Shown here: piece by piece, positions 1 through 64,000 of the stretch
How the letters are laid out: the number at the start of each line of letters is the position of its first letter
Numbering within the stretch: the first letter of the stretch is position 1
NCBI GenBank assembly: GCA_040285825.1
Contig: JAUPSS010000007.1
Location: 2,516,689 to 2,580,688 of the forward strand
DNA length: 64,000 bases
Direction of reading: 5' to 3'
DNA from: Eukaryota sp. TZLM1-RC
Taxonomy: Eukaryota > Protista > Metamonada: BaSk clade
Made by a program: the position numbers and the translations under genes
Notes under the pieces: generated by a model
The model's database searches: none
Told to the model about the DNA's origin: nothing
Seen by the model: the letters and a program-made list of their open reading frames with translations, nothing else

Positions 1-3000
1 GCGGATTTAGTACGGCGACGTGCTTTTGAAGTCTTGATAAAGTCTTTATACGCGGCAGTATTTTGGACTGTAGACACATGTTCGGTGGTGATCTCTTTTC
101 CAGGCCATTGCACTTGGCAAAAGTCACCATCCTGACTGAGCACTTTTTCAATGATGTGTTCTTCGACATCACCTGCAGCGACCCAGGAGTGGAATTCATC
201 GTTGGTGGGCAAGCTGGAGTGCCAAGGTGCTAAATGTTTGACGCTAGCTAGGACAATCGTACCTGTGCAGAGATTCTTAATATTCACAGACGAATTGGAT
301 ACGATTTCAGTAATTAGGAAGGGTCCTAAATAGTCTCCATGAAGCTTAGCGGAAGAGCCAGATGCTCTCAATACCAATTGACCAACTTCAAAAGGGTTTG
401 GAGTTGACGATCTAGTTAGCTTGGAAGCTTTGGAAGCTTGATGGTGTGCTGCCTTTTCCTGTTTCTCTTTCAATCTTCGAAATTTAGATTGAATTTCTTG
501 AATAAAAGATGACTCAGACGTCGAGCTTTCAATGATTTCAAGAATTTTGCCAGGGTCTGATCTGGGGGACACATCTGAGCCAAAGATCACTTGGTATGGG
601 GTGTGGTTGGTTATTGAGCTCTTGGAAGAGTTGATCAATAATTGCACATAAGGCAAGTATTCAGACCACACATCGTAGGCATTGAAGTCTACGAGCAATT
701 TCCGTAGGTTTTGCAGGATGTCTCTGTGTCGGCGCTCTACCAAGCCGTTGGACGGAGAAAACCTAGGTATTGACTTTGACACCTCTATGCCCAAAAATTT
801 GCTTAATTCGTCAAAGACAGCCTTGGAAAATTCGGGTCCATTATCGCTGTGGATTTGAAATGGAATACCAAAGATGGCACAGACTTTCCAAACTAATGCA
901 TCTGCAGTAAGATTGGCATTTATCTCTTTTAAAAGCACGATGATCGTGAACCTAGAGAAGCTGTCAATAAATACGAGGATGTATTTGTAGCCTTCTTGAT
1001 CTTCTGGAAGAGGACCAATGACGTCGGCATTGACGCGAGCAAAAGGTCTGTCAGCCCACAATGAACCGGTTGGGGAAACATGCAGTTTGGGAACTGGCTT
1101 TGTTTTCTGACAGGAGGGGCATTCTTGGACGTGCTTATTCATGTCGGTGAGCATGTTTGGCCACCAATAATCGCTGTTCCTGAGCTTGTTCAGGCTTTCA
1201 GCTTTGCTTGGATGACCTCCTTGCAGAAGTCCATGCAACAAGTTAAGGGTGTCCTTAATGAGTGATTTGGGAATCACTATCTTGTTGTCGTGAGTCATAT
1301 ATAAATCAAGATGATTGTTATGAACACAGTTGTTGAAAGAGGGGTCTTTGGAAGCTATGGCAAGCTTCTGTTCGGACCTAATCCTACAGAGCCATGGCTC
1401 GAAAATAGGCAGGTCGTTGGAACATCGTTCTCTGATGACCATGATACGTTCGAAGTTGTTTAAGTCTTCGATGTAGTATCTTTCATTTTCTGTTCCGTCA
1501 ATTTTATCAATGTAAAATATTGGATGAAAATTTGGAGGCATTTGATGGGACAAATGATTGATCTCTTGATGGTCTATAGGCGGAACTATTCGAGACAACA
1601 TATCAGACCAGAAGTTATCTTCCCCTTTGGTATGTACCAAATCAAAGCAGAATTCAGAGAATATGGGTAACCATCTTGTTACAATTCTGTTCTTCTCAGG
1701 AGCCGTGAACATGTAGGTAAGGTTTTGATGGTCTGTGAATATAACCAGTTTCCTTCCTTTCAAGTAGTTTTCAAAACCACTTTGAGTTAACATGAGTAGG
1801 ATAGCATAGAGTTCCTTTTGGTTTGTCGGCCAGTTCTTTTGCGAGTTGGTTAACAACCGGCTGAAGAAGCTGATAGGCCTACATTTCCTGTTGATCAAGG
1901 GGGTACCGGGGTCGTCGACTTGTTCGATTTGTTCCCATATGACGCCGCCTACAGCAATGTCGGATGCGTCGCAACTAATTAAAATTTGGTTTTCCAGCGG
2001 AGGTAAGCTGAGCGGCATGTGCTTCGCTATCAGTTGTTTGATCTTTTGAAGGAGTCCGTCGTGCATGTCGGTCCATTGAAGGCGTTGCGCGCGGGGTTTG
2101 GGTTTAACTTTGGAGTTATTTCCATCCTTCTTAGTCAATCTGATGATAGGAGCGATGAGCTCAGATACCTGAGGAAGCCATTCTCTAATGAAGTTGACTG
2201 ATCCTACGAGGCTGCGGACGTCTTTGATTGTCTTTGGTCTAGGTAGATTCAGCAAAGATTCAACGCGAGTGGGATCGATAGTCCGCTGTTTGTTTTGGAA
2301 AACACTGCCCAGTATCTTGATTGGGTGTCTGGAAGACACGAAATGGCACTTTGGGAGTCCCAAGGAAACTCTTTTGCATCTGGCTTGATCAAGGACGCGA
2401 CGGAGGCGTTCAATGAATTCGTCAAAGGTTGAACCTATGATTATGATGTCATCTATGTAAATGAAGACACCGTCTCCCGAGAAGATGTCAGCCATGACGT
2501 TTTGGAAAACGGCTGGGACATTCTTTAGGCCAAAAGCTGCACGTTTGAACATGATGCTTTTGCCAGGAATGCTCAGGGCTGTTTTCTGCCAATCCTTTTC
2601 GGCAATCTTGAGTTGCCAAAAGGCTTTGGGGAGGTCAAGGGTGCCTATGTAGTTCGCTTGGGAGAGAAATACCAGCACATCGGAGATCCTTGGAAGGTTG
2701 GGCTCAACAGGAATGGTGTTGGCGTTGACTCCGTCCTTGCCACTATAGTCACCGGTAAGGCGTGGCTTACGGTGATCTGGGTAGACCACTAGACAGACAG
2801 GGGAGCTGAACTCATGGTTCGATGGGACAGCAAATCCTGAGTCTATGAGTTCGTCGAAAATTTGGTTAGCGACCTCTAGCCTGGCTGGATTCAGGGTCCT
2901 GGGGGGTCTTCTAACTCTGACGTCTTCGTCGTAGAAGTTGATTTCCATGGGAGGGCAATCAATACCTTCCGCATGAGGCTTGAGGGTAAATACGTCTTCG

Positions 3001-3734
3001 AACTCCTTCAAAGTTTGAAGTAGGGACTTCTTGAAATGGTCGTTGTCGAGGTTGATGGTACAACCAGATGACTTGATGTGTTCCAACCAACGTGTGGAAA
3101 CGTTGACGACTTCCGAAGCTTGTGATATTCGATGATCGAATTCAGCTTCAGGTAATAGTAATGTGCGACAGGCGTCGTCCATTCTAATATAAATGCCCTT
3201 GTTGTTCATCAGCCCAAGGTGACTCAACAAGTCAGCACCAATGAGAATGGTCTCATGTCCAGGAACGATGCTGAACTTGTGTTTCACGTGTACAATCTGG
3301 GTAACACTACCTAGTCTAATGCTAAGGGTTCCAGAAGCAGTACCAAGGGACTGTGAGGTAGTTCCATCAGCAATCTTGTATGAAATGGTTTCGTTGGAAC
3401 GTGCCATGTTACAATTACTGATGACGTCTTCCGTGACTACTGAGCATGTTGCACCAGAGTCAATTATGCCTTTAACTTCGACATTGTTGATCAAGAAGTT
3501 TAATTGTAGGCAGTTGTGATTCATGGATTGTACCATAAAAATTGTATCAGAATCATGTCCATTTAAGTCGGCTTGTTCTGAGAGAAGTGAGCCTGACTGT
3601 TGAGTGTCTTGGTAGGTTCCAAGTTGGCAAGTGGATTGATAAGAGAATCTTTCCATGCTGAACTTTCTGTGTGTGGTTGTGTTGTTGTTGTAGGGGGTAT
3701 GGTTTCTAAAGTACATAAATAGTGACGGGAACGT
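1..3734 (-). CDS. pol: Pol polyprotein (protease, RT, RNase H, integrase, chromodomain), partial at the window edge
   Basis: The motifs I checked share one frame: IDSGATCS (~3464), YIDD (~2459), DASDIAVGG, HHCC, DVIGPLP, HSDNGPEF, SNGLVER, GPF and a chromo-like C-terminus (~160). The frame is -1 relative to gag. Its absence from the ORF track fits an ORF with no stop inside the window. Confidence 0.93.
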
Positions 3735-6700
3735 TTATTGTAAGAAGAGCCTCTGCCTCTGCTGCGAGTACCTCTTCGACTACGGAAACCAGAACCTCTA
3801 GAACTTCTACCTCGAGCTTGTTGTTGAGCTTGTTGCTCTCTCCACTTCTTGCTCCTTTGGCAGTCTTCGCTGGGGCACCTTTCGGTCGGATGGCCCTTTT
3901 TCTTACAGAAGTTGCATTGGACATCAGCGGCCTGGGAAGACGATTGTGGTAGGCTTCCTCCTCTCTTACTTTGTTTTGGGCGTTTACCTGGACCAGAACC
4001 TCGTGGTCTGGGGATGTCAGGTGGGGAGGGAACGACCATGGGAGGTCGGCGAGAGGCCTGCTGGTGAGTTAATTGGTTCTGATAGGTGAAATCGACATGG
4101 TTCAGTTGTTCCATGAACGATCTGGCGTTACAGAAATTCTCGTATTCAATTTGGAGAACACTAAAGAATTCGCCAAGGGTGTGCCCATCGCATGAGTAGT
4201 GGGAGGGAGAGGACCAGATCCTGAGGAGTCTGTCTCTGATAGGGATAATTCCTACGCTTTCTAAGACATGAGTAGCAACTACCCAGTCTGGAAGTCTATC
4301 AGCTGGAGGAGTGGAGCTTATGGAGAATGTTCTCAATTGTTGAGAGATGCCCCTAAATTCTTGGATGGCGGTGGAGCGAGTCAGAACTCTGCCTATGTTG
4401 ACCATGAAGTCAATCCATCTATTGCCATAGTCTCTTTCCGACCAGTCCATGTTGGTTGCGAGGAGAGCTCGATTAGCCTCATCCAGTCTGCTGAATTGGG
4501 TTCTTCTTAGAATTTGAGCCCAAATGATGCGTTCATCTCTTGAGGTAGGGACCGTGGGAGAAGAGATAGCTAGGTGAGCACCTTGGTATCGTAGCGCATT
4601 TAACACCTCGGGGGTGACACATTCAGCGAGGCCTCGGGGGTTGATCCTCATGGCTTGGCGGAACAAGTCCCATTCGTGAACTGGTTCTCCAGTGATGTTA
4701 CCAAAATACTCATCGATCGGTGGTTAGGAACCTTCTCTAGCTAGTTCTAATTCTTCACGTAGTCTGGCAATTTCGTTAGCTAGAGCTATCTGGGCTGGAT
4801 CCTCAACGTTACCTCTCGTTTCTCTTAAGACTCGGTCGGTACGACTCCAGAGAATGAATTTGTTGACAAACTTTAGGAGTTTATCAGCGTCTCTCAAATC
4901 ACAAGCCTCAAGATATGGACGTTTAGGACGGTCCCTACGTCTGTCATCTCGATCTTTTGATCCAATCATTGAAGAGAGGAGAAGGCTACTTTCGTATGTG
5001 CCCGAGAAAGGTGAATGATGTGAGGAAATGGAGGATGTTGAACCTGTCGTGGAAGGTGTAGGTAGGGGTTGAGGAGCTCGACTAACGGGAGTGATGGGAG
5101 CAGGTACTGCATCAGAAGATGTGGTGGGGGTGGGTGATTCACTGCTCACAGTGACAACGTCGTCGTCAGCTTGTTCCATAGCAGATTGGTTGGGGTTAGA
5201 GGTTTCCGTGATAGGAAATGAATCAGTTTCCATAGGAGGTTGTGGTGATTCAGGAGGTTGAGCGGAGGAAAATGGAGCTTCACTCTGTTGAGGTTCAGGG
5301 GAAGGTACTGTCTCTTCAATCTGGGCTGGAACCTGATAAGAAGAGATCGCTGGTTGAACCAAGCGTGTTTTCTCTATACGACCTTCTACCATTACCCACT
5401 TTAACATCCTGGATTCTATGCATCCAGGGAAAACGGTGACGAGCTGGAGGGCTCTTTGAAGATTGCCAGATCTTCTGTGGTCAGGACCACAATATGAAGC
5501 TATATGGTCAGGACGTCTGTCGTAAAGGAAGAGTCTTTCACCATATGTGGTTTCGGTAAACCACCACCCTGTTCTATAATTTCTGTCGATAAGGATATCG
5601 AGAGATGCGTTGTACCTAGGGCTGAACCTAGGGTATGGGCAAGGGTTGTAAACATTTAAGAAGAGGTTGTCTTCATCTCCAGCGAAGCGTCTGAATACTC
5701 CTTCTCGAGTAGTTCTCATGAACCTAACTCCGGGTCTTGGTTCATAAGTTGGTTCAGGGTCATTCCTGGAGGTTTCTGGGGTGATCCTTTCATCGGAAAG
5801 AAATGGACCGATTCTGGGAGAGATCCATATTCCTAAGTCGTTCTCGACTTTGGGACCGTAGAAAGGAGGGCGCTTGTTGCTCATCTCCGTGGGAGGGATG
5901 GCCTCTGGGTCCTCTGGAATGACTCGTGTGTCCCTATATCTAGCGTAAGGGTTGTGCTGACGGGAAGCACCATGATGAACACTTGAGCTAGCGTAGGAGC
6001 TAGTTTGAGAAGGGGTGTGTTCGGCGAGTGTAGAGGATGTTCCTCTTCCAGCCTGTAACTCTCTTTCCAGTCTGTTCTTGAGTTTCCAGATTCGATCTTC
6101 ATGGAAGTAACGTTCCAAATATTTTTTAGAAACCTCACCAGTTTTTCTATCAATTTCAGGAACATGTTCCGTGGGAGGAACCGGAGGTTGAGCTGTGTGA
6201 GAAAATTCCCTGGGAGGTTCCTCATAGTCAACCAGATCTGGAAATAATAGTTCATACCTCTTCCTTTGCTCTTCGGAAAGATGCGAAGGGAGGTTCGAAA
6301 GGCTAGGAATGGAATCACTAGCCTGGTGAGGGGAAACAGACAGATTATTAACTCCACTAACTGTTGAAGTTAGAGGAGATCCTGAAGTTGGAACAGCAGG
6401 ATTTTGGATAGTTCTCCTAACAGTTGGAACTGGAGGAAGAAGCTGTTGAGAGTGAGAGGGTGGAACCTCAGAACTAGATGAACTAGATGAACTAGATGAA
6501 AGGGATGAAGATGGTACTTCAATGGCCTTCATAGAGGGGGAAGAGGGTTGGTCTTCCAATCCTTCTTTTGCAGTGAGAGAAGGTTGAACAGTCTCTCTGC
6601 TCTGAGTAGAAGGTGAAGATGGTACTTCAGAACTTCTTCCAGGGAGGGGAGAAGGTGGGACTTCGGATGCCCCCAATTGCGAAGGGGGAAGAGGAGCAAC

Positions 6701-7054
6701 GGAATCCTCAACATCTTCATCGTCGTAGGAGACCAATGAAGGACTTCTTCCTTTAGAAGGAATAGAATCCTTAGAAGGGTTGTCTCCTTCCGCAGGAACG
6801 GAATCCAGAGGAGAGGAACTTCCTTCCATTGGAACAGAATCCTCAGGAAGGGAACTATCTTCCCTTGGGGTAGAACCCTCAGGAAGAGTTGCTTCAGGAA
6901 GCGCAGAAGCTTCAACCGAAGAAGGAGGCACGGAAGCAGGGTCTGTGGTTAGTAGTGAGGAAGAGGGACCAGTCTCTTCCTCAAGGATCCTACGCTGAGC
7001 CGGGGACGACCCAATACGTATTGATGGTTTTGGCTGTTGGTTATTGTCAGACAT
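3563..7054 (-). CDS. gag: Long gag-like protein, split by one in-frame TAA at 4724-4726
   Basis: ORFs 4724..7054 and 3563..4666 are in the same frame. Knuckle CNFCKKKGHPTERC, a basic R/G tail and an S/P-rich N-terminus. The ATG lies 4 nt after the LTR. Confidence 0.8.
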
Positions 7055-7058
7055 ACAA

Positions 7059-7175
7059 TGTAGAGTAACAGAAGTGTAATTTATTACGAAGAGGAATTAT
7101 ATTCACTCTTCTTAAGCTAACAGGTGGAATACTAATAACTAAACTATTAACTATAAATACTATTCAAGACTAACA
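7059..7175 (-). repeat. 5' LTR, family 1 (117 bp)
   Basis: TG...CA ends, with a clearly homologous copy at 26233-26351. Confidence 0.9.
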
Positions 7176-7912
7176 ATTTTGCAAAAGTCAGTGGTAAGGA
7201 GAGCAAGTTTCTTGGAGGAAGTTCCACAATATCAGAGGGGAAACATTTAGACCAAATATTGGGTGAAAGAGTTTCAATTTCCTGTCGCAAAGAAATAAGA
7301 TAAGAGCTGCCACAATTTTCAATGAGATCAATTTTTTCAGGAAAACGATTCACAAATTCATAAATAAAATTTTTACCACCTCCAATAAAGGCAGCTTTAC
7401 AAAGGTAGCTTGATTTATGAAAATCAACACCACCACAATTTGTAACACAAAAAATGTGGCTTCGTAACTGAGATGCATCAATTTCCAATAATTTTGCTAA
7501 AAAATTGGTTCTTTGTTCATTAAAAATTCGACAAAACTCCAAAAAAATTGATGGTGATGTTGATTTCAAAATATAAGTAAATTTTCCAGAATAACAGATT
7601 TTTTGGAAAAAGAATTTCAAATGTTTCTCAATATTTAAATTGTCTATTGATTCTAATTCATTTCCAAATTGAGTCAACAGAGTCGAAAGTTGGCCTTTGA
7701 CTTCATCAATATTTCCAAGATAACAACCCAAAAAACGAAAATCAGACTGATCATAATTGATAAAGGGGACATTGACATCATTAATGAAACAATGAATTGG
7801 TTCATGGCCAATAATCAAACATTTGGAGATATTCAATGAGAGACCAGTATCTTCATAACGCTGTTGAATAAAAGTTGCTATTTGTTTCAGAATTGTAATA
7901 GGAGCAATTACA
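7176..7912 (-). mobile_element. CRE-like non-LTR retrotransposon fragment (post-RT region)
   Basis: FRFLGCYLG and GGVDF (GGLG-like) motifs; similar to the copies at 40.3-41.2 kb and 52.3-52.8 kb. Confidence 0.8.
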
Positions 7913-8090
7913 GAATGGTAAAACTAATTTCTTATTCACTCTCTTCTTATGGGAAATTTTCTGAATCTTTAGCAATTAATTGTTTTGATGTAGGGGAGGC
8001 AAACTTTGAGGATGTGGAGCTTTAGTTGTGTATTTTATGTTTTCATATTTCTTGTTAAATGAATAAAATTGAAAAACAGATTAAACAAAA
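7913..8090 (+). mobile_element. 3' end of non-LTR family B
   Basis: Matches the reverse complement of 56140-56300 (MVKLIS..DVEF/L* followed by an A-rich tail). Confidence 0.75.
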
Positions 8091-8112
8091 AATGCTAATT
8101 ACAAAAATTCTC

Positions 8113-9675
8113 AGTATCCATGGTGCTCAATTGCAATATATGCCGGAATTAATGCCGTATTTTCAATCAACATATTGCACATATTCTAATTTACATTTTG
8201 GTAATAACATTTTGAGTTCATCAAGTGGTGTAAAGCAAGGAGATCCGTTAGGACCTCTTTTGTTTTGTTTGACCATTCATCCTATTTTACTGCAAATTCA
8301 AGAGATGTTTCCTTCACTAAAAATGATTACATATATGGATGATGTTGTGCTTATTGGTGATTTAAATATTGTGAAACAAGCAACTGTATGTTTCAAAGAA
8401 TTAGTTACCAAAATTGGTCCCCGACTTAATTTACTTAAATGTGATTTGTTATCGCATTCTCCAGTTTCCACAATAGTTGATGGTATTGAAATTCAAGCCA
8501 AATTATATTCAATTGATGCTATTCGTCATTTGGGTTCGTTTTTAGGAAATAATGATGAAATTACCATAAAATTGTTTGAAAAGTTGAACTCAATTTCTGA
8601 CAAAATTGACCGAATGATGAATTTAGATATAAAAACACATCAAATTTACCATTATAAGACTGTGTTTTAGTTCCAATTTTAATCATATATTTCGATCTAC
8701 AAATCCTCTCGTCACTAGACCTTTGGCTCAGAAGTTTAATGAGTTACGTGCAAAAGTTCTGTCTCAATTACTGGGATGTAAAATGTTTCAAATTCCAGAT
8801 CATGCTTACCTTAGTGCACAATATGGCGGTTTAGGATGGACGAAGGCTTCTATTCTTACCTCGTGTGCTTTTGTTGGTGGATGCAGAAATGCAATCTTTG
8901 AGTTTTCCGAAAGATTTGCAGATTGGGAAAATTTATTGATGACAACGCAAAGTTCCACTGTTTTTGCATTAAATGAAGAAATTTCAAAAATTGATGTAGA
9001 AAAATGGGGTCGATGTTTTCCCCAATCATTCAATGGCAATATTCCAGAAAAAAATGTTTTAAATTTGAAGTACACTCTTCGAACATTACAGAAACGATTG
9101 ACTGGAATGTATGAAAAAGATCTTTATAATAATATATGCAGCTCGGCTGTTTTAAATCAAGATCTTCACTCATTGTTATTGGAAAACGGTGTTTGTGAAA
9201 ACAAGTCGTCAGATTCTTCACTTTTTGTAACCATTGTACCACGAAGATTTGGTGTGTGTGCCACTAATGAAGCATTTGTGACAAAAATGAGATTATATTT
9301 GAACATCCCCATTAATCAATTATTATCAATAGAAAAATGTATTTGTTCGAATTCACCTCAACTCACTTTGCGCCATGCTCTGAATTGCTCTAAATTGATA
9401 ACTTATCGTTCTTCATTACATGATGCTGTTAGAGACACTGTTTTCAATATGGCACAAACTGCAAGGATATCGTGTATCAAAGAGCCCCTGCTGAAGGAAA
9501 CACTTTCTCTAAATCATTTTGATTCTGATGAGAACCAAGAGAAGCTTTAGCTAGACAGGAAGCAGATCAAGATTTTGTAGAGGAAATCTTGGTTCAATGA
9601 TAGTCGTCCCATTAGTATTGAGTTAATTTAATTAAGTGTGCAAATTCAATGAAGATAAAATAATTGAAAAATTCT
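8113..9675 (+). mobile_element. CRE-like non-LTR retrotransposon family A, 5'-truncated, frameshifted, internal deletion near 9530
   Basis: KQGDPLGPLLF, YMDD, GGLG and CxC..H...C knuckle. Near-identical to the 12.8-14.0 kb and 54.7-57.3 kb copies. Confidence 0.92.
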
Positions 9676-9687
9676 CACTTTTTAGGA

Positions 9688-9746
9688 TTTTGCTAAACTT
9701 GTACCAACATTTTTGCTAAACTTGTACTTTTTGCTAAACTTGTACT
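9688..9746. repeat. Short tandem repeat TTTTGCTAAACTTGTAC x3
   Basis: Read directly from the sequence. Confidence 0.85.
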
Positions 9747-9779
9747 TTCTAAAAATTTTATCATAATACAATATCCTGA

Positions 9780-10310
9780 AGGCGATAGTGCTAGAGTGAA
9801 TGATATCAGTGCCCTACAAAGAAGTTCTTCCTTCAGGACCCTCTTGGAATCTTGGAAAAGATGGAGTAACCAACAAGGCTTTGCTTTTCACTTATGTGCT
9901 CATAAACTTGGTGTCTCTGTGTATTTACGATGTTGCTGTTGTGCTAATCAATGAAACCTTATCCTCAATGAAACTTTTATTGAACCATTTCCTGTTCACT
10001 TACAAGAACTGGATTTGTGGAGCAACTAGTTATTTCAAAAAGCTGTTGATTATATCGAACAGAGCTTACTACCAGTTGGAACTGAATTTTTACATTGCTT
10101 AACAGACCATTTCACTCATTTCAGTAGCTACACCACATCTTGTGTTGAATCAAATCATGTAGAGCTGAAAAGGAATCGAAAGAAGGCAAGAAGATGTGGT
10201 AATTGTGGTAGAGTAGGGCACTAAGTGTACGCTCCCTTGCGGTAAATGTGGTGTAAGCGATCATAAGAAAAAGGATTGTCCAAAGAATCGGAAGCATAGC
10301 AAGAACATAG
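9780..10310 (+). pseudogene. Degenerate Mutator/MULE-like transposase C-terminus
   Basis: YTTSCVESNHVELK (~10129-10170) resembles the MULE TTN.(V)ES.H..LK motif. It is followed by RRCGNCGRVGH* and CGKCGVSDHKKKDCP knuckles. Confidence 0.55.
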
Positions 10311-12761
10311 CATGATATACTATCTGAAGTGTTCTAGTAGTTTGGGATGTTATAAAGAGTCTCAGTTGATAGGTACAATCTGAACACTATCGCCGAGAAC
10401 AAAGCCTTAGAACAGCTGATGCGCTTCTGTTATGAGTCAATCTTTCTAGTATCTGTGGTTTTTATTTGGAATCCATCTTTCTTCAAGCATCATTCAAACT
10501 TATTCCAAGAACTTTCATTCTTGGTGAGATCGTCTACAGACGTTCTGGAATTGTCGAATAATTGGCCACCAATCTCAGTGAGCCCATTTCTCCTCTAGAA
10601 CAATACGTAGCTTTGAAGCTGGTTTCTTTGTGGTCTCTGGAACGCTTCTGGTCTGGTTCCATAATAGTGCTCACTAGTTGGAATTTCTAGCTGATTTAGT
10701 GATGCAGAAATGTCTCTAGACCAAACAGGTGTTGAACATGGGCAGAAACCCTGGGATATGAACACAGATTCGAACAATGACTTTGCTGAAACACCAAGCA
10801 GCCAGTTGAATACTGTCACGTGGTGAATTTCAACTTCACCATCTACGATGATTGATTGCTCAGTTTCAGTTACTTTTAAAATTTGGTTCATTTTCACCTT
10901 CTTACATCCACAAAACAATAAAACAAGCCGATTAATAGACACATTTATAATGGATACTGGATCTGTCGATCGAGAAAATTTCAATAATGAAAATTTGGAA
11001 ACTTCTATGCCAAAATTTAGTACAATCAATGCTGATCCCATCTCGATCAAGCCTCAAACTTTTGAAAAATTGAAATCTGACAACCAAAATTATTGTGAAG
11101 CTAATTATTGGTTACTCAACACCTTGGTCACGTCATATTCAAACTAAGTCAATCAAAGTCACGGTAATTCTGATTGGAATGTTGAAATTTTTGAAGAATG
11201 CCTCTATTCTTTTGATTTTGATCATTTTACATTTACTGATTTAAATGAAATTGTTTTGTTCCCATTTTCAGATCAATGTAATGAATAACAAAATTCTACA
11301 ACACAAAGAATTGAGGAACTTCGGGAAAAACGTTTCAATTATTGGCTTTTAAATCACAAAATTGTGAGATTACAAGAATGATTGGTCTCAAATTACACCC
11401 GCTTTGTCGATCAATTTTGATTGATGATGTTATTAATTTTAAATGTACTAATATTTGACCTTACTTGATGGTTTTCTTCACCGGTTTCAAGTAGTTTAAT
11501 ATCGATAATTTCATTTGTTGAGTGTTCAAAGTCCAGTGAACTAAAAAAACCTCATTGAGGCATTTACAGCTCAAGTTCAGAGGTAGAATTGGAGAAGATA
11601 TCACTCATAGAAATTGGTGAATATTTAAAATGGCTTTTGTGTATTCTTCTTGATTTTGATAGCAATTCAATTATTAGGCCATAGTCTATTTCTACTTTTG
11701 ACATCTATTTATGATGTACGTGAGATGTTCAAGATCGTTATTTCCAATATTGCAGCAGTTTTCCTCCAAGCTGGCATTCCTAACGCTGCCTCTGTTCCAC
11801 GTATGATTCTGAATAGTATCAGGAATCTCCCATCCATAACTGTCACTACTGTTGTTTTCTCCCAGAATCTGAACTTATAGCCAAACAATCCTATTCTGAC
11901 TGAAGTTACCATTTGAAGTTTGGCTTTATTTTGATAATAAAATTGTTAAAGTGATTTCTTTAATCAGTTTTGATACTCAATAAATTCTATATATAATTGC
12001 GAAAAGTTTGGGTTGAATTATAAGCAGGAACATGGTAACCAGGAGGTTTCTGAAGAACATTTCTTTGAATAGAGCGCTCCTGATTGAACTATATTGATGT
12101 TTTTGTAGTTCTCATTTAATGCTCTTTAACACTAATCATGATAAACTAATAGATTTAATTAATTCATTAATTCAAAACTTCACTTCAAAACATACCTGGG
12201 CAGTGTCACTGTACTTGAACGTTATTGTATATTTTTTCATTAAAATTTTTGTTTTATTAAAATCATACTCAATTAAACAACACAACTTCTGCAAACAATC
12301 AAAACTCTCTTCTTTTTCGTCTGCATAAGTTTCAAAGACGAGCCTCCAGGTTGAATGTGTACTATTTTGAAGGGAGTGCAGTTTGAAGCCCTCAGTGGGT
12401 GTTTCGTTCAAAGTTGAGGACATGAAGTTGATGAGTAAATGTGTCTTTATTGATTTAACGAGTATGTTTTGTACAAAAGATTCAATTTGTCATAACACCA
12501 TGACAGCAGTGTTTCTTGTCATAACGTCATGCCCAGATATGCTTCCCTGTGTTTGAAGGCACACTTGTACCAATTGGGTGTGAGCCTAGTAGAGTAGCCG
12601 CTGTTTTTAGATGTATTATTGGTGAGCAAAGTAGTGAGTTGAGTAGTTTGACTTCTAATTTGATTGATTTTGATTCAACATTTGTTAAGTTTTTGGGTTG
12701 TGGATCTGAACTTGTCCCCATTTTACACATTGCTTCTAATGCTTTTGACTCGGTCAAGGCC

Positions 12762-13965
12762 ATATATGCCGGAATTAATGCCGTATTTTCAATCAACATA
12801 TTGCACATATTCTAATTTACATTTTGGTAATAACATTTTGAGTTCATCAAGTGGTGTAAAGCAAGGAGATCCGTTAGGACCTCTTTTGTTTTCTTTGGCC
12901 ATTCATCCTATTTTACTGCAAATTCAAGAGATGTTTCCTTCACTAAAAATGATTACATATATGGATGATGTTGTGCTTATTGGTGATTTAAATATTGTGA
13001 AACAAGCAACTGTATGTTTCAAAGAATTATTTACCAAAATTGGTCTCCGACTTAATTTACTTAAATGTGTTTTGTTATCGAATTCTCCAGTTTCCACAAT
13101 AGTTGATGGTATTGAAATTCAAGCCAAATTATATTCAATTGATGCTATTCGTCATTTGGGTTCGTTTTTAGGAAATAATGATGAAATTACCAAAAAATTG
13201 TTTGAAAAGTTGAACTCAATTTCCGACAAAATTGACCGAATGATGAATTTAGATATACAAAAACACATCAAATTTACCATTATAAGACTGTGTTTTAGTT
13301 CTAACTTCAATCATATATTTCGATCTACAAATCCTCTCGTCACTAGGTCTCTGGCTCAGAAGTTTAATGAGTTACGTGCAAAAGTTCTGTCACAATTACT
13401 GAGATGTAAAATTTTCCAAATTCCAGACCATGCTTATCTTAGTCAACATTATGGCGGTTTAGGTTGGACGAAGGCTTCTATTCTTACCTCGTGTGCATTT
13501 GTTGGTGGATGCAGAAATGCAATCTTTGAGTTTTCCGAAAGATTTGCAGATTGGGAAGATTTATTGATGACAACGCAAAGTTCCACTGTTTTTGCATTAA
13601 ATGAAGAAACTTCAAAAATTGATGCAGAAAAATGGGGTCGATGCTTTCCCCAATCATTCAATGGCAATATTCCAGAAAAGAATGTTTTAAATTTGAAGTA
13701 CACTCTTTGAACATTACAGAAACGATTGACTGGAATGTATGAAAATGATCTTTATAATAATATATGCAGCTCGTCTGTTTTAAAACAAGATCTTCACTCA
13801 TTGTTATTGGAAAAGGGTGTTTGTGAAAACAAGTCATCAGATTCTTCACTTTTTGTAACCATTGTACCACGAAGATTTGGGTTGTGTGCCACTAATGAAG
13901 CATTTGTAACAAAAATGAGATTATATTTGAATATCCCCATTAATCAATTATTATCAAAAGAAAAA
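12762..13965 (+). mobile_element. CRE-like non-LTR family A fragment
   Basis: ORFs 12664..13710 and 13726..14013 carry QGDPLGP, YMDD and GGLG. The fragment breaks at the zinc knuckle (KEKC). Confidence 0.92.
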
Positions 13966-14446
13966 TGCCCAGATATGCTTCAAAATACTGATGTGTGGGC
14001 TTTATTGCAATAGCTTCTCTTATATTATTGAATAATATTGGGAATTTAATAATTTTGGTGAATTGAATTCAGAAGGCTTCAGAAAGTTATCAAATCTCTT
14101 CATTGTTATTTTTTTAAACTCTATTTTTTATTTTTTTAATTGAATGTGGTGAAAATTGGGAAAGAAAGTTGAATCAGTAAAAAAATTGCTTATTTCTATC
14201 AGCATTAACCTCTTCAATTTCGTTAACAATTTTTTGTACTGTTTTGCTGTGAATTTGGAAAACTCATCGAACAAATATTTTAAGGGTGTACTCCTTCACA
14301 GTATTTCAGGGTGTCTTGAGCTAATCTTTTTATTTGTTTTATTTTATTTGTTTTATTTTATTTATTATTTCACTTTTTTTATTCGTATCTTGTATCCAAA
14401 TAGGATTACACTGTTGAATCAAATATCCATACTAGACTCTTCGACG

Positions 14447-16126
14447 ATGCCTCCACGTCTCAGTAAACTATTCATTGTCTGCATCAATCCTAATGTCTCC
14501 AATATCGACCTAATAAAGTCTTTCTTCTTGTCCCAAAATGCCATTCTACGTGAAGTACCAACAAGAGACTCACTAGTTGTTCAGTTCTGCTCGACCTTCC
14601 AATCTTTCACCAGTAACATTCTCACTCTTTCCAATACAGCCACTCTCCTCAACTCTTCTTTGATCACAGCCCTCCTCCGTACCACTCCTTCCAGCTCTCC
14701 TCATCTCTCTTCTCTTCTTGAACTCATCAGATCCCGTCAGTCAATCTACTCTCTTTCTCTCCTTCACCACAAGGTTCTTCTGTCAGGTACACTTCCCCAA
14801 GATGATCACCGCAACCTTACCAAACTTTTGCCTTACTTTGGATGTTCAATTGTGAATGATAGTCCTACTTTGGTGGTGGCAAAATATGTCACGTCATTAG
14901 ACTCGTTATTCAACTGTCCAATAGTCTCGAGTTTTTTACTAAGTTATGTTCAAAATGAACCTCCTTTTAGTTTTTTCCCAGAAGATATTCCAAGAGATGT
15001 CATTTTGTTACCCTTTTCTAATTTTGTAATTTGTGTAAAATATTTGGGTAATTCAGAATCTAAAAAAAGAATTGATTCCATTGTGACCCTCAATGGGGGT
15101 CAGGTTGTTGAAGTTGCTGATGCAACGGCAACTCACGTGATTTTTGATCCCCAACTTCCAATCAATAAATCAATTTTTGATGAGGTTTCCCTTTTAAATA
15201 TACCAGTAATGTCTGTTAATTGGATTTTTAATAGAATTAAATTGCCAATTCCCAATGATGATGATTATATTCTCAATTTAAACAGTTTGGTCGCAGAAAT
15301 TAATCAAAATGATTGCGAATATGATTGCCCTGACAGTCATAAATCTCCAGATTCTTTAAAATTATTTAATGGATTGAACTTTTTATTGCACGGGTTTAGT
15401 GAAAATTTAAACCTTAAAGATCAGTTATCCGAACTAATCAGTCAAAATGGGGGTCATTTAGTCAATCAAAATCCTCTTGCTGACGTCACCGTGTGTTGGC
15501 ATGGCCATCAAGTCCCGAAAGGTCTTCGGTTTAATTGTCTTATTGTTTCTCCAGAATGGATTACAATCAGCTTATGGTTGAATGAAAAAATTGATGTTAA
15601 TTCTTTTGCAATTCTGAAACCTTTAAATTTGAAATTAAGCCATTTGGGTAGTTTGTATTCAAATAATGAACTTTTTTCATATGTCATTTCGCTTCGAGGG
15701 CAACTTTATCAACAATGTTTAGAGGCAAGTTGTGAAATTTTGAAGATAACTCTTGCTGACAGATTAAGTTCTTTGAATCTAACAAGGTTAAAATTTGTGA
15801 TTTTCGACTATGATTCTTCTGTGAGCCCTATTATCAGTGACAAGATTAAACGTAAACTCAAGGTTTGCTTATCGAAAAATTTAAAATTTTTGTCGTCGCA
15901 GTTTATTTCAGATTCTCTTAATGGAAACTATTGTCAACTCGATAATTATTTCATTGCCCCTGAATCTATTTCTAGAACTCTATCAAATGAAGGTACTTCA
16001 AATGATAGCTCTTTATTAGCAACGATTCTTCAGCAAAACCAATCAAATGTTCAACCAAATGATTTCTATGATTTAGACAGTCAGATCCAACCTCCAGTTT
16101 GTCCTAGGGTGGGTTATAAATATTAA
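14447..16126 (+). CDS. Multi-BRCT-domain protein (TopBP1/Dpb11-like)
   Basis: BRCT patterns LNGGQV..ATHVI..IPVMSVNWI and LFNGLNF..QNGG..IVSPEWI. First ATG is at 14447; the upstream part of the listed ORF is AT-rich noise. Confidence 0.75.
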   Translation: MPPRLSKLFIVCINPNVSNIDLIKSFFLSQNAILREVPTRDSLVVQFCSTFQSFTSNILTLSNTATLLNSSLITALLRTTPSSSPHLSSLLELIRSRQSIYSLSLLHHKVLLSGTLPQDDHRNLTKLLPYFGCSIVNDSPTLVVAKYVTSLDSLFNCPIVSSFLLSYVQNEPPFSFFPEDIPRDVILLPFSNFVICVKYLGNSESKKRIDSIVTLNGGQVVEVADATATHVIFDPQLPINKSIFDEVSLLNIPVMSVNWIFNRIKLPIPNDDDYILNLNSLVAEINQNDCEYDCPDSHKSPDSLKLFNGLNFLLHGFSENLNLKDQLSELISQNGGHLVNQNPLADVTVCWHGHQVPKGLRFNCLIVSPEWITISLWLNEKIDVNSFAILKPLNLKLSHLGSLYSNNELFSYVISLRGQLYQQCLEASCEILKITLADRLSSLNLTRLKFVIFDYDSSVSPIISDKIKRKLKVCLSKNLKFLSSQFISDSLNGNYCQLDNYFIAPESISRTLSNEGTSNDSSLLATILQQNQSNVQPNDFYDLDSQIQPPVCPRVGYKY

Positions 16127-16493
16127 TATAAGGAAGAATTTATTAGAAAAAGATTTGAAAAAGCTGTTATTATTGATTTGTACAAATAGTCAATTGCTTA
16201 AATTTATTTGAGTTTTTCATTTCATGCACACAGCTTATTGTTACTCGCTGTCCTGAATTTGAGATTTGTTTTTTGCTTTTCAACGTAGCCTTAGTTGTAA
16301 TTTAGGTTTAAAAGTTGTTGTTTCAAATATTACCATTCTCCAACCAACTTTTAGACTCTATCTTTATTTCGATAATTTAATTAAATAGTTGTAGAAATTG
16401 CTTTTCCATTCCACTTTTTCATTAATAAAATGTATAAAATACAGTAGTTTATTCAACAAAAAATTCAAAATTAATTAAAAAATTAATATCTCC

Positions 16494-19400
16494 TTAAATA
16501 TTCCACTTTTTCTTTAAATTTTTCAACCTATTACTTACTGCAATCGCCTGCTGTCCAACTTCTGGCGCCACTACTTGACCATCATCTAATTCTGCCAAAT
16601 CCCGCATTGTCTTACTGAGTAATCCATCTCTCCACTCCCTAGTGGCTGGGTTGGTAAAGCCATAGAGTTCATTAGCAGGCTGAGTTTTGGGATTGATGTC
16701 AGGGGCCAGGACCTTATTGCCATAATATGCCTTCATTGAAGCAGCAAGTATTCTCCAAACGCAAGTTTTTCCTGAACCAGCTGGACCCAATACAAAAACA
16801 GAATGTCGTACTTCAAGCAACTCTTTAAGCTGGACCACCTTTAATACAAAGAGATCACAATCTGATTGTAATCCTGCTTCGATACAGCATTGGCGAACAA
16901 CATCTTCAAACTTAACGTCTACCTTTCGTGGTAGATCCAATCCCGGGAATAAATCGCCGATAAGACCCATGAAAACCTCAACATCTTCAGTAATAATCTT
17001 GGGCAAATTAAAATCTCTTAAAGCCCTCATCAAAATGTTATCCTCTACAACATCTGGTTCAGCTCTCTTGAGAGAACCAGCCACCACCAAGACAGACTTG
17101 ATGGCACGAAGGCCCCAATCGTAGTGATGTTGTTTGGATAAAAGTTCCTTACAAAGGGAATACAGGGTGGTAAATTTCAAAGCCAAAAGTTTGGCAGATT
17201 CAAAACCCTCAGCCATGAGCATGATTTCAGCAATGATTTGGAAATCTGGAACAACCATAGAAACAGGTCTGAATAGAGATTTTACGTTTTCAGGAAGTTC
17301 AGTCCTACCCGCATAACCGGGATTCATTGTAATAAACACACCAACAGTTGGTTTAAGCTTGACATACTCGTCAAGTAACCAAAATTCGGGTTTGGATCCC
17401 CTAACTGCGTCGAGAATGGACTTGACTTGACTTGCGACGACTGACAAGACTTCAATGGAAATTCTATTAAATTCATCAAAGCAACCCCAAGAACCAGAAG
17501 CTGATAGTCCTTTGAATATATTACCAAGAGATTTAAAATTCATCTGTTCAGAACAATTAAAAACGTAAACCATCAATCCTAGAGCCCGACCCAAATCTTT
17601 TGTGGTTTCAGTCTTACCAGTACCAGCTGGCCCAGCAGGAGCACCTCCCATAAACAGCCATAGTGATTGGGTTAGAGTAATGTAACAACGATCTGTGAGC
17701 GGAGTAATAACCAATCTAGGTGTATTTCCTAAATATTCATAACTGTAACGGAATTGAGCATCACAAATGTCCGCGAAACAATCAGAACGTTGATCATCCC
17801 ACTTCAGGCGAAGTTGCTTCTGCCATTGGAAGTTATCGGGTGAATCTACTTTTTGGTCAATTAAATCAGCAACAACGTCTCTGGAATGTACCTCAATTGT
17901 ACATAGAGTGCAAATTTTCAGACGTGTTTGTTTATCTAAATTACCTTGAATTAACTTGATTAATTCAGTAATTTGCTTCTGTTGCATCTTGTTATAGTCA
18001 ATCAAAGCATCTTCGGAACCCTCTACGAGCTTTTGGAAGGCATAATTCACATCAGAAGTCCACCAAATTTGAGAACCAACAAGGCAAATCTGCGCAGGAT
18101 ACTCAAAGATCCACTTAGACCTTCTAGAAGCATCATAAGTGTTGACTGCTTCGTTTAGAATTGATTTTAAATTGCTCTGCATAGCTTCAACTACCCTATT
18201 GAGCCAGTTTTCCACCTGTCCAGAGAGAATAACTGGTTGAGAAAACTTAACGTACTCTCCATCCTTTGCATGCATCCCAATAGCAATACAATCAGAATCA
18301 TCATCACTTTCCTGGAAGTCAAGCTTTGCAATTGAGTCGAATATCTTCCCCATGTGGTGCTGGACTTGTTTTGGTCTTGTTCCCTTTGACAAAATATCCA
18401 ATAAATCAGCAGGAGAAATGAAATAAAAACGTGGAAATGCTCTTCGTTTTGTATCCAAATATTCATCCAAACTTTTTTGACACCTGTCAAGCTCACTGGC
18501 CATGTTTTCCAAAAATTCAAGGAAACCATCTGAGCAGCAACAGTCAATAACTGCAGGATTACGTGACACTTCCATGATTCTTGATCCCCAAGAATCATCA
18601 ATCACGTCGAACCGTTTAGCATCATCAGGCAGTTGTTCGCGAATGTCTTGTGAAAATTTGAAAATTGATTGTAAATGAGTCCATGTCTTTTGAACATCTA
18701 GCCAAGTACTAATAACAGAGTCTGTTGTGCCTAATGCATTCATCCATTGTTTGACTTTGTCAACAAAATGAGCAACATGTCTGGAAGAGGACATATTTTG
18801 AACCAAAACCATATCATTTTCGAGCTGCTCAACGACTTCATCAGAAACGGAAACCATCAAATAACCTTCCCGGTCGGCGTGAGGGTTAAATTCAAATACC
18901 AGATTTCTCCAAGTTTGTTCCAGAGCGGAAAGAGTATTTTCTATTTGTTCTTCTTTTCTCGCTTTCAAAATAATTTCAGAGACATCATCTGAGAACTTGT
19001 GCAACTCCAACTCTAACATATCTTCAAGAGTAAAATCATCAGAGATTTCAAATGACTTCTGGGCAAGTCTTGCAATTTCCTTCCAATGACGTTTCCTCAT
19101 CGAATCGTTTCTAAGGTCCGCAATGAGGGGCACGGTATTGAGGAAGTTGGTGACCAAGTCAGAGAGTCCTGAATAAGCATCATATGCACGGACTTCCTTT
19201 TTCAAACCACGTAAATCTTTATTAAAATTCTTAGTGGCCATTTCCATAACATCGGTGTTAATGTTACGCCATGAAGTAGTTTTCCATTGGTTGAGAGAAG
19301 AAGTAACAAGTGAATTCACGTCCCAAATAGTCTTTAATAATCTTAATTCATTTCTCAAGGAAGAAAGCTTGGTCAGGTCTGAAGCAGAAATGTCAAACAA

Positions 19401-22400
19401 TCGTTGCTCTTCTTTCAGAGAATCAGCAAGTTCTTCAAAAGATTGTAGTTCGACCTCAAACTGGTCTAGTAATTTGTAAGAATCCAATGCGCCATTTTCT
19501 GAAAATTTAGTAACAGAAGATGACTTGAATTTTTGCTTGAGCTCTCTGAAAGAATCATCAAAATCAACCATTCTTTCTTTAACTTTTAATACTTCAAGTT
19601 GCTTAAAAGGCGCTACTTTCTCGGAAACAATAATGGATAATTTTTTTAATTCGGAAAAATCATTTTTTAATTGATCAATTTCTTCAGTACTAGACGAAAC
19701 TCTGTCTGAGAAACCATTATTCTTTAAAATTAACAAAATTTCTTTTAGTGAAGTGAAATCAGATTCAAATTTATCGCAAGATTCATCAATATCAAGAATC
19801 CACCGCATAATGCTGCTTAAATCTTCAGAGCTGACAGATCCTTCTAAATCAGTATTAAAAACAATATTAGCGTCACCAATAAATTTTCTAATATATGCCA
19901 CTTCAGAAACTAATTTTTCAGACAAATGGTCAACATAGACAGAACTCCAACGATTAACTAGCTGAATTAAACAATGCTTACCTTTAGTAATGTCAATGGA
20001 GAGCCAGAATAAATCATCAGGGACGGAAATTAAGGAAGGACACTTGGATTTACAACACAATTCGGTTGGTAATTGTTCCAATGAACTTGCCAATTTACTA
20101 AAGTTCTTTAGTTTATCTTCAAATAAATCCAAACTAGGAGCTTGGGGGGTATATTCAGGCTGGTCTAGCTCCGCGTCATTTCTATCGACATTACCATGGA
20201 CCAAGAACCACTCAAGATCATCTTCAGGAGAAACCTTCCACAACCAAGAGTACTTATCGAATGACGCTTTAACTTTGGTAAGAAAAGATGAAGCGGATGA
20301 AATTGTTGATAGAATTTGGGATTTGCCTTCTTCTAAAAGAGAAGAATTGGTAACTTCTGCTGAATAATTAGTATTAGAACCATCAGGTTTAATTAAGAAT
20401 TCTGCTGATTTGAATATATTTGAAATAATCAACTCAAACACACTGACCAATGAAATTGAATCACTTTCATCACCGGGGGAAAAACAAGGAATTCTGCTAT
20501 CCAAATCAATAAAAAACTCAGGAACAACTAAGGGTGCCTCAGTTACATTGGGGTTAAATTGGTCTAATAAATGATTAAAAGAGAGCTGAATAATTTCAAT
20601 CAAATGCTGACCGATTAGATTGGAAACATATTCAAGATAGATACTCCAGGCCTGGGGGTCGACTTGCTGAGAAAATTTATCATTTTCCTTTCCCTTGATT
20701 GTCGACAATGTATCAGTTAATAACTCTGAAATTGATTGTGTAGTGTTGGTAATTGAAGGGAAAACATTTGTAATTTTGCTAATTAAGGTTTCAATTTCTT
20801 TTTCTGAAGTGATCCTGAAAATTTTACCTTTCTTCCTTGATAACATTGGTTTTTGTTTCAATTGGTCCATAAAACTATTAATCTTATCTTCATTTGCTAA
20901 TAACTTAGATACCAAAGACTTAAAATTAAAAGTCCTCTCCACAATTGATTGAATACTCGAAGCTGCAGACTCTGAAATCCAAGTAACTTCGTTTGATAAC
21001 ACCCCAATTTCATCAGAAATAGACTCAATTATTGGTTTAAAGACCTCAACGTCACATTGTCTAACCAGTTCAATTCCTGAGTTATAATTTCTCACTGCAT
21101 CATTCAAAGAGACCACCCAATGGCGATATTTGGAACTTTCTTCAAAGACTTGGAGAGCCTCTTCGGGTATTGGGAGATTCATGTACTGAAAGTATTTGAT
21201 TTCTCGTAATAATGCCACTAATTTTGGATCAAAATTGACAACCGTAAAACCAAAACCAAACTGTGAAACTTCTCCAAGGGGCTTTAGCAAGGGTGATTTG
21301 AGATTCAAAACAGCTTCTTTAGCAGCATTGTCAGCCCAGTCTTTGTAAACTTGGTTCTCGTGGTTGCTGATTAATTCAAGAAACTCATTGGCCCTTTTCA
21401 CCACTCTCCTTGCCTTAGAGTGACTTAAAATAGATGTGGAAACTTCTTGCTCTGAGGACCTTCTGCTGCCATCCTGGTTCCATTGTTTGAGCAGAGAGAG
21501 TGGTTCTTCGCATCTCTTCTTGAGCATCTTGGTCCAAAATAATTGTCCTGCAAAGGGAGGCATATTGTTATCTAATGGAGGATTGGCTTTGTTGTATGAG
21601 AAATGCGAATGAAGAGATTCAATTTCTTCTTCAAATAGTTCAAGGGCCTTTAAAAGCCTTGGAATGATAATATCCTTAATTTCAGGGCGACCTACTAAGC
21701 ATTTAAAGGTTTCAAAAACAGTCAAACCAGCAGTAATAGTGGTAGAAGAATCAAAAGTTTGGCTTATCAGTTTAGCCAATTCTAAAGTCCAATTCCCGGT
21801 GATCCTGGAAAATTCAGATAATTGAGCAGTGAAAGAATCATTAACACGAAAATCACAGGATAAAGGGTTGTACTGGTGATTGACGAAAATTTCAAGTATT
21901 GACAAGAGAGGATCAACTCCAGATCGTTGCCATTCACTGAGGAGTTGAGTGAATTCTTCAAAGATCTGCTTGACTCTTGTTGACCCTTCTGTTCCATTTT
22001 GAACTATTGCACCAACTTCAACTTTCTCCAACCTAGAGAACTGGGAAACTATAGTAATATAAGATTCAAGAGAGACGATTCTAGACCTAGCTTCTGATAA
22101 AGGGAGGGTAATAGATGAGGAGAAAGTCCAAGGTTCTAAATATGAATCAGTATTGATACTTTCCTTATCCAAAACACGTTCCCGAAGCAAATCTTTTTCT
22201 GCCAAAATTCTGTCTCCCAATATTTTCAAATAAAGTTTACAGTCTTGAAGAATCTTCAAGACTTCAGCAGAATCATTATTGAAAACATTACCCCCTTCAC
22301 AACCAGCTAAACTAGAAACTGCATAAATTAACCCAAACTGGATTCTTCCAAACAAACGAACTAATAAAACAACTGGCATTGAGAATTTGGAGGGAGAATT

Positions 22401-23425
22401 GGGGTTTTCGGCCTTCACTTTGCCAAAAGCAATACATAATTCCTCCCAGAATAGCCTCAATAATCTTGGAAATTTAACACAAAGACTAATGAGTTCCTCC
22501 TTAGATAAATCAGAAAAACTTTCAATCTTCTCAAAATATTGTCGCAGAGGTGACAGGGCAGTGACAAGTATTGAGCTCTTTTTGATTGCCATATCGACAT
22601 CATCAAGAAGTAGGGAGAAATATGACGTGTATTTTGAGCTATGTGACCCTAAGACGTCAGCCATCATTTTTGATTCTTCTGATTGTAATTGTGATTGGAT
22701 AAACTTCAAGTCATCAACAAGTGACACCCAATAATCAACTTCCTGTGTAAGACCAAAATTCGAAAAGTCTTCAAAAGTCTGATTAAAACCTTCCCCGTAC
22801 ACCAAGGCCACTTTTGCAGAAATAATCTTTCTCCATTGACCAACAGTTTCTTCTAGACGTTGTAGTTGACCTTGGTTAGATAGGTCTAGCTCTAGGGTTT
22901 CCATGGAAGGAATAAGTGAGGGGAGAAGGGTTTTTCCATTCACGGCGGAGAGGGCAGAGGAAGTAGAGGTAAGGAGACGATCAAAGTGAAGTTTGAGATC
23001 AGAGAGAACGACCTGTGGCCATGGAGATGAAGAATTATCAAACAGTGCAGGTTGTAGGAGAGAGGAGATTAGTGTGTTGAGGTGAGAGACGGGAGATTTG
23101 AGGGAGATGTCAAAGAAGGAGGCAGTGTTTTTGCTGCGGATGACAACAGTTCCTTTAGCAGATGGGTTGAAAAGAGGAGATGTTAAGGGGGGCTTGGTGC
23201 ATTGAAGTTCCCCAGAGGTATTTGTATAAAAAAGAAGAGAATCAGAAGGTGTAGTGGATGAGAGCAGGGCTGTTATAAGCTTCCTGGGATGAGTTGTAAC
23301 ATGTAATTTGCATACTGATTTGATGCATCTGTATAAAAGGTCGCCCAGGTGGATTCACGGAGGTTGAGTAGGTCAAGTACAGTACTACTGAGATCTGATA
23401 TGATACTTGGATCAACCTCGGTCAT
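16494..23425 (-). CDS. Axonemal outer-arm dynein beta-type heavy chain, N-terminal half only: join(23425..23316, 23283..16494), ~2,299 aa
   Basis: Tail and linker, AAA1 (EYLGNTPRLVITPLTDRCY, GPAGTGKTET, CFDEFNR) and AAA2 Walker A GPAGSGKT, then a stop. A 32-nt GTATG..ACTCATcccAG intron at 23284-23315 joins ATG 23425 in frame. Confidence 0.92.
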
Positions 23426-23489
23426 TGCAAATATGGTACAATGTTAAATAAGTTGACTGGATTCAAATTATAATGTTTATTTATTAAAC

Positions 23490-24225
23490 TTACACACTTA
23501 ACAAAATGAACTCATAACTAATGGGACGAAATTCATTGAACCAAGATTTCCTCTACAGAATCTTTATCTTCTTGCTGTCTCGATAAAGCTTCTCTAATTC
23601 GATTGAAAAACCGAGGCAATCTATTAATTATGGCAAATTGAATTCGAAAGCACCATAAAAAGATATCAAATCTTTTCATTGTTTTGTCTTGAACCATTTT
23701 TTGGAAATCATTCAAAAAAGTTCCTGCTTCTACTGATAGTCTTCCGTTTATTGAAAATGGGAGAGCAATAAAAACAAATGGTCTATTTCTATCAGCATTA
23801 GCTTCTCAATATCTTTGTCATATTTTCTATGTTTTTCTTTGGCTTTGAATTCAAGAGCTTTTACAGGATTAAGTTTTCTTTTTTGAACCAAAATGTCATT
23901 TGCAACAATACAGGAGACAAAGTCAACAACAGCTCCAGAGTTCTCAATCCAATCACAGTATACATCACCTCTGTCATAAGAACCTAAAAAAATATTCAAT
24001 GACAGTGTTTCTTTCAGCAGAGGCTCTTTAATGCACAAGTCTTGTAGTTCGTGCCATATTGAAAACAGTGTCTCTAACAGCATCATGTAATGAAGAACGA
24101 TAAATTATCAATTCCGAACAATTCAGAACATGACACAAAATGAGCTGTGGTGAATTCGAACAAATACATTTTTCTTTTAATAATAATTGGTTAATGGGAA
24201 TATTCAAATATAATCTCATTTGTTT
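23490..24225 (-). mobile_element. Non-LTR family A 3' fragment (knuckle + RLE endonuclease)
   Basis: MRLYLNIP..KCIC..H..C, HDAVRD, RGDVY..D; frameshifted. Confidence 0.88.
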
Positions 24226-24799
24226 TTACAAACGTGATAGATTCAAGCTAATTACAAAAAGACATCATCCTAACTAAACTTGGATAGTTTAATAAATGAC
24301 ATAATATATTCCATACTTCTCTTGTGTCTAGACCTCCTATTTGACTAAACATTCAATAATTTGAATTCATTTGGACATGCATTGATGTGAAATAACAATA
24401 TCGAGAACATGGCATTCGAATTTTAAGTGCTTTGTTCCAACTTGTTATCACATGTTTCAACACTGTTGTTGTCCACTGCTGAGGCTTTTGCCTCGGAATT
24501 GAAAAGACAATTATTTTGGAAAATGAAAAATACTTGAGAATTGGGGAAAAAAATCTTGAAATAGTTCATGCATTCAAACAAAAGTCCGCTCCAGCTCACC
24601 GAGTGAACTGAACACAATCTCTCATTTCCCAAAAAAATTCACTCTCATCACTCCCTCCTAAAGTTATTCTACATGATGATCAAGATTTCAATTCAATCCA
24701 TATCAATTGTTAGTCGTCAAATGGTGGAAATGATCCTTCATACATTAAAGAATGAGCGTAATTAGGTGCGACAAATGATAAATTTGGCTTTGGTTAGCA

Positions 24800-25744
24800 A
24801 GTATTATCATGACAGCTTTGATTGATTAAGCGAACATTTTCAGGATTTCTATTCATTATATTTACAACAATTGTACTTATTCTGCTCAAATTACCGCACA
24901 TAAAATTTTTACCATTAATGTCAATGGCCAGCAATGGCAGTATAGATTCCCTCAGTAATACGCACTGTCAGGTCGTCACAATACCAACATGTAAAACCAC
25001 TAATGGAAACAATATTAGTTCAACCTGGAACTTCGGTGATTTTGTTACTGAATGGAACATCATCATGAAGAAGCCCTTTGTTGAACCGCCAAACATTACC
25101 ATTAAGGTCAATAACAAATAAACAATCCCCATCAAAGAATAAAAACCCTGGAATGGTTGGCTGGGAGGGAAATACTTGCTAACATCTATCTTTGTGGTTT
25201 TAGAAGAGTATCAATGCAAGAACCATCTGGGTGATAATTTTCACAGTCTGTGATGACAAATAGAAATCACCATTTTCATTAATTGCTACCACAGAATAAC
25301 AGCATACAGAAATAAAAACATTTGTATTGAACCCCTCAATTAATTCAAGATTATTTACACAATCTGGTGCTATTTCCTCATTAATAACTGGACCTTCATG
25401 GCTCAAAACACATGACGAATGTTCACCACCATAAACATCCTAAATATCATATGGAATGTCTATCTCCTTCAGCGTAATTGATAACTCTTCTTCTCACATA
25501 TTTACACCAAAACAATCACAACCTCACCATACAACTTACCATCAGAGTAGAGGGCAAAGGAGTGAAGATGGCCCGCTGAAAGAACAATATTAGTTAATGG
25601 TAACCTGACTGGTGATTTGTTAATCCAAACTTGACAACCAAGAACTTGCCAGTCAGCACTATAACCCCAACCATAAACCTCACCAGAATAGGAGAGAAGA
25701 AGGTTATGGTGATTACCAACAGAAATGGACTGAACCCCAACCAT
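24800..25744 (-). pseudogene. Degenerate RCC1-repeat protein
   Basis: ISVGNHHNLLLSYSGEVYGWG and SAGHLHSFAL..DGKLYG repeats, broken by frameshifts and stops. Confidence 0.7.
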
Positions 25745-25789
25745 TTTGTCTGATTGTGAAATTATGCTGATTCTTGGTTATTTGAAGAA

Positions 25790-26057
25790 AATAATATTTA
25801 TTTATTTATTATTACTTATTTATTATTTATTATTTATTATTTATTATTTATTATTCATTATTTATTATTTATTATTTATTTTTTCTTTATTATTCATTAT
25901 TCATTATTCATTATTTATTATTTATTATTATTTATTATTTATTATTATTTATTATTTATTATTTATTATTCATTATTTATTATTATTTATTATTCATTAT
26001 TTATTATTATTATTATTATTATTTATTATTATTATTATTATTTATTTATTTATTTGA
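25790..26057. repeat. (TTA/TTAT)n low-complexity microsatellite
   Basis: Read directly from the sequence. Confidence 0.95.
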
Positions 26058-26232
26058 AGGTGATTCTTCCAGAATTTGAGGAGCCACGTTCTTTTTTTTT
26101 CCTTTTCTTTTTTAGAACACTCATCAAGCCCAATTATATTAGGTTCAAAGTCAAACACTAGAAAAATGGCGGAAGGGCTTGTACAGAGGTGATTGTGATG
26201 GTCTAGGCTGCTGTGTGTTAGAATTCATACAG

Positions 26233-26351
26233 TGTAATGTAACAGTAGTGTAATTTATTACGAAGAGGAATTGTATTCTCTCTTCTTAAACTAATAGGCG
26301 GAATACTCATAAACTATATAATTAAACTATGAATACTATTCAAGACTAACA
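26233..26351 (-). mobile_element. Solo LTR, family 1 (119 bp)
   Basis: Colinear match to 7059-7175 with TG..CA ends; no clear TSD. Confidence 0.88.
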
Positions 26352-27052
26352 ATTGTGTCTCATCCTGCTTGAACTGTCATATTTAAGTAAACAATAGTGG
26401 CTCAATAAATGCATTTCTTCTTGAAACTCTGCCGCATATGCAGATACAATGATGTTTCCAATAAATGTAGAATGGTAAATCACATAAATGACAACAACCT
26501 TGGATGTGTGCTTAAATCATTAATTTTTAATAATCAACTGATGTTGAACTATTTGATTGATCAGTATTGTTGTCTATATCTAAAATTTATTATTTAAACG
26601 CAAACAAACTAAACAAACTAAACAAACTAAACAAACAAAAAACTAGAACTCAATACCCTCAATAAACGTATAGACATCATCAAATCTCAACCGATTTTCG
26701 TATTCTATTCCTAATTGTAACAGGGCTTTGGATAGCATTTCGGGAATTGCTTTAAGTATAATGAAAACAAGTCTAGTGATAATGGAAAATCATTTTCCCA
26801 TTATCACGAATTTTTTGCCAAACTTTCCAATCAAAGCTATTTCTTGAAATGGAATCAAGCACAATTGGGCAATATGTGGTTTGATGTAGCCGTAACTGTT
26901 AATCTTTTGTTATGTGCAAAAAATTCAAAAATTTAATTTGAAAACAATGTTCTTCAAGTGTGACGATGAAACAACCTTGTTCAATGGGCCAAACATAATT
27001 AAAATACAAAACTGCTGATTGTGGTTTATTGACAACTGCACAGCTTAACAAC

Positions 27053-27670
27053 TTACTTTCTATAACGACGGAATTGAATTAAGTTGTTTCTCTTCCAGAA
27101 AGCACGACGAGATGGATAAGCCTTGCGGAACAAGTGTCCCTTTCCATGGAGTCCACGATGTTTGCGACCAGCAGAGGTAAGACCACGGAGTTCTCTGTGC
27201 TTCATAGTGGAATTGACAATCCAGTTGATGCGAGGATCACGGCGAATTGCGTTGTGATTGGGATCAACAAGGATTACTTCATAATACTTATAGGTACCGT
27301 CTTGACAGACCCAGTAGGAGTTAAGGACACGGAGATTTCCGCAGGCACGACCAACCTTCTCCTCAGCCATGGATCGGGTGTTTCTTTGGTTTTTGAGATA
27401 TTTGACACCTTGTCTGACTGGTTTTCCGTGAACAATACCGTTGTGAACTGGACGTTTGCGGGAACCACGACGGACACGAACACGATAAGCAACATATCCT
27501 TGCTTAGCCTTGAATCCAAGTCGTCTGGCCTTTTCGGGACGAGTGGGGCGTTGGAGACGATGGATTCCGGGGAGTTGTCTGTATTCCCATGCGCGAATTC
27601 TCTGTAAATAGCGGAGGACTTCTGATTGCTTGCGCTTGTAAAGCTCTTCAAGATATTTATAAGCACCCAT
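27053..27670 (-). CDS. RPL15: 60S ribosomal protein L15 (eL15)
   Basis: MGAYKY..RWEYRQ-like, [34 protein letters not shown]. Confidence 0.98.
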
Positions 27671-27756
27671 GTTCTTGAATAAGAAGGTTGAGGCCACCAC
27701 ATACTGAGGAGAAAAGAAGGAATTTTTGCCCTTCTTTGAGATTTTCATCTCAGATA

Positions 27757-28239
27757 ATGTCCAAGTTTCAAGGCTTTAGAGTATCTCTATGTATACTAGC
27801 TAGCTTGTTGAGTCTTATACCACCACTTCTCATTCCTCAATTGGTCATTACACAGGATCACTTTTTGGTCTTAATGTCACTAAAAGTTGCTGCATTCTTT
27901 CCGATCCTGCTGAACTTCATCACGTTTTTAAGATCTAAGGTTCCAACAATTTTTAGTTATTACTCTCCTCTTATATCATTTGTTCCTTCTCTCACGATGA
28001 CAATTTACCTGTTGGTCGGATTTGACACAGATACTTTGTTAAATTCCAATGTTTCAAAGTACTTGTTACACCATCTGTTGTTCACTTTCTCTCTTTCGCT
28101 AACATCACTATTTGAAACTACATTAGTTTCGTCCTTCCTTTTGAAGTCATTGAAGAGAACCGGTCCTTGGCATTTCTTTTTATCTCTTTCAATATGTTTC
28201 TTGGTCACTTCTGCGTTTTATTTCATACGGGTTGTATAA
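27757..28239 (+). CDS. Hypothetical multi-pass membrane protein
   Basis: ATG lies 86 bp from the RPL15 ATG (divergent); several hydrophobic segments. Confidence 0.5.
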
Positions 28240-29291
28240 ATATTATTCGAAATAATGTGATTTTGTGATTAATTGTTCATTGTTATAACTAGAGAATAGA
28301 TTGTCTTATAGGAACAAACCAGCAACCTTCAATTACCTTTTACTCGATCTTTTATTCCATTACTTCTCATATTGATTTTCTTCTGTGAGTAATAATGTTT
28401 ATACTTATTATTATTTTGTTAGACTATTGTTTATTACTTTAAAGAAATTCTTATTCATTTATTTCAGCTTTTTCTTTGAGTTTTTCAATTCAAGGCTTGT
28501 TTAAACAAAGTTGTACATATACAACCTCTCTTACATTAAAGTCGATTCTAATTTTGTTTTGTTTCAAGCAATATCATATAACATCGCACTACTTCAATAA
28601 GTTATTCTTTTATTTGTGTAACATTGTTTTAAGCTTTGATAATAAAGCCACCAACACAATTAGTAGAAATATACCCATTTTCGTCTCTTAATTTTTTACA
28701 ATGTTGAAACGAAATTCACAATTAAATTGTGGTTGTTCAACAAAAAGCACTGCTTTAATTCTGATTTTTCTACAAATTGTTTTGTGAATTCATTTTGGTG
28801 TAACATGTCATTGAATTAATTGGTTGATTTTTTGTCAATTTCGATTTATTTCAATAAACTATATAGCAAACTTCAAACTCTATATCTTCATATCCTAAGT
28901 CAGCCAAAAAGAATTGATTGAAGAAACTGATTAATGGCTCAGTGTGTTCCCTTTGTTGAGACAGATAATATAAAAATGACTGCCAAAATGAGGTGTTTCT
29001 ACAGAAACAATTGGGTTGTGATATCCCTTAACTATGGTATGTTTGATTGTTTTTTAAAAAACCAATGTGAGACATGTTACAATGAGACCATCCTCAAGCA
29101 CAATGTATAGTGAATTTAGATTTTTGAACCTTGAAGAGTTGAAAAATTGTAATGATACATCAAAATTACACTACATAGTTCAATACCTATCCAAATTGTC
29201 ACAAACAAAGTACAAACCTACATGTTTATTTAGCATTAAAATGATTTAAATCACCGTATTCGGAGAAAAGAGGAAACTTTGGACCAACTAT

Positions 29292-29644
29292 GATTAGTGT
29301 TTGTTCCAATAACAGGGAAGACAAAAAATGGCTTCAGAGAGTTATCCTGAGCGAAATCTAGCCAGTCATAAGCACATGAAATGCGACGACGAGCATTAAT
29401 GAGACTCTAGATTAGACTGGCAATGGATAACAGTCAAATGAACATACATAAGGAGAATGGAATTGTACAAAACGATGGAGGACATCTGAGATTAGTGTGT
29501 GATCAAACAACAGGGAAGACAAATAAAGTCCTCAAGGAGTTGTCCTGAGCAAGATCTAGCCAGTCATAAGCACACATAATGCGACGACGAGCAGTAGTGA
29601 GACTCTAGATAGACTGGCAGAAGGACAAGTTACGAACATACATA
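29292..29644. repeat. Diverged tandem duplication, ~155-160 bp core, period ~198 bp
   Basis: Copies at 29292-29450 and 29490-29644 share ACAGGGAAGACAAA, TCTAGCCAGTCATAAGCAC, ATGCGACGACGAGCA, GAGACTCTAGAT and AGACTGGCA. Confidence 0.9.
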
Positions 29645-29849
29645 TCATGATGCAAGGTGAGGGTAAGGAGAAAAATTATGTGGATATTTTATCCAAAACA
29701 AACGAAAATAACTAAAGCTCTACATCCTCATATTTTGCCTCATCAACATCGAAAAAGTGAATTATCAAAGATTCTGAAAAACGTCCAACAGATGATAAAG
29801 AACCAGAATTTTTTTACCATTCTTTTGAAGCTCGAGAAATATTCTTGCC

Positions 29850-30960
29850 GTTCTATCCGTGACGACATGGTCGGAATCTTCAAGGAATGCCAAAGCAGCC
29901 TTACCAAAGGGTCGAGCAAGGAGAAAACAAAGGGACATGGATTAAATTCAGCATGAGAATTTTCATTGACAGATGAAGTAGGTGTCGCGTGTTTGGCAAT
30001 TTTTTACATAAAATTTTGTTTTTCCCCAACAAGTATAGGATTATCTACATCAGAATTAATTCAATTTTCTTTTAAAGAATTACAAGTGTCAATAGACATG
30101 GAGTCTATAATCGTGAACCTTCTATTTAAGCCAGGAACAACCAAATCACGTCTTGTCAGACCCATAGAAGTTCTATTTTAACGAAAGTTCTATTTCAAAA
30201 GATGCGTAAATAGAAGATTTTTTTTACATTTACAGATTAAATGATTTGGTTAATTGTTTGGCCACATAAAAAAGGAAAACGCATATTTTACAGCCATTCA
30301 TTGTTTTTTAGAAGAAATCCATAAATACAGGGATTTTGGATAACTAACGCAGTAGCAGAACTATTACAAATGTCCCTAAAATATTACTGAAAAGCGGGAT
30401 TTTTAGTTTTGCCCAAGCCATATCTTACTTCAGAATCCAAACTTTCATACAATTTAACCAAATGGTGCTGAAGCTTTTTCAAGCAAAAACACCCACTCGG
30501 GAGTGATCGATTTGTAATTGCTGAACATTTTGAGGAAAACACTGAATCCAATTATCATTGGGCAACTTATCTAATTATGATTTTATTTGGTTCAAGTAGA
30601 CATTAGATTCACTATTGAATAGGGCAACGTCTTTAGGAAATCTCTAACAAAATTCGAAAACTATATTTTTCCACCTCCTGAAAATACTGCTTTATACAAA
30701 ATAGATGATTTTAAAAAGTCAATGCCACTTTAATCAGCAGAAATGATTTATCGACCACATCAAATTCAATTTTGTTCCCAACGTTGAATAATGAAATTGA
30801 ATTAATATCACCAGCAGTTTGGGAACAAAGGATGTTGCAAACAGTTCTTCAACAGCCCTTTTGCCACCGAAATATATTAGATAAAAATGTACAACGAAAT
30901 TTCTTTATGTAACAAAAATCAAATTTACAGAAGATAGTACTTGTACCATTACTTTATATA
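29850..30960 (-). mobile_element. Degenerate non-LTR family B fragment
   Basis: Homologous to 56140-56817 (SMGLTR.DLVVPGLN..FTI.DSMSID). Confidence 0.75.
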
Positions 30961-31075
30961 ATTACACGCTAACTTGTTCTAGTTTTTCAGTAGTTTTGAA
31001 ATTGTTAAAATTTAAAACACCGCATATACAGAAATAAATTCAACTCGAATAACACAAAAACAAGCTCCAAAAACA

Positions 31076-31877
31076 TTAGACTACATCATTACAAACTACC
31101 TCATAACTGCTGCTTCTAAATGTACTCGGAACTGGTAGAAAACATCTAGGGAATGGACCAAACATTATTTTCAAATTCTTCCTAGGGCCCAAATGCCACG
31201 GTCTGTCCCACGATTTATGCTTAAAGCCAACAGAGATGTGCTCCAGGGTAGTCATACCATTGCAGACCAGCCAATAGTGATAGCCGGCGAATGGAACAAC
31301 ACATAGAGAAAGCACAGAGGAGAGGACCAAGAAAAGACCACCAGAAAGATAGCCCCCAAATAAAAAGCCAACTTCGTCTCTGAATATGAAAATGTACAAA
31401 AAACAAGCAGCCACAGTGAGGTTTAAGAAACATTCATATGTTAAGAATAGTAAAAAATACTTTCTATTGTTCCTACCTACACAGTTGGCCAACCATATAC
31501 AATGATGGTCCATTTCCAGTATACATTATAAAGTTAGTGTAAAGAAGGGGCATACTATTGCAGACTGAGCAGTGGTGAGTTCTATGCTCTTTGGGAACAT
31601 TGCATTTACTGCAGTAATGAGACGGATCAATATTAGAGACAGGAGAGGGAGTTCCTGGAGATGTAAAGCAAGTTCGCAAGTAACTAATGACTGCAAGAGA
31701 ATAGAATAGTAGGAAAGGTATATACATTAAAAAAGCCAGTCTGGGAGAGAACACGGAAAGGCTACTAATTGTATTAATCCATACATAGAGTCCCACAATA
31801 TGTATAATTAAACAAAAAAGAATGACAAGGTAGCCTGCAAAAGTGCCGATAGTAGACTCTATTGAACGTCTCGGCAT
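31076..31877 (-). CDS. DHHC palmitoyltransferase: join(31877..31556, 31527..31076), 257 aa
   Basis: CSKC..PK..RTHHCSVCN|KCILEMDHHCIWLANCVG..N.KYFLLFL and TTLE. The two ORFs join only through a 28-nt intron. Confidence 0.92.
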
Positions 31878-31962
31878 TTCCCAAAGAAAAACAGACGTTA
31901 TTCAAGAAGCAAATGAAAACCACAGATTATGCCCAATTAATATTTGCTACATTAGCCAATGA

Positions 31963-33336
31963 ATGTTACTCCTCTATCGACGTTCCGGAAGCGATCCACA
32001 CTTATATAGCCCACTGCCACATTTTCATTTTCCTACACTCTCGTTTAATGTACAGAAACGAAATCACTACATGGTCACACAGCAGCGCATGATAATCCTC
32101 AATGCTACTGGCTTTGAAAACATCAAAACCACAAAGTTGGGTACCCACAAGATCACAAAAACCTTTCAGTACTCATCCATCCAATCTATTACCCTTTCGT
32201 CTATCAATACCTTCATCATTTATCCTGATTGTGACCATTCATTTACTTACATCACTCCTGAAGCCATACAGATCGCCAGCGAATTAGTACGAAGACTAGA
32301 ATCCATCCGACAATCCTTTTCTCTCTCCCATTTCCCACCACCCCCAGAGTCCTCCAAACCCTCTCTTTCTGTAGCCAAACAAATTCAGTCATTAGCGCCT
32401 AGCTCAGTGGTTCGTGTGTCTGCTCATAAGTTGAGTCCTGCTGAAATAGCTGATTTACAAGGTAAATGCAATGAATACGTTTTGTTTCTTATCTTCAAGT
32501 CAAAAAACATGCTAGATAAAGTAGTTGGATTTATAGAAAAGTTACCAGGACTGGTGGCTGATCTGAATAGCTCAAACAACACGTCATCCGGTCAAAATGT
32601 GACGTCACCTGGTCAAAATGGTGATTTGTCTCCCAGGAGAAAGTCTATTGGTAGAAGACTATCAATTCAGTCTAAACCTGACGATTTGATGACCCAAATT
32701 AGAATGTTTTTGTCCTGGTTACGTGACTCTTTACTGTTCGATTACAGGGAATCAATCATTGATCACGTCATGGTCAATGATGGTCAAGTTATTAATTATT
32801 CTGAACTTTCCTTACTATTGAGAAGATTGCTTGATAATTCTTTACAGAGGTTTGTTTTAATTGAAGTAGCCGAACCTTTATTTTTTCATATAAGGGCAAA
32901 CAAAACCTTTGAGTTAGATAATTCTATAAGGAATTCTTATACTCTAACCAAGGAGTTACCTCTAAATTCATTCGATAAGAATATTTCTGGTAAAGTTTCT
33001 CATTCACAATTACTTGGCATTTTAAATACACTCTCCAGTCTTTCCACGCCTCAAAGTTATTTTCCGTTTTACTTTATTGATACCATAGCTGACTGCTGTC
33101 GTATGATTTCTTTCATTTGCTCAAAGTCTAGTAACCAATATCTGTCGGCTGATCAATTTTTACCTTTATTGATTTATTGTATAAAAGAAGCTAAAATTGA
33201 GAGTCCTGGTGCTATTTGTGAATTAGTTTTTCAATTAACAGATTCTATTTTATTAAAAAGTGAAGAAGGCTATTTTGTCACAACATTTAATTCAGCAATT
33301 ATTTATCTAGAAACTGTTGATGTTACCGGAATTTAG
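31963..33336 (+). CDS. VPS9-domain Rab5 GEF with an N-terminal PH-like region
   Basis: LSADQFLPLLIY and EEGYFVTTFNSAI are VPS9 motifs. Start codon uncertain. Confidence 0.85.
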   Translation: MLLLYRRSGSDPHLYSPLPHFHFPTLSFNVQKRNHYMVTQQRMIILNATGFENIKTTKLGTHKITKTFQYSSIQSITLSSINTFIIYPDCDHSFTYITPEAIQIASELVRRLESIRQSFSLSHFPPPPESSKPSLSVAKQIQSLAPSSVVRVSAHKLSPAEIADLQGKCNEYVLFLIFKSKNMLDKVVGFIEKLPGLVADLNSSNNTSSGQNVTSPGQNGDLSPRRKSIGRRLSIQSKPDDLMTQIRMFLSWLRDSLLFDYRESIIDHVMVNDGQVINYSELSLLLRRLLDNSLQRFVLIEVAEPLFFHIRANKTFELDNSIRNSYTLTKELPLNSFDKNISGKVSHSQLLGILNTLSSLSTPQSYFPFYFIDTIADCCRMISFICSKSSNQYLSADQFLPLLIYCIKEAKIESPGAICELVFQLTDSILLKSEEGYFVTTFNSAIIYLETVDVTGI

Positions 33337-33529
33337 TTTGTTTATTTGGTTTGAGTTTTAAATTATCTTACTAGTATTTATTAGTCTTTTGTAATTTATT
33401 TTCTGTACAGATTGGTTTATTTTTTGTGTAATTTATACAGTTTTGGTCAACTGGCATCTACAAGTTTGGTTGTTTTAATTTAGAAAATTGTTCTTCACCA
33501 ATTCTTTATTGAACTACAACACTGATTAA

Positions 33530-34850
33530 ATTCAATGAATTAATGCGTTTTAATTCAATTCAATGAACGAAGATTTTCCTCTACCAAAATGTTTGATTTT
33601 TCGCCGTGGCTTCTCCTATTCATTAAACAACCGAGGTAATCTATTAAATATATCAAATTGAAGTCATGACCGTCACAAAAAGACATCAAATCTCTTTATT
33701 GTTTTCTCTTTTTCTATAATTATTTACTAAAAAACTGATAAAACAACATCTAAATAATCCATTTCTCCCAAAACAAAACAACTAGATGCAAATCTCTCAT
33801 AGTGAGATTCAAGAGAAAGCAAAGCATCAGAAACCATCTGCAACATCCCCTTAAAAATAGAAAACACAAATCTATTTTGCCAGAACAATCTGTTGAAATT
33901 TCTGTTAGTTCTTCTCTCTAAAATCATTTCAACATCTGCCAAAAAACGTGTAGCTTTGGCAGCAAGTGAACCAACATTTGGAAAATACAAATGGATACAA
34001 ATTGTATTTTGCATGCTGTTAGGTGGACAATTTGGACAAAGGTTCACTGCATTTTTTGATTTTGAAATTTTTAGCATTTAAGAGAGGATTATCAATTTCA
34101 GAATTAACAAGCCTTTAATTTGAGGCATTGCAAGGATCAACAGACATTACATCCAATAAAATGAAGGTTCCATCTATTCCAGGTAATATTACTTCACCTC
34201 TATTATTCTAATGAAAATCATCTTCAGCATTAAACAGATTTGACAACAAAGGTTCCAGGAAAGTTTCATTTTTATGAGACTTACACAAACAATATAACTG
34301 GTCTCTGACACCATCGTGAATCTTGCTTCTAAAAGTAATAAAATGCTTACAGTTTAAAATGAGTAATTGTAATTTTTCGAAAACTTTTACAAATTAAATT
34401 ATGAGGCAAATTATCAGGCCAGATAAAGGAACGAAGCCTCATATTCCAAATCCAGGCAGAATCAGTTAAGAGAGTGTCAAAAACTTGAGGAATGGTTGTT
34501 ACTAAAGCAGAAGATGTACTATCACACAAATCTTGTAAAAGATTTGCAAAAGCGGGATTCTGTTTCTTGGCTAAGCCTACTCTAACATCAAAATCCAAGC
34601 TTTAAAAAATCTTTGACAATTTTTGTTGAAGCTATTTACAGCAAAATTGCAAATTAAAAAGAGAACGGTTTAAAATTTCTTGAATTGATTGGGGAAAACA
34701 TTTGGTCCAGATTTGTGGTAACAATCTATCGAGTTCACAAGATAACTCATTCAAATATGGACTGCAAAATGCGAACTAACAAATGAGAATCTGCAAGAAA
34801 TCTACGAGAAAATTCATAAATAGAATTCTTGCATCCACCCAAAAATGCTG
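33530..34850 (-). mobile_element. Degenerate non-LTR family C fragment, plus a family A 3' remnant
   Basis: Highly similar to 38697-39850 (knuckle, HD.VRD, RGEV..LDV). Confidence 0.85.
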
Positions 34851-35409
34851 ATGTTTATTTTCGCAGACATTTTTCCAGCAGTAATGAATGAAGATCTTGA
34901 TCCAAAACAGCTGAGCTGCATAAATGTTTAAAAAGATCATCTTCATATTTTTTGGTCATTCGTTTTTGTAGTGTTCAAAGTGTTTATTTTCAATTCAAAT
35001 AATTCTGTTTTATTTATTGGAATTTACATAGAATGCTGAATCAGTATTGGCTATTTCTACCCCAAATTGCAAGGGAATCTTGGTGAATCTTGAAATGTGG
35101 ATGAGAATGGATGAGCAAATTACTCGAAAAATATAAGCTTTTACACCACTAATGACAGAGATTTTTTAAATTAGATTGATCCCTTTTTTGTTGTGTAAAA
35201 TGTTACTTAAATAGACAACAGCAAACATCAATCATCAATAGATAAGCGTTATTGAGTCAAAGTTCCTTGGTAGATACAGTGTTATTGTTGAACATTGCAG
35301 AGATCTCCATGTGATTGTCACAAAGTAGTTTAATTTAAAAGTTTTAAATTAGACCACATCATCCTCAACTCTATACAAATTCGTATAACAACCACAATAT
35401 TCAATAACA

Positions 35410-37575
35410 ATGCAACCAGGATTCGTCCCAGAGGATATAGCCATGGATAATGGCATGGCCAATGCTGAGGAAGACGAATCTCACTCTCTTCGTCTCTCTT
35501 ATGCAGATTTTATACGTCATTTTGAAAAAGACCAGGAGTATCCTTATGTACATCAACTCACTACTGCCGTAGAAGTTGCATCTGTCAACAACACCGTTCC
35601 TTCGGTCTCTATTTTCATTGAGGATCTAGAACATTTCAACAGACACCTTTCAGCCCACCTTCAAAAAGAACCTGAAACAGCTGTCTCTCTAATAAGCCAA
35701 GCATGTGAAGACGTTCTTAACGCTGATGACCCACATGCTCAGCATCAGTCCCGTGACATTCAAATTTCTCTAGCCACTGCCAAACCAGCTTCACTTTCTG
35801 TTCGGGATTTGTCTGTTGAAAAGGTAGATACTCTCATTCATGTCTCTGGTATTGTTTCCCATGTGTCTCGGCCGAGAATAGTCGGCAAAGTCATCAAAGC
35901 TAGATGTAGATCTTGCCAAGCCATCATTTCTCTTCCCGTTGCTCCTGGTCTAGCTAAGTTCTCACTACCAAAGTTCTGCTCAGCTTCCAATAATCTCGGT
36001 GAAAACGCAGTCAAATGCCCTCCCAATCCATTCGACATCGTTCCCGACTCCTCTGTGTTTGCTGATCAAAAGATTATACGTATTCAAGAGCCCCCTGAAA
36101 CTGCACCGACAGGCGACTTACCACGGTCCCTCACTGTTTGTCTCGACGGCGCTCTCGCAGAAAGTGTGTCTCCTGGGTCTTTAGTACACGTCATCGGTGT
36201 ACTTACAACCCACAGTGCATCCTCTGACGCCATTAGAATTCCTTATGTCCGATGTTTAGGTGTTTATAATCCTACTGAAGGGATTGAGGGTGAATCAACA
36301 TTGGAGACACGGTCACGGTTTGAGGAATTTTCCAGAAGGGGTTTTGAAGCTGTTTATAACGAAATTGTAGAGTCTATAGCGCCTGATATATATGGTCATT
36401 TCGACCTTAAAGCTGCTGTAGCATGCTCCTTATTTGGTGGATGTGCTAAGCAAACCAAAGATCAAATGAGAATAAGAGGAGATATCAATGTCTTGCTCAT
36501 GGGTGACCCTGGTACTGCCAAATCTCAACTACTCCGCCGTGCATCTCAACTAGCCCCAAGGTCTGTACTCACCGCTGGTAGAGGGGCTTCTGCAGCAGGT
36601 TTAACCGCTGCTGTCTCAAGAGATCCTGCTACTAATGGTTTTTATCTTGAGGGAGGTGCTCTGGTTCTTTCTGATGGAGGTCTTTGCTGTATTGATGAGT
36701 TTGATAAGGTTGGACATGCTGATAGAGTTGCTATTCATGAAGCAATGGAACAACAGACAATCTCCATATCCAAGGCTGGTATCACTACGATGTTGAATGC
36801 CAGGGCCGCTGTTTTGGCAGCCGCTAACCCTAGTTTTGGTCGGTTTGACGACTACAAGTCATTTTCAGAGAACATAGATTTGCAGGCTACTATTTTGTCT
36901 AGATTTGATTTAATTTTCTTGATTAGGGATCAGTTGTTAGAGTCTGCTGATCGGAAACTAGCACGTCATGTCGTCAAAAGTCATCAATCAAATACTGGAA
37001 TTATGACCTTTGCTGACGTTGATGATGACGCTACTAATTCTTCAGCACTAACCCCCGTATTCTTGAAGCAATATATTAAATACGCCAAGGAAAATTGCCA
37101 GCCAACTTTATCTAATGATGCTGTCGAAACACTTAGAGTCGAATACGTTCAATTTAGAGAATCGACCAGGCGAAATACAAGTTCTGGAGCTATCCCAATT
37201 ACTGTACGACAACTAGAAGCTATCATTAGAATTGCTGAAGCTCTGGCGAAGATGGAGTTATCTCCTATTGTCGGTTCGATTCATTGTAATGAGGCGTTAC
37301 GGTTGTTTAGAGAAGCTACACTCAATGCTGCCCAGCAAGGTGTTGGTATTGAGGGAATGGCCAGTAGTGATGCAAATTCCAAAATTAAAGAAGCTATGGA
37401 TTTAATTAATAATAGAATTCCAGTGGGTGCCTTGGTTAAAGTTTCGTCTTTGTACGCTGATTTTGAAAGATTTGATTATAGTAAAAGGGTGGTATCTCAA
37501 GCTTTAGAGAAGCTTGTTCAAAAGGGTGATTTTAACTTTAAGTCATTGAGAAAGTACACGGAGCGTATACGATAA
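35410..37575 (+). CDS. MCM5: DNA replication licensing factor MCM5
   Basis: GDPGTAKSQ, IDEFDK, SRFDLIF; MCM5-type CP.NPF.IVPD and QE.PE..PTGDLPR; FYLEGGA. Confidence 0.93.
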   Translation: MQPGFVPEDIAMDNGMANAEEDESHSLRLSYADFIRHFEKDQEYPYVHQLTTAVEVASVNNTVPSVSIFIEDLEHFNRHLSAHLQKEPETAVSLISQACEDVLNADDPHAQHQSRDIQISLATAKPASLSVRDLSVEKVDTLIHVSGIVSHVSRPRIVGKVIKARCRSCQAIISLPVAPGLAKFSLPKFCSASNNLGENAVKCPPNPFDIVPDSSVFADQKIIRIQEPPETAPTGDLPRSLTVCLDGALAESVSPGSLVHVIGVLTTHSASSDAIRIPYVRCLGVYNPTEGIEGESTLETRSRFEEFSRRGFEAVYNEIVESIAPDIYGHFDLKAAVACSLFGGCAKQTKDQMRIRGDINVLLMGDPGTAKSQLLRRASQLAPRSVLTAGRGASAAGLTAAVSRDPATNGFYLEGGALVLSDGGLCCIDEFDKVGHADRVAIHEAMEQQTISISKAGITTMLNARAAVLAAANPSFGRFDDYKSFSENIDLQATILSRFDLIFLIRDQLLESADRKLARHVVKSHQSNTGIMTFADVDDDATNSSALTPVFLKQYIKYAKENCQPTLSNDAVETLRVEYVQFRESTRRNTSSGAIPITVRQLEAIIRIAEALAKMELSPIVGSIHCNEALRLFREATLNAAQQGVGIEGMASSDANSKIKEAMDLINNRIPVGALVKVSSLYADFERFDYSKRVVSQALEKLVQKGDFNFKSLRKYTERIR

Positions 37576-38689
37576 TTTTTTGATCTTATTTCATTGAATA
37601 AATATTGTAATTTATACTTGTCATCATTTTTTATTACTTTTCTACACCAATTCTATACTGGATTTTTTGTTTAGGTAATCAATGTGAATCCGCAACAAAA
37701 TTAATAATGTAAGCTAATTTATTAAAACTAAAATGTATTTAAATCTATTTATACTATCCCTCCACGATTATCACCCAGTGAACCATAATCCATGTTCATC
37801 ATCATTCATACAGCAAGTGAATGGCGTAAGCCAACCCTGACAAAGTATGCCAGTGAGTAATCAATGCAAACTGGATCTTCCTTCAGAGCTCAACCAACCA
37901 ACTGAACCTCCATAGTCATTGTCTCATCATGACAATTACCATTTGTGAAGCATAGCATATTTGTTTTGTTATACTTGATTTTGTTATTGCCAAACATGGA
38001 ACAACACTTGCATCAGGTTTTCGTAAAACAAATATTGTTTTTGTAGAATGCATTAATTTATTTGGTATATCAGAATCATCTGTCCTCTTGCTCTCCCAAA
38101 TATTATTTTCTGGTTTCGAATGGAATAATTGTTTAGTTGCAGCTGTACAATAATGTGTTAATTCAAAAAGTGGCCACAAATTTACTAATACGTTTCTACA
38201 AAATAATGATTTTAAACTTTCTTAAATAAACAATACAATTCATAGGGGCTTCGGCAATCAATACGCAACCGACGCCATCAGTATTTCCGATTTCTTTTTG
38301 ACACAGTTTGAAGATATGATAAATTCTGTTCAAAATCAACATTTTAACCCACCAAGAAAGCCAAAAAAATGTTTTACACAATCTTTACATTGCCTTTTGC
38401 GAGTACATGAATTACTAATCAAATTTATTGATAATACTATTACTGCTTTATTGAATTTCTTCTACTTGCATCTTTGGGGTGATATTTCGCCAGAAGAAAC
38501 AAAAAATGTTTTAAAAATCAATTTTAAACTAAAAAAAAGTAAAAAAATCTAAAGTTGTTTGAAATTTATGTTCACGTGGCCGTTATAGAGCCACAAGAAA
38601 GCTATTGTATTCTTCTTTGGTATATGTAAATTTTGAAACATTTGAAAAACTTCAGTGGCACAAGCCTTTTTTTATTTAATATTTTTTAT

Positions 38690-39960
38690 TAAAAACCTAT
38701 AAATCAACATCTAAATAATCCATCTCTTCCAAAACAAAAACACTAGATGCAACTCTCTCATAGTGAGATCCAAGAGAAAGCAAAGCATCAGAAACCATCT
38801 TCAACACCCCCTTAAGAATAGAAAACACAATTCTATTTTGCCAAAAGAATGTGTTGAGATTTCTGTTAGTTCTTCTCTTTACAATCATTGCAAAATCTGC
38901 CAAAAAACGCATAGCCGTTGGAGCAAGTGAACCAAAAAGAGAAAATACAAATGGATACATGTTGTATTTTGCATGCTGTTCACTGGACAATTTGGACAAA
39001 GGTTCATTGTATTTTTTGCTTTTAAAATTTTCAGCATTTGAAAGAGGATTATCAATTTCAGAATTAACAAGCCTTTCATTTGAGGCATTACAAGGATCAA
39101 CAGACATTACATCCAATAAAATGAAGGTTCCATCTATTCCAGGTAATATTACTTCACCTCTATTATTCTTATGAAAATCATCTTCAGTATCAAACAGATT
39201 TGACAACAGATGTTCCAAAAAGGATTCAATTCTATGAGACTTACACATACAATATAATTGGTCTCTTACAGCATCGTGAACTTTGCTTCTAAAAGTAATA
39301 AAATGTTTACAATTTAAAAAATGAGTAATTGTAATTTTTCGAGAACATTTACAAATTAAATTATGAGGTAAATTATCAGGCCAGATAATGGAACGAAATC
39401 TCATATTCAAAGTCGAAGCAGAATCAGTTAAGAGAGTTCCATAAACTTGGGGAATTGTTACTAAGGCAAAAGAAGTACTATCACACATATCTTGTAAAAG
39501 ATTTGCAAAAGCGGGATTCTTTTTCTTATCCAAGCCAAGTCTAACATCAAAATATAAGCTTTCAAAAATCTTTGACAATTTTTGTTGAAGCTTTTTACAG
39601 CAAAACTGCAAATTGAAAAGAGATCGGTTTGGAATTTCTTGAATTGATTGGGGAACACATTTGGTCCAAATTTGTGAAGGCAATCTAGCAAGTTCACAAG
39701 ATAACTCATTCAAATATGGACTGCAACTGGGAACTAACAGGTGAGAATCTTCAAGAAATCTACGAGAAAATTCATAAATATGTGTGGCACAAACCTGAAG
39801 TCTGTTCTTTTTGGATTGAAAATACAATTTTTTTACTGATGTTTCCAAAAATATTTCAAAATTACCAAAATGGAAAGCTGCAGGGTCATCTGGAATTTCT
39901 GTTGTTCAATATAGCGTGCTTTAGTGCCACTGAACAAAACTTCTAAATTTTTAAATACTC
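38690..39960 (-). mobile_element. CRE-like non-LTR family C 3' half (knuckle + RLE)
   Basis: CKC..H..C, HDAVRDQL, RGEV..LLDV, PFVFSLFG; A-rich tail at ~38665-38695. Confidence 0.9.
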
Positions 39961-39999
39961 ATCAATTTGGAATAAAAACAATTGATTTCTCTTCTGTTG

Positions 40000-41200
40000 C
40001 TGCTCTTTTCTCCAACACGTTCTTCCATTCAAAAAATAATAATTTACATAAATAATAATAATAATAATTTTATTGTTCATTTTGACTTCAAAAATGTATT
40101 CAAATCAGTGAAGCGAAAAACAACCTTTGATGTAATTAAATTTGAGTTTTCGGAGCTCTCCAATATTATCTATCACTGTTATTTTAAAGAATCAGACTTA
40201 TTTTTCAATTTATTTGCATTGAAATCAGCTTGTGGGGTGAAACAAGGTGAACTGTTAAACCCTCTGTTGTTGTTTTATCCAATCACAAAATTTTAGTTAT
40301 CATCAAGCAAAAATACCCTTTTCCCAAAATAGTTCCTTATATGGATGATACTTCTTTGATTAGTTCATTTAATTTGCTGAAATTGGTAGCTCCTGAAATT
40401 ACCGTTGCATATGAAAATACTGGACTTCATCTCAATGCCAGCAAATGCCTTCTGATTAGCTCTTCTGCACAAGACCTTGTGATTAATGATTCGGTTGTCC
40501 CCTTTACTAGCAACACTATTGATGCTTTCAAATTTCTTGGTTGCTCGTTGGGAAATGTGCCTCAAATTCTGAATAAATAACAAGGGATTTAAGAAAAAGT
40601 AAAAACCAAACTTGATTCAATTTTTTCTATGGATTTAGGTAAACACATCGAATTTTTCGTGCTCAAATTTATTATTCTGGAAGAATAACACACATTTCAA
40701 GATCTTGGGCCCCTTTCATAGCATTAGATTTTTGTCGATCCTTTTTTTCATTGAGGGCAGAATTCTTTGCTGTTTTATTGGATTATTATTTTGATTCAGC
40801 AGTGTTGAAAAATCAATCGGAGCTTGAAATTTTACCATTCCAAATTTTGACTAAGTGCTCAATCAATTCAAGAAATTCTGGATCGATCTCTTTTTAATTT
40901 GCAGTATTGCTGTACAAAACTTCAGCAAAATATGTCAAAGACCTGTGAAAGCTTCGATTTTGATGTTAGATGTAGCTCTGTTAGAAACAAATACAGCTTA
41001 TGCAAATTTCTTACAGGATAAATGTGATAGTACGTCTGCCACTTGTCACAACCATTCCTCAAGTTTATGACACTCTCTTAACTGATTCTGCCTGGATTTT
41101 GACTATGAGACTGATATTTCTCCTGAATTTCACTATGAAAGATTTGCATCTAGTTGTTTTGTTTTGCGAGAAATGAATTATTTAGATGTTGATTTATAAG
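40000..41200 (+). mobile_element. Degenerate non-LTR RT fragment
   Basis: DFKNVFKSV, GVKQGE.L.PLL, YMDD, FKFLG. Confidence 0.85.
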
Positions 41201-42066
41201 GTGTTTAGCAAAGCAAAATTTAAAAACAAATTCAGAAGTACTGCCATAATTTTCAAAATTCTTTTGATCCTGATTTCTTTTGATTTAAAAGTTTATTTGA
41301 ATTAACGATACAAAAAGAACCTACTTGTTCTCTGTGTGAAGAAGGAAATAGATCGACAATTATTCAAATGCGTCACAAAATTATTCAAAGTTTTACAAAA
41401 GATGAAATTCAAAAAATTGAATACGGAATCATCAACGAAAACTTTCGTGTTAAATTCGGAAAACATGAATCAGTAATCCCGACTTCCGTCCGAGAACTAT
41501 ACTAGACCAACTGCTGATGAATGGAGATCGCCGAGCCCTGCGCCGCAACAAGTTTGATTTCTTTATAAGAAGGCAAAAAAGGATAATGGGATTAATTAAG
41601 TTTGCGATTAATTCTTGCTTGAATCTATTACCAATGTTTTTCACTGATGGAACATATTGGGAATACAGAAGGGAAAATACAATTTAAACCATACAATTGG
41701 CTTCAAGTATTTGTTCAAAAAATGAATCAATTTTCTTATTTTTAATTCTATTTTTATCAGCACCGGAGGTAAGCCATCAATTAGTCTTTTGTGATTAAAT
41801 CGTTTGAAGTTTCATTCAATTATAATTAATTTTTTCTAAAATACACAGTATAAAAATCAAAATCTTCAAAACAAACTTCCACACCATTAAACCGTACAAC
41901 AGCAATGTCTTTGTAATGTGTACTGACAGACATCAGAGCTTTCGAAATCATTTTAGGAATTGCTTTGAAAATAGTAAAAACAATACAGAATGAATAAGCG
42001 TTTTGTGATCAAAAAAACGTCATTATTGGTCGACACTTCCCCAATTTCTAATCCTCACATTACACT

Positions 42067-43665
42067 ATGACGGTTTCAGAGATTATGTATACGCTTAATG
42101 CTGTCAAAATGAACGATCAAGTATGGCGATTGTGTATTTAACCTTGAGAAACTAGATGCGCTTAGAAACTGGGTTCAATCTCCCGTATCACAACGCCTTG
42201 CTGCTCAAGATGTTACAATATTGTTATCTGCGTTCAATTCTGCAAAAGTGAAACTTGAAGCCTTGCAGATGATCGCTAACCTGATTGATAATCTCACAGT
42301 TGATGATGCTACGATTATTATCAAGTCAATGAGCTTTCTGGTATCTCAACGTACTTCAAATTGATCATAGGGTCAGAAATATCCCGCTCTCGAACTTTTA
42401 ATTCCCAAAGTTATGGGAGGTAAGATGGACTTAGAGCCTCTAGTAAATGAGTGCTTCCAGCAGGAACCAGATCGCAACAAGGCTCGTTCAATTATTCTCA
42501 AGGTTCACAATCAAACCGCTGGCCAATATCAGCAAGCACAACAATCAATGCCTGGTCCACAACAGTTTGTTGGCCAGCAGCAAGGTCAATATCAACAAAT
42601 GCCTACCCAGTCACAACCTACGGACTTGACAGACATTCTTTATACCTTAAACGCCACCAACGGGAAGAACAATGTTTGTGATATCTCTCTTACTCATCTA
42701 AGAAAATGGACGCTTTGCGTAATTGGGCTCAATCTCCATCTGCAGGTCGTGTAGGTTCTCAAGATGTCCCTCTTCTTATTGCTAAGTTCGGAATGGATGA
42801 CAGTAAGTTAGAGGGATTCGGATTAATTGAGCACCTCATTGCCAATGATTTGACGGTAGATGATGCTGTTGTTGTTCTGAAAGCTTTTTCCTTCAATGCA
42901 TCACGATTTAAGGTTCTTCGTTCGCTTGTTCCAAAAATTGTTGCTTCAAAACTCGAATTGGAACCTTTAGTAACTGAACTTTTCAAGACAGAACCTGAAC
43001 AAAACAAGGCTCGTAGTATCATTCTGGAAGCACATAATCAACACACTGGCCAATATCATCAAGCACAACAATCAATGCCTGGTTATCAACAGTTTGCCGG
43101 CCAACAGCAAGGTCAATATCATCAACAAGTACCGAATCAAGGTCAGCAAATGCAACAACCAATCCCTGGACAGGGACCTCAAATGCAACAACAAATACCC
43201 AATCAAGGTCAGCAAATGCAACAACCAATCCCTGGACAGGGACCTCAAATGCAACAACAACATGCTATGTTCTCTCCAATGCATCAACAACAAATACCCA
43301 ATCAAGGTCAGCAAATGCAACAACCAATCCCTGGACAGGGACCTCCAATGCATCAACAACAAATACCCAATCAAGGTCAGCAAATGCAACAACCAATCCC
43401 TGGACAGGGACCTCCAATGCATCAACAACAAATACCCAATCAAGGTCAGCAAATGCAACAACCAATCCCTGGACAGGGACCTCCAATGCATCAACAACAA
43501 ATACCCAATCAAGGTCAGCAAATGCAACAACCAATCCCTGGACAGGGACCTCAAATGCATCAACAACATGCTATGTTTTCTCCGATGCAACCAACACATG
43601 GCCAATACCCTGACCAAACCCAGCCTAAGAAGGAGAAGAAGGGGTTTTTCCGAAGAAATAAGTAG
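42067..43665 (+). CDS. Protein with two DUF4476-like domains and a Q/P-rich repeat tail: join(42067..42120, 42149..42340, 42371..42673, 42703..43665)
   Basis: Three phase-0 GT-AG introns (28, 30 and 29 nt) give one frame in which the two domains align closely (KLDALRNWVQSP / KMDALRNWAQSP). The domain name is inferred from the KLEAL..L.VDDA..I.K.FSF pattern. Confidence 0.8.
43120..43590 (+). repeat. Coding minisatellite, ~69-bp unit (QQQIPNQGQQMQQPIPGQGPPMH), about 6 copies
   Basis: Read directly from the sequence. Confidence 0.92.
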
Positions 43666-46399
43666 AATTATATTTTTGTAAGTGTATTGTAAATATATTC
43701 TATTCCTTAGTTCTATTGAGGCTGAATCAACATCATGAGAGCTTTATCAACAACTGGTTTGCTGACAATTCAAAACGTATAATGTGTCCTATATTGTCTT
43801 ATTATTGAATTTTCAAGTTGATTAGAAAATTTAGAAACTCTGGTTTCGCAACAATTTCAATACAATTGAAAAATTCGCAAGATCTGACAAATTTTCACTA
43901 GTAATACATTGTCGTTAAACTCCAGTATTGTCCAATAGTTTCTAGATGATCGAAGCATGAAACATATAAAATACGTTTTACCAATAAACAACAACTTTTC
44001 TTTTCAACAATCAACTTGAAAAATTGAGCTTTTAACACTTTTAAGTCACCGCCAATAAAGTCAATATTATTCTACTCCATCTGACATCCGTAAACGACAT
44101 TCTCTGGCTGAAAGGAACTCATGCGAGCGTTTGAGAGCTTGAAATGATAATTCTGTACAACTGGTCTTCATTCTACACTTTGGAATGAGTAAACTTTTCA
44201 TCAATAAGATGCAGCTATCAGTAACTATTCATCTTGTTGAATCTTCAAAGGATATGATTCAACCAAATAATCTAAACTTGATGATAACAATTCAAGACTC
44301 TGATAATTCGTCTGTTTAATGTGTGTCTTTTATCTAAATATTGTTTACTCAGTAATGTTAATTCTCAAATCAAGCATTCCCAAATTTGAATGTTGATTTA
44401 TCTGTATTTCTTGAAATTGATGAGATCGTGTCTTAACTCAGTGACAACCGACGGAAACTTTACTCAATGATTTGTGCGATGAAATGAATCACAGAAAACG
44501 TCATAATTAGTCTGGAAACAAAGGAAGTTTTTTTAAAATAGTACTAATGAAGTAAAAAAGTTAACAAGTATATTAAAAACTGAATCATGTCTCAACTTAG
44601 ATCTATAGTATGTTTCAGGAATTTAAAAACATGGACAACTGCATAAAATGCGAAAAAGTAGAGCTGCCACAGACTAACATTGTGAACACACAGGTAACAA
44701 TAGTTTAGATCCATCTGTCAATTTCCCAAAATTATCCATCAATAAAGGTTATCAGCAGTAGGTAATGCACTCAAGGAAAAATTATTACAGTTGATGATTC
44801 TAGCAAGGTGGATCAATCAACACGGACAACCAATGATGATCAGCGTTCATATTTTCCGAGTTTAATGGGGCATTGTTTATTCAAGATTGTACATTGCACT
44901 CCATGAATGTATGGATTCTTCTTTGAATTTCTTCAATTTCAATTTGGAAATAATTGCTTTGAGACTTGGAGTATTTGTCAATTTATTTGTTTCTTCAACC
45001 GATAAAGAATACTATTCCTATTTTTAAAAGGACTAAAGTTATGTTTCCAAATAGGTCTTGTGTGGTTTATTATTTCTAATAAACTTCCCAAGTTAGGAAC
45101 GAAAGAATTTTACAAAACATGGTATTGTTGTATATGACACAGTGCACATTCTTGATCTCAGAGCACGAGAAACGTCAAATCATTACATGTCGATAATGAA
45201 TGATAAATGGCTAATGGATAATGGATAATGAGAAAATGAAAGCGAAAGGCTTGTGACGAAGGTAATCTAACAGATCATGTCGCTCAATAAACAACTCAGC
45301 ATAAGGTGAAAACTGTGCACCACACTATTCTAGCTAGCGGATAGTCATGTGGATTAGCAATCAAAGATGAGGAACAACCCAAGAAAAAAATGTCATGTTT
45401 GAGGAAAAATGTCTTTTGGGCGAAATGGGAACCATTGTGGAGATAAAATGACAACAACAATTTGTGAGTCACGTTCTTAATGTTGGTTCAAAATGTTGAT
45501 GCTGATAACGCAAATAGTGCCTCATATTTCTCAACCTTTTGTGAATTGTGAATTCGTATTGTTTAGACATCAGAGATATAAATATTATCAATCTTAGTTC
45601 AACGTTGTACAAATAGCAGAAGTAGAAACTTTCTGTGACCAGTGGAGCGATTCATAAACAGAATTCAGTTCATTGTAACTATGTTTAAATTGCCTGAAAT
45701 AATCCTTGATTAATAGTTGAGGAAGAGATTTTAAATCTGGAGATTCTGGAAAATGAGCACATTCATAAGGCTACTGAAACACAAGGCAAGTTTGAAACAG
45801 AGAGGGAAAGAGGAAGGGAGAAATGTTGAGAAAGCTGAATGGGAAGAGGACAAGAGGTAAAGAAAGGAGAAGGAAACTGCAAAAAAATAGAGTTTAGACG
45901 GAGTGACAACGACCAGAACAGCTAGAGGGTAAATCGAACTGATGTTGATGACCACTAATAGAGATACTGTGGATAGGCATTTGATACCATTGTGGAAATA
46001 ACCAATCAATTTGAAATTCCAATCAGCATGCCAGAAATCGTGTCAGACAGCGAGATTATCCTTACTCTTCCCATTCTTCTAACATTATGCAGCGAAACGA
46101 GAAAAAGGATAACGAGTTTACGGACCCGGTTCCCTCCTCCATCAACCTGTTCTTCACAGAACAGCAGAGTACTTACTCCCGAATTCCTCAGCCGGGAACA
46201 GTCACCCTGCTTCACAGGAATAAACGGAAGGTCAGAGTTTCGATTTTCTATCGGATTCGTCGTTCTGATCCTTCCGTAAGGGTAGAGTATTGCACTTTTT
46301 TCAGTCATCATGTGAGTCATGATATTGTTGCTGAATCAGCCATGGTGCTAATCATTTTAGATGCGGGATGTTTCTTTTGTTTGTGTTTTGTTTTGAATT

Positions 46400-47581
46400 G
46401 TTATCATGACGTTTTTGACGCTGAAAATGACCAATACACTAGCCCAAATCACGAAGTTCAAACCGCCTGAGCAATTTGACTTTTGGTCTATTATTCTCGA
46501 TTTAAACCAACCAATGTTCAAACAGAAGAGCTGAAAATTCAACAACATTATCCACACAGATGAATTTAATATTGCAGTAGAATTTGTTCATCAGGATTTA
46601 CAAGGTCAGAAATGTAAGCCAGACAACAAGGCCAGTATTTCTGATTTAAATATTGATGATGTCGATGTTGATGCTTTTCAAGACAAACGAATTGTTGTTT
46701 GTGATCCTGAAAAACGTGATTTATTGTATTTTGGGAGTAAAAAAACGGATCAAGAATTAGCCATGGTGCCTGAACATGAAACTGAACAGCAAAGAAATAG
46801 TCCGGTGATGAATCAAGACAAGAAGTACAATTGGTTGAGAATGACTCAGATGTCCTGGTCTTTGAAAAGTAGAATGAATGAAAAACAGAAACGATGGGCG
46901 ACAAAATATAGTGAGGTAGATTACGACAGGAACCAAATGATAGAGTCTAACGAAATGACAATTGAAAATGCAAATACCGAATTGTCCGCGTTTGCTGCTA
47001 ATTCAGCAACTTTAATAGACTTTTCCAACTTTGTGGTTGCCAAACTTCGGCAAGTTTTTTTGACAATTGACTTTTACAGTCTTGACTTGTGGAACATTCA
47101 TAAAATGCAAGCTTTTATTCACAAGCAAAAGACTGAAAGTTGGTTGTTAAAAAGCCTTGTTCAGCAGTTTGGCAATCGAAAAGACACTTTAATACTGATG
47201 AATGATTATGGTAAAAAAGGTACCAAGAATTTTAAACATCAGAGACCTACCAGAAAAATTGGATGAATTCAATTTCTGAAAAGAAATGGATTTGAAGTAT
47301 TGATGATTAATGAAGCGTTCACTTCAGCAAAATGTCCTGTTTGTTTTGAAAAGGTTGCTACGTTTTTGACAATAACAAATTCCAGATTCTATAGAAAAGA
47401 AAAGACTCCAGTTACTACATGTCACGGTTTATTAGCTTGTAATAGTGAGATTTGCAAATTCAGCAACAAAGGCTCAACAAAGATTTTCAATAGAAATAAG
47501 CTGGCTTGTCTGAATATGGTTGCAATTGCTGAAGCCAGAATGAGTGGTAATGAAAGGCCTCAGTATCTGTGTACTAGATAG
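46400..47581 (+). pseudogene. Fanzor (eukaryotic TnpB-like RuvC nuclease, Fanzor1-like) pseudogene; 5' part may extend to ~45750
   Basis: One frame reads FW..LDL..MFK.K.*KF..IIHTDE, VVCDPEKRDLLY (RuvC-I), PT..G*..FLKRNGFEV..INEAFTS.KCPVC (RuvC-II), HGLL.C...C, FNRNKLACLNM (RuvC-III) and RPQYLCTR. It has in-frame TGA stops. Confidence 0.85.
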
Positions 47582-47704
47582 TTTTTGTAATTATTCCACA
47601 CGAAAATAGATCGTGTACTTATGGGAATTTCCCATTGCCATTGCCATTGTAGAGTTGTATCACAACATTATAACACTGCGTTTATAAGGGGAACTTTTTT
47701 ATCG

Positions 47705-48466
47705 ATGATCTCTCTGCAACAGTATCACAACTCTTTGTCCAGCTCACAATTTCGGATCACATCAGGTTGTCTAAAGCTTGATGAACTGCTTCTTGGAGGG
47801 TTTCCATCTGGTCTCATAACAGAGTTGTTTGGAGCTAGTAGCACAGGTAAGTCACAGTTTCTACACACTCTTTGTGTAACCTGTCAATTACGACGTTCCA
47901 AAGGTGGGGGTGCTGGAAAGTGTATATTTATTGATACAGAAGGAACGTTTAGACCAGAGAGACTAATACCAATATGCGAAAGATTCAATGTATCATCCGA
48001 CATTGTGTTAGACAATATCGTTTATGCACGTGCTTACAACATTGACCATCAGCTTTCTCTCCTAGAAAGCACTATTTCGTTATTAAAAGACGATACTATA
48101 TCGCTGCTTGTTATAGATTCCATCTCTGCTCTTTATAGGAGCTGTCTAGCAGATGGAACCAATATTGTAGAAAGACAACGACATTTGGGACTGTTATTAA
48201 AACGTCTTACTGAGATCGCCACTCAGTCCAACATTGCCGTTGTTTATTCTAACCAAATTTTGTCTAGCATCACGACTTCTAGTATTGAAGATACAGAAAG
48301 AGTAGTTCATTTTGGAGGACATGTACTAGCTCATGCAAGCAATCTCAGGCTTTTTCTATCCCGTTCTAGTTCTGGACAGCGACAAGTTAGTGTATTTCAA
48401 GCATCGTTTTGCCCAGAAACAACTGTACCTTTTCAGTTAAATGAAGCAGGAATTATGGACACATAA
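47705..48466 (+). CDS. Rad51/Dmc1-family recombinase core lacking the N-terminal domain
   Basis: ITSGC..LD.LL.GG, GASSTGKSQ, IDTEGTFRPERL, LLVIDS, GGHVLAHAS. Confidence 0.88.
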   Translation: MISLQQYHNSLSSSQFRITSGCLKLDELLLGGFPSGLITELFGASSTGKSQFLHTLCVTCQLRRSKGGGAGKCIFIDTEGTFRPERLIPICERFNVSSDIVLDNIVYARAYNIDHQLSLLESTISLLKDDTISLLVIDSISALYRSCLADGTNIVERQRHLGLLLKRLTEIATQSNIAVVYSNQILSSITTSSIEDTERVVHFGGHVLAHASNLRLFLSRSSSGQRQVSVFQASFCPETTVPFQLNEAGIMDT

Positions 48467-48655
48467 TTATCAATTAAATTTAAGGTTCAATCTTTTTTTA
48501 TTTAATCTAAAAATTTTCTATTTTTGATAAATGAGGGAAATCTGAAAACATAGAAACTTATGTAACAAGATAAACTAACAAATGTACTCCAGCTAATGAA
48601 CCATTGTTATGAAAGCACATAGTGGTGGCCTGGACAAATTATGGATAAGTTCAAC

Positions 48656-48895
48656 TTAGTGATTTGGACACGAGGGCTGATCTTTTCCTTTGAATTCCCA
48701 TGCAGGTTGATAAACACAGCAACACTTAGATGTCTTAGACTTACCCTCAGGCTTAGCGGCAGCAACGGGATCTAACTTGACTCTTAGTTTAGACCGTGAT
48801 GACTTGAGTTTCAAAGTACCAACTATGGTGGATGATGAGGAATGTGGTGGAGTTGATGGAGTAGATGTACTATTGTGCGTGTGCTGTGAAGACAT
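48656..48895 (-). CDS. Protein phosphatase 1 inhibitor-3 (PPP1R11/Ypi1)-like
   Basis: Small protein with TLKL..RV...GK.KTSKCCCVY. Confidence 0.75.
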   Translation of the reverse strand: MSSQHTHNSTSTPSTPPHSSSSTIVGTLKLKSSRSKLRVKLDPVAAAKPEGKSKTSKCCCVYQPAWEFKGKDQPSCPNH

Positions 48896-49454
48896 ATGTT
48901 AATTGCACAAAATAATCCAAGTCTATTTAAGGTGACGTAGAGGAAATGAATCAGATTTTGGATAAACAAGAACTTTCGTTTGTCACCGGAGTTGGGTTAC
49001 TTTTGTACAACTCTAAATTATACTTTTGTATACATATAGGATAGCAATTACTGCATACTCCCCATACATCTGAGGTAGGGTACGTTGAAGCATAGCTGAC
49101 ATCATACGACAACCAGGGACGCCATTAAGTGCTCTCAAAGGCTTTGGTCTATCCATCAAAAGGACATCGATCGATCTCTAACACAGATAAGAGATTTCTC
49201 TAAGATTTTAATTCATTTAAGGCATTGTGTTAAGAAGCTTCAAATAACTTTCAGTAATTTTTGAAGACTTGGACTTTGAACCAGGTCTTGACATGACCAA
49301 AAAAATTTGCTGGATGTTTGTGATAGTTATGGCTGTCTTTTGTTAGCAAGTACAACATACAATTTTCATAAACTTGGTCACTTGATGTCTCATGAAGCTA
49401 AAATTAATGGAATTTTCAAACCATAATTTATGGCCCCAGCATCATCACCCAAGC

Positions 49455-49534
49455 GGCAACGTGGCCGAGTGGTCTAAGGCGCTGTCTTAAGGCGGCAGTG
49501 GGAAACCGCGTGGGTTCGAGTCCCACCGTTGTCA
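49455..49534 (+). tRNA. tRNA-Leu(AAG)
   Basis: Acceptor GGCAACG/CGTTGTC, anticodon stem CTGTC/GGCAG with loop TT-AAG-GC, variable arm, GGTTCGAGTCC, followed by TTTTT. Confidence 0.96.
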
Positions 49535-49749
49535 ATTTTTCCCATTTTCCTTGATTCAAGGAATTTTTTGATCTTTACTTTGGTGTAAAGATCAGGTTAA
49601 GTTTTTTTGTCATGAATCATGTGTTCAATAAACTCCATTACATAAGCCTTCATTTTCAAATAGATTAAATAAATTTCGCGTATTTAGCAATTTTGTATTT
49701 TTTTTAAAAACATTTAATTTATTTTTAAAACTGAAATAATTATTGAGAT

Positions 49750-52700
49750 AAAAAACCCATCTAGAATTCAATATCCTCCAAACAAGCGTCACTATTACTA
49801 AACCTACTCACAGCATTACGTTCATATTCTACACCAATAGCTAAAAGTGCCTTTGAAATCATTGTTGGAATAGACTTGACAATGCAGAAAACAATTCCAT
49901 TTAACCAGAAAGTGGAGTTCATTGTTTTACCAGACCTATTCAGTAACACTCAATTAATTGATCAAAAAAAGTTTGTTTTATTGAAATATTTCAATAATTT
50001 ATTCCAACGAAATACTAGACAACATTATTAATATTTGAAATCTTCATACCCCAAATCGGCCAGACAGATTTGAATGTGAGTTTTTCCTTTATAAAAACGA
50101 CCAAAAGATAATAAAGCAGAAGATGATAAGGGGACATCACCTTTAAAAATTCAAAATGCATTTTGTTGGAAATTCTTCCTGTACGTTGTTTCGCAATTTC
50201 ATCAAAATTATCCAAGAACGCTAAAGCAAGTGGTCCAAGCGAGCCATGAAGAGAGAATGCAAATGGACAAAGGGAATAATGAGTATGAAGAGCAACTTTG
50301 CTGTTTTTATCAATTGTGGTTTTTCCGGCTAAGGTCCCTATATTTTGACTAAGCCAAATATAAATAAATTTTTACACACATCAGTTGATCTCACATCAGT
50401 GATGATGATCGTCCCTTCAACACAATAAAGCATTAAACCACCTCTGCTTCGTCCAAAACAGTTAAAACTATCTTCATCAACCAAAACGAGAGAGTAATGG
50501 TTCTAAATAGAAAACAATTCTCTGTGACAAAATGCTCTTGTTTGCCCCTTGGAATCAGGAGTAAATGTTTTCCCGACAATGTTCAGAAAATACCTTCAAG
50601 AACGCTCGTTGATTTGAGGTATTGTGTTAACAAATTGCAAAGAAAAACTAACAATGATTTTTGAAGGCTTGGATTTCAATGTTCGTCTAGGCTCGACCAA
50701 AAAAGATATTCCCATTTTCCCAAATTTTGTGTAAGATGCCTAAAACAGTTCCTCTTTGTGTGTCATTACTCAAATTCCTCAAATTCATAATCTTCTGTTA
50801 GATGATTCCGAATTTTCTTGTACAGTGCGCCTTCTTTGTTGTATTTGGCCTGACAACGTGCCTCATAAATTTTATTTGTTAATAAGGATCAAAAATTACT
50901 CCAAATCATCTATTCCATTGTAAACATTTTATTACGTTTCGATCAAAAGTTCATGATACAGTAGGAAATCAACTCTATTGTATGTCAAAATCACATAGAA
51001 TCGTTTGGTTGATGAAGATACTTTGAATTCTTTTGGTCGAAATAGAGGTGATTTAATGCTTGAAGGTCTTGAAGGTACTACCATTATTACAGATGTGAGA
51101 TCCACTGATGTCTGTAATGATTCCATTTGCAGTTTCCCTTCATAGCTCTTTTGGACCTCTTGCTTTATCTTTCTTGGATGATTTTGTTGAAACTGTGAAA
51201 CAACGTACAGGAAGAGTTTTTGGCAAAACAGAATTTTAATTTCAATTTTCAAAGGTGTTGTTCCCTTATTATCTTCAGCTTTGTTATCTGTTGCACGCTT
51301 TTATGAAGGAAAAACTTCCAGTCAATTCTTCTTGGCTGATATGGGTTATGAAGATATAGAATTTTAAATTTATCGTATAGCTTTTTATTCAAATAAATAA
51401 ACGATTAAGAAAAAAAATCTCTGTGACAATGACATACAATCACAGATAAGTCCGCTTTCTTCCGACCCTTTTTCAGTTACCTTTCGGAAAATTACCATAA
51501 ATTTTAAGAAAAGAATATGGGATGTAACACCGCTATGGAAATTTATCCTGCTCAAAGATTAAAAATTAATGTCATTAAAGTCAAAATTTTGGCCTGCTGT
51601 CATGAAAAAGGAAAAAATTGTTCGTAAGTTTTAAAAGAAAGTTATGATTCCGCTAAGCAATGTTTGTTTTCATCAGAACTTGAGCAGAATCCCCTAACCA
51701 ATGATGAAATATCTAAATTAATTGAAAATTTACCCTCTGGAAAGGCGCCTGGACCTTCAATGATGACCTTTGATATGTCAAAATCAACAATAAATCAACG
51801 TCCAGAATACATTGATGATTTTGTCTCCTTTTTCAATACAATTTTAACATTTCAAATGATGCTTCCATCTGAAATGACAAGTTCGCGGTTAATTGCTTTA
51901 AAAAATGAACGAAACTAAAATAAGACCAATTGCAAATGGAGAATCACTGTCTCGTATTCTTGCTTCTGCTGTTTTCGGTAGGATTAGTGAAAAAGCTGAG
52001 GTTTTTTAGTCGTTTTCAATTTGATATTAAAATAGTTGATGAAACATCTGCGGCCCTGTTTTCTGACGATTTCTTGCATTCAAATGATTCAAATTATATT
52101 TTTAATTTAGATTTAAAAATCGGCTGTACTGCTGTTAAGAGGTCATCAATGTTGCCCTTGCTGCAAACTCATTTCCCAAATGCTGAATCTCTTTTTTTAC
52201 ATTTTCTACGGTTCTCAATCAACACTTGCATATGAGGACTTTACTCAGGAATTATTATTCAGGAAAATTTACCCATATCCTGCCTTCAACCACACCATCA
52301 ATTTCTCTTGAAATTTGCAGAATTTTTAATGAATAAAGAATTAAATTTTCGGCTAATTTGCTCGAAATTGATTCTTCTTTTTTACGTAATCATTTTTTTG
52401 TAGCACAGAAATAGGAGGCCTAGATTTTCACAAATCTAAATATTTGTGTAAAGCCGCTTTCATTGGTGGAGGCAAAAATTTCATTATTGAATTTTTGAAT
52501 CGTTTTCCTGAAAACCAACATTTAATTGAATGTTGTGTTAGTGATTATTTGGTTTTTCTGTTGATATTCAAGAAATTCCACCCAGGAGTTTGATTTTCTT
52601 GAAATTTGCATACGCTAAATTGCAGAAAAAGATATTAAAAGTTTTTGAAAACTTGGATTTCACTGTTCTTCTTAGCTTGGCTAGAGAAAAGAATCCCGTT

Positions 52701-52887
52701 GTTGCAAACTTTTTAATTGATCTTAAGGAATAGCACAAATTGTCTCATTTCCCAGATTCAAAATGTATATGGTTTATTGTTAAATGATCATCAATGGACA
52801 ACTGCCTTCAGAATGAGGTGTTTTCTGTGGCCATGTAGTGTGTCAAATGATTTGATTTGACATTGTAGTCAGCTTATCAATTTGAAT
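49750..52887. mobile_element. Cluster of degenerate CRE-like non-LTR fragments on both strands
   Basis: GKAPGPS, SRLIAL, RPIA.GE, GGL.F, knuckle and RGDL..D remnants. Confidence 0.8.
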
Positions 52888-53715
52888 TGATGCCGTTAGG
52901 CAGATGAACACACGAAGGAGAGAGAGAAATCTGAGTTTATTAATAAAACTGATTCATAAACGAGTATCACGTCATCAGTCAAAATACAATGAAACCTACT
53001 AATTCAATTTAAGTTCGACAACAACACTACTTTTTCCCATTTTTCTGAGGACAAATACAGTACTGGCTCAATAGAGGGGAGATATGGGGTTTGTTAAATT
53101 CTCCGGTGCATCGATGGTATGAGAACGTTGGATACCTACGAAAAGAAGTCCTCTGGCAAATCGGTTCAGAAAAGCTATGTCTGGCAACTTCAGTCCGGAA
53201 GCCCTACTCTTTACCTGGAAAAAACGTCGCAGGTAACAGGACATACGTTCTCGGACGTCACCAATACGGACATAAAGCATCAGTTCTGACATAGCCAGAC
53301 TAAAATCTTCGTACATGGCGAACGATACGACAGATTGTAGATGTCTGAGAAGAACATCGTCACTGGATCAGCCGTCGGATTTCTGGAGAGATAGGGACTC
53401 TAACAGAAAAGAATCGACCAAGAGTCTTGCTGGAACAAGCTCTTTCTTAGGAGTCACCGAAGAATAAATCTTTCACTCCTATAGGAACAGAAGAACACTT
53501 TCAACTTTCATGGAAGAAAGAGACGTCAGGTTAACAGAGGGAACAGTCATCTGAAATAAGAAGGGCCAATAATTATTGATGCCGTTAGGCAGATGAACAC
53601 ACGAAGGAGAGAGAGAAATCTGAGTTTATTAATAAAACTGATTCATAAACGAGTATCACGTCATCAGTCAAAATACAATGAAACCTACTAATTCAATTTA
53701 AGTTCGACAACAACA
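52888..53715 (-). mobile_element. TRIM / non-autonomous LTR element, family 2 (828 bp)
   Basis: Identical 139-bp LTRs (52888-53026 and 53577-53715), GAAT TSD, polypurine tract next to the 3' LTR, and a stop-containing internal ORF relic. Confidence 0.95.
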
Positions 53716-54350
53716 GAATCATTTATTGAATTGCAAATTTAATATTACATATCGCTCAGTTGTTCACGATGCTGTTAGAGACCAACTATACGCTGTGTGC
53801 AAAAGTCATCACATTGAAGCTTTAGTTGAACCACTTGTGCGAAAATTGTCATCTGAAAATGAAGACGAAAATACTTTTGGGAAACGCCGTGCTGATTTAA
53901 TTAGCCCTGGGTCTGATGGTGTAATCAAAGTTGTTGATGTTGTCACTGTTGATGTTTGAGAAGTCTCAGCAATTGTTTTTGCTGAAAAAGATGAAACTTC
54001 ACTTAGCTTTGCTGAAAAGAGCAAAATCAAAAAGTACAATGAACTTTTATTTCAGCTAGGACGTGTTGCGCATGTCAAGTATCAGCTGGTTCCACTTGCT
54101 GTTTCTCTTTTTGGTAACATTGGAATATCTGGCATCAAATTTCTTGAAGGTTTCAGAAGCTTAATAAAAGAAAGAGCAGGAAAAGAATTGCACTTCAATT
54201 TCTGGCACAATAGAATTGTTTTTAGTTTTCCTGAAGCGATTCCAGAAATGTTGACCAAATCACTGCTGCAATTAGGATTAGAGTATGAGAATCGACCATT
54301 GAAGAGATTTGATGATGTTGATGCGTGTATTGAGGATATTGAGTTCTAGG
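53716..54350 (+). mobile_element. RLE end of the non-LTR copy interrupted by the TRIM
   Basis: NHLLNCKF, HDAVRDQL, RRADLI..VVDVVTVD. Confidence 0.88.
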
Positions 54351-54525
54351 TTCTTCTTTAGTTGTTTTGTTTGACACAAAAATAATATACATTAGCAACA
54401 AGCGCATGTGTTTCATGAAATATATAGGACTTTACATTTTCAGAAACCAAAATCAGTTATTGCGTAATCAACAGTATTGATTCTGCTGTCCCTAACCTAC
54501 CATAGTTATAGTTTACACAATTTCA

Positions 54526-54593
54526 TCATGGATGGATTCGAACCCTTGACCAGGAGATTCAGGATCGCTCTCTGTTCCCCTGGGCCAGATTCA
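54526..54593 (-). pseudogene. tRNA-derived relic or SINE head (Gln-CTG-like)
   Basis: A-box-like TGGCCCAGGGG and B-box GGTTCGAATCC at tRNA spacing, with a GAT-cCTGa-ATC arm; no acceptor stem. Confidence 0.5.
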
Positions 54594-54679
54594 ATTCCAA
54601 ATGACGTTCGTTCTTAGGATATCCCAAAATACTATGGACCCACAAAATTTGGTGATTCAAAAATTTTCAGACCTCACCC

Positions 54680-57326
54680 AAGAGAATATTTATTGAATTT
54701 GCACATTGAATTAAATAAACTCAATACTAATGGGACGACTATCATTGAACCAAGATTTCCTCTACAAAATCTTGATCTGCTTGCTGTCTAGCTAAAGCTT
54801 CTCTTATTCGATTGAAAAACTGTGGTAATCTATTAATAATGGCAAATTGAATCCGTGAACGCCATAAAATATATCAAATCTTTTCATTGTTTTTTCTTGC
54901 ACCATTTTTTGGAAGTCATTCAAAAAAGTTTCTGCTTCATCTGATAATCTTCCATTTATCGAAAATGGGAAAGCAATAAAAACCAGCTGTGTATTTCTAT
55001 CGGCATTAGCCTCTTCAATATCTTTATCATCTTTTCTATGTTTTTCTTTTGCTTCATAATCAAGAGCAGTCACAGGATTAAGTTTTCTTCTGTGAACCAA
55101 AGGATCATTTGCAACATTACATGAGACAAAGTCAACAATAGCTTCAGAATTATCAATCCAATCCCAGTATACATCAGCTCTATCATCAGAACCAAAATTG
55201 TTCAGAGAAAGGGTTTCCTTCAGCAGGGGCTCTTTGATACACGATATCCTTGCAGTTTGTGCCATATTAAAAACAGTGTCTCTAACAGCATCATGTAATG
55301 AAGAATGATAAGTTATCAATTTAGAGCAATTCAGAGCATGGCGCAAAGTGAGTTGAGCTGAATTCGAACAAATACATTTTTCTTTTGATAATAATTGATT
55401 AATGGGGATATTCAAATATAATCTCATTTTTGTGACAAATGCTTCATTAGTGGTACACAATCCAAATCTTCGTGGTACAATGGTTACAAAAATTGAAGAC
55501 TCTGATGACCTATTTTCACAAACACCCCTTTCCAATAACAATGAGTGAAGATCTTGATTTAAAACAGCCGAGCTGCATATATTATTATAAATATCTTTTT
55601 CATACATTCCAGTCAATCGTTTCTGTAATGTTCGATGAGTGTACTTGAAATTTAAAACATTTTTTTCCGGAATATTGCCATTGAATGATTGGGGAAAACA
55701 TCGACCCCATTTTTCTACGTCATTTTTTGAAATTTCTTCATTTAATGCAAAAACAGTGGAACTTTGCGTTGTCATCAATAAATCTTCCCAATCTGCAAAT
55801 CTTTCGGAAAACTCAAAGATTGCATTTCTGCATCCACCAACAAAAGCACACGAGGTAAGAATAGAAGCCTTCGTCCACCCTAAACCACCATAATGTGGAC
55901 TAAGGTAAGCATGATCTGGAATTTGAAACATTTTACATCCCAGTAATTGAGACAGAACTTTTGCACGTAACTCATTAAACTTTTGAGCCAAAGGTCTAGT
56001 GACGAGAGGATTTGTAGATCGAAATATATGAGTAAAATTGGAACTAAAACACAGTCTTATAATGGTAAATTTGATGTGTTTTTTTATATCTAAATTCATC
56101 ATTCGGTCAATTTTGTCAGAAATTGAGTTCAACTTTTTTTATGTATTATTTATTTTTATTCAACAACAAATATGAAATACACAATTTAAACTCCACATCC
56201 TGAAAACCTGCATCCCCTACATCACAACGATTAATTGCTAAAGATTCACAAAATTTCCCAAAAGGAGATAGTGAATCAGAAATTAGTTTTACCATTCCCT
56301 TAAAAATAGAAAATACAATCCTGTTTTGCCAGTAAACACGATTGAAAATTCTTCCAGTTCTTTCTTTTACAACTACAACAAAATCCTCAAGGAAAGCCAT
56401 AGCAGCCTTACCTAGAGATTCAAGCAAAGAAAAAACAAATGGACATAAATTATATTGGGTATGAGAATTTTCATTAACCGAGGAAATGAGTTTCGCATAT
56501 TTAGCAATTTTATATTTTTCTCCTGCAAGAAGAGGATTATTTACCTCCGAGTTAATGAGATGTTCGTTAGAGGAATTACAAGGGTCAATAGACATGGCGT
56601 CCAAAATAGTAAAACTACCATTTAAACCAGGAACAACTAGATCACCTCTAGTCAGACCCATAGAAGCTCTGTTGTAACGCGTACTATCAATATTGGGATC
56701 ATCAAGAATTAATTTTGATAACAACGGTTCTAAAAAGGTTCCACTCGATATGATTTGCACATTACATAAATTTCGTCCCTGACGTTATTATGCACTTTGC
56801 TTCTAAACAATTCAAACAGTTCAATTTTTCAAACAATTTTGTGGTAATTTCATCATTATTTCCTAAAAACGAACCCAAATGACGAATAGCATCAATTGAA
56901 TATAATTTGGCTGGAATTTCAATATCATCAATTATTGTGGAAACTGGAGAATTCGATAACAAAACACATTTAAGTAAATTAAGTCGGAGACCAATTTTGG
57001 TAAATAAATCTTTAAAACACACAGTTGCTTGTTTCACAATATTTAAATCACCAATAAGCACAACATCATCCATATATGCAATCTTTTTTAGCGAAGGAAT
57101 CATCTCTCGAATTTGCAGTAAAATAGGATGAATGGCCAAACAAAACAAAAGAGGTCCTAACGGATCTCCTTGCTTTACACCACTTGATGAACTCAAAATG
57201 TTATAACCAAAATGTAAATTAGAATATGTGCAATATGTTGATTGAAAATACGGCATTAATTCCGGCATATATTGCAATAGAGCATTATGTATACTGCGAC
57301 GACTGAGTGAATTGAAAGCATTTCTA
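54680..57326 (-). mobile_element. CRE-like non-LTR family A, longest copy (RT motif NAFNS through RLE), interrupted by a nested insertion
   Basis: ORFs 56762..57277 and 54804..56132 are colinear with the other family A copies. Confidence 0.92.
56138..56817 (-). mobile_element. Nested 5'-truncated non-LTR family B insertion
   Basis: RGDLVVPG..LDAMSID RLE and an A-rich tail. ~12-bp TSD AGTTCAA(C/T)TTTT at 56126-56137 and 56818-56829. Confidence 0.9.
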
Positions 57327-57717
57327 ACCCATATATAATAGGTCCATATTTTTTCTGAATGGGGTTTTTATTGATTTATTTTGTCTCGTCCCCTCCATTG
57401 CTGTTGTTTACAAATTGAAATTGGTGTGTGTAATTAAACAATTCTAATAGGAGTAGATTTCTTTTTTTGCAACCTGGAAGACCACTCTTCTCTTTTTAAC
57501 AGTGTGGTTTGTGTCATCAACAACAACTGATTTTCCAATAACAAGATTATTTTCGAGTTCATCTTTTAGAGTCTTTTCAGTTTTTTTTTGGTGTGATGAT
57601 TTCATAACCCAGAGTTTCAGCAATTGTTATATTTGTTTCCCAATATTCAATGAATCAAATGGTAATGATTTAATGTCGAATATTGCTAAATTTGGCTTAG
57701 AGTCAAAAATGTGCCTG

Positions 57718-59025
57718 TGTTGCCTGAAGTCTATTGTAGTAAAGAAAAGTCACTGAGAAAAAGTTGATTTATCTTCTAATCATATTAAATAAGCCTTAGG
57801 GCGCCAACACTGCTTCTTCTTTTTGTCAAAATAAATCAGCTTATATGAATATAAAATAAAAAACTATGAACAAATAACTGAACAACTATAACTACTAAGA
57901 ACTAAATACCAAATTCTAATAATTGCTAATGTCTACAATTATCTTTGTAGTGATTGGGATTCACACAAACACTGGTTTCACATTTTTAAGATCGACAATT
58001 GATGTACTATGACTCTCCTACAATTAATGTCAGTATAAGGTAGTAAGCAATAACTGAAAAGGACCTCGTTCCAAGATCTGTATGATTGAATACTGTGTTG
58101 TGTATGTTTCAATCGCTACATAAAGGCGCTCTGCTTTTTCCTTTTTTCGTCAACGAGTAACGTGGTAGTGTCGTTTAGTAAAGGTATCATGGAATCGAAG
58201 AATGGATTCGCTAATGATTATGCATAGTCTATTCTGGATCAAAAACAACAGTCAGCAAAGTAACGAACCTGAGAAACCTGAAGGCGGCGTCTTTTGTTGT
58301 TAAAATAATGGCTTTACGAATAAAAAAATTAGAGCAGCAAGGGCCGTATCTTTGCATTGTGGTACAATAATAATGAAGGTGGAGTCTCTGCTCGTAACCT
58401 CGTATGTAGTCGACTTTTTTTGTGTTTGGCTCCATAAGGGAGGGAGCTGCTCGAATGTATAAAAGTCCATTGATTCAACGTAAGGCTCCATGTGCTTATC
58501 AGGAGTTTGTAGAATCCATCACTGGGGTCGTCTTCCCCTTGTCATCTGGTTGAGCATAAAATTAATCATACACTGCTCAGTAGATCGAGTTGTTGAAGGT
58601 GGGATTGTCATCCGTTACCTTATCAACAGGTTCTACATTTTGGAGGGGAGAGGAAGACAGGTCCGTTCTCGTCACCTCCATCGACAAATCTCTTTTGCTC
58701 GAGGGGAGAGGGAGCCGGGTCTGTTGTCTCGTTGTCCTTCTTATTGTGTGTAGGTGTATGTTCTGTTTGTTGTTCCTGGTCCTGTTGCATTTGAAGGAAT
58801 GAAGATGGCTGAATGTCAGAGATATCCTTTTCTGAGAGTGTCTAACATGTTTTAAATATTTTGCTGAATTGAGTGTTAAGGTTTGCTAAAGTTATTCATG
58901 GTATACCCTGACTTTAAAATGGCCAATAATTATTGTTGCCTAAATTCTATTGTAGTAAGGAAAAGTCAATGAGGAAAAGTTGATTTATTTTCTATTCATA
59001 TTATATAAGTCTTAGGGCGCCAACA
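57718..59025 (-). mobile_element. Degenerate LTR element, family 3 (92-bp LTRs at 57718-57809 and 58934-59025)
   Basis: TGTTG..CAACA LTRs with several mismatches, a purine tract next to the 3' LTR, and a decayed internal ORF. Confidence 0.85.
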
Positions 59026-59178
59026 TATAACGAGATATATTTCATATTCCGTTGTCACGTGACAATCACATCTTGTGAGTTTTGGATTACTGTCTTTAGA
59101 TATTCAAATTTTGATTGTAATGCGAATTAGACCTAATTTGCCTCGTTCTCAAAACTTATCAAATATGAAATGTAAATG

Positions 59179-59318
59179 TGGTGCCGTTAGGCAGATGAAC
59201 ACACGAAGGAAAGAGAGGAAATCTAAGATTATTGATAAAACTGATTCATAAACGAGTATCATATCATCAGTCGAAATACACAGAAACCTACTAAATCAAT
59301 TTAAGTTCAACAACAACA
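59179..59318 (-). mobile_element. Solo LTR, family 2, inside a LINE relic (~59100-59750)
   Basis: Diverged copy of the 52888 LTR with an AATG TSD. Removing it restores MKCKCGVYVSFDQIISC. Confidence 0.92.
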
Positions 59319-59933
59319 AATGTGGTGTTTATGTTTCTTTCGATCAAATAATTTCCTGCTCTAAATTCACTCAAAAAGGATCAATTGTCAATAATGCGAT
59401 ACGTGATTGTATTTATGATCTGTTAAAATCTGCTCATTATCATGTTTGTTTAGAACGTCTGTTTGATGAATTAGCATTCAGTTTGAGCCAAAAACTAGGT
59501 GATATTCAATGAGCATGGTATGATGGAACTGAACTAATTATCGATTGTACTACTGTGTCTCCATAGAAAAGAAGTTCCAATTCTGACATTCAACATTGAC
59601 TCAAAGTTGCAGAGCTTTCCTTGAAATCAAAGTACGAAGAGGGAAAATAATCGTACATTTGGTTTTTTTATTTGGAACAACAGAATTGTATTTTCGTTAT
59701 TGAAAGCCCTTCCCCATTATATTTACTCTATTTTGAATAACATTACGGAGTTTAATAACAAGCGAGTTGCTATTCAAGTGAATATCAAAAATCTCCCGTC
59801 ATTCAATTGATGGAATATTGAGTGTGTTGAAATATGAATTAAGGTTTTGTTTGAGTTGTAAACCGTGTCTGTTCCAGGAATATAACTCTTGTTTTTGTGA
59901 GTCAGAAACCAAAATTTTTGTCATTATTCCACA

Positions 59934-62928
59934 ATGGTATAATGGTTTTAATGCTTTGTGATCACCACAGATTTACTTATCCTCAGATTCAGAAGATGAT
60001 CTTATTACAAACACTACTTACGAGCCTGCTATGCCTCCTATGAGAATGATTCAATTCATAGACGATGCTGAACCCGTTCCCGTATACCTTCTCTCTATGA
60101 GAGATAACGATGATCTTATCTACCCTGTTGTTGAAATGCTCAAGGGCAGCATGGACAGCACTAAACCTTTTATATCGGTTGATGCTGAATGGCGTGATAA
60201 TCTTCTTGATGTCCTCCAATTCGGTACACCTTCGATGTGTGTTTTCATTCAGATTCATCAGCAAAAGACTCTAAATCCTCACTTGAAAGAACTTCTTACC
60301 TCTTCCATTTTGAAAGTCTTTAAGACCAAGAACGAGATCTTAAGACGTATGAACAAGTATTGGAAGGTTAATGTTTCCCGGGTTTTCGATATTGAAGGCT
60401 TTTTCAGGACGATAAAAATGCTCTATCAAAACCGAACAGGTCAGGGGGTGAAACAGATTGGTAAACCGTACCACCCTGCTTGTACATTTGCAGCACATGG
60501 TTTCAATTGTCTACTTCCCAGGGATGAATCCGCTACAATGTCAAATTGGAGTGCAGAGACTCTAACCCAAGAACAAGTAGACTATGCTGCACTTGACGCC
60601 TACTGGATTGCGTTTCTCTACTCCATAATGAACCAATATAATATTGGAAAAGTTCCACCGCACTTGGAAAGTCCTTGTGTGTATTTCCGTAGGTGGTTTG
60701 ATCTGAAAGACCCCTCTTTTGAGAGAAGGACTCCTTTTAGAACCTACTTACCCAGAATAGATTCAAAGAGCTTTATCACTGCTCTTCGTGAGCTCAAATT
60801 GTTCTGTTGTGATGTTCATGAAGTAAAGAATGACCAGAAGCAATTACCAAAAACTTCATTTAAAAAATTACAGTTTTTGCTCAACTCCATCTCTTTATTT
60901 ACTCAGTTTCTATGTAAAGTATTTACTAAGGTGAAGAATCTGGACAAGATTAATCTCCGCAATGCGTACTCTTACCTCAAATGTTCTGGTACCATTGAAC
61001 CTGTTGAATTTGCCCAGCTGGCCAGTAGAATAGTTTGTTTTGCTGTCTTTGGAACAGTTGGTGGCAGTAACGCTCCTGACGTGTTTCTTGCATTCTCTAA
61101 TCAAAAGAGGTTTGCTCTTTATAATCTGACAGTTGCCTATTACGCATTTGCTGAAATCGTGGACTATGACCCTTTAAGCCTTGATTTATTCAAAACGATC
61201 ACCTTGGATGAATCAATGTTCAATGTGGAACCATGTATCGACTTTGTTGATCCAATTATTGCCTATCGTTGCTCCATTATGGCAGACGGCATTAAAAATA
61301 AGTTGCTGTGCTCTGGAATGAATCCTGTAAGTGTCTGCAAATGTAACTCCAATGATGAAAATATAAATGATGCTCTCAACAACCTTATCAACTCCATCAA
61401 TCTCCAGAATCCTATTGTTGCTGTTTATGCTTGTTCAACAACCACACTTTTGGATACCATTACGTTCGCCACGGATACTTGTATTGTTGAACTCTCCACT
61501 GATTATAATAGAGAAATTAATCCATTACTAGAAGCTCTGTTGTCCAATGGAGCAATTACAAAGTACTTCATGGGCAAAGACTGTCCCATTTCCCAAGTTG
61601 GTGAGTTCTTTTGTTTGGAAAAACTTTATGGATTTGTTGACTTTGGAAATAAATATGATTCTGCAAATAATGAATTTTGCCAATTATATGGACCTAATCT
61701 TTCCCTTTATGATCCCAAAGTGTGTTCTTCCTTGCCAGTGTACGGGTATTGTGATAGTTATCCTCTTAGCCCATGCTCTGAAGATGTAACTATATGCTTC
61801 AGCATGTGGTTATTGATGAAAAAGTATAACTTGCAAACAGCAAACTCTGTACCAGTTCAATGTACAATTCCATCTGCTCAACCAGAGATAGATGAATTAA
61901 TCGCTCGTCAAAAGGCAGTGGAGAAAACTGATAATTATTATTTTGTTGATCTAACCTCTCAAGATTTAAGTAACGATGCAGATGTTCTTTACCATTCCGA
62001 TTTACTTGATGTTGATGTCTGTAAAATACCATCTGATCCTGAAGTTGCCAAATCCAAATACCCCAAGTCAGTTAGCTTGAAATGTCTGATGCCAAGTGGT
62101 GTTGCCTGTCCTATACCATCGTACAATCCTGAATCTCAAAGAGTATCTGTTAAAACGTTATCAGCACTGTTTGTTTTGGAACGATTTGTTTTAAAGGATT
62201 CTATTTTTAGAAAGGAATATCTTGGAGCAATTCAAATTCGTGCTCAGTTGGCTGTGATTAATTCAACATTATCTCAGTTGCCCAATGTTTTGGCTTCCCT
62301 TCCTCCCTCTTTGATGAATGTGAAATTCATACCCAAGCTTACCAAATGGTCCTTTAAAGGCGACAAAGCTTCATTTAAAATTCGTGTGGATCAGGCTGAA
62401 AGAATACAGAATCAATTGCGAGAGGCTAACTGTGCCAGTTTGGTGTCGTTTGAATCTGTTCATCCGAGTTTCCAACCATCAAGTACTGATTTTCTTCAAG
62501 TTCACTGCAAGTACTTACTTAATCGGTTCTCTGATTTCTGTACCTCGTACAGTGGTGGAAAATTTGAGAACATTCCGCTTATACTGGAAAATCATGTTCT
62601 TCCTCCCGATTCCAAAGTTCAACCTTATCATAGAGTAGGCTTAAATAAGACCAATTTCCTTCGCTGCTGTAAAGCTTGTGTACCTGTTTTTTATGATGTT
62701 CACCAATGGGATTGTAGTCATCAATTTGGCCCTTTGGTTCCACTGTTTACGCAGGTTTTGAAGAAGCTGGGCATGGTCTATTCTGCAGTATACGACGAAG
62801 AAATTCCGTTCATGAAACGGAAAAGTAACGCAAAGAAGTATCTTCTCTATCTCCTGCACCATGATCTTTTCAATGAAAAGGTACAGCCAGCGAATCTGAA
62901 GCTTATCTGGGAGCAACAATTCAACTAA
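59934..62928 (+). CDS. WRN/EXD-type DEDD 3'-5' exonuclease-domain protein: join(59934..59936, 59971..62928)
   Basis: SVDAEW..VLQFGT, L.ELL..SILKV, SNWS...LT.EQV.YAALDAY. A probable 34-nt GTATAA..CAG intron directly after the ATG extends the ORF in frame. Confidence 0.82.
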
Positions 62929-63035
62929 CTCAATACGTGTGCTTTAAATTTACAACTGTCAATTGTTTTGTTTTTGTTATAATTGTATGAATTTTTATTT
63001 GAATAGAGAATTATATATATTATATATGATATAAG

Positions 63036-63064
63036 CATATTATATAAACCTTAGGGCGCCAACA
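63036..63064 (-). repeat. Partial LTR, family 3
   Basis: CATATTATATAAACCTTAGGGCGCCAACA matches the ends of 57718-57809 and 58934-59025. Confidence 0.85.
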
Positions 63065-63700
63065 CCTGTACATATTCGTCATACAGATTTGAATTGTAAA
63101 TGTGCACAATTTGCTATTTTGCACCAAATTTGTAATTGTTGCAGTTTTGGAAAATTTCGCGATGTCCCTCACATTCGAATGAGACATACTTTGTGGTCGA
63201 TGTGTAGTAATTCAGGTGTAAGTTCAGAAATTGAAGTAACGTTGAAATCATTGTGCCCAGACATTGCCACTCATGACACCATGGATGTTGTTTCTTCGTT
63301 TAGAGGCAATGTCAAATTACTAATTGATGTTAAAACAGTTGACTTAAATAATAATACAAACTGTGGGCATCAAGATGTGGTGGAAATATTAGCTGTAAAC
63401 GAGTTAATCAAGCATAATCATTTTGATCCTTCAGTACCCAAAATCAATAAGTTTCCAAAATCTAAACGAAGCAAACTGTGTTATTCAATAATTTCGCAAT
63501 TTTTTTGAATGGACGATTAGGACCTGAGGCAACCTTGTTGTTGGATGAATTTAATGATTTCATCATCATTAAAAAACGCCTCCATTTAGGTAAAATTTCT
63601 GGACCAATCGAATTGTGTTCAGTTTGTACAAAGGTCTTGGTAAAATGGTTGAGGCTGTGGAACTTGCTCACGCTCAAAGAGTGTTTCACAATGTAGGTGG
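63065..63700 (+). mobile_element. Divergent non-LTR knuckle + RLE fragment
   Basis: NCKC..HQ..C, HIRMR, MDVV..LLIDVKTVD, NGRLG.EA. Confidence 0.75.
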
Positions 63701-64000
63701 AGATTCCTCTCCATTGAGGAAGTAATTAGTTGTTGTTGAAAGTGCATAATTTTCTTCCCTTATAAATAATAATTTTTGGAACAGTCCAGAAGTGCTTGTA
63801 ATTTTGAAACACAAGCACTCAACATATTGCGAAACGAAAAAAGAAAATTACAATTTAATAACTCAATAACACTATCTCAAGATCTGTAAAACTAAACACG
63901 ATCACATCCTAATTGATTAAAGAAAAACCGTGAATAATGAAAGTTGGAATTTATTGAAGCAATAAATGACCTGTGCACGTGTACCGAAAAACAGGAACAA

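What the first reader, a model, noticed from the sequence alone, without database searches (positions are those of the whole stretch)
16400..23425. Outer-arm dynein beta gene cleanly split inside AAA2: candidate trans-spliced or two-polypeptide dynein
Seen: a complete 5' end (ATG plus a 32-nt intron) and ~2,299 undamaged codons, ending just after AAA2 Walker A at ...AIA|VSNRLKNLKKKWNI*GDIN, where KWIVLDGDID (Walker B) is expected. A phase-0 donor-like CA|GTAAGT lies at 16538. No AG up to the region just past the stop restores a long frame. A GAATAAA like the one after MCM5 follows about 40 nt after the stop. No transposon sits at the break, and the convergent BRCT gene ends 370 bp away, so AAA3-6 and the stalk are not in cis. 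Known: full-length heavy chains are roughly twice this size, and in Giardia the outer-arm beta dynein is fragmented and assembled partly by spliceosomal split-intron trans-splicing. Inference: this is an independent or ancestral split-intron / split-protein system in another lineage.
Basis: partly seen in the sequence, partly recalled or inferred. Interest (0 to 1): 0.88.

Follow-up and report, generated by a model that had tools for sequence, protein, structure and literature searches.

The report
Outer-arm dynein encoded as two genes
In the free-living flagellate Skoliomonas litria the giant outer-arm dynein motor protein is encoded by two separate genes cut in the middle of its second ATP-binding module. 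The cut is conserved in three species, and the two halves are most likely made as separate proteins that reassemble rather than being joined by RNA trans-splicing.

Summary
Window 23425-16494 (minus strand) is an intact 2299-codon gene with one 32-nt intron. It encodes the dynein tail, linker, AAA1 and the first half of AAA2, and it stops between the Walker A and Walker B motifs of AAA2.

The window comes from Skoliomonas litria TZLM1-RC, a metamonad. The missing half exists as a second gene, co-oriented and 165 kb away on the same contig. That gene has its own ATG and a ~96-residue helical leader, then resumes exactly at Walker B. The scan had already noted it (s1-644021).

Two sister species have the same break. 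Their N-halves end at the same codon, with a conserved ~27-residue basic, heptad-patterned tail. In one of them the two halves lie on different contigs. Synonymous sites between the species are saturated, yet the tail and leader keep their reading frames.

The GTAAGT at 16538 does not match the lineage's intron consensus (GTATGY ... CTYAYnnnAG). It is not conserved in position, and no intron-half complementarity was found.

I conclude this is a conserved two-polypeptide dynein, not a trans-spliced one. It is a new member of the known class of split dynein heavy chains (Ustilago, Agaricomycetes, Wallemia, Giardia DHC4).

The parts
23316..23425 (-). Exon 1 of the dynein N-half gene (ATG at 23425; 36 codons plus 2 nt)
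   Evidence: Translation equals residues 1-36 of NCBI protein P0287
23284..23315 (-). 32-nt spliceosomal intron, GTATGC ... CTCATCCCAG
   Evidence: Sequence. It has the same architecture as four other introns of the two dynein halves in two species
16497..23283 (-). Exon 2: tail, linker, AAA1 and the N-terminal half of AAA2, plus the lineage-specific tail
   Evidence: ORF; Pfam domains; equals residues 38-2299 of P0287
17610..17633 (-). AAA1 Walker A (P0287 residues 1921-1928), intact
   Evidence: Motif scan; the AAA1 Walker B region is seen
16764..16787 (-). AAA2 Walker A (P0287 residues 2203-2210), the last conserved nucleotide-binding motif in this gene
16497..16577 (-). 27-codon C-terminal tail with no counterpart in unsplit dyneins: a basic amphipathic helix with a conserved heptad pattern
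   Evidence: Alignment A1; DNA comparison; pN below pS; AF2 helix; heptad test; charge
16533..16538 (-). GTAAGT, the donor-like hexamer. It lies inside the conserved tail codons and is judged a chance match
   Evidence: It occurs once in the 6.9-kb gene, about the number I would expect by chance (my estimate, not computed). All 5 real introns start GTATG. It is displaced by 7 nt and in another phase in GEM-RC1, and reads GTAAAT in TZLM3-RCL
16494..16496 (-). TAA stop, at the same codon position in all three species
16448..16453 (-). AATAAA, a candidate polyadenylation signal 40 nt after the stop
   Evidence: function not tested
16127..16493 (.). 367-nt non-coding spacer to the convergent BRCT gene, with no dynein relic
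   Evidence: Three-frame translation; tblastn with C-half proteins finds nothing
14156..16126 (+). Convergent BRCT-domain gene (NCBI model 559 aa), which rules out continuation of the dynein gene in cis

Best explanation
This is the N-terminal gene of a dynein heavy chain (outer-arm beta, DNAH9/11/17 type) that is stably split into two genes in the genus Skoliomonas. Each gene has its own start and stop codon. I infer that each is transcribed and translated separately. The N-half (2299 aa) carries the tail, linker, AAA1 and the Walker A part of AAA2, and ends in a ~27-residue basic amphipathic helix. The C-half (2373 aa, 165 kb away) begins with a ~96-residue acidic leader of three helices and then continues at the AAA2 Walker B strand through AAA3-6, the stalk and the C-terminal domain. 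I infer that the two polypeptides co-assemble, rebuilding the AAA2 fold across the chain break. I also infer that the tail helix and the leader helices act as the docking module. Shown here: the split, its exact complementarity, its conservation, and the protein-level conservation of both extensions. Inferred only: separate translation, physical association, and the role of the helices.
For: The N-half gene is intact and is annotated as 2299 aa by an RNA-seq-guided pipeline. The C-half, P0163, lies on the same contig. It has an ATG, a leader, then Walker B and every later dynein domain. The two halves tile a full heavy chain without gap or overlap against Barthelona, Willaertia and fish dyneins. 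The N-halves of TZLM3-RCL and GEM-RC1 end at the same codon. In TZLM3-RCL the halves lie on contigs 5 and 3. Synonymous sites are saturated (pS 0.66-0.95), but the tail has pN 0.35-0.45 and the leader pN 0.45, with an in-frame indel and a fixed stop position. The heptad pattern of the tail is identical in the three species, reached by 4-48 of 5000 shuffles. The tail has net charge +4 to +5 and the leader -4 to -6. AF2 predicts one helix for the tail and three for the leader, and gives low confidence to each half of AAA2 folded alone. The catalytic motifs are intact. The organism swims with both flagella. No full-length close paralogue appeared among the best 150 hits of an exhaustive search.
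Against: Association of the halves and the role of the helices are untested. The leader is known from only two species, since the C-half of GEM-RC1 was not recovered. In both species with data, a donor-like site in the tail and an AG in the leader happen to be phase-compatible, so a non-consensus trans-splice is not strictly excluded.
Confidence: 0.85

Rival explanations
1. Giardia-style split-intron trans-splicing. The N-half transcript would be cut at the GTAAGT at 16538 and joined to an acceptor in the C-half transcript, giving one mRNA and one polypeptide.
For: A GT-containing hexamer lies in the tail codons of all three species. The organism is a metamonad with Giardia-like intron signals. 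Giardia trans-splices dynein genes. Candidate AG sites in the leader would be in frame in both species.
Against: All five cis introns examined start GTATG and end CTYAYnnnAG, and the candidate sites fit neither motif. The hexamer shifts by 7 nt and changes phase between species. Residues after it, and the whole leader, are conserved as protein while synonymous sites are saturated. The stop codon position is fixed. Complementarity between the N-half 3' region and the C-half 5' region was weak: 6 of 200 (TZLM1-RC) and 2 of 200 (TZLM3-RCL) mononucleotide shuffles scored as high, and the TZLM1-RC best match lies 1.4 kb from the gene.
Confidence: 0.06
2. The two genes encode proteins that no longer work together: a motor-less tail-plus-AAA1 protein and a separate AAA2-6 protein, or one of them is on the way to loss.
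For: There is no direct evidence of association. Scan notes (unverified) list several truncated or motor-dead dynein genes in this genome.
Against: Both halves are under strong purifying selection in their conserved cores (pN 0.10-0.16). All motifs are intact. The halves are exactly complementary. Neither half contains a complete AAA2 fold. No other close beta-type heavy chain was seen.
Confidence: 0.06
3. Assembly error or recent pseudogenisation at about 16.5 kb.
For: None was found beyond the truncation itself.
Against: Three independently assembled genomes show the same end point, the same tail and the same stop, each with different downstream neighbours. The C-half starts at the complementary position in two genomes.
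Confidence: 0.02

Closest known systems
Ustilago maydis Dyn1/Dyn2 and other basidiomycete split cytoplasmic dynein genes (Straube 2001, as cited in Kollmar 2016, PMC5100056; Schizophyllum commune, PMC4540427)
   Same: A dynein heavy chain is encoded by two unlinked genes that are translated separately and assembled. Some of these cuts also fall inside an AAA module (AAA4 in Ustilaginomycotina, AAA1 in Wallemia).
   Different: Those are cytoplasmic DHC1 genes in fungi, cut at other positions. Here the gene is an axonemal outer-arm beta chain in a metamonad, cut between Walker A and Walker B of AAA2, and both new ends carry conserved helical extensions.
Giardia lamblia and Spironucleus salmonicida outer-arm DHC4 (Roy 2012, as summarised in PMC5100056)
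   Same: It is an outer-arm dynein of a metamonad whose N-terminal part is translated independently of the rest and combined at the protein level. The intron signals are also similar (GTATGY, with the branch motif fused to the 3' splice site; the Giardia motifs are from my own knowledge).
   Different: In Giardia the C-terminal part is itself built from three trans-spliced pieces, whereas here it is one gene with one small cis intron. I could not obtain the position of the Giardia protein-level break, so homology of the break is untested. Barthelona, which is closer to Skoliomonas, has a continuous transcript, which favours an independent origin.
Giardia splintrons (Hsp90, DHC beta and gamma, p68 helicase)
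   Same: The coding halves of a conserved gene lie at distant loci.
   Different: Splintrons have consensus splice signals and long complementarity between the intron halves. Neither is present here.

Membership tests
Axonemal outer-arm dynein beta heavy chain (DNAH9/11/17, DHC4 type) | DHC_N1, DHC_N2 and six AAA modules with stalk and C-terminal domain; best matches are beta-type outer-arm chains | tested here: met
   The N-half has DHC_N1, DHC_N2, AAA1 and half of AAA2. The C-half has the AAA2 lid, AAA3, AAA4, MT stalk, AAA5, AAA6 and Dynein_C. The named best hits are DNAH9/11/17 and ciliary beta chains. The feature is met only by the two genes taken together.
Split dynein heavy chain made as two polypeptides | Two separate genes, each with its own start and stop, not joinable in cis | tested here: met
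   The N-half has a stop and a convergent neighbour. The C-half has an ATG. The genes are 165 kb apart, or on different contigs in TZLM3-RCL.
Split dynein heavy chain made as two polypeptides | The halves are complementary and both are kept under selection in related species | tested here: met
   Alignments A1 and A2; pN/pS
Split dynein heavy chain made as two polypeptides | Separate mRNAs and physical association of the two proteins | not testable with these tools
Spliceosomal split-intron (splintron) trans-splicing | The exon ends at a consensus 5' splice site and the partner starts after a consensus branch/3' site | tested here: not met
   The consensus from 5 introns is GTATGY ... CTYAYnnnAG. 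The candidate sites are GTAAGT or GTAAAT, are not conserved in position, and have no matching acceptor motif.
Spliceosomal split-intron (splintron) trans-splicing | Extended base pairing between the two intron halves | tested here: not met
   The best complementary stretch is an imperfect 33-nt AT-rich match, reached by 6 of 200 shuffles and lying 1.4 kb upstream of the C-half ATG.
Spliceosomal split-intron (splintron) trans-splicing | Chimeric mature transcripts | not tested
   No reads were laid.
Split intein (protein trans-splicing) | HINT fold, with a nucleophile at the start of the N-fragment and a terminal His-Asn plus nucleophile at the C-junction | tested here: not met
   Pfam gives no HINT or intein hit. 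Both extensions are predicted all-helical. The junction residues do not fit.

The most novel reading that the evidence does not exclude
The tail helix of the N-half and the three leader helices of the C-half form a dedicated four-helix docking module. This module evolved to hold together a P-loop domain whose beta-sheet is shared between two polypeptides, making it a natural zipper-assisted split AAA+ module. It could also allow regulated or late assembly of the motor, for example joining the two halves only in the cytoplasmic pre-assembly step.
Probability: 0.35. Interest if true: 0.65.

Novelty: new member of a known kind. Interest (0 to 1): 0.52.

Why it matters
Dynein heavy chains are among the largest single polypeptides, and it is usually assumed that the motor ring must be a single chain. 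A break between Walker A and Walker B of AAA2, kept in three long-diverged species that still swim, shows that the ring tolerates a chain break inside a nucleotide-binding fold. It points to a natural site and natural helical add-ons for engineering split dyneins. It also adds a free-living relative to the Giardia and Spironucleus cases. That makes it possible to ask whether gene fragmentation of outer-arm dyneins arose repeatedly in metamonads, and whether protein-level splitting precedes, follows or is unrelated to intron fragmentation.

Tried and rejected
1. Homology between the N-half tail and the end of the C-half leader, which would be a footprint of partial duplication. Local alignments were no better than shuffles.

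2. Relics of N-half coding sequence upstream of the C-half, or of C-half sequence downstream of the N-half. tblastn found nothing.

3. Intron-half complementarity. It was not above background.

4. Split intein. Rejected.

5. A leader-only database search returned only the query itself. This tool needs shared 5-residue words, so the blank says little.

6. A second, paralogous half-dynein in GEM-RC1 (P0072) turned out to be three adjacent gene calls separated by 108 and 72 nt. That is probably fragmented annotation and not a distant split.

7. I could not get the position of the Giardia DHC4 protein-level break. Roy 2012 and Kamikawa 2011 are not held, Kollmar's supplements are not held, and no Giardia sequence reached the listed hits.

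I did not resend those letters or any part of them.

9. One lookup of a neighbouring ORF found no record.

10. The joined two-exon protein was never built or searched. Exon 2 was used by reference, and the database's own protein P0287 was compared exon by exon.

Full report
**What is in the window**

On the minus strand, an ATG at 23425 opens a 110-nt exon. A 32-nt intron follows at 23315-23284. A single open frame then runs to a TAA at 16496-16494. Compared exon by exon, the product equals the NCBI protein P0287, 2299 aa, locus tag P9112_011502. I did not build or search the joined sequence.

Pfam finds DHC_N1, DHC_N2 and a complete AAA_6 (AAA1). Of AAA_5, the AAA2 module, it finds only positions 2-68 of 139. 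The Walker A motifs of AAA1 and AAA2 are intact.

Homology to other dyneins stops about 27 residues before the stop codon, between Walker A and Walker B of AAA2. The 367 nt down to the convergent BRCT gene contain no coding potential and no dynein relic.

**Source organism**

The contig is JAUPSS010000007.1 of GCA_040285825.1, labelled Eukaryota sp. TZLM1-RC. This is the type strain of Skoliomonas litria, a free-living haloalkaliphilic metamonad that swims with two flagella. Together with the barthelonids it is sister to Fornicata, the group that contains Giardia. Neither the genome paper nor the species description mentions dynein.

**The other half**

I searched with the C-terminal part of the Barthelona orthologue. 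This returned P0163, 2373 aa, locus tag P9112_011434, on the same contig. It lies on the same strand, and its ATG is 165,260 nt downstream of the N-half stop. This is the place an earlier scan note had flagged (s1-644021).

P0163 starts with about 96 residues that match nothing. It then aligns from the invariant Walker B strand of AAA2 onward. It carries the AAA2 lid, AAA3, AAA4, the stalk, AAA5, AAA6 and the C-terminal domain. The two proteins tile a complete heavy chain with no gap and no overlap.

A cis intron of 165 kb spanning dozens of genes, with a convergent gene directly downstream of the N-half, is not credible in a genome whose introns measure 32-35 nt.

**Conservation**

An exhaustive profile-free search put two proteins on top of the list:
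- P0002 is from TZLM3-RCL, with 73% identity.
- P0001 is from GEM-RC1, with 78% identity.

Both end at the same residue as the window's gene. The remaining listed hits that reach this part of the query aligned only to about query position 1162-1175 of 1200, short of the tail; the hits whose ends I read run on through Walker B or end earlier as fragments.

The downstream neighbours differ in the three genomes. In TZLM3-RCL the C-half (P0164) sits on a different contig from the N-half. These facts exclude misassembly and recent decay.

The closest outgroup, Barthelona sp. PAP020, has a transcript that runs through the junction with the canonical sequence and no insertion. The split therefore probably arose in the skoliomonad lineage. 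A trans-spliced Barthelona mRNA cannot be ruled out from a transcript alone.

**Trans-splicing or two polypeptides**

Five cis introns in the two halves of two species share a strict design: GTATGY at the 5' end, a CTYAY motif three bases before the terminal AG, and a length of 32-35 nt.

The GTAAGT at 16538 departs from this design. It is the only such hexamer in 6.9 kb, about the number I would expect by chance; this expectation is my own estimate and was not computed. In GEM-RC1 the same hexamer lies 7 nt further on and in another phase. In TZLM3-RCL it reads GTAAAT.

The residues encoded after the hexamer are conserved, and the stop codon is at the same position in all three species.

Between species the synonymous sites are saturated (pS 0.66-0.95). 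The comparison by region is:

| Region | pN | Other features |
|---|---|---|
| N-half tail | 0.35-0.45 | stop codon fixed in position |
| C-half leader | 0.45 | 37% identity; in-frame 3-codon indel |
| Neighbouring conserved core | 0.10-0.16 | |

Neutral intron-like sequence would not have kept these reading frames.

Complementarity between the N-half 3' region and the C-half 5' region is weak: 6 of 200 (TZLM1-RC) and 2 of 200 (TZLM3-RCL) mononucleotide shuffles scored as high, and the TZLM1-RC best match lies 1.4 kb from the gene.

One residual point favours the rival reading. In both species with data, an AG in the leader would be phase-compatible with the donor-like site. However, neither AG has the acceptor motif.

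I put trans-splicing at about 6%.

**How it probably works**

The break falls between Walker A and Walker B. Walker A and the strands and helices around it are on the N-half. Walker B and the rest of the fold are on the C-half.

From general knowledge of the AAA+ fold, the strands of the two chains must interleave in one sheet. Neither half can therefore form AAA2 alone. AlphaFold2 agrees with this: it gives low confidence to each half-domain folded on its own.

Both new ends carry lineage-specific extensions:
- **Tail:** it is predicted to be one helix. It has net charge +4 to +5. Its 4-3-4-3-4 hydrophobic pattern is identical in the three species and is matched by only 4-48 of 5000 shuffles.
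- **Leader:** it is predicted as three helices with pLDDT 60-85. It has net charge -4 to -6. Several of its helices show heptad patterns.

I infer that these helices dock onto each other and bring the halves together. AAA2 would then be completed and perhaps locked by bound nucleotide. This step is inference only. The tools take single natural chains, so I could not model the complex.

**Comparison with known cases**

Separately translated dynein halves are established in several lineages:
- Ustilago maydis has a cut in AAA4.
- Agaricomycetes have a cut before the motor domain.
- Wallemia has a cut in AAA1.
- In Giardia DHC4, the N-terminal part is translated separately from the rest.

The present case belongs to that class. 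It differs in lineage, in the dynein family (compared with the fungi), in the cut site, and in the conserved helical extensions. Whether the Giardia and Spironucleus break is at the same residue remains untested, because the source papers and sequences were out of reach.

**Other split dyneins in this genome**

Scan notes list further split or truncated dynein genes here. I could not verify them. The one paralogue I reached (P0072, GEM-RC1) is three adjacent gene calls and looks like fragmented annotation.

**Verdict**

This is a real feature, conserved across three species, and apparently undescribed: none of my paper searches turned up a report of it, and neither Skoliomonas paper mentions dynein. 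It is best read as a two-gene, two-polypeptide outer-arm beta dynein. It is a new member of a known kind, with an interesting and testable docking hypothesis.

Noticed in passing
window 23284-23315; L004 6317-6348; L005 6320-6354; L002 10120-10151 and 16270-16304: Skoliomonas introns look Giardia-like. They are 32-35 nt long, start GTATGY, and have a CTYAY motif three bases before the terminal AG. All five introns examined fit this pattern.
   Followed up: partly
L004 6317-6348 versus L005 6320-6354: The single intron of the C-half gene lies 12 nt (4 codons) further 3' in TZLM3-RCL than in S. litria, in the same phase and just after the Walker B strand. This could be intron sliding, or loss and regain. 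The intron is only 9-13 codons from the split point.
   Followed up: partly
window 16500-16512 and 16408-16420: An exact 13-nt direct repeat. One copy lies in the last codons of the tail and the other 92 nt further on in the 3' untranslated region. Its meaning is unknown.
   Followed up: no
L003 about 13583-13612: In GEM-RC1 the stop codon of the N-half lies in a 15-nt unit that is repeated in tandem directly downstream.
   Followed up: no
L006 10001-23585: An inner-arm-type dynein of GEM-RC1 is annotated as three consecutive co-oriented genes (2102, 1433 and 882 aa) separated by only 108 and 72 nt. These are probably missed introns or sequence errors, but a true adjacent split is not excluded.
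   Followed up: partly
L003 7184-13594: The GEM-RC1 orthologue of the N-half is annotated as three consecutive genes (427, 432 and 1197 aa), which suggests fragmented gene calls in that assembly.
   Followed up: no
L004 4023-4295 versus L005 5649-5920: A 275-nt block upstream of the C-half gene is 67% identical between the two species, even though synonymous sites are saturated. In S. litria it lies about 1.7 kb further from the ATG. It could be an unannotated small gene or a regulatory block.
   Followed up: no
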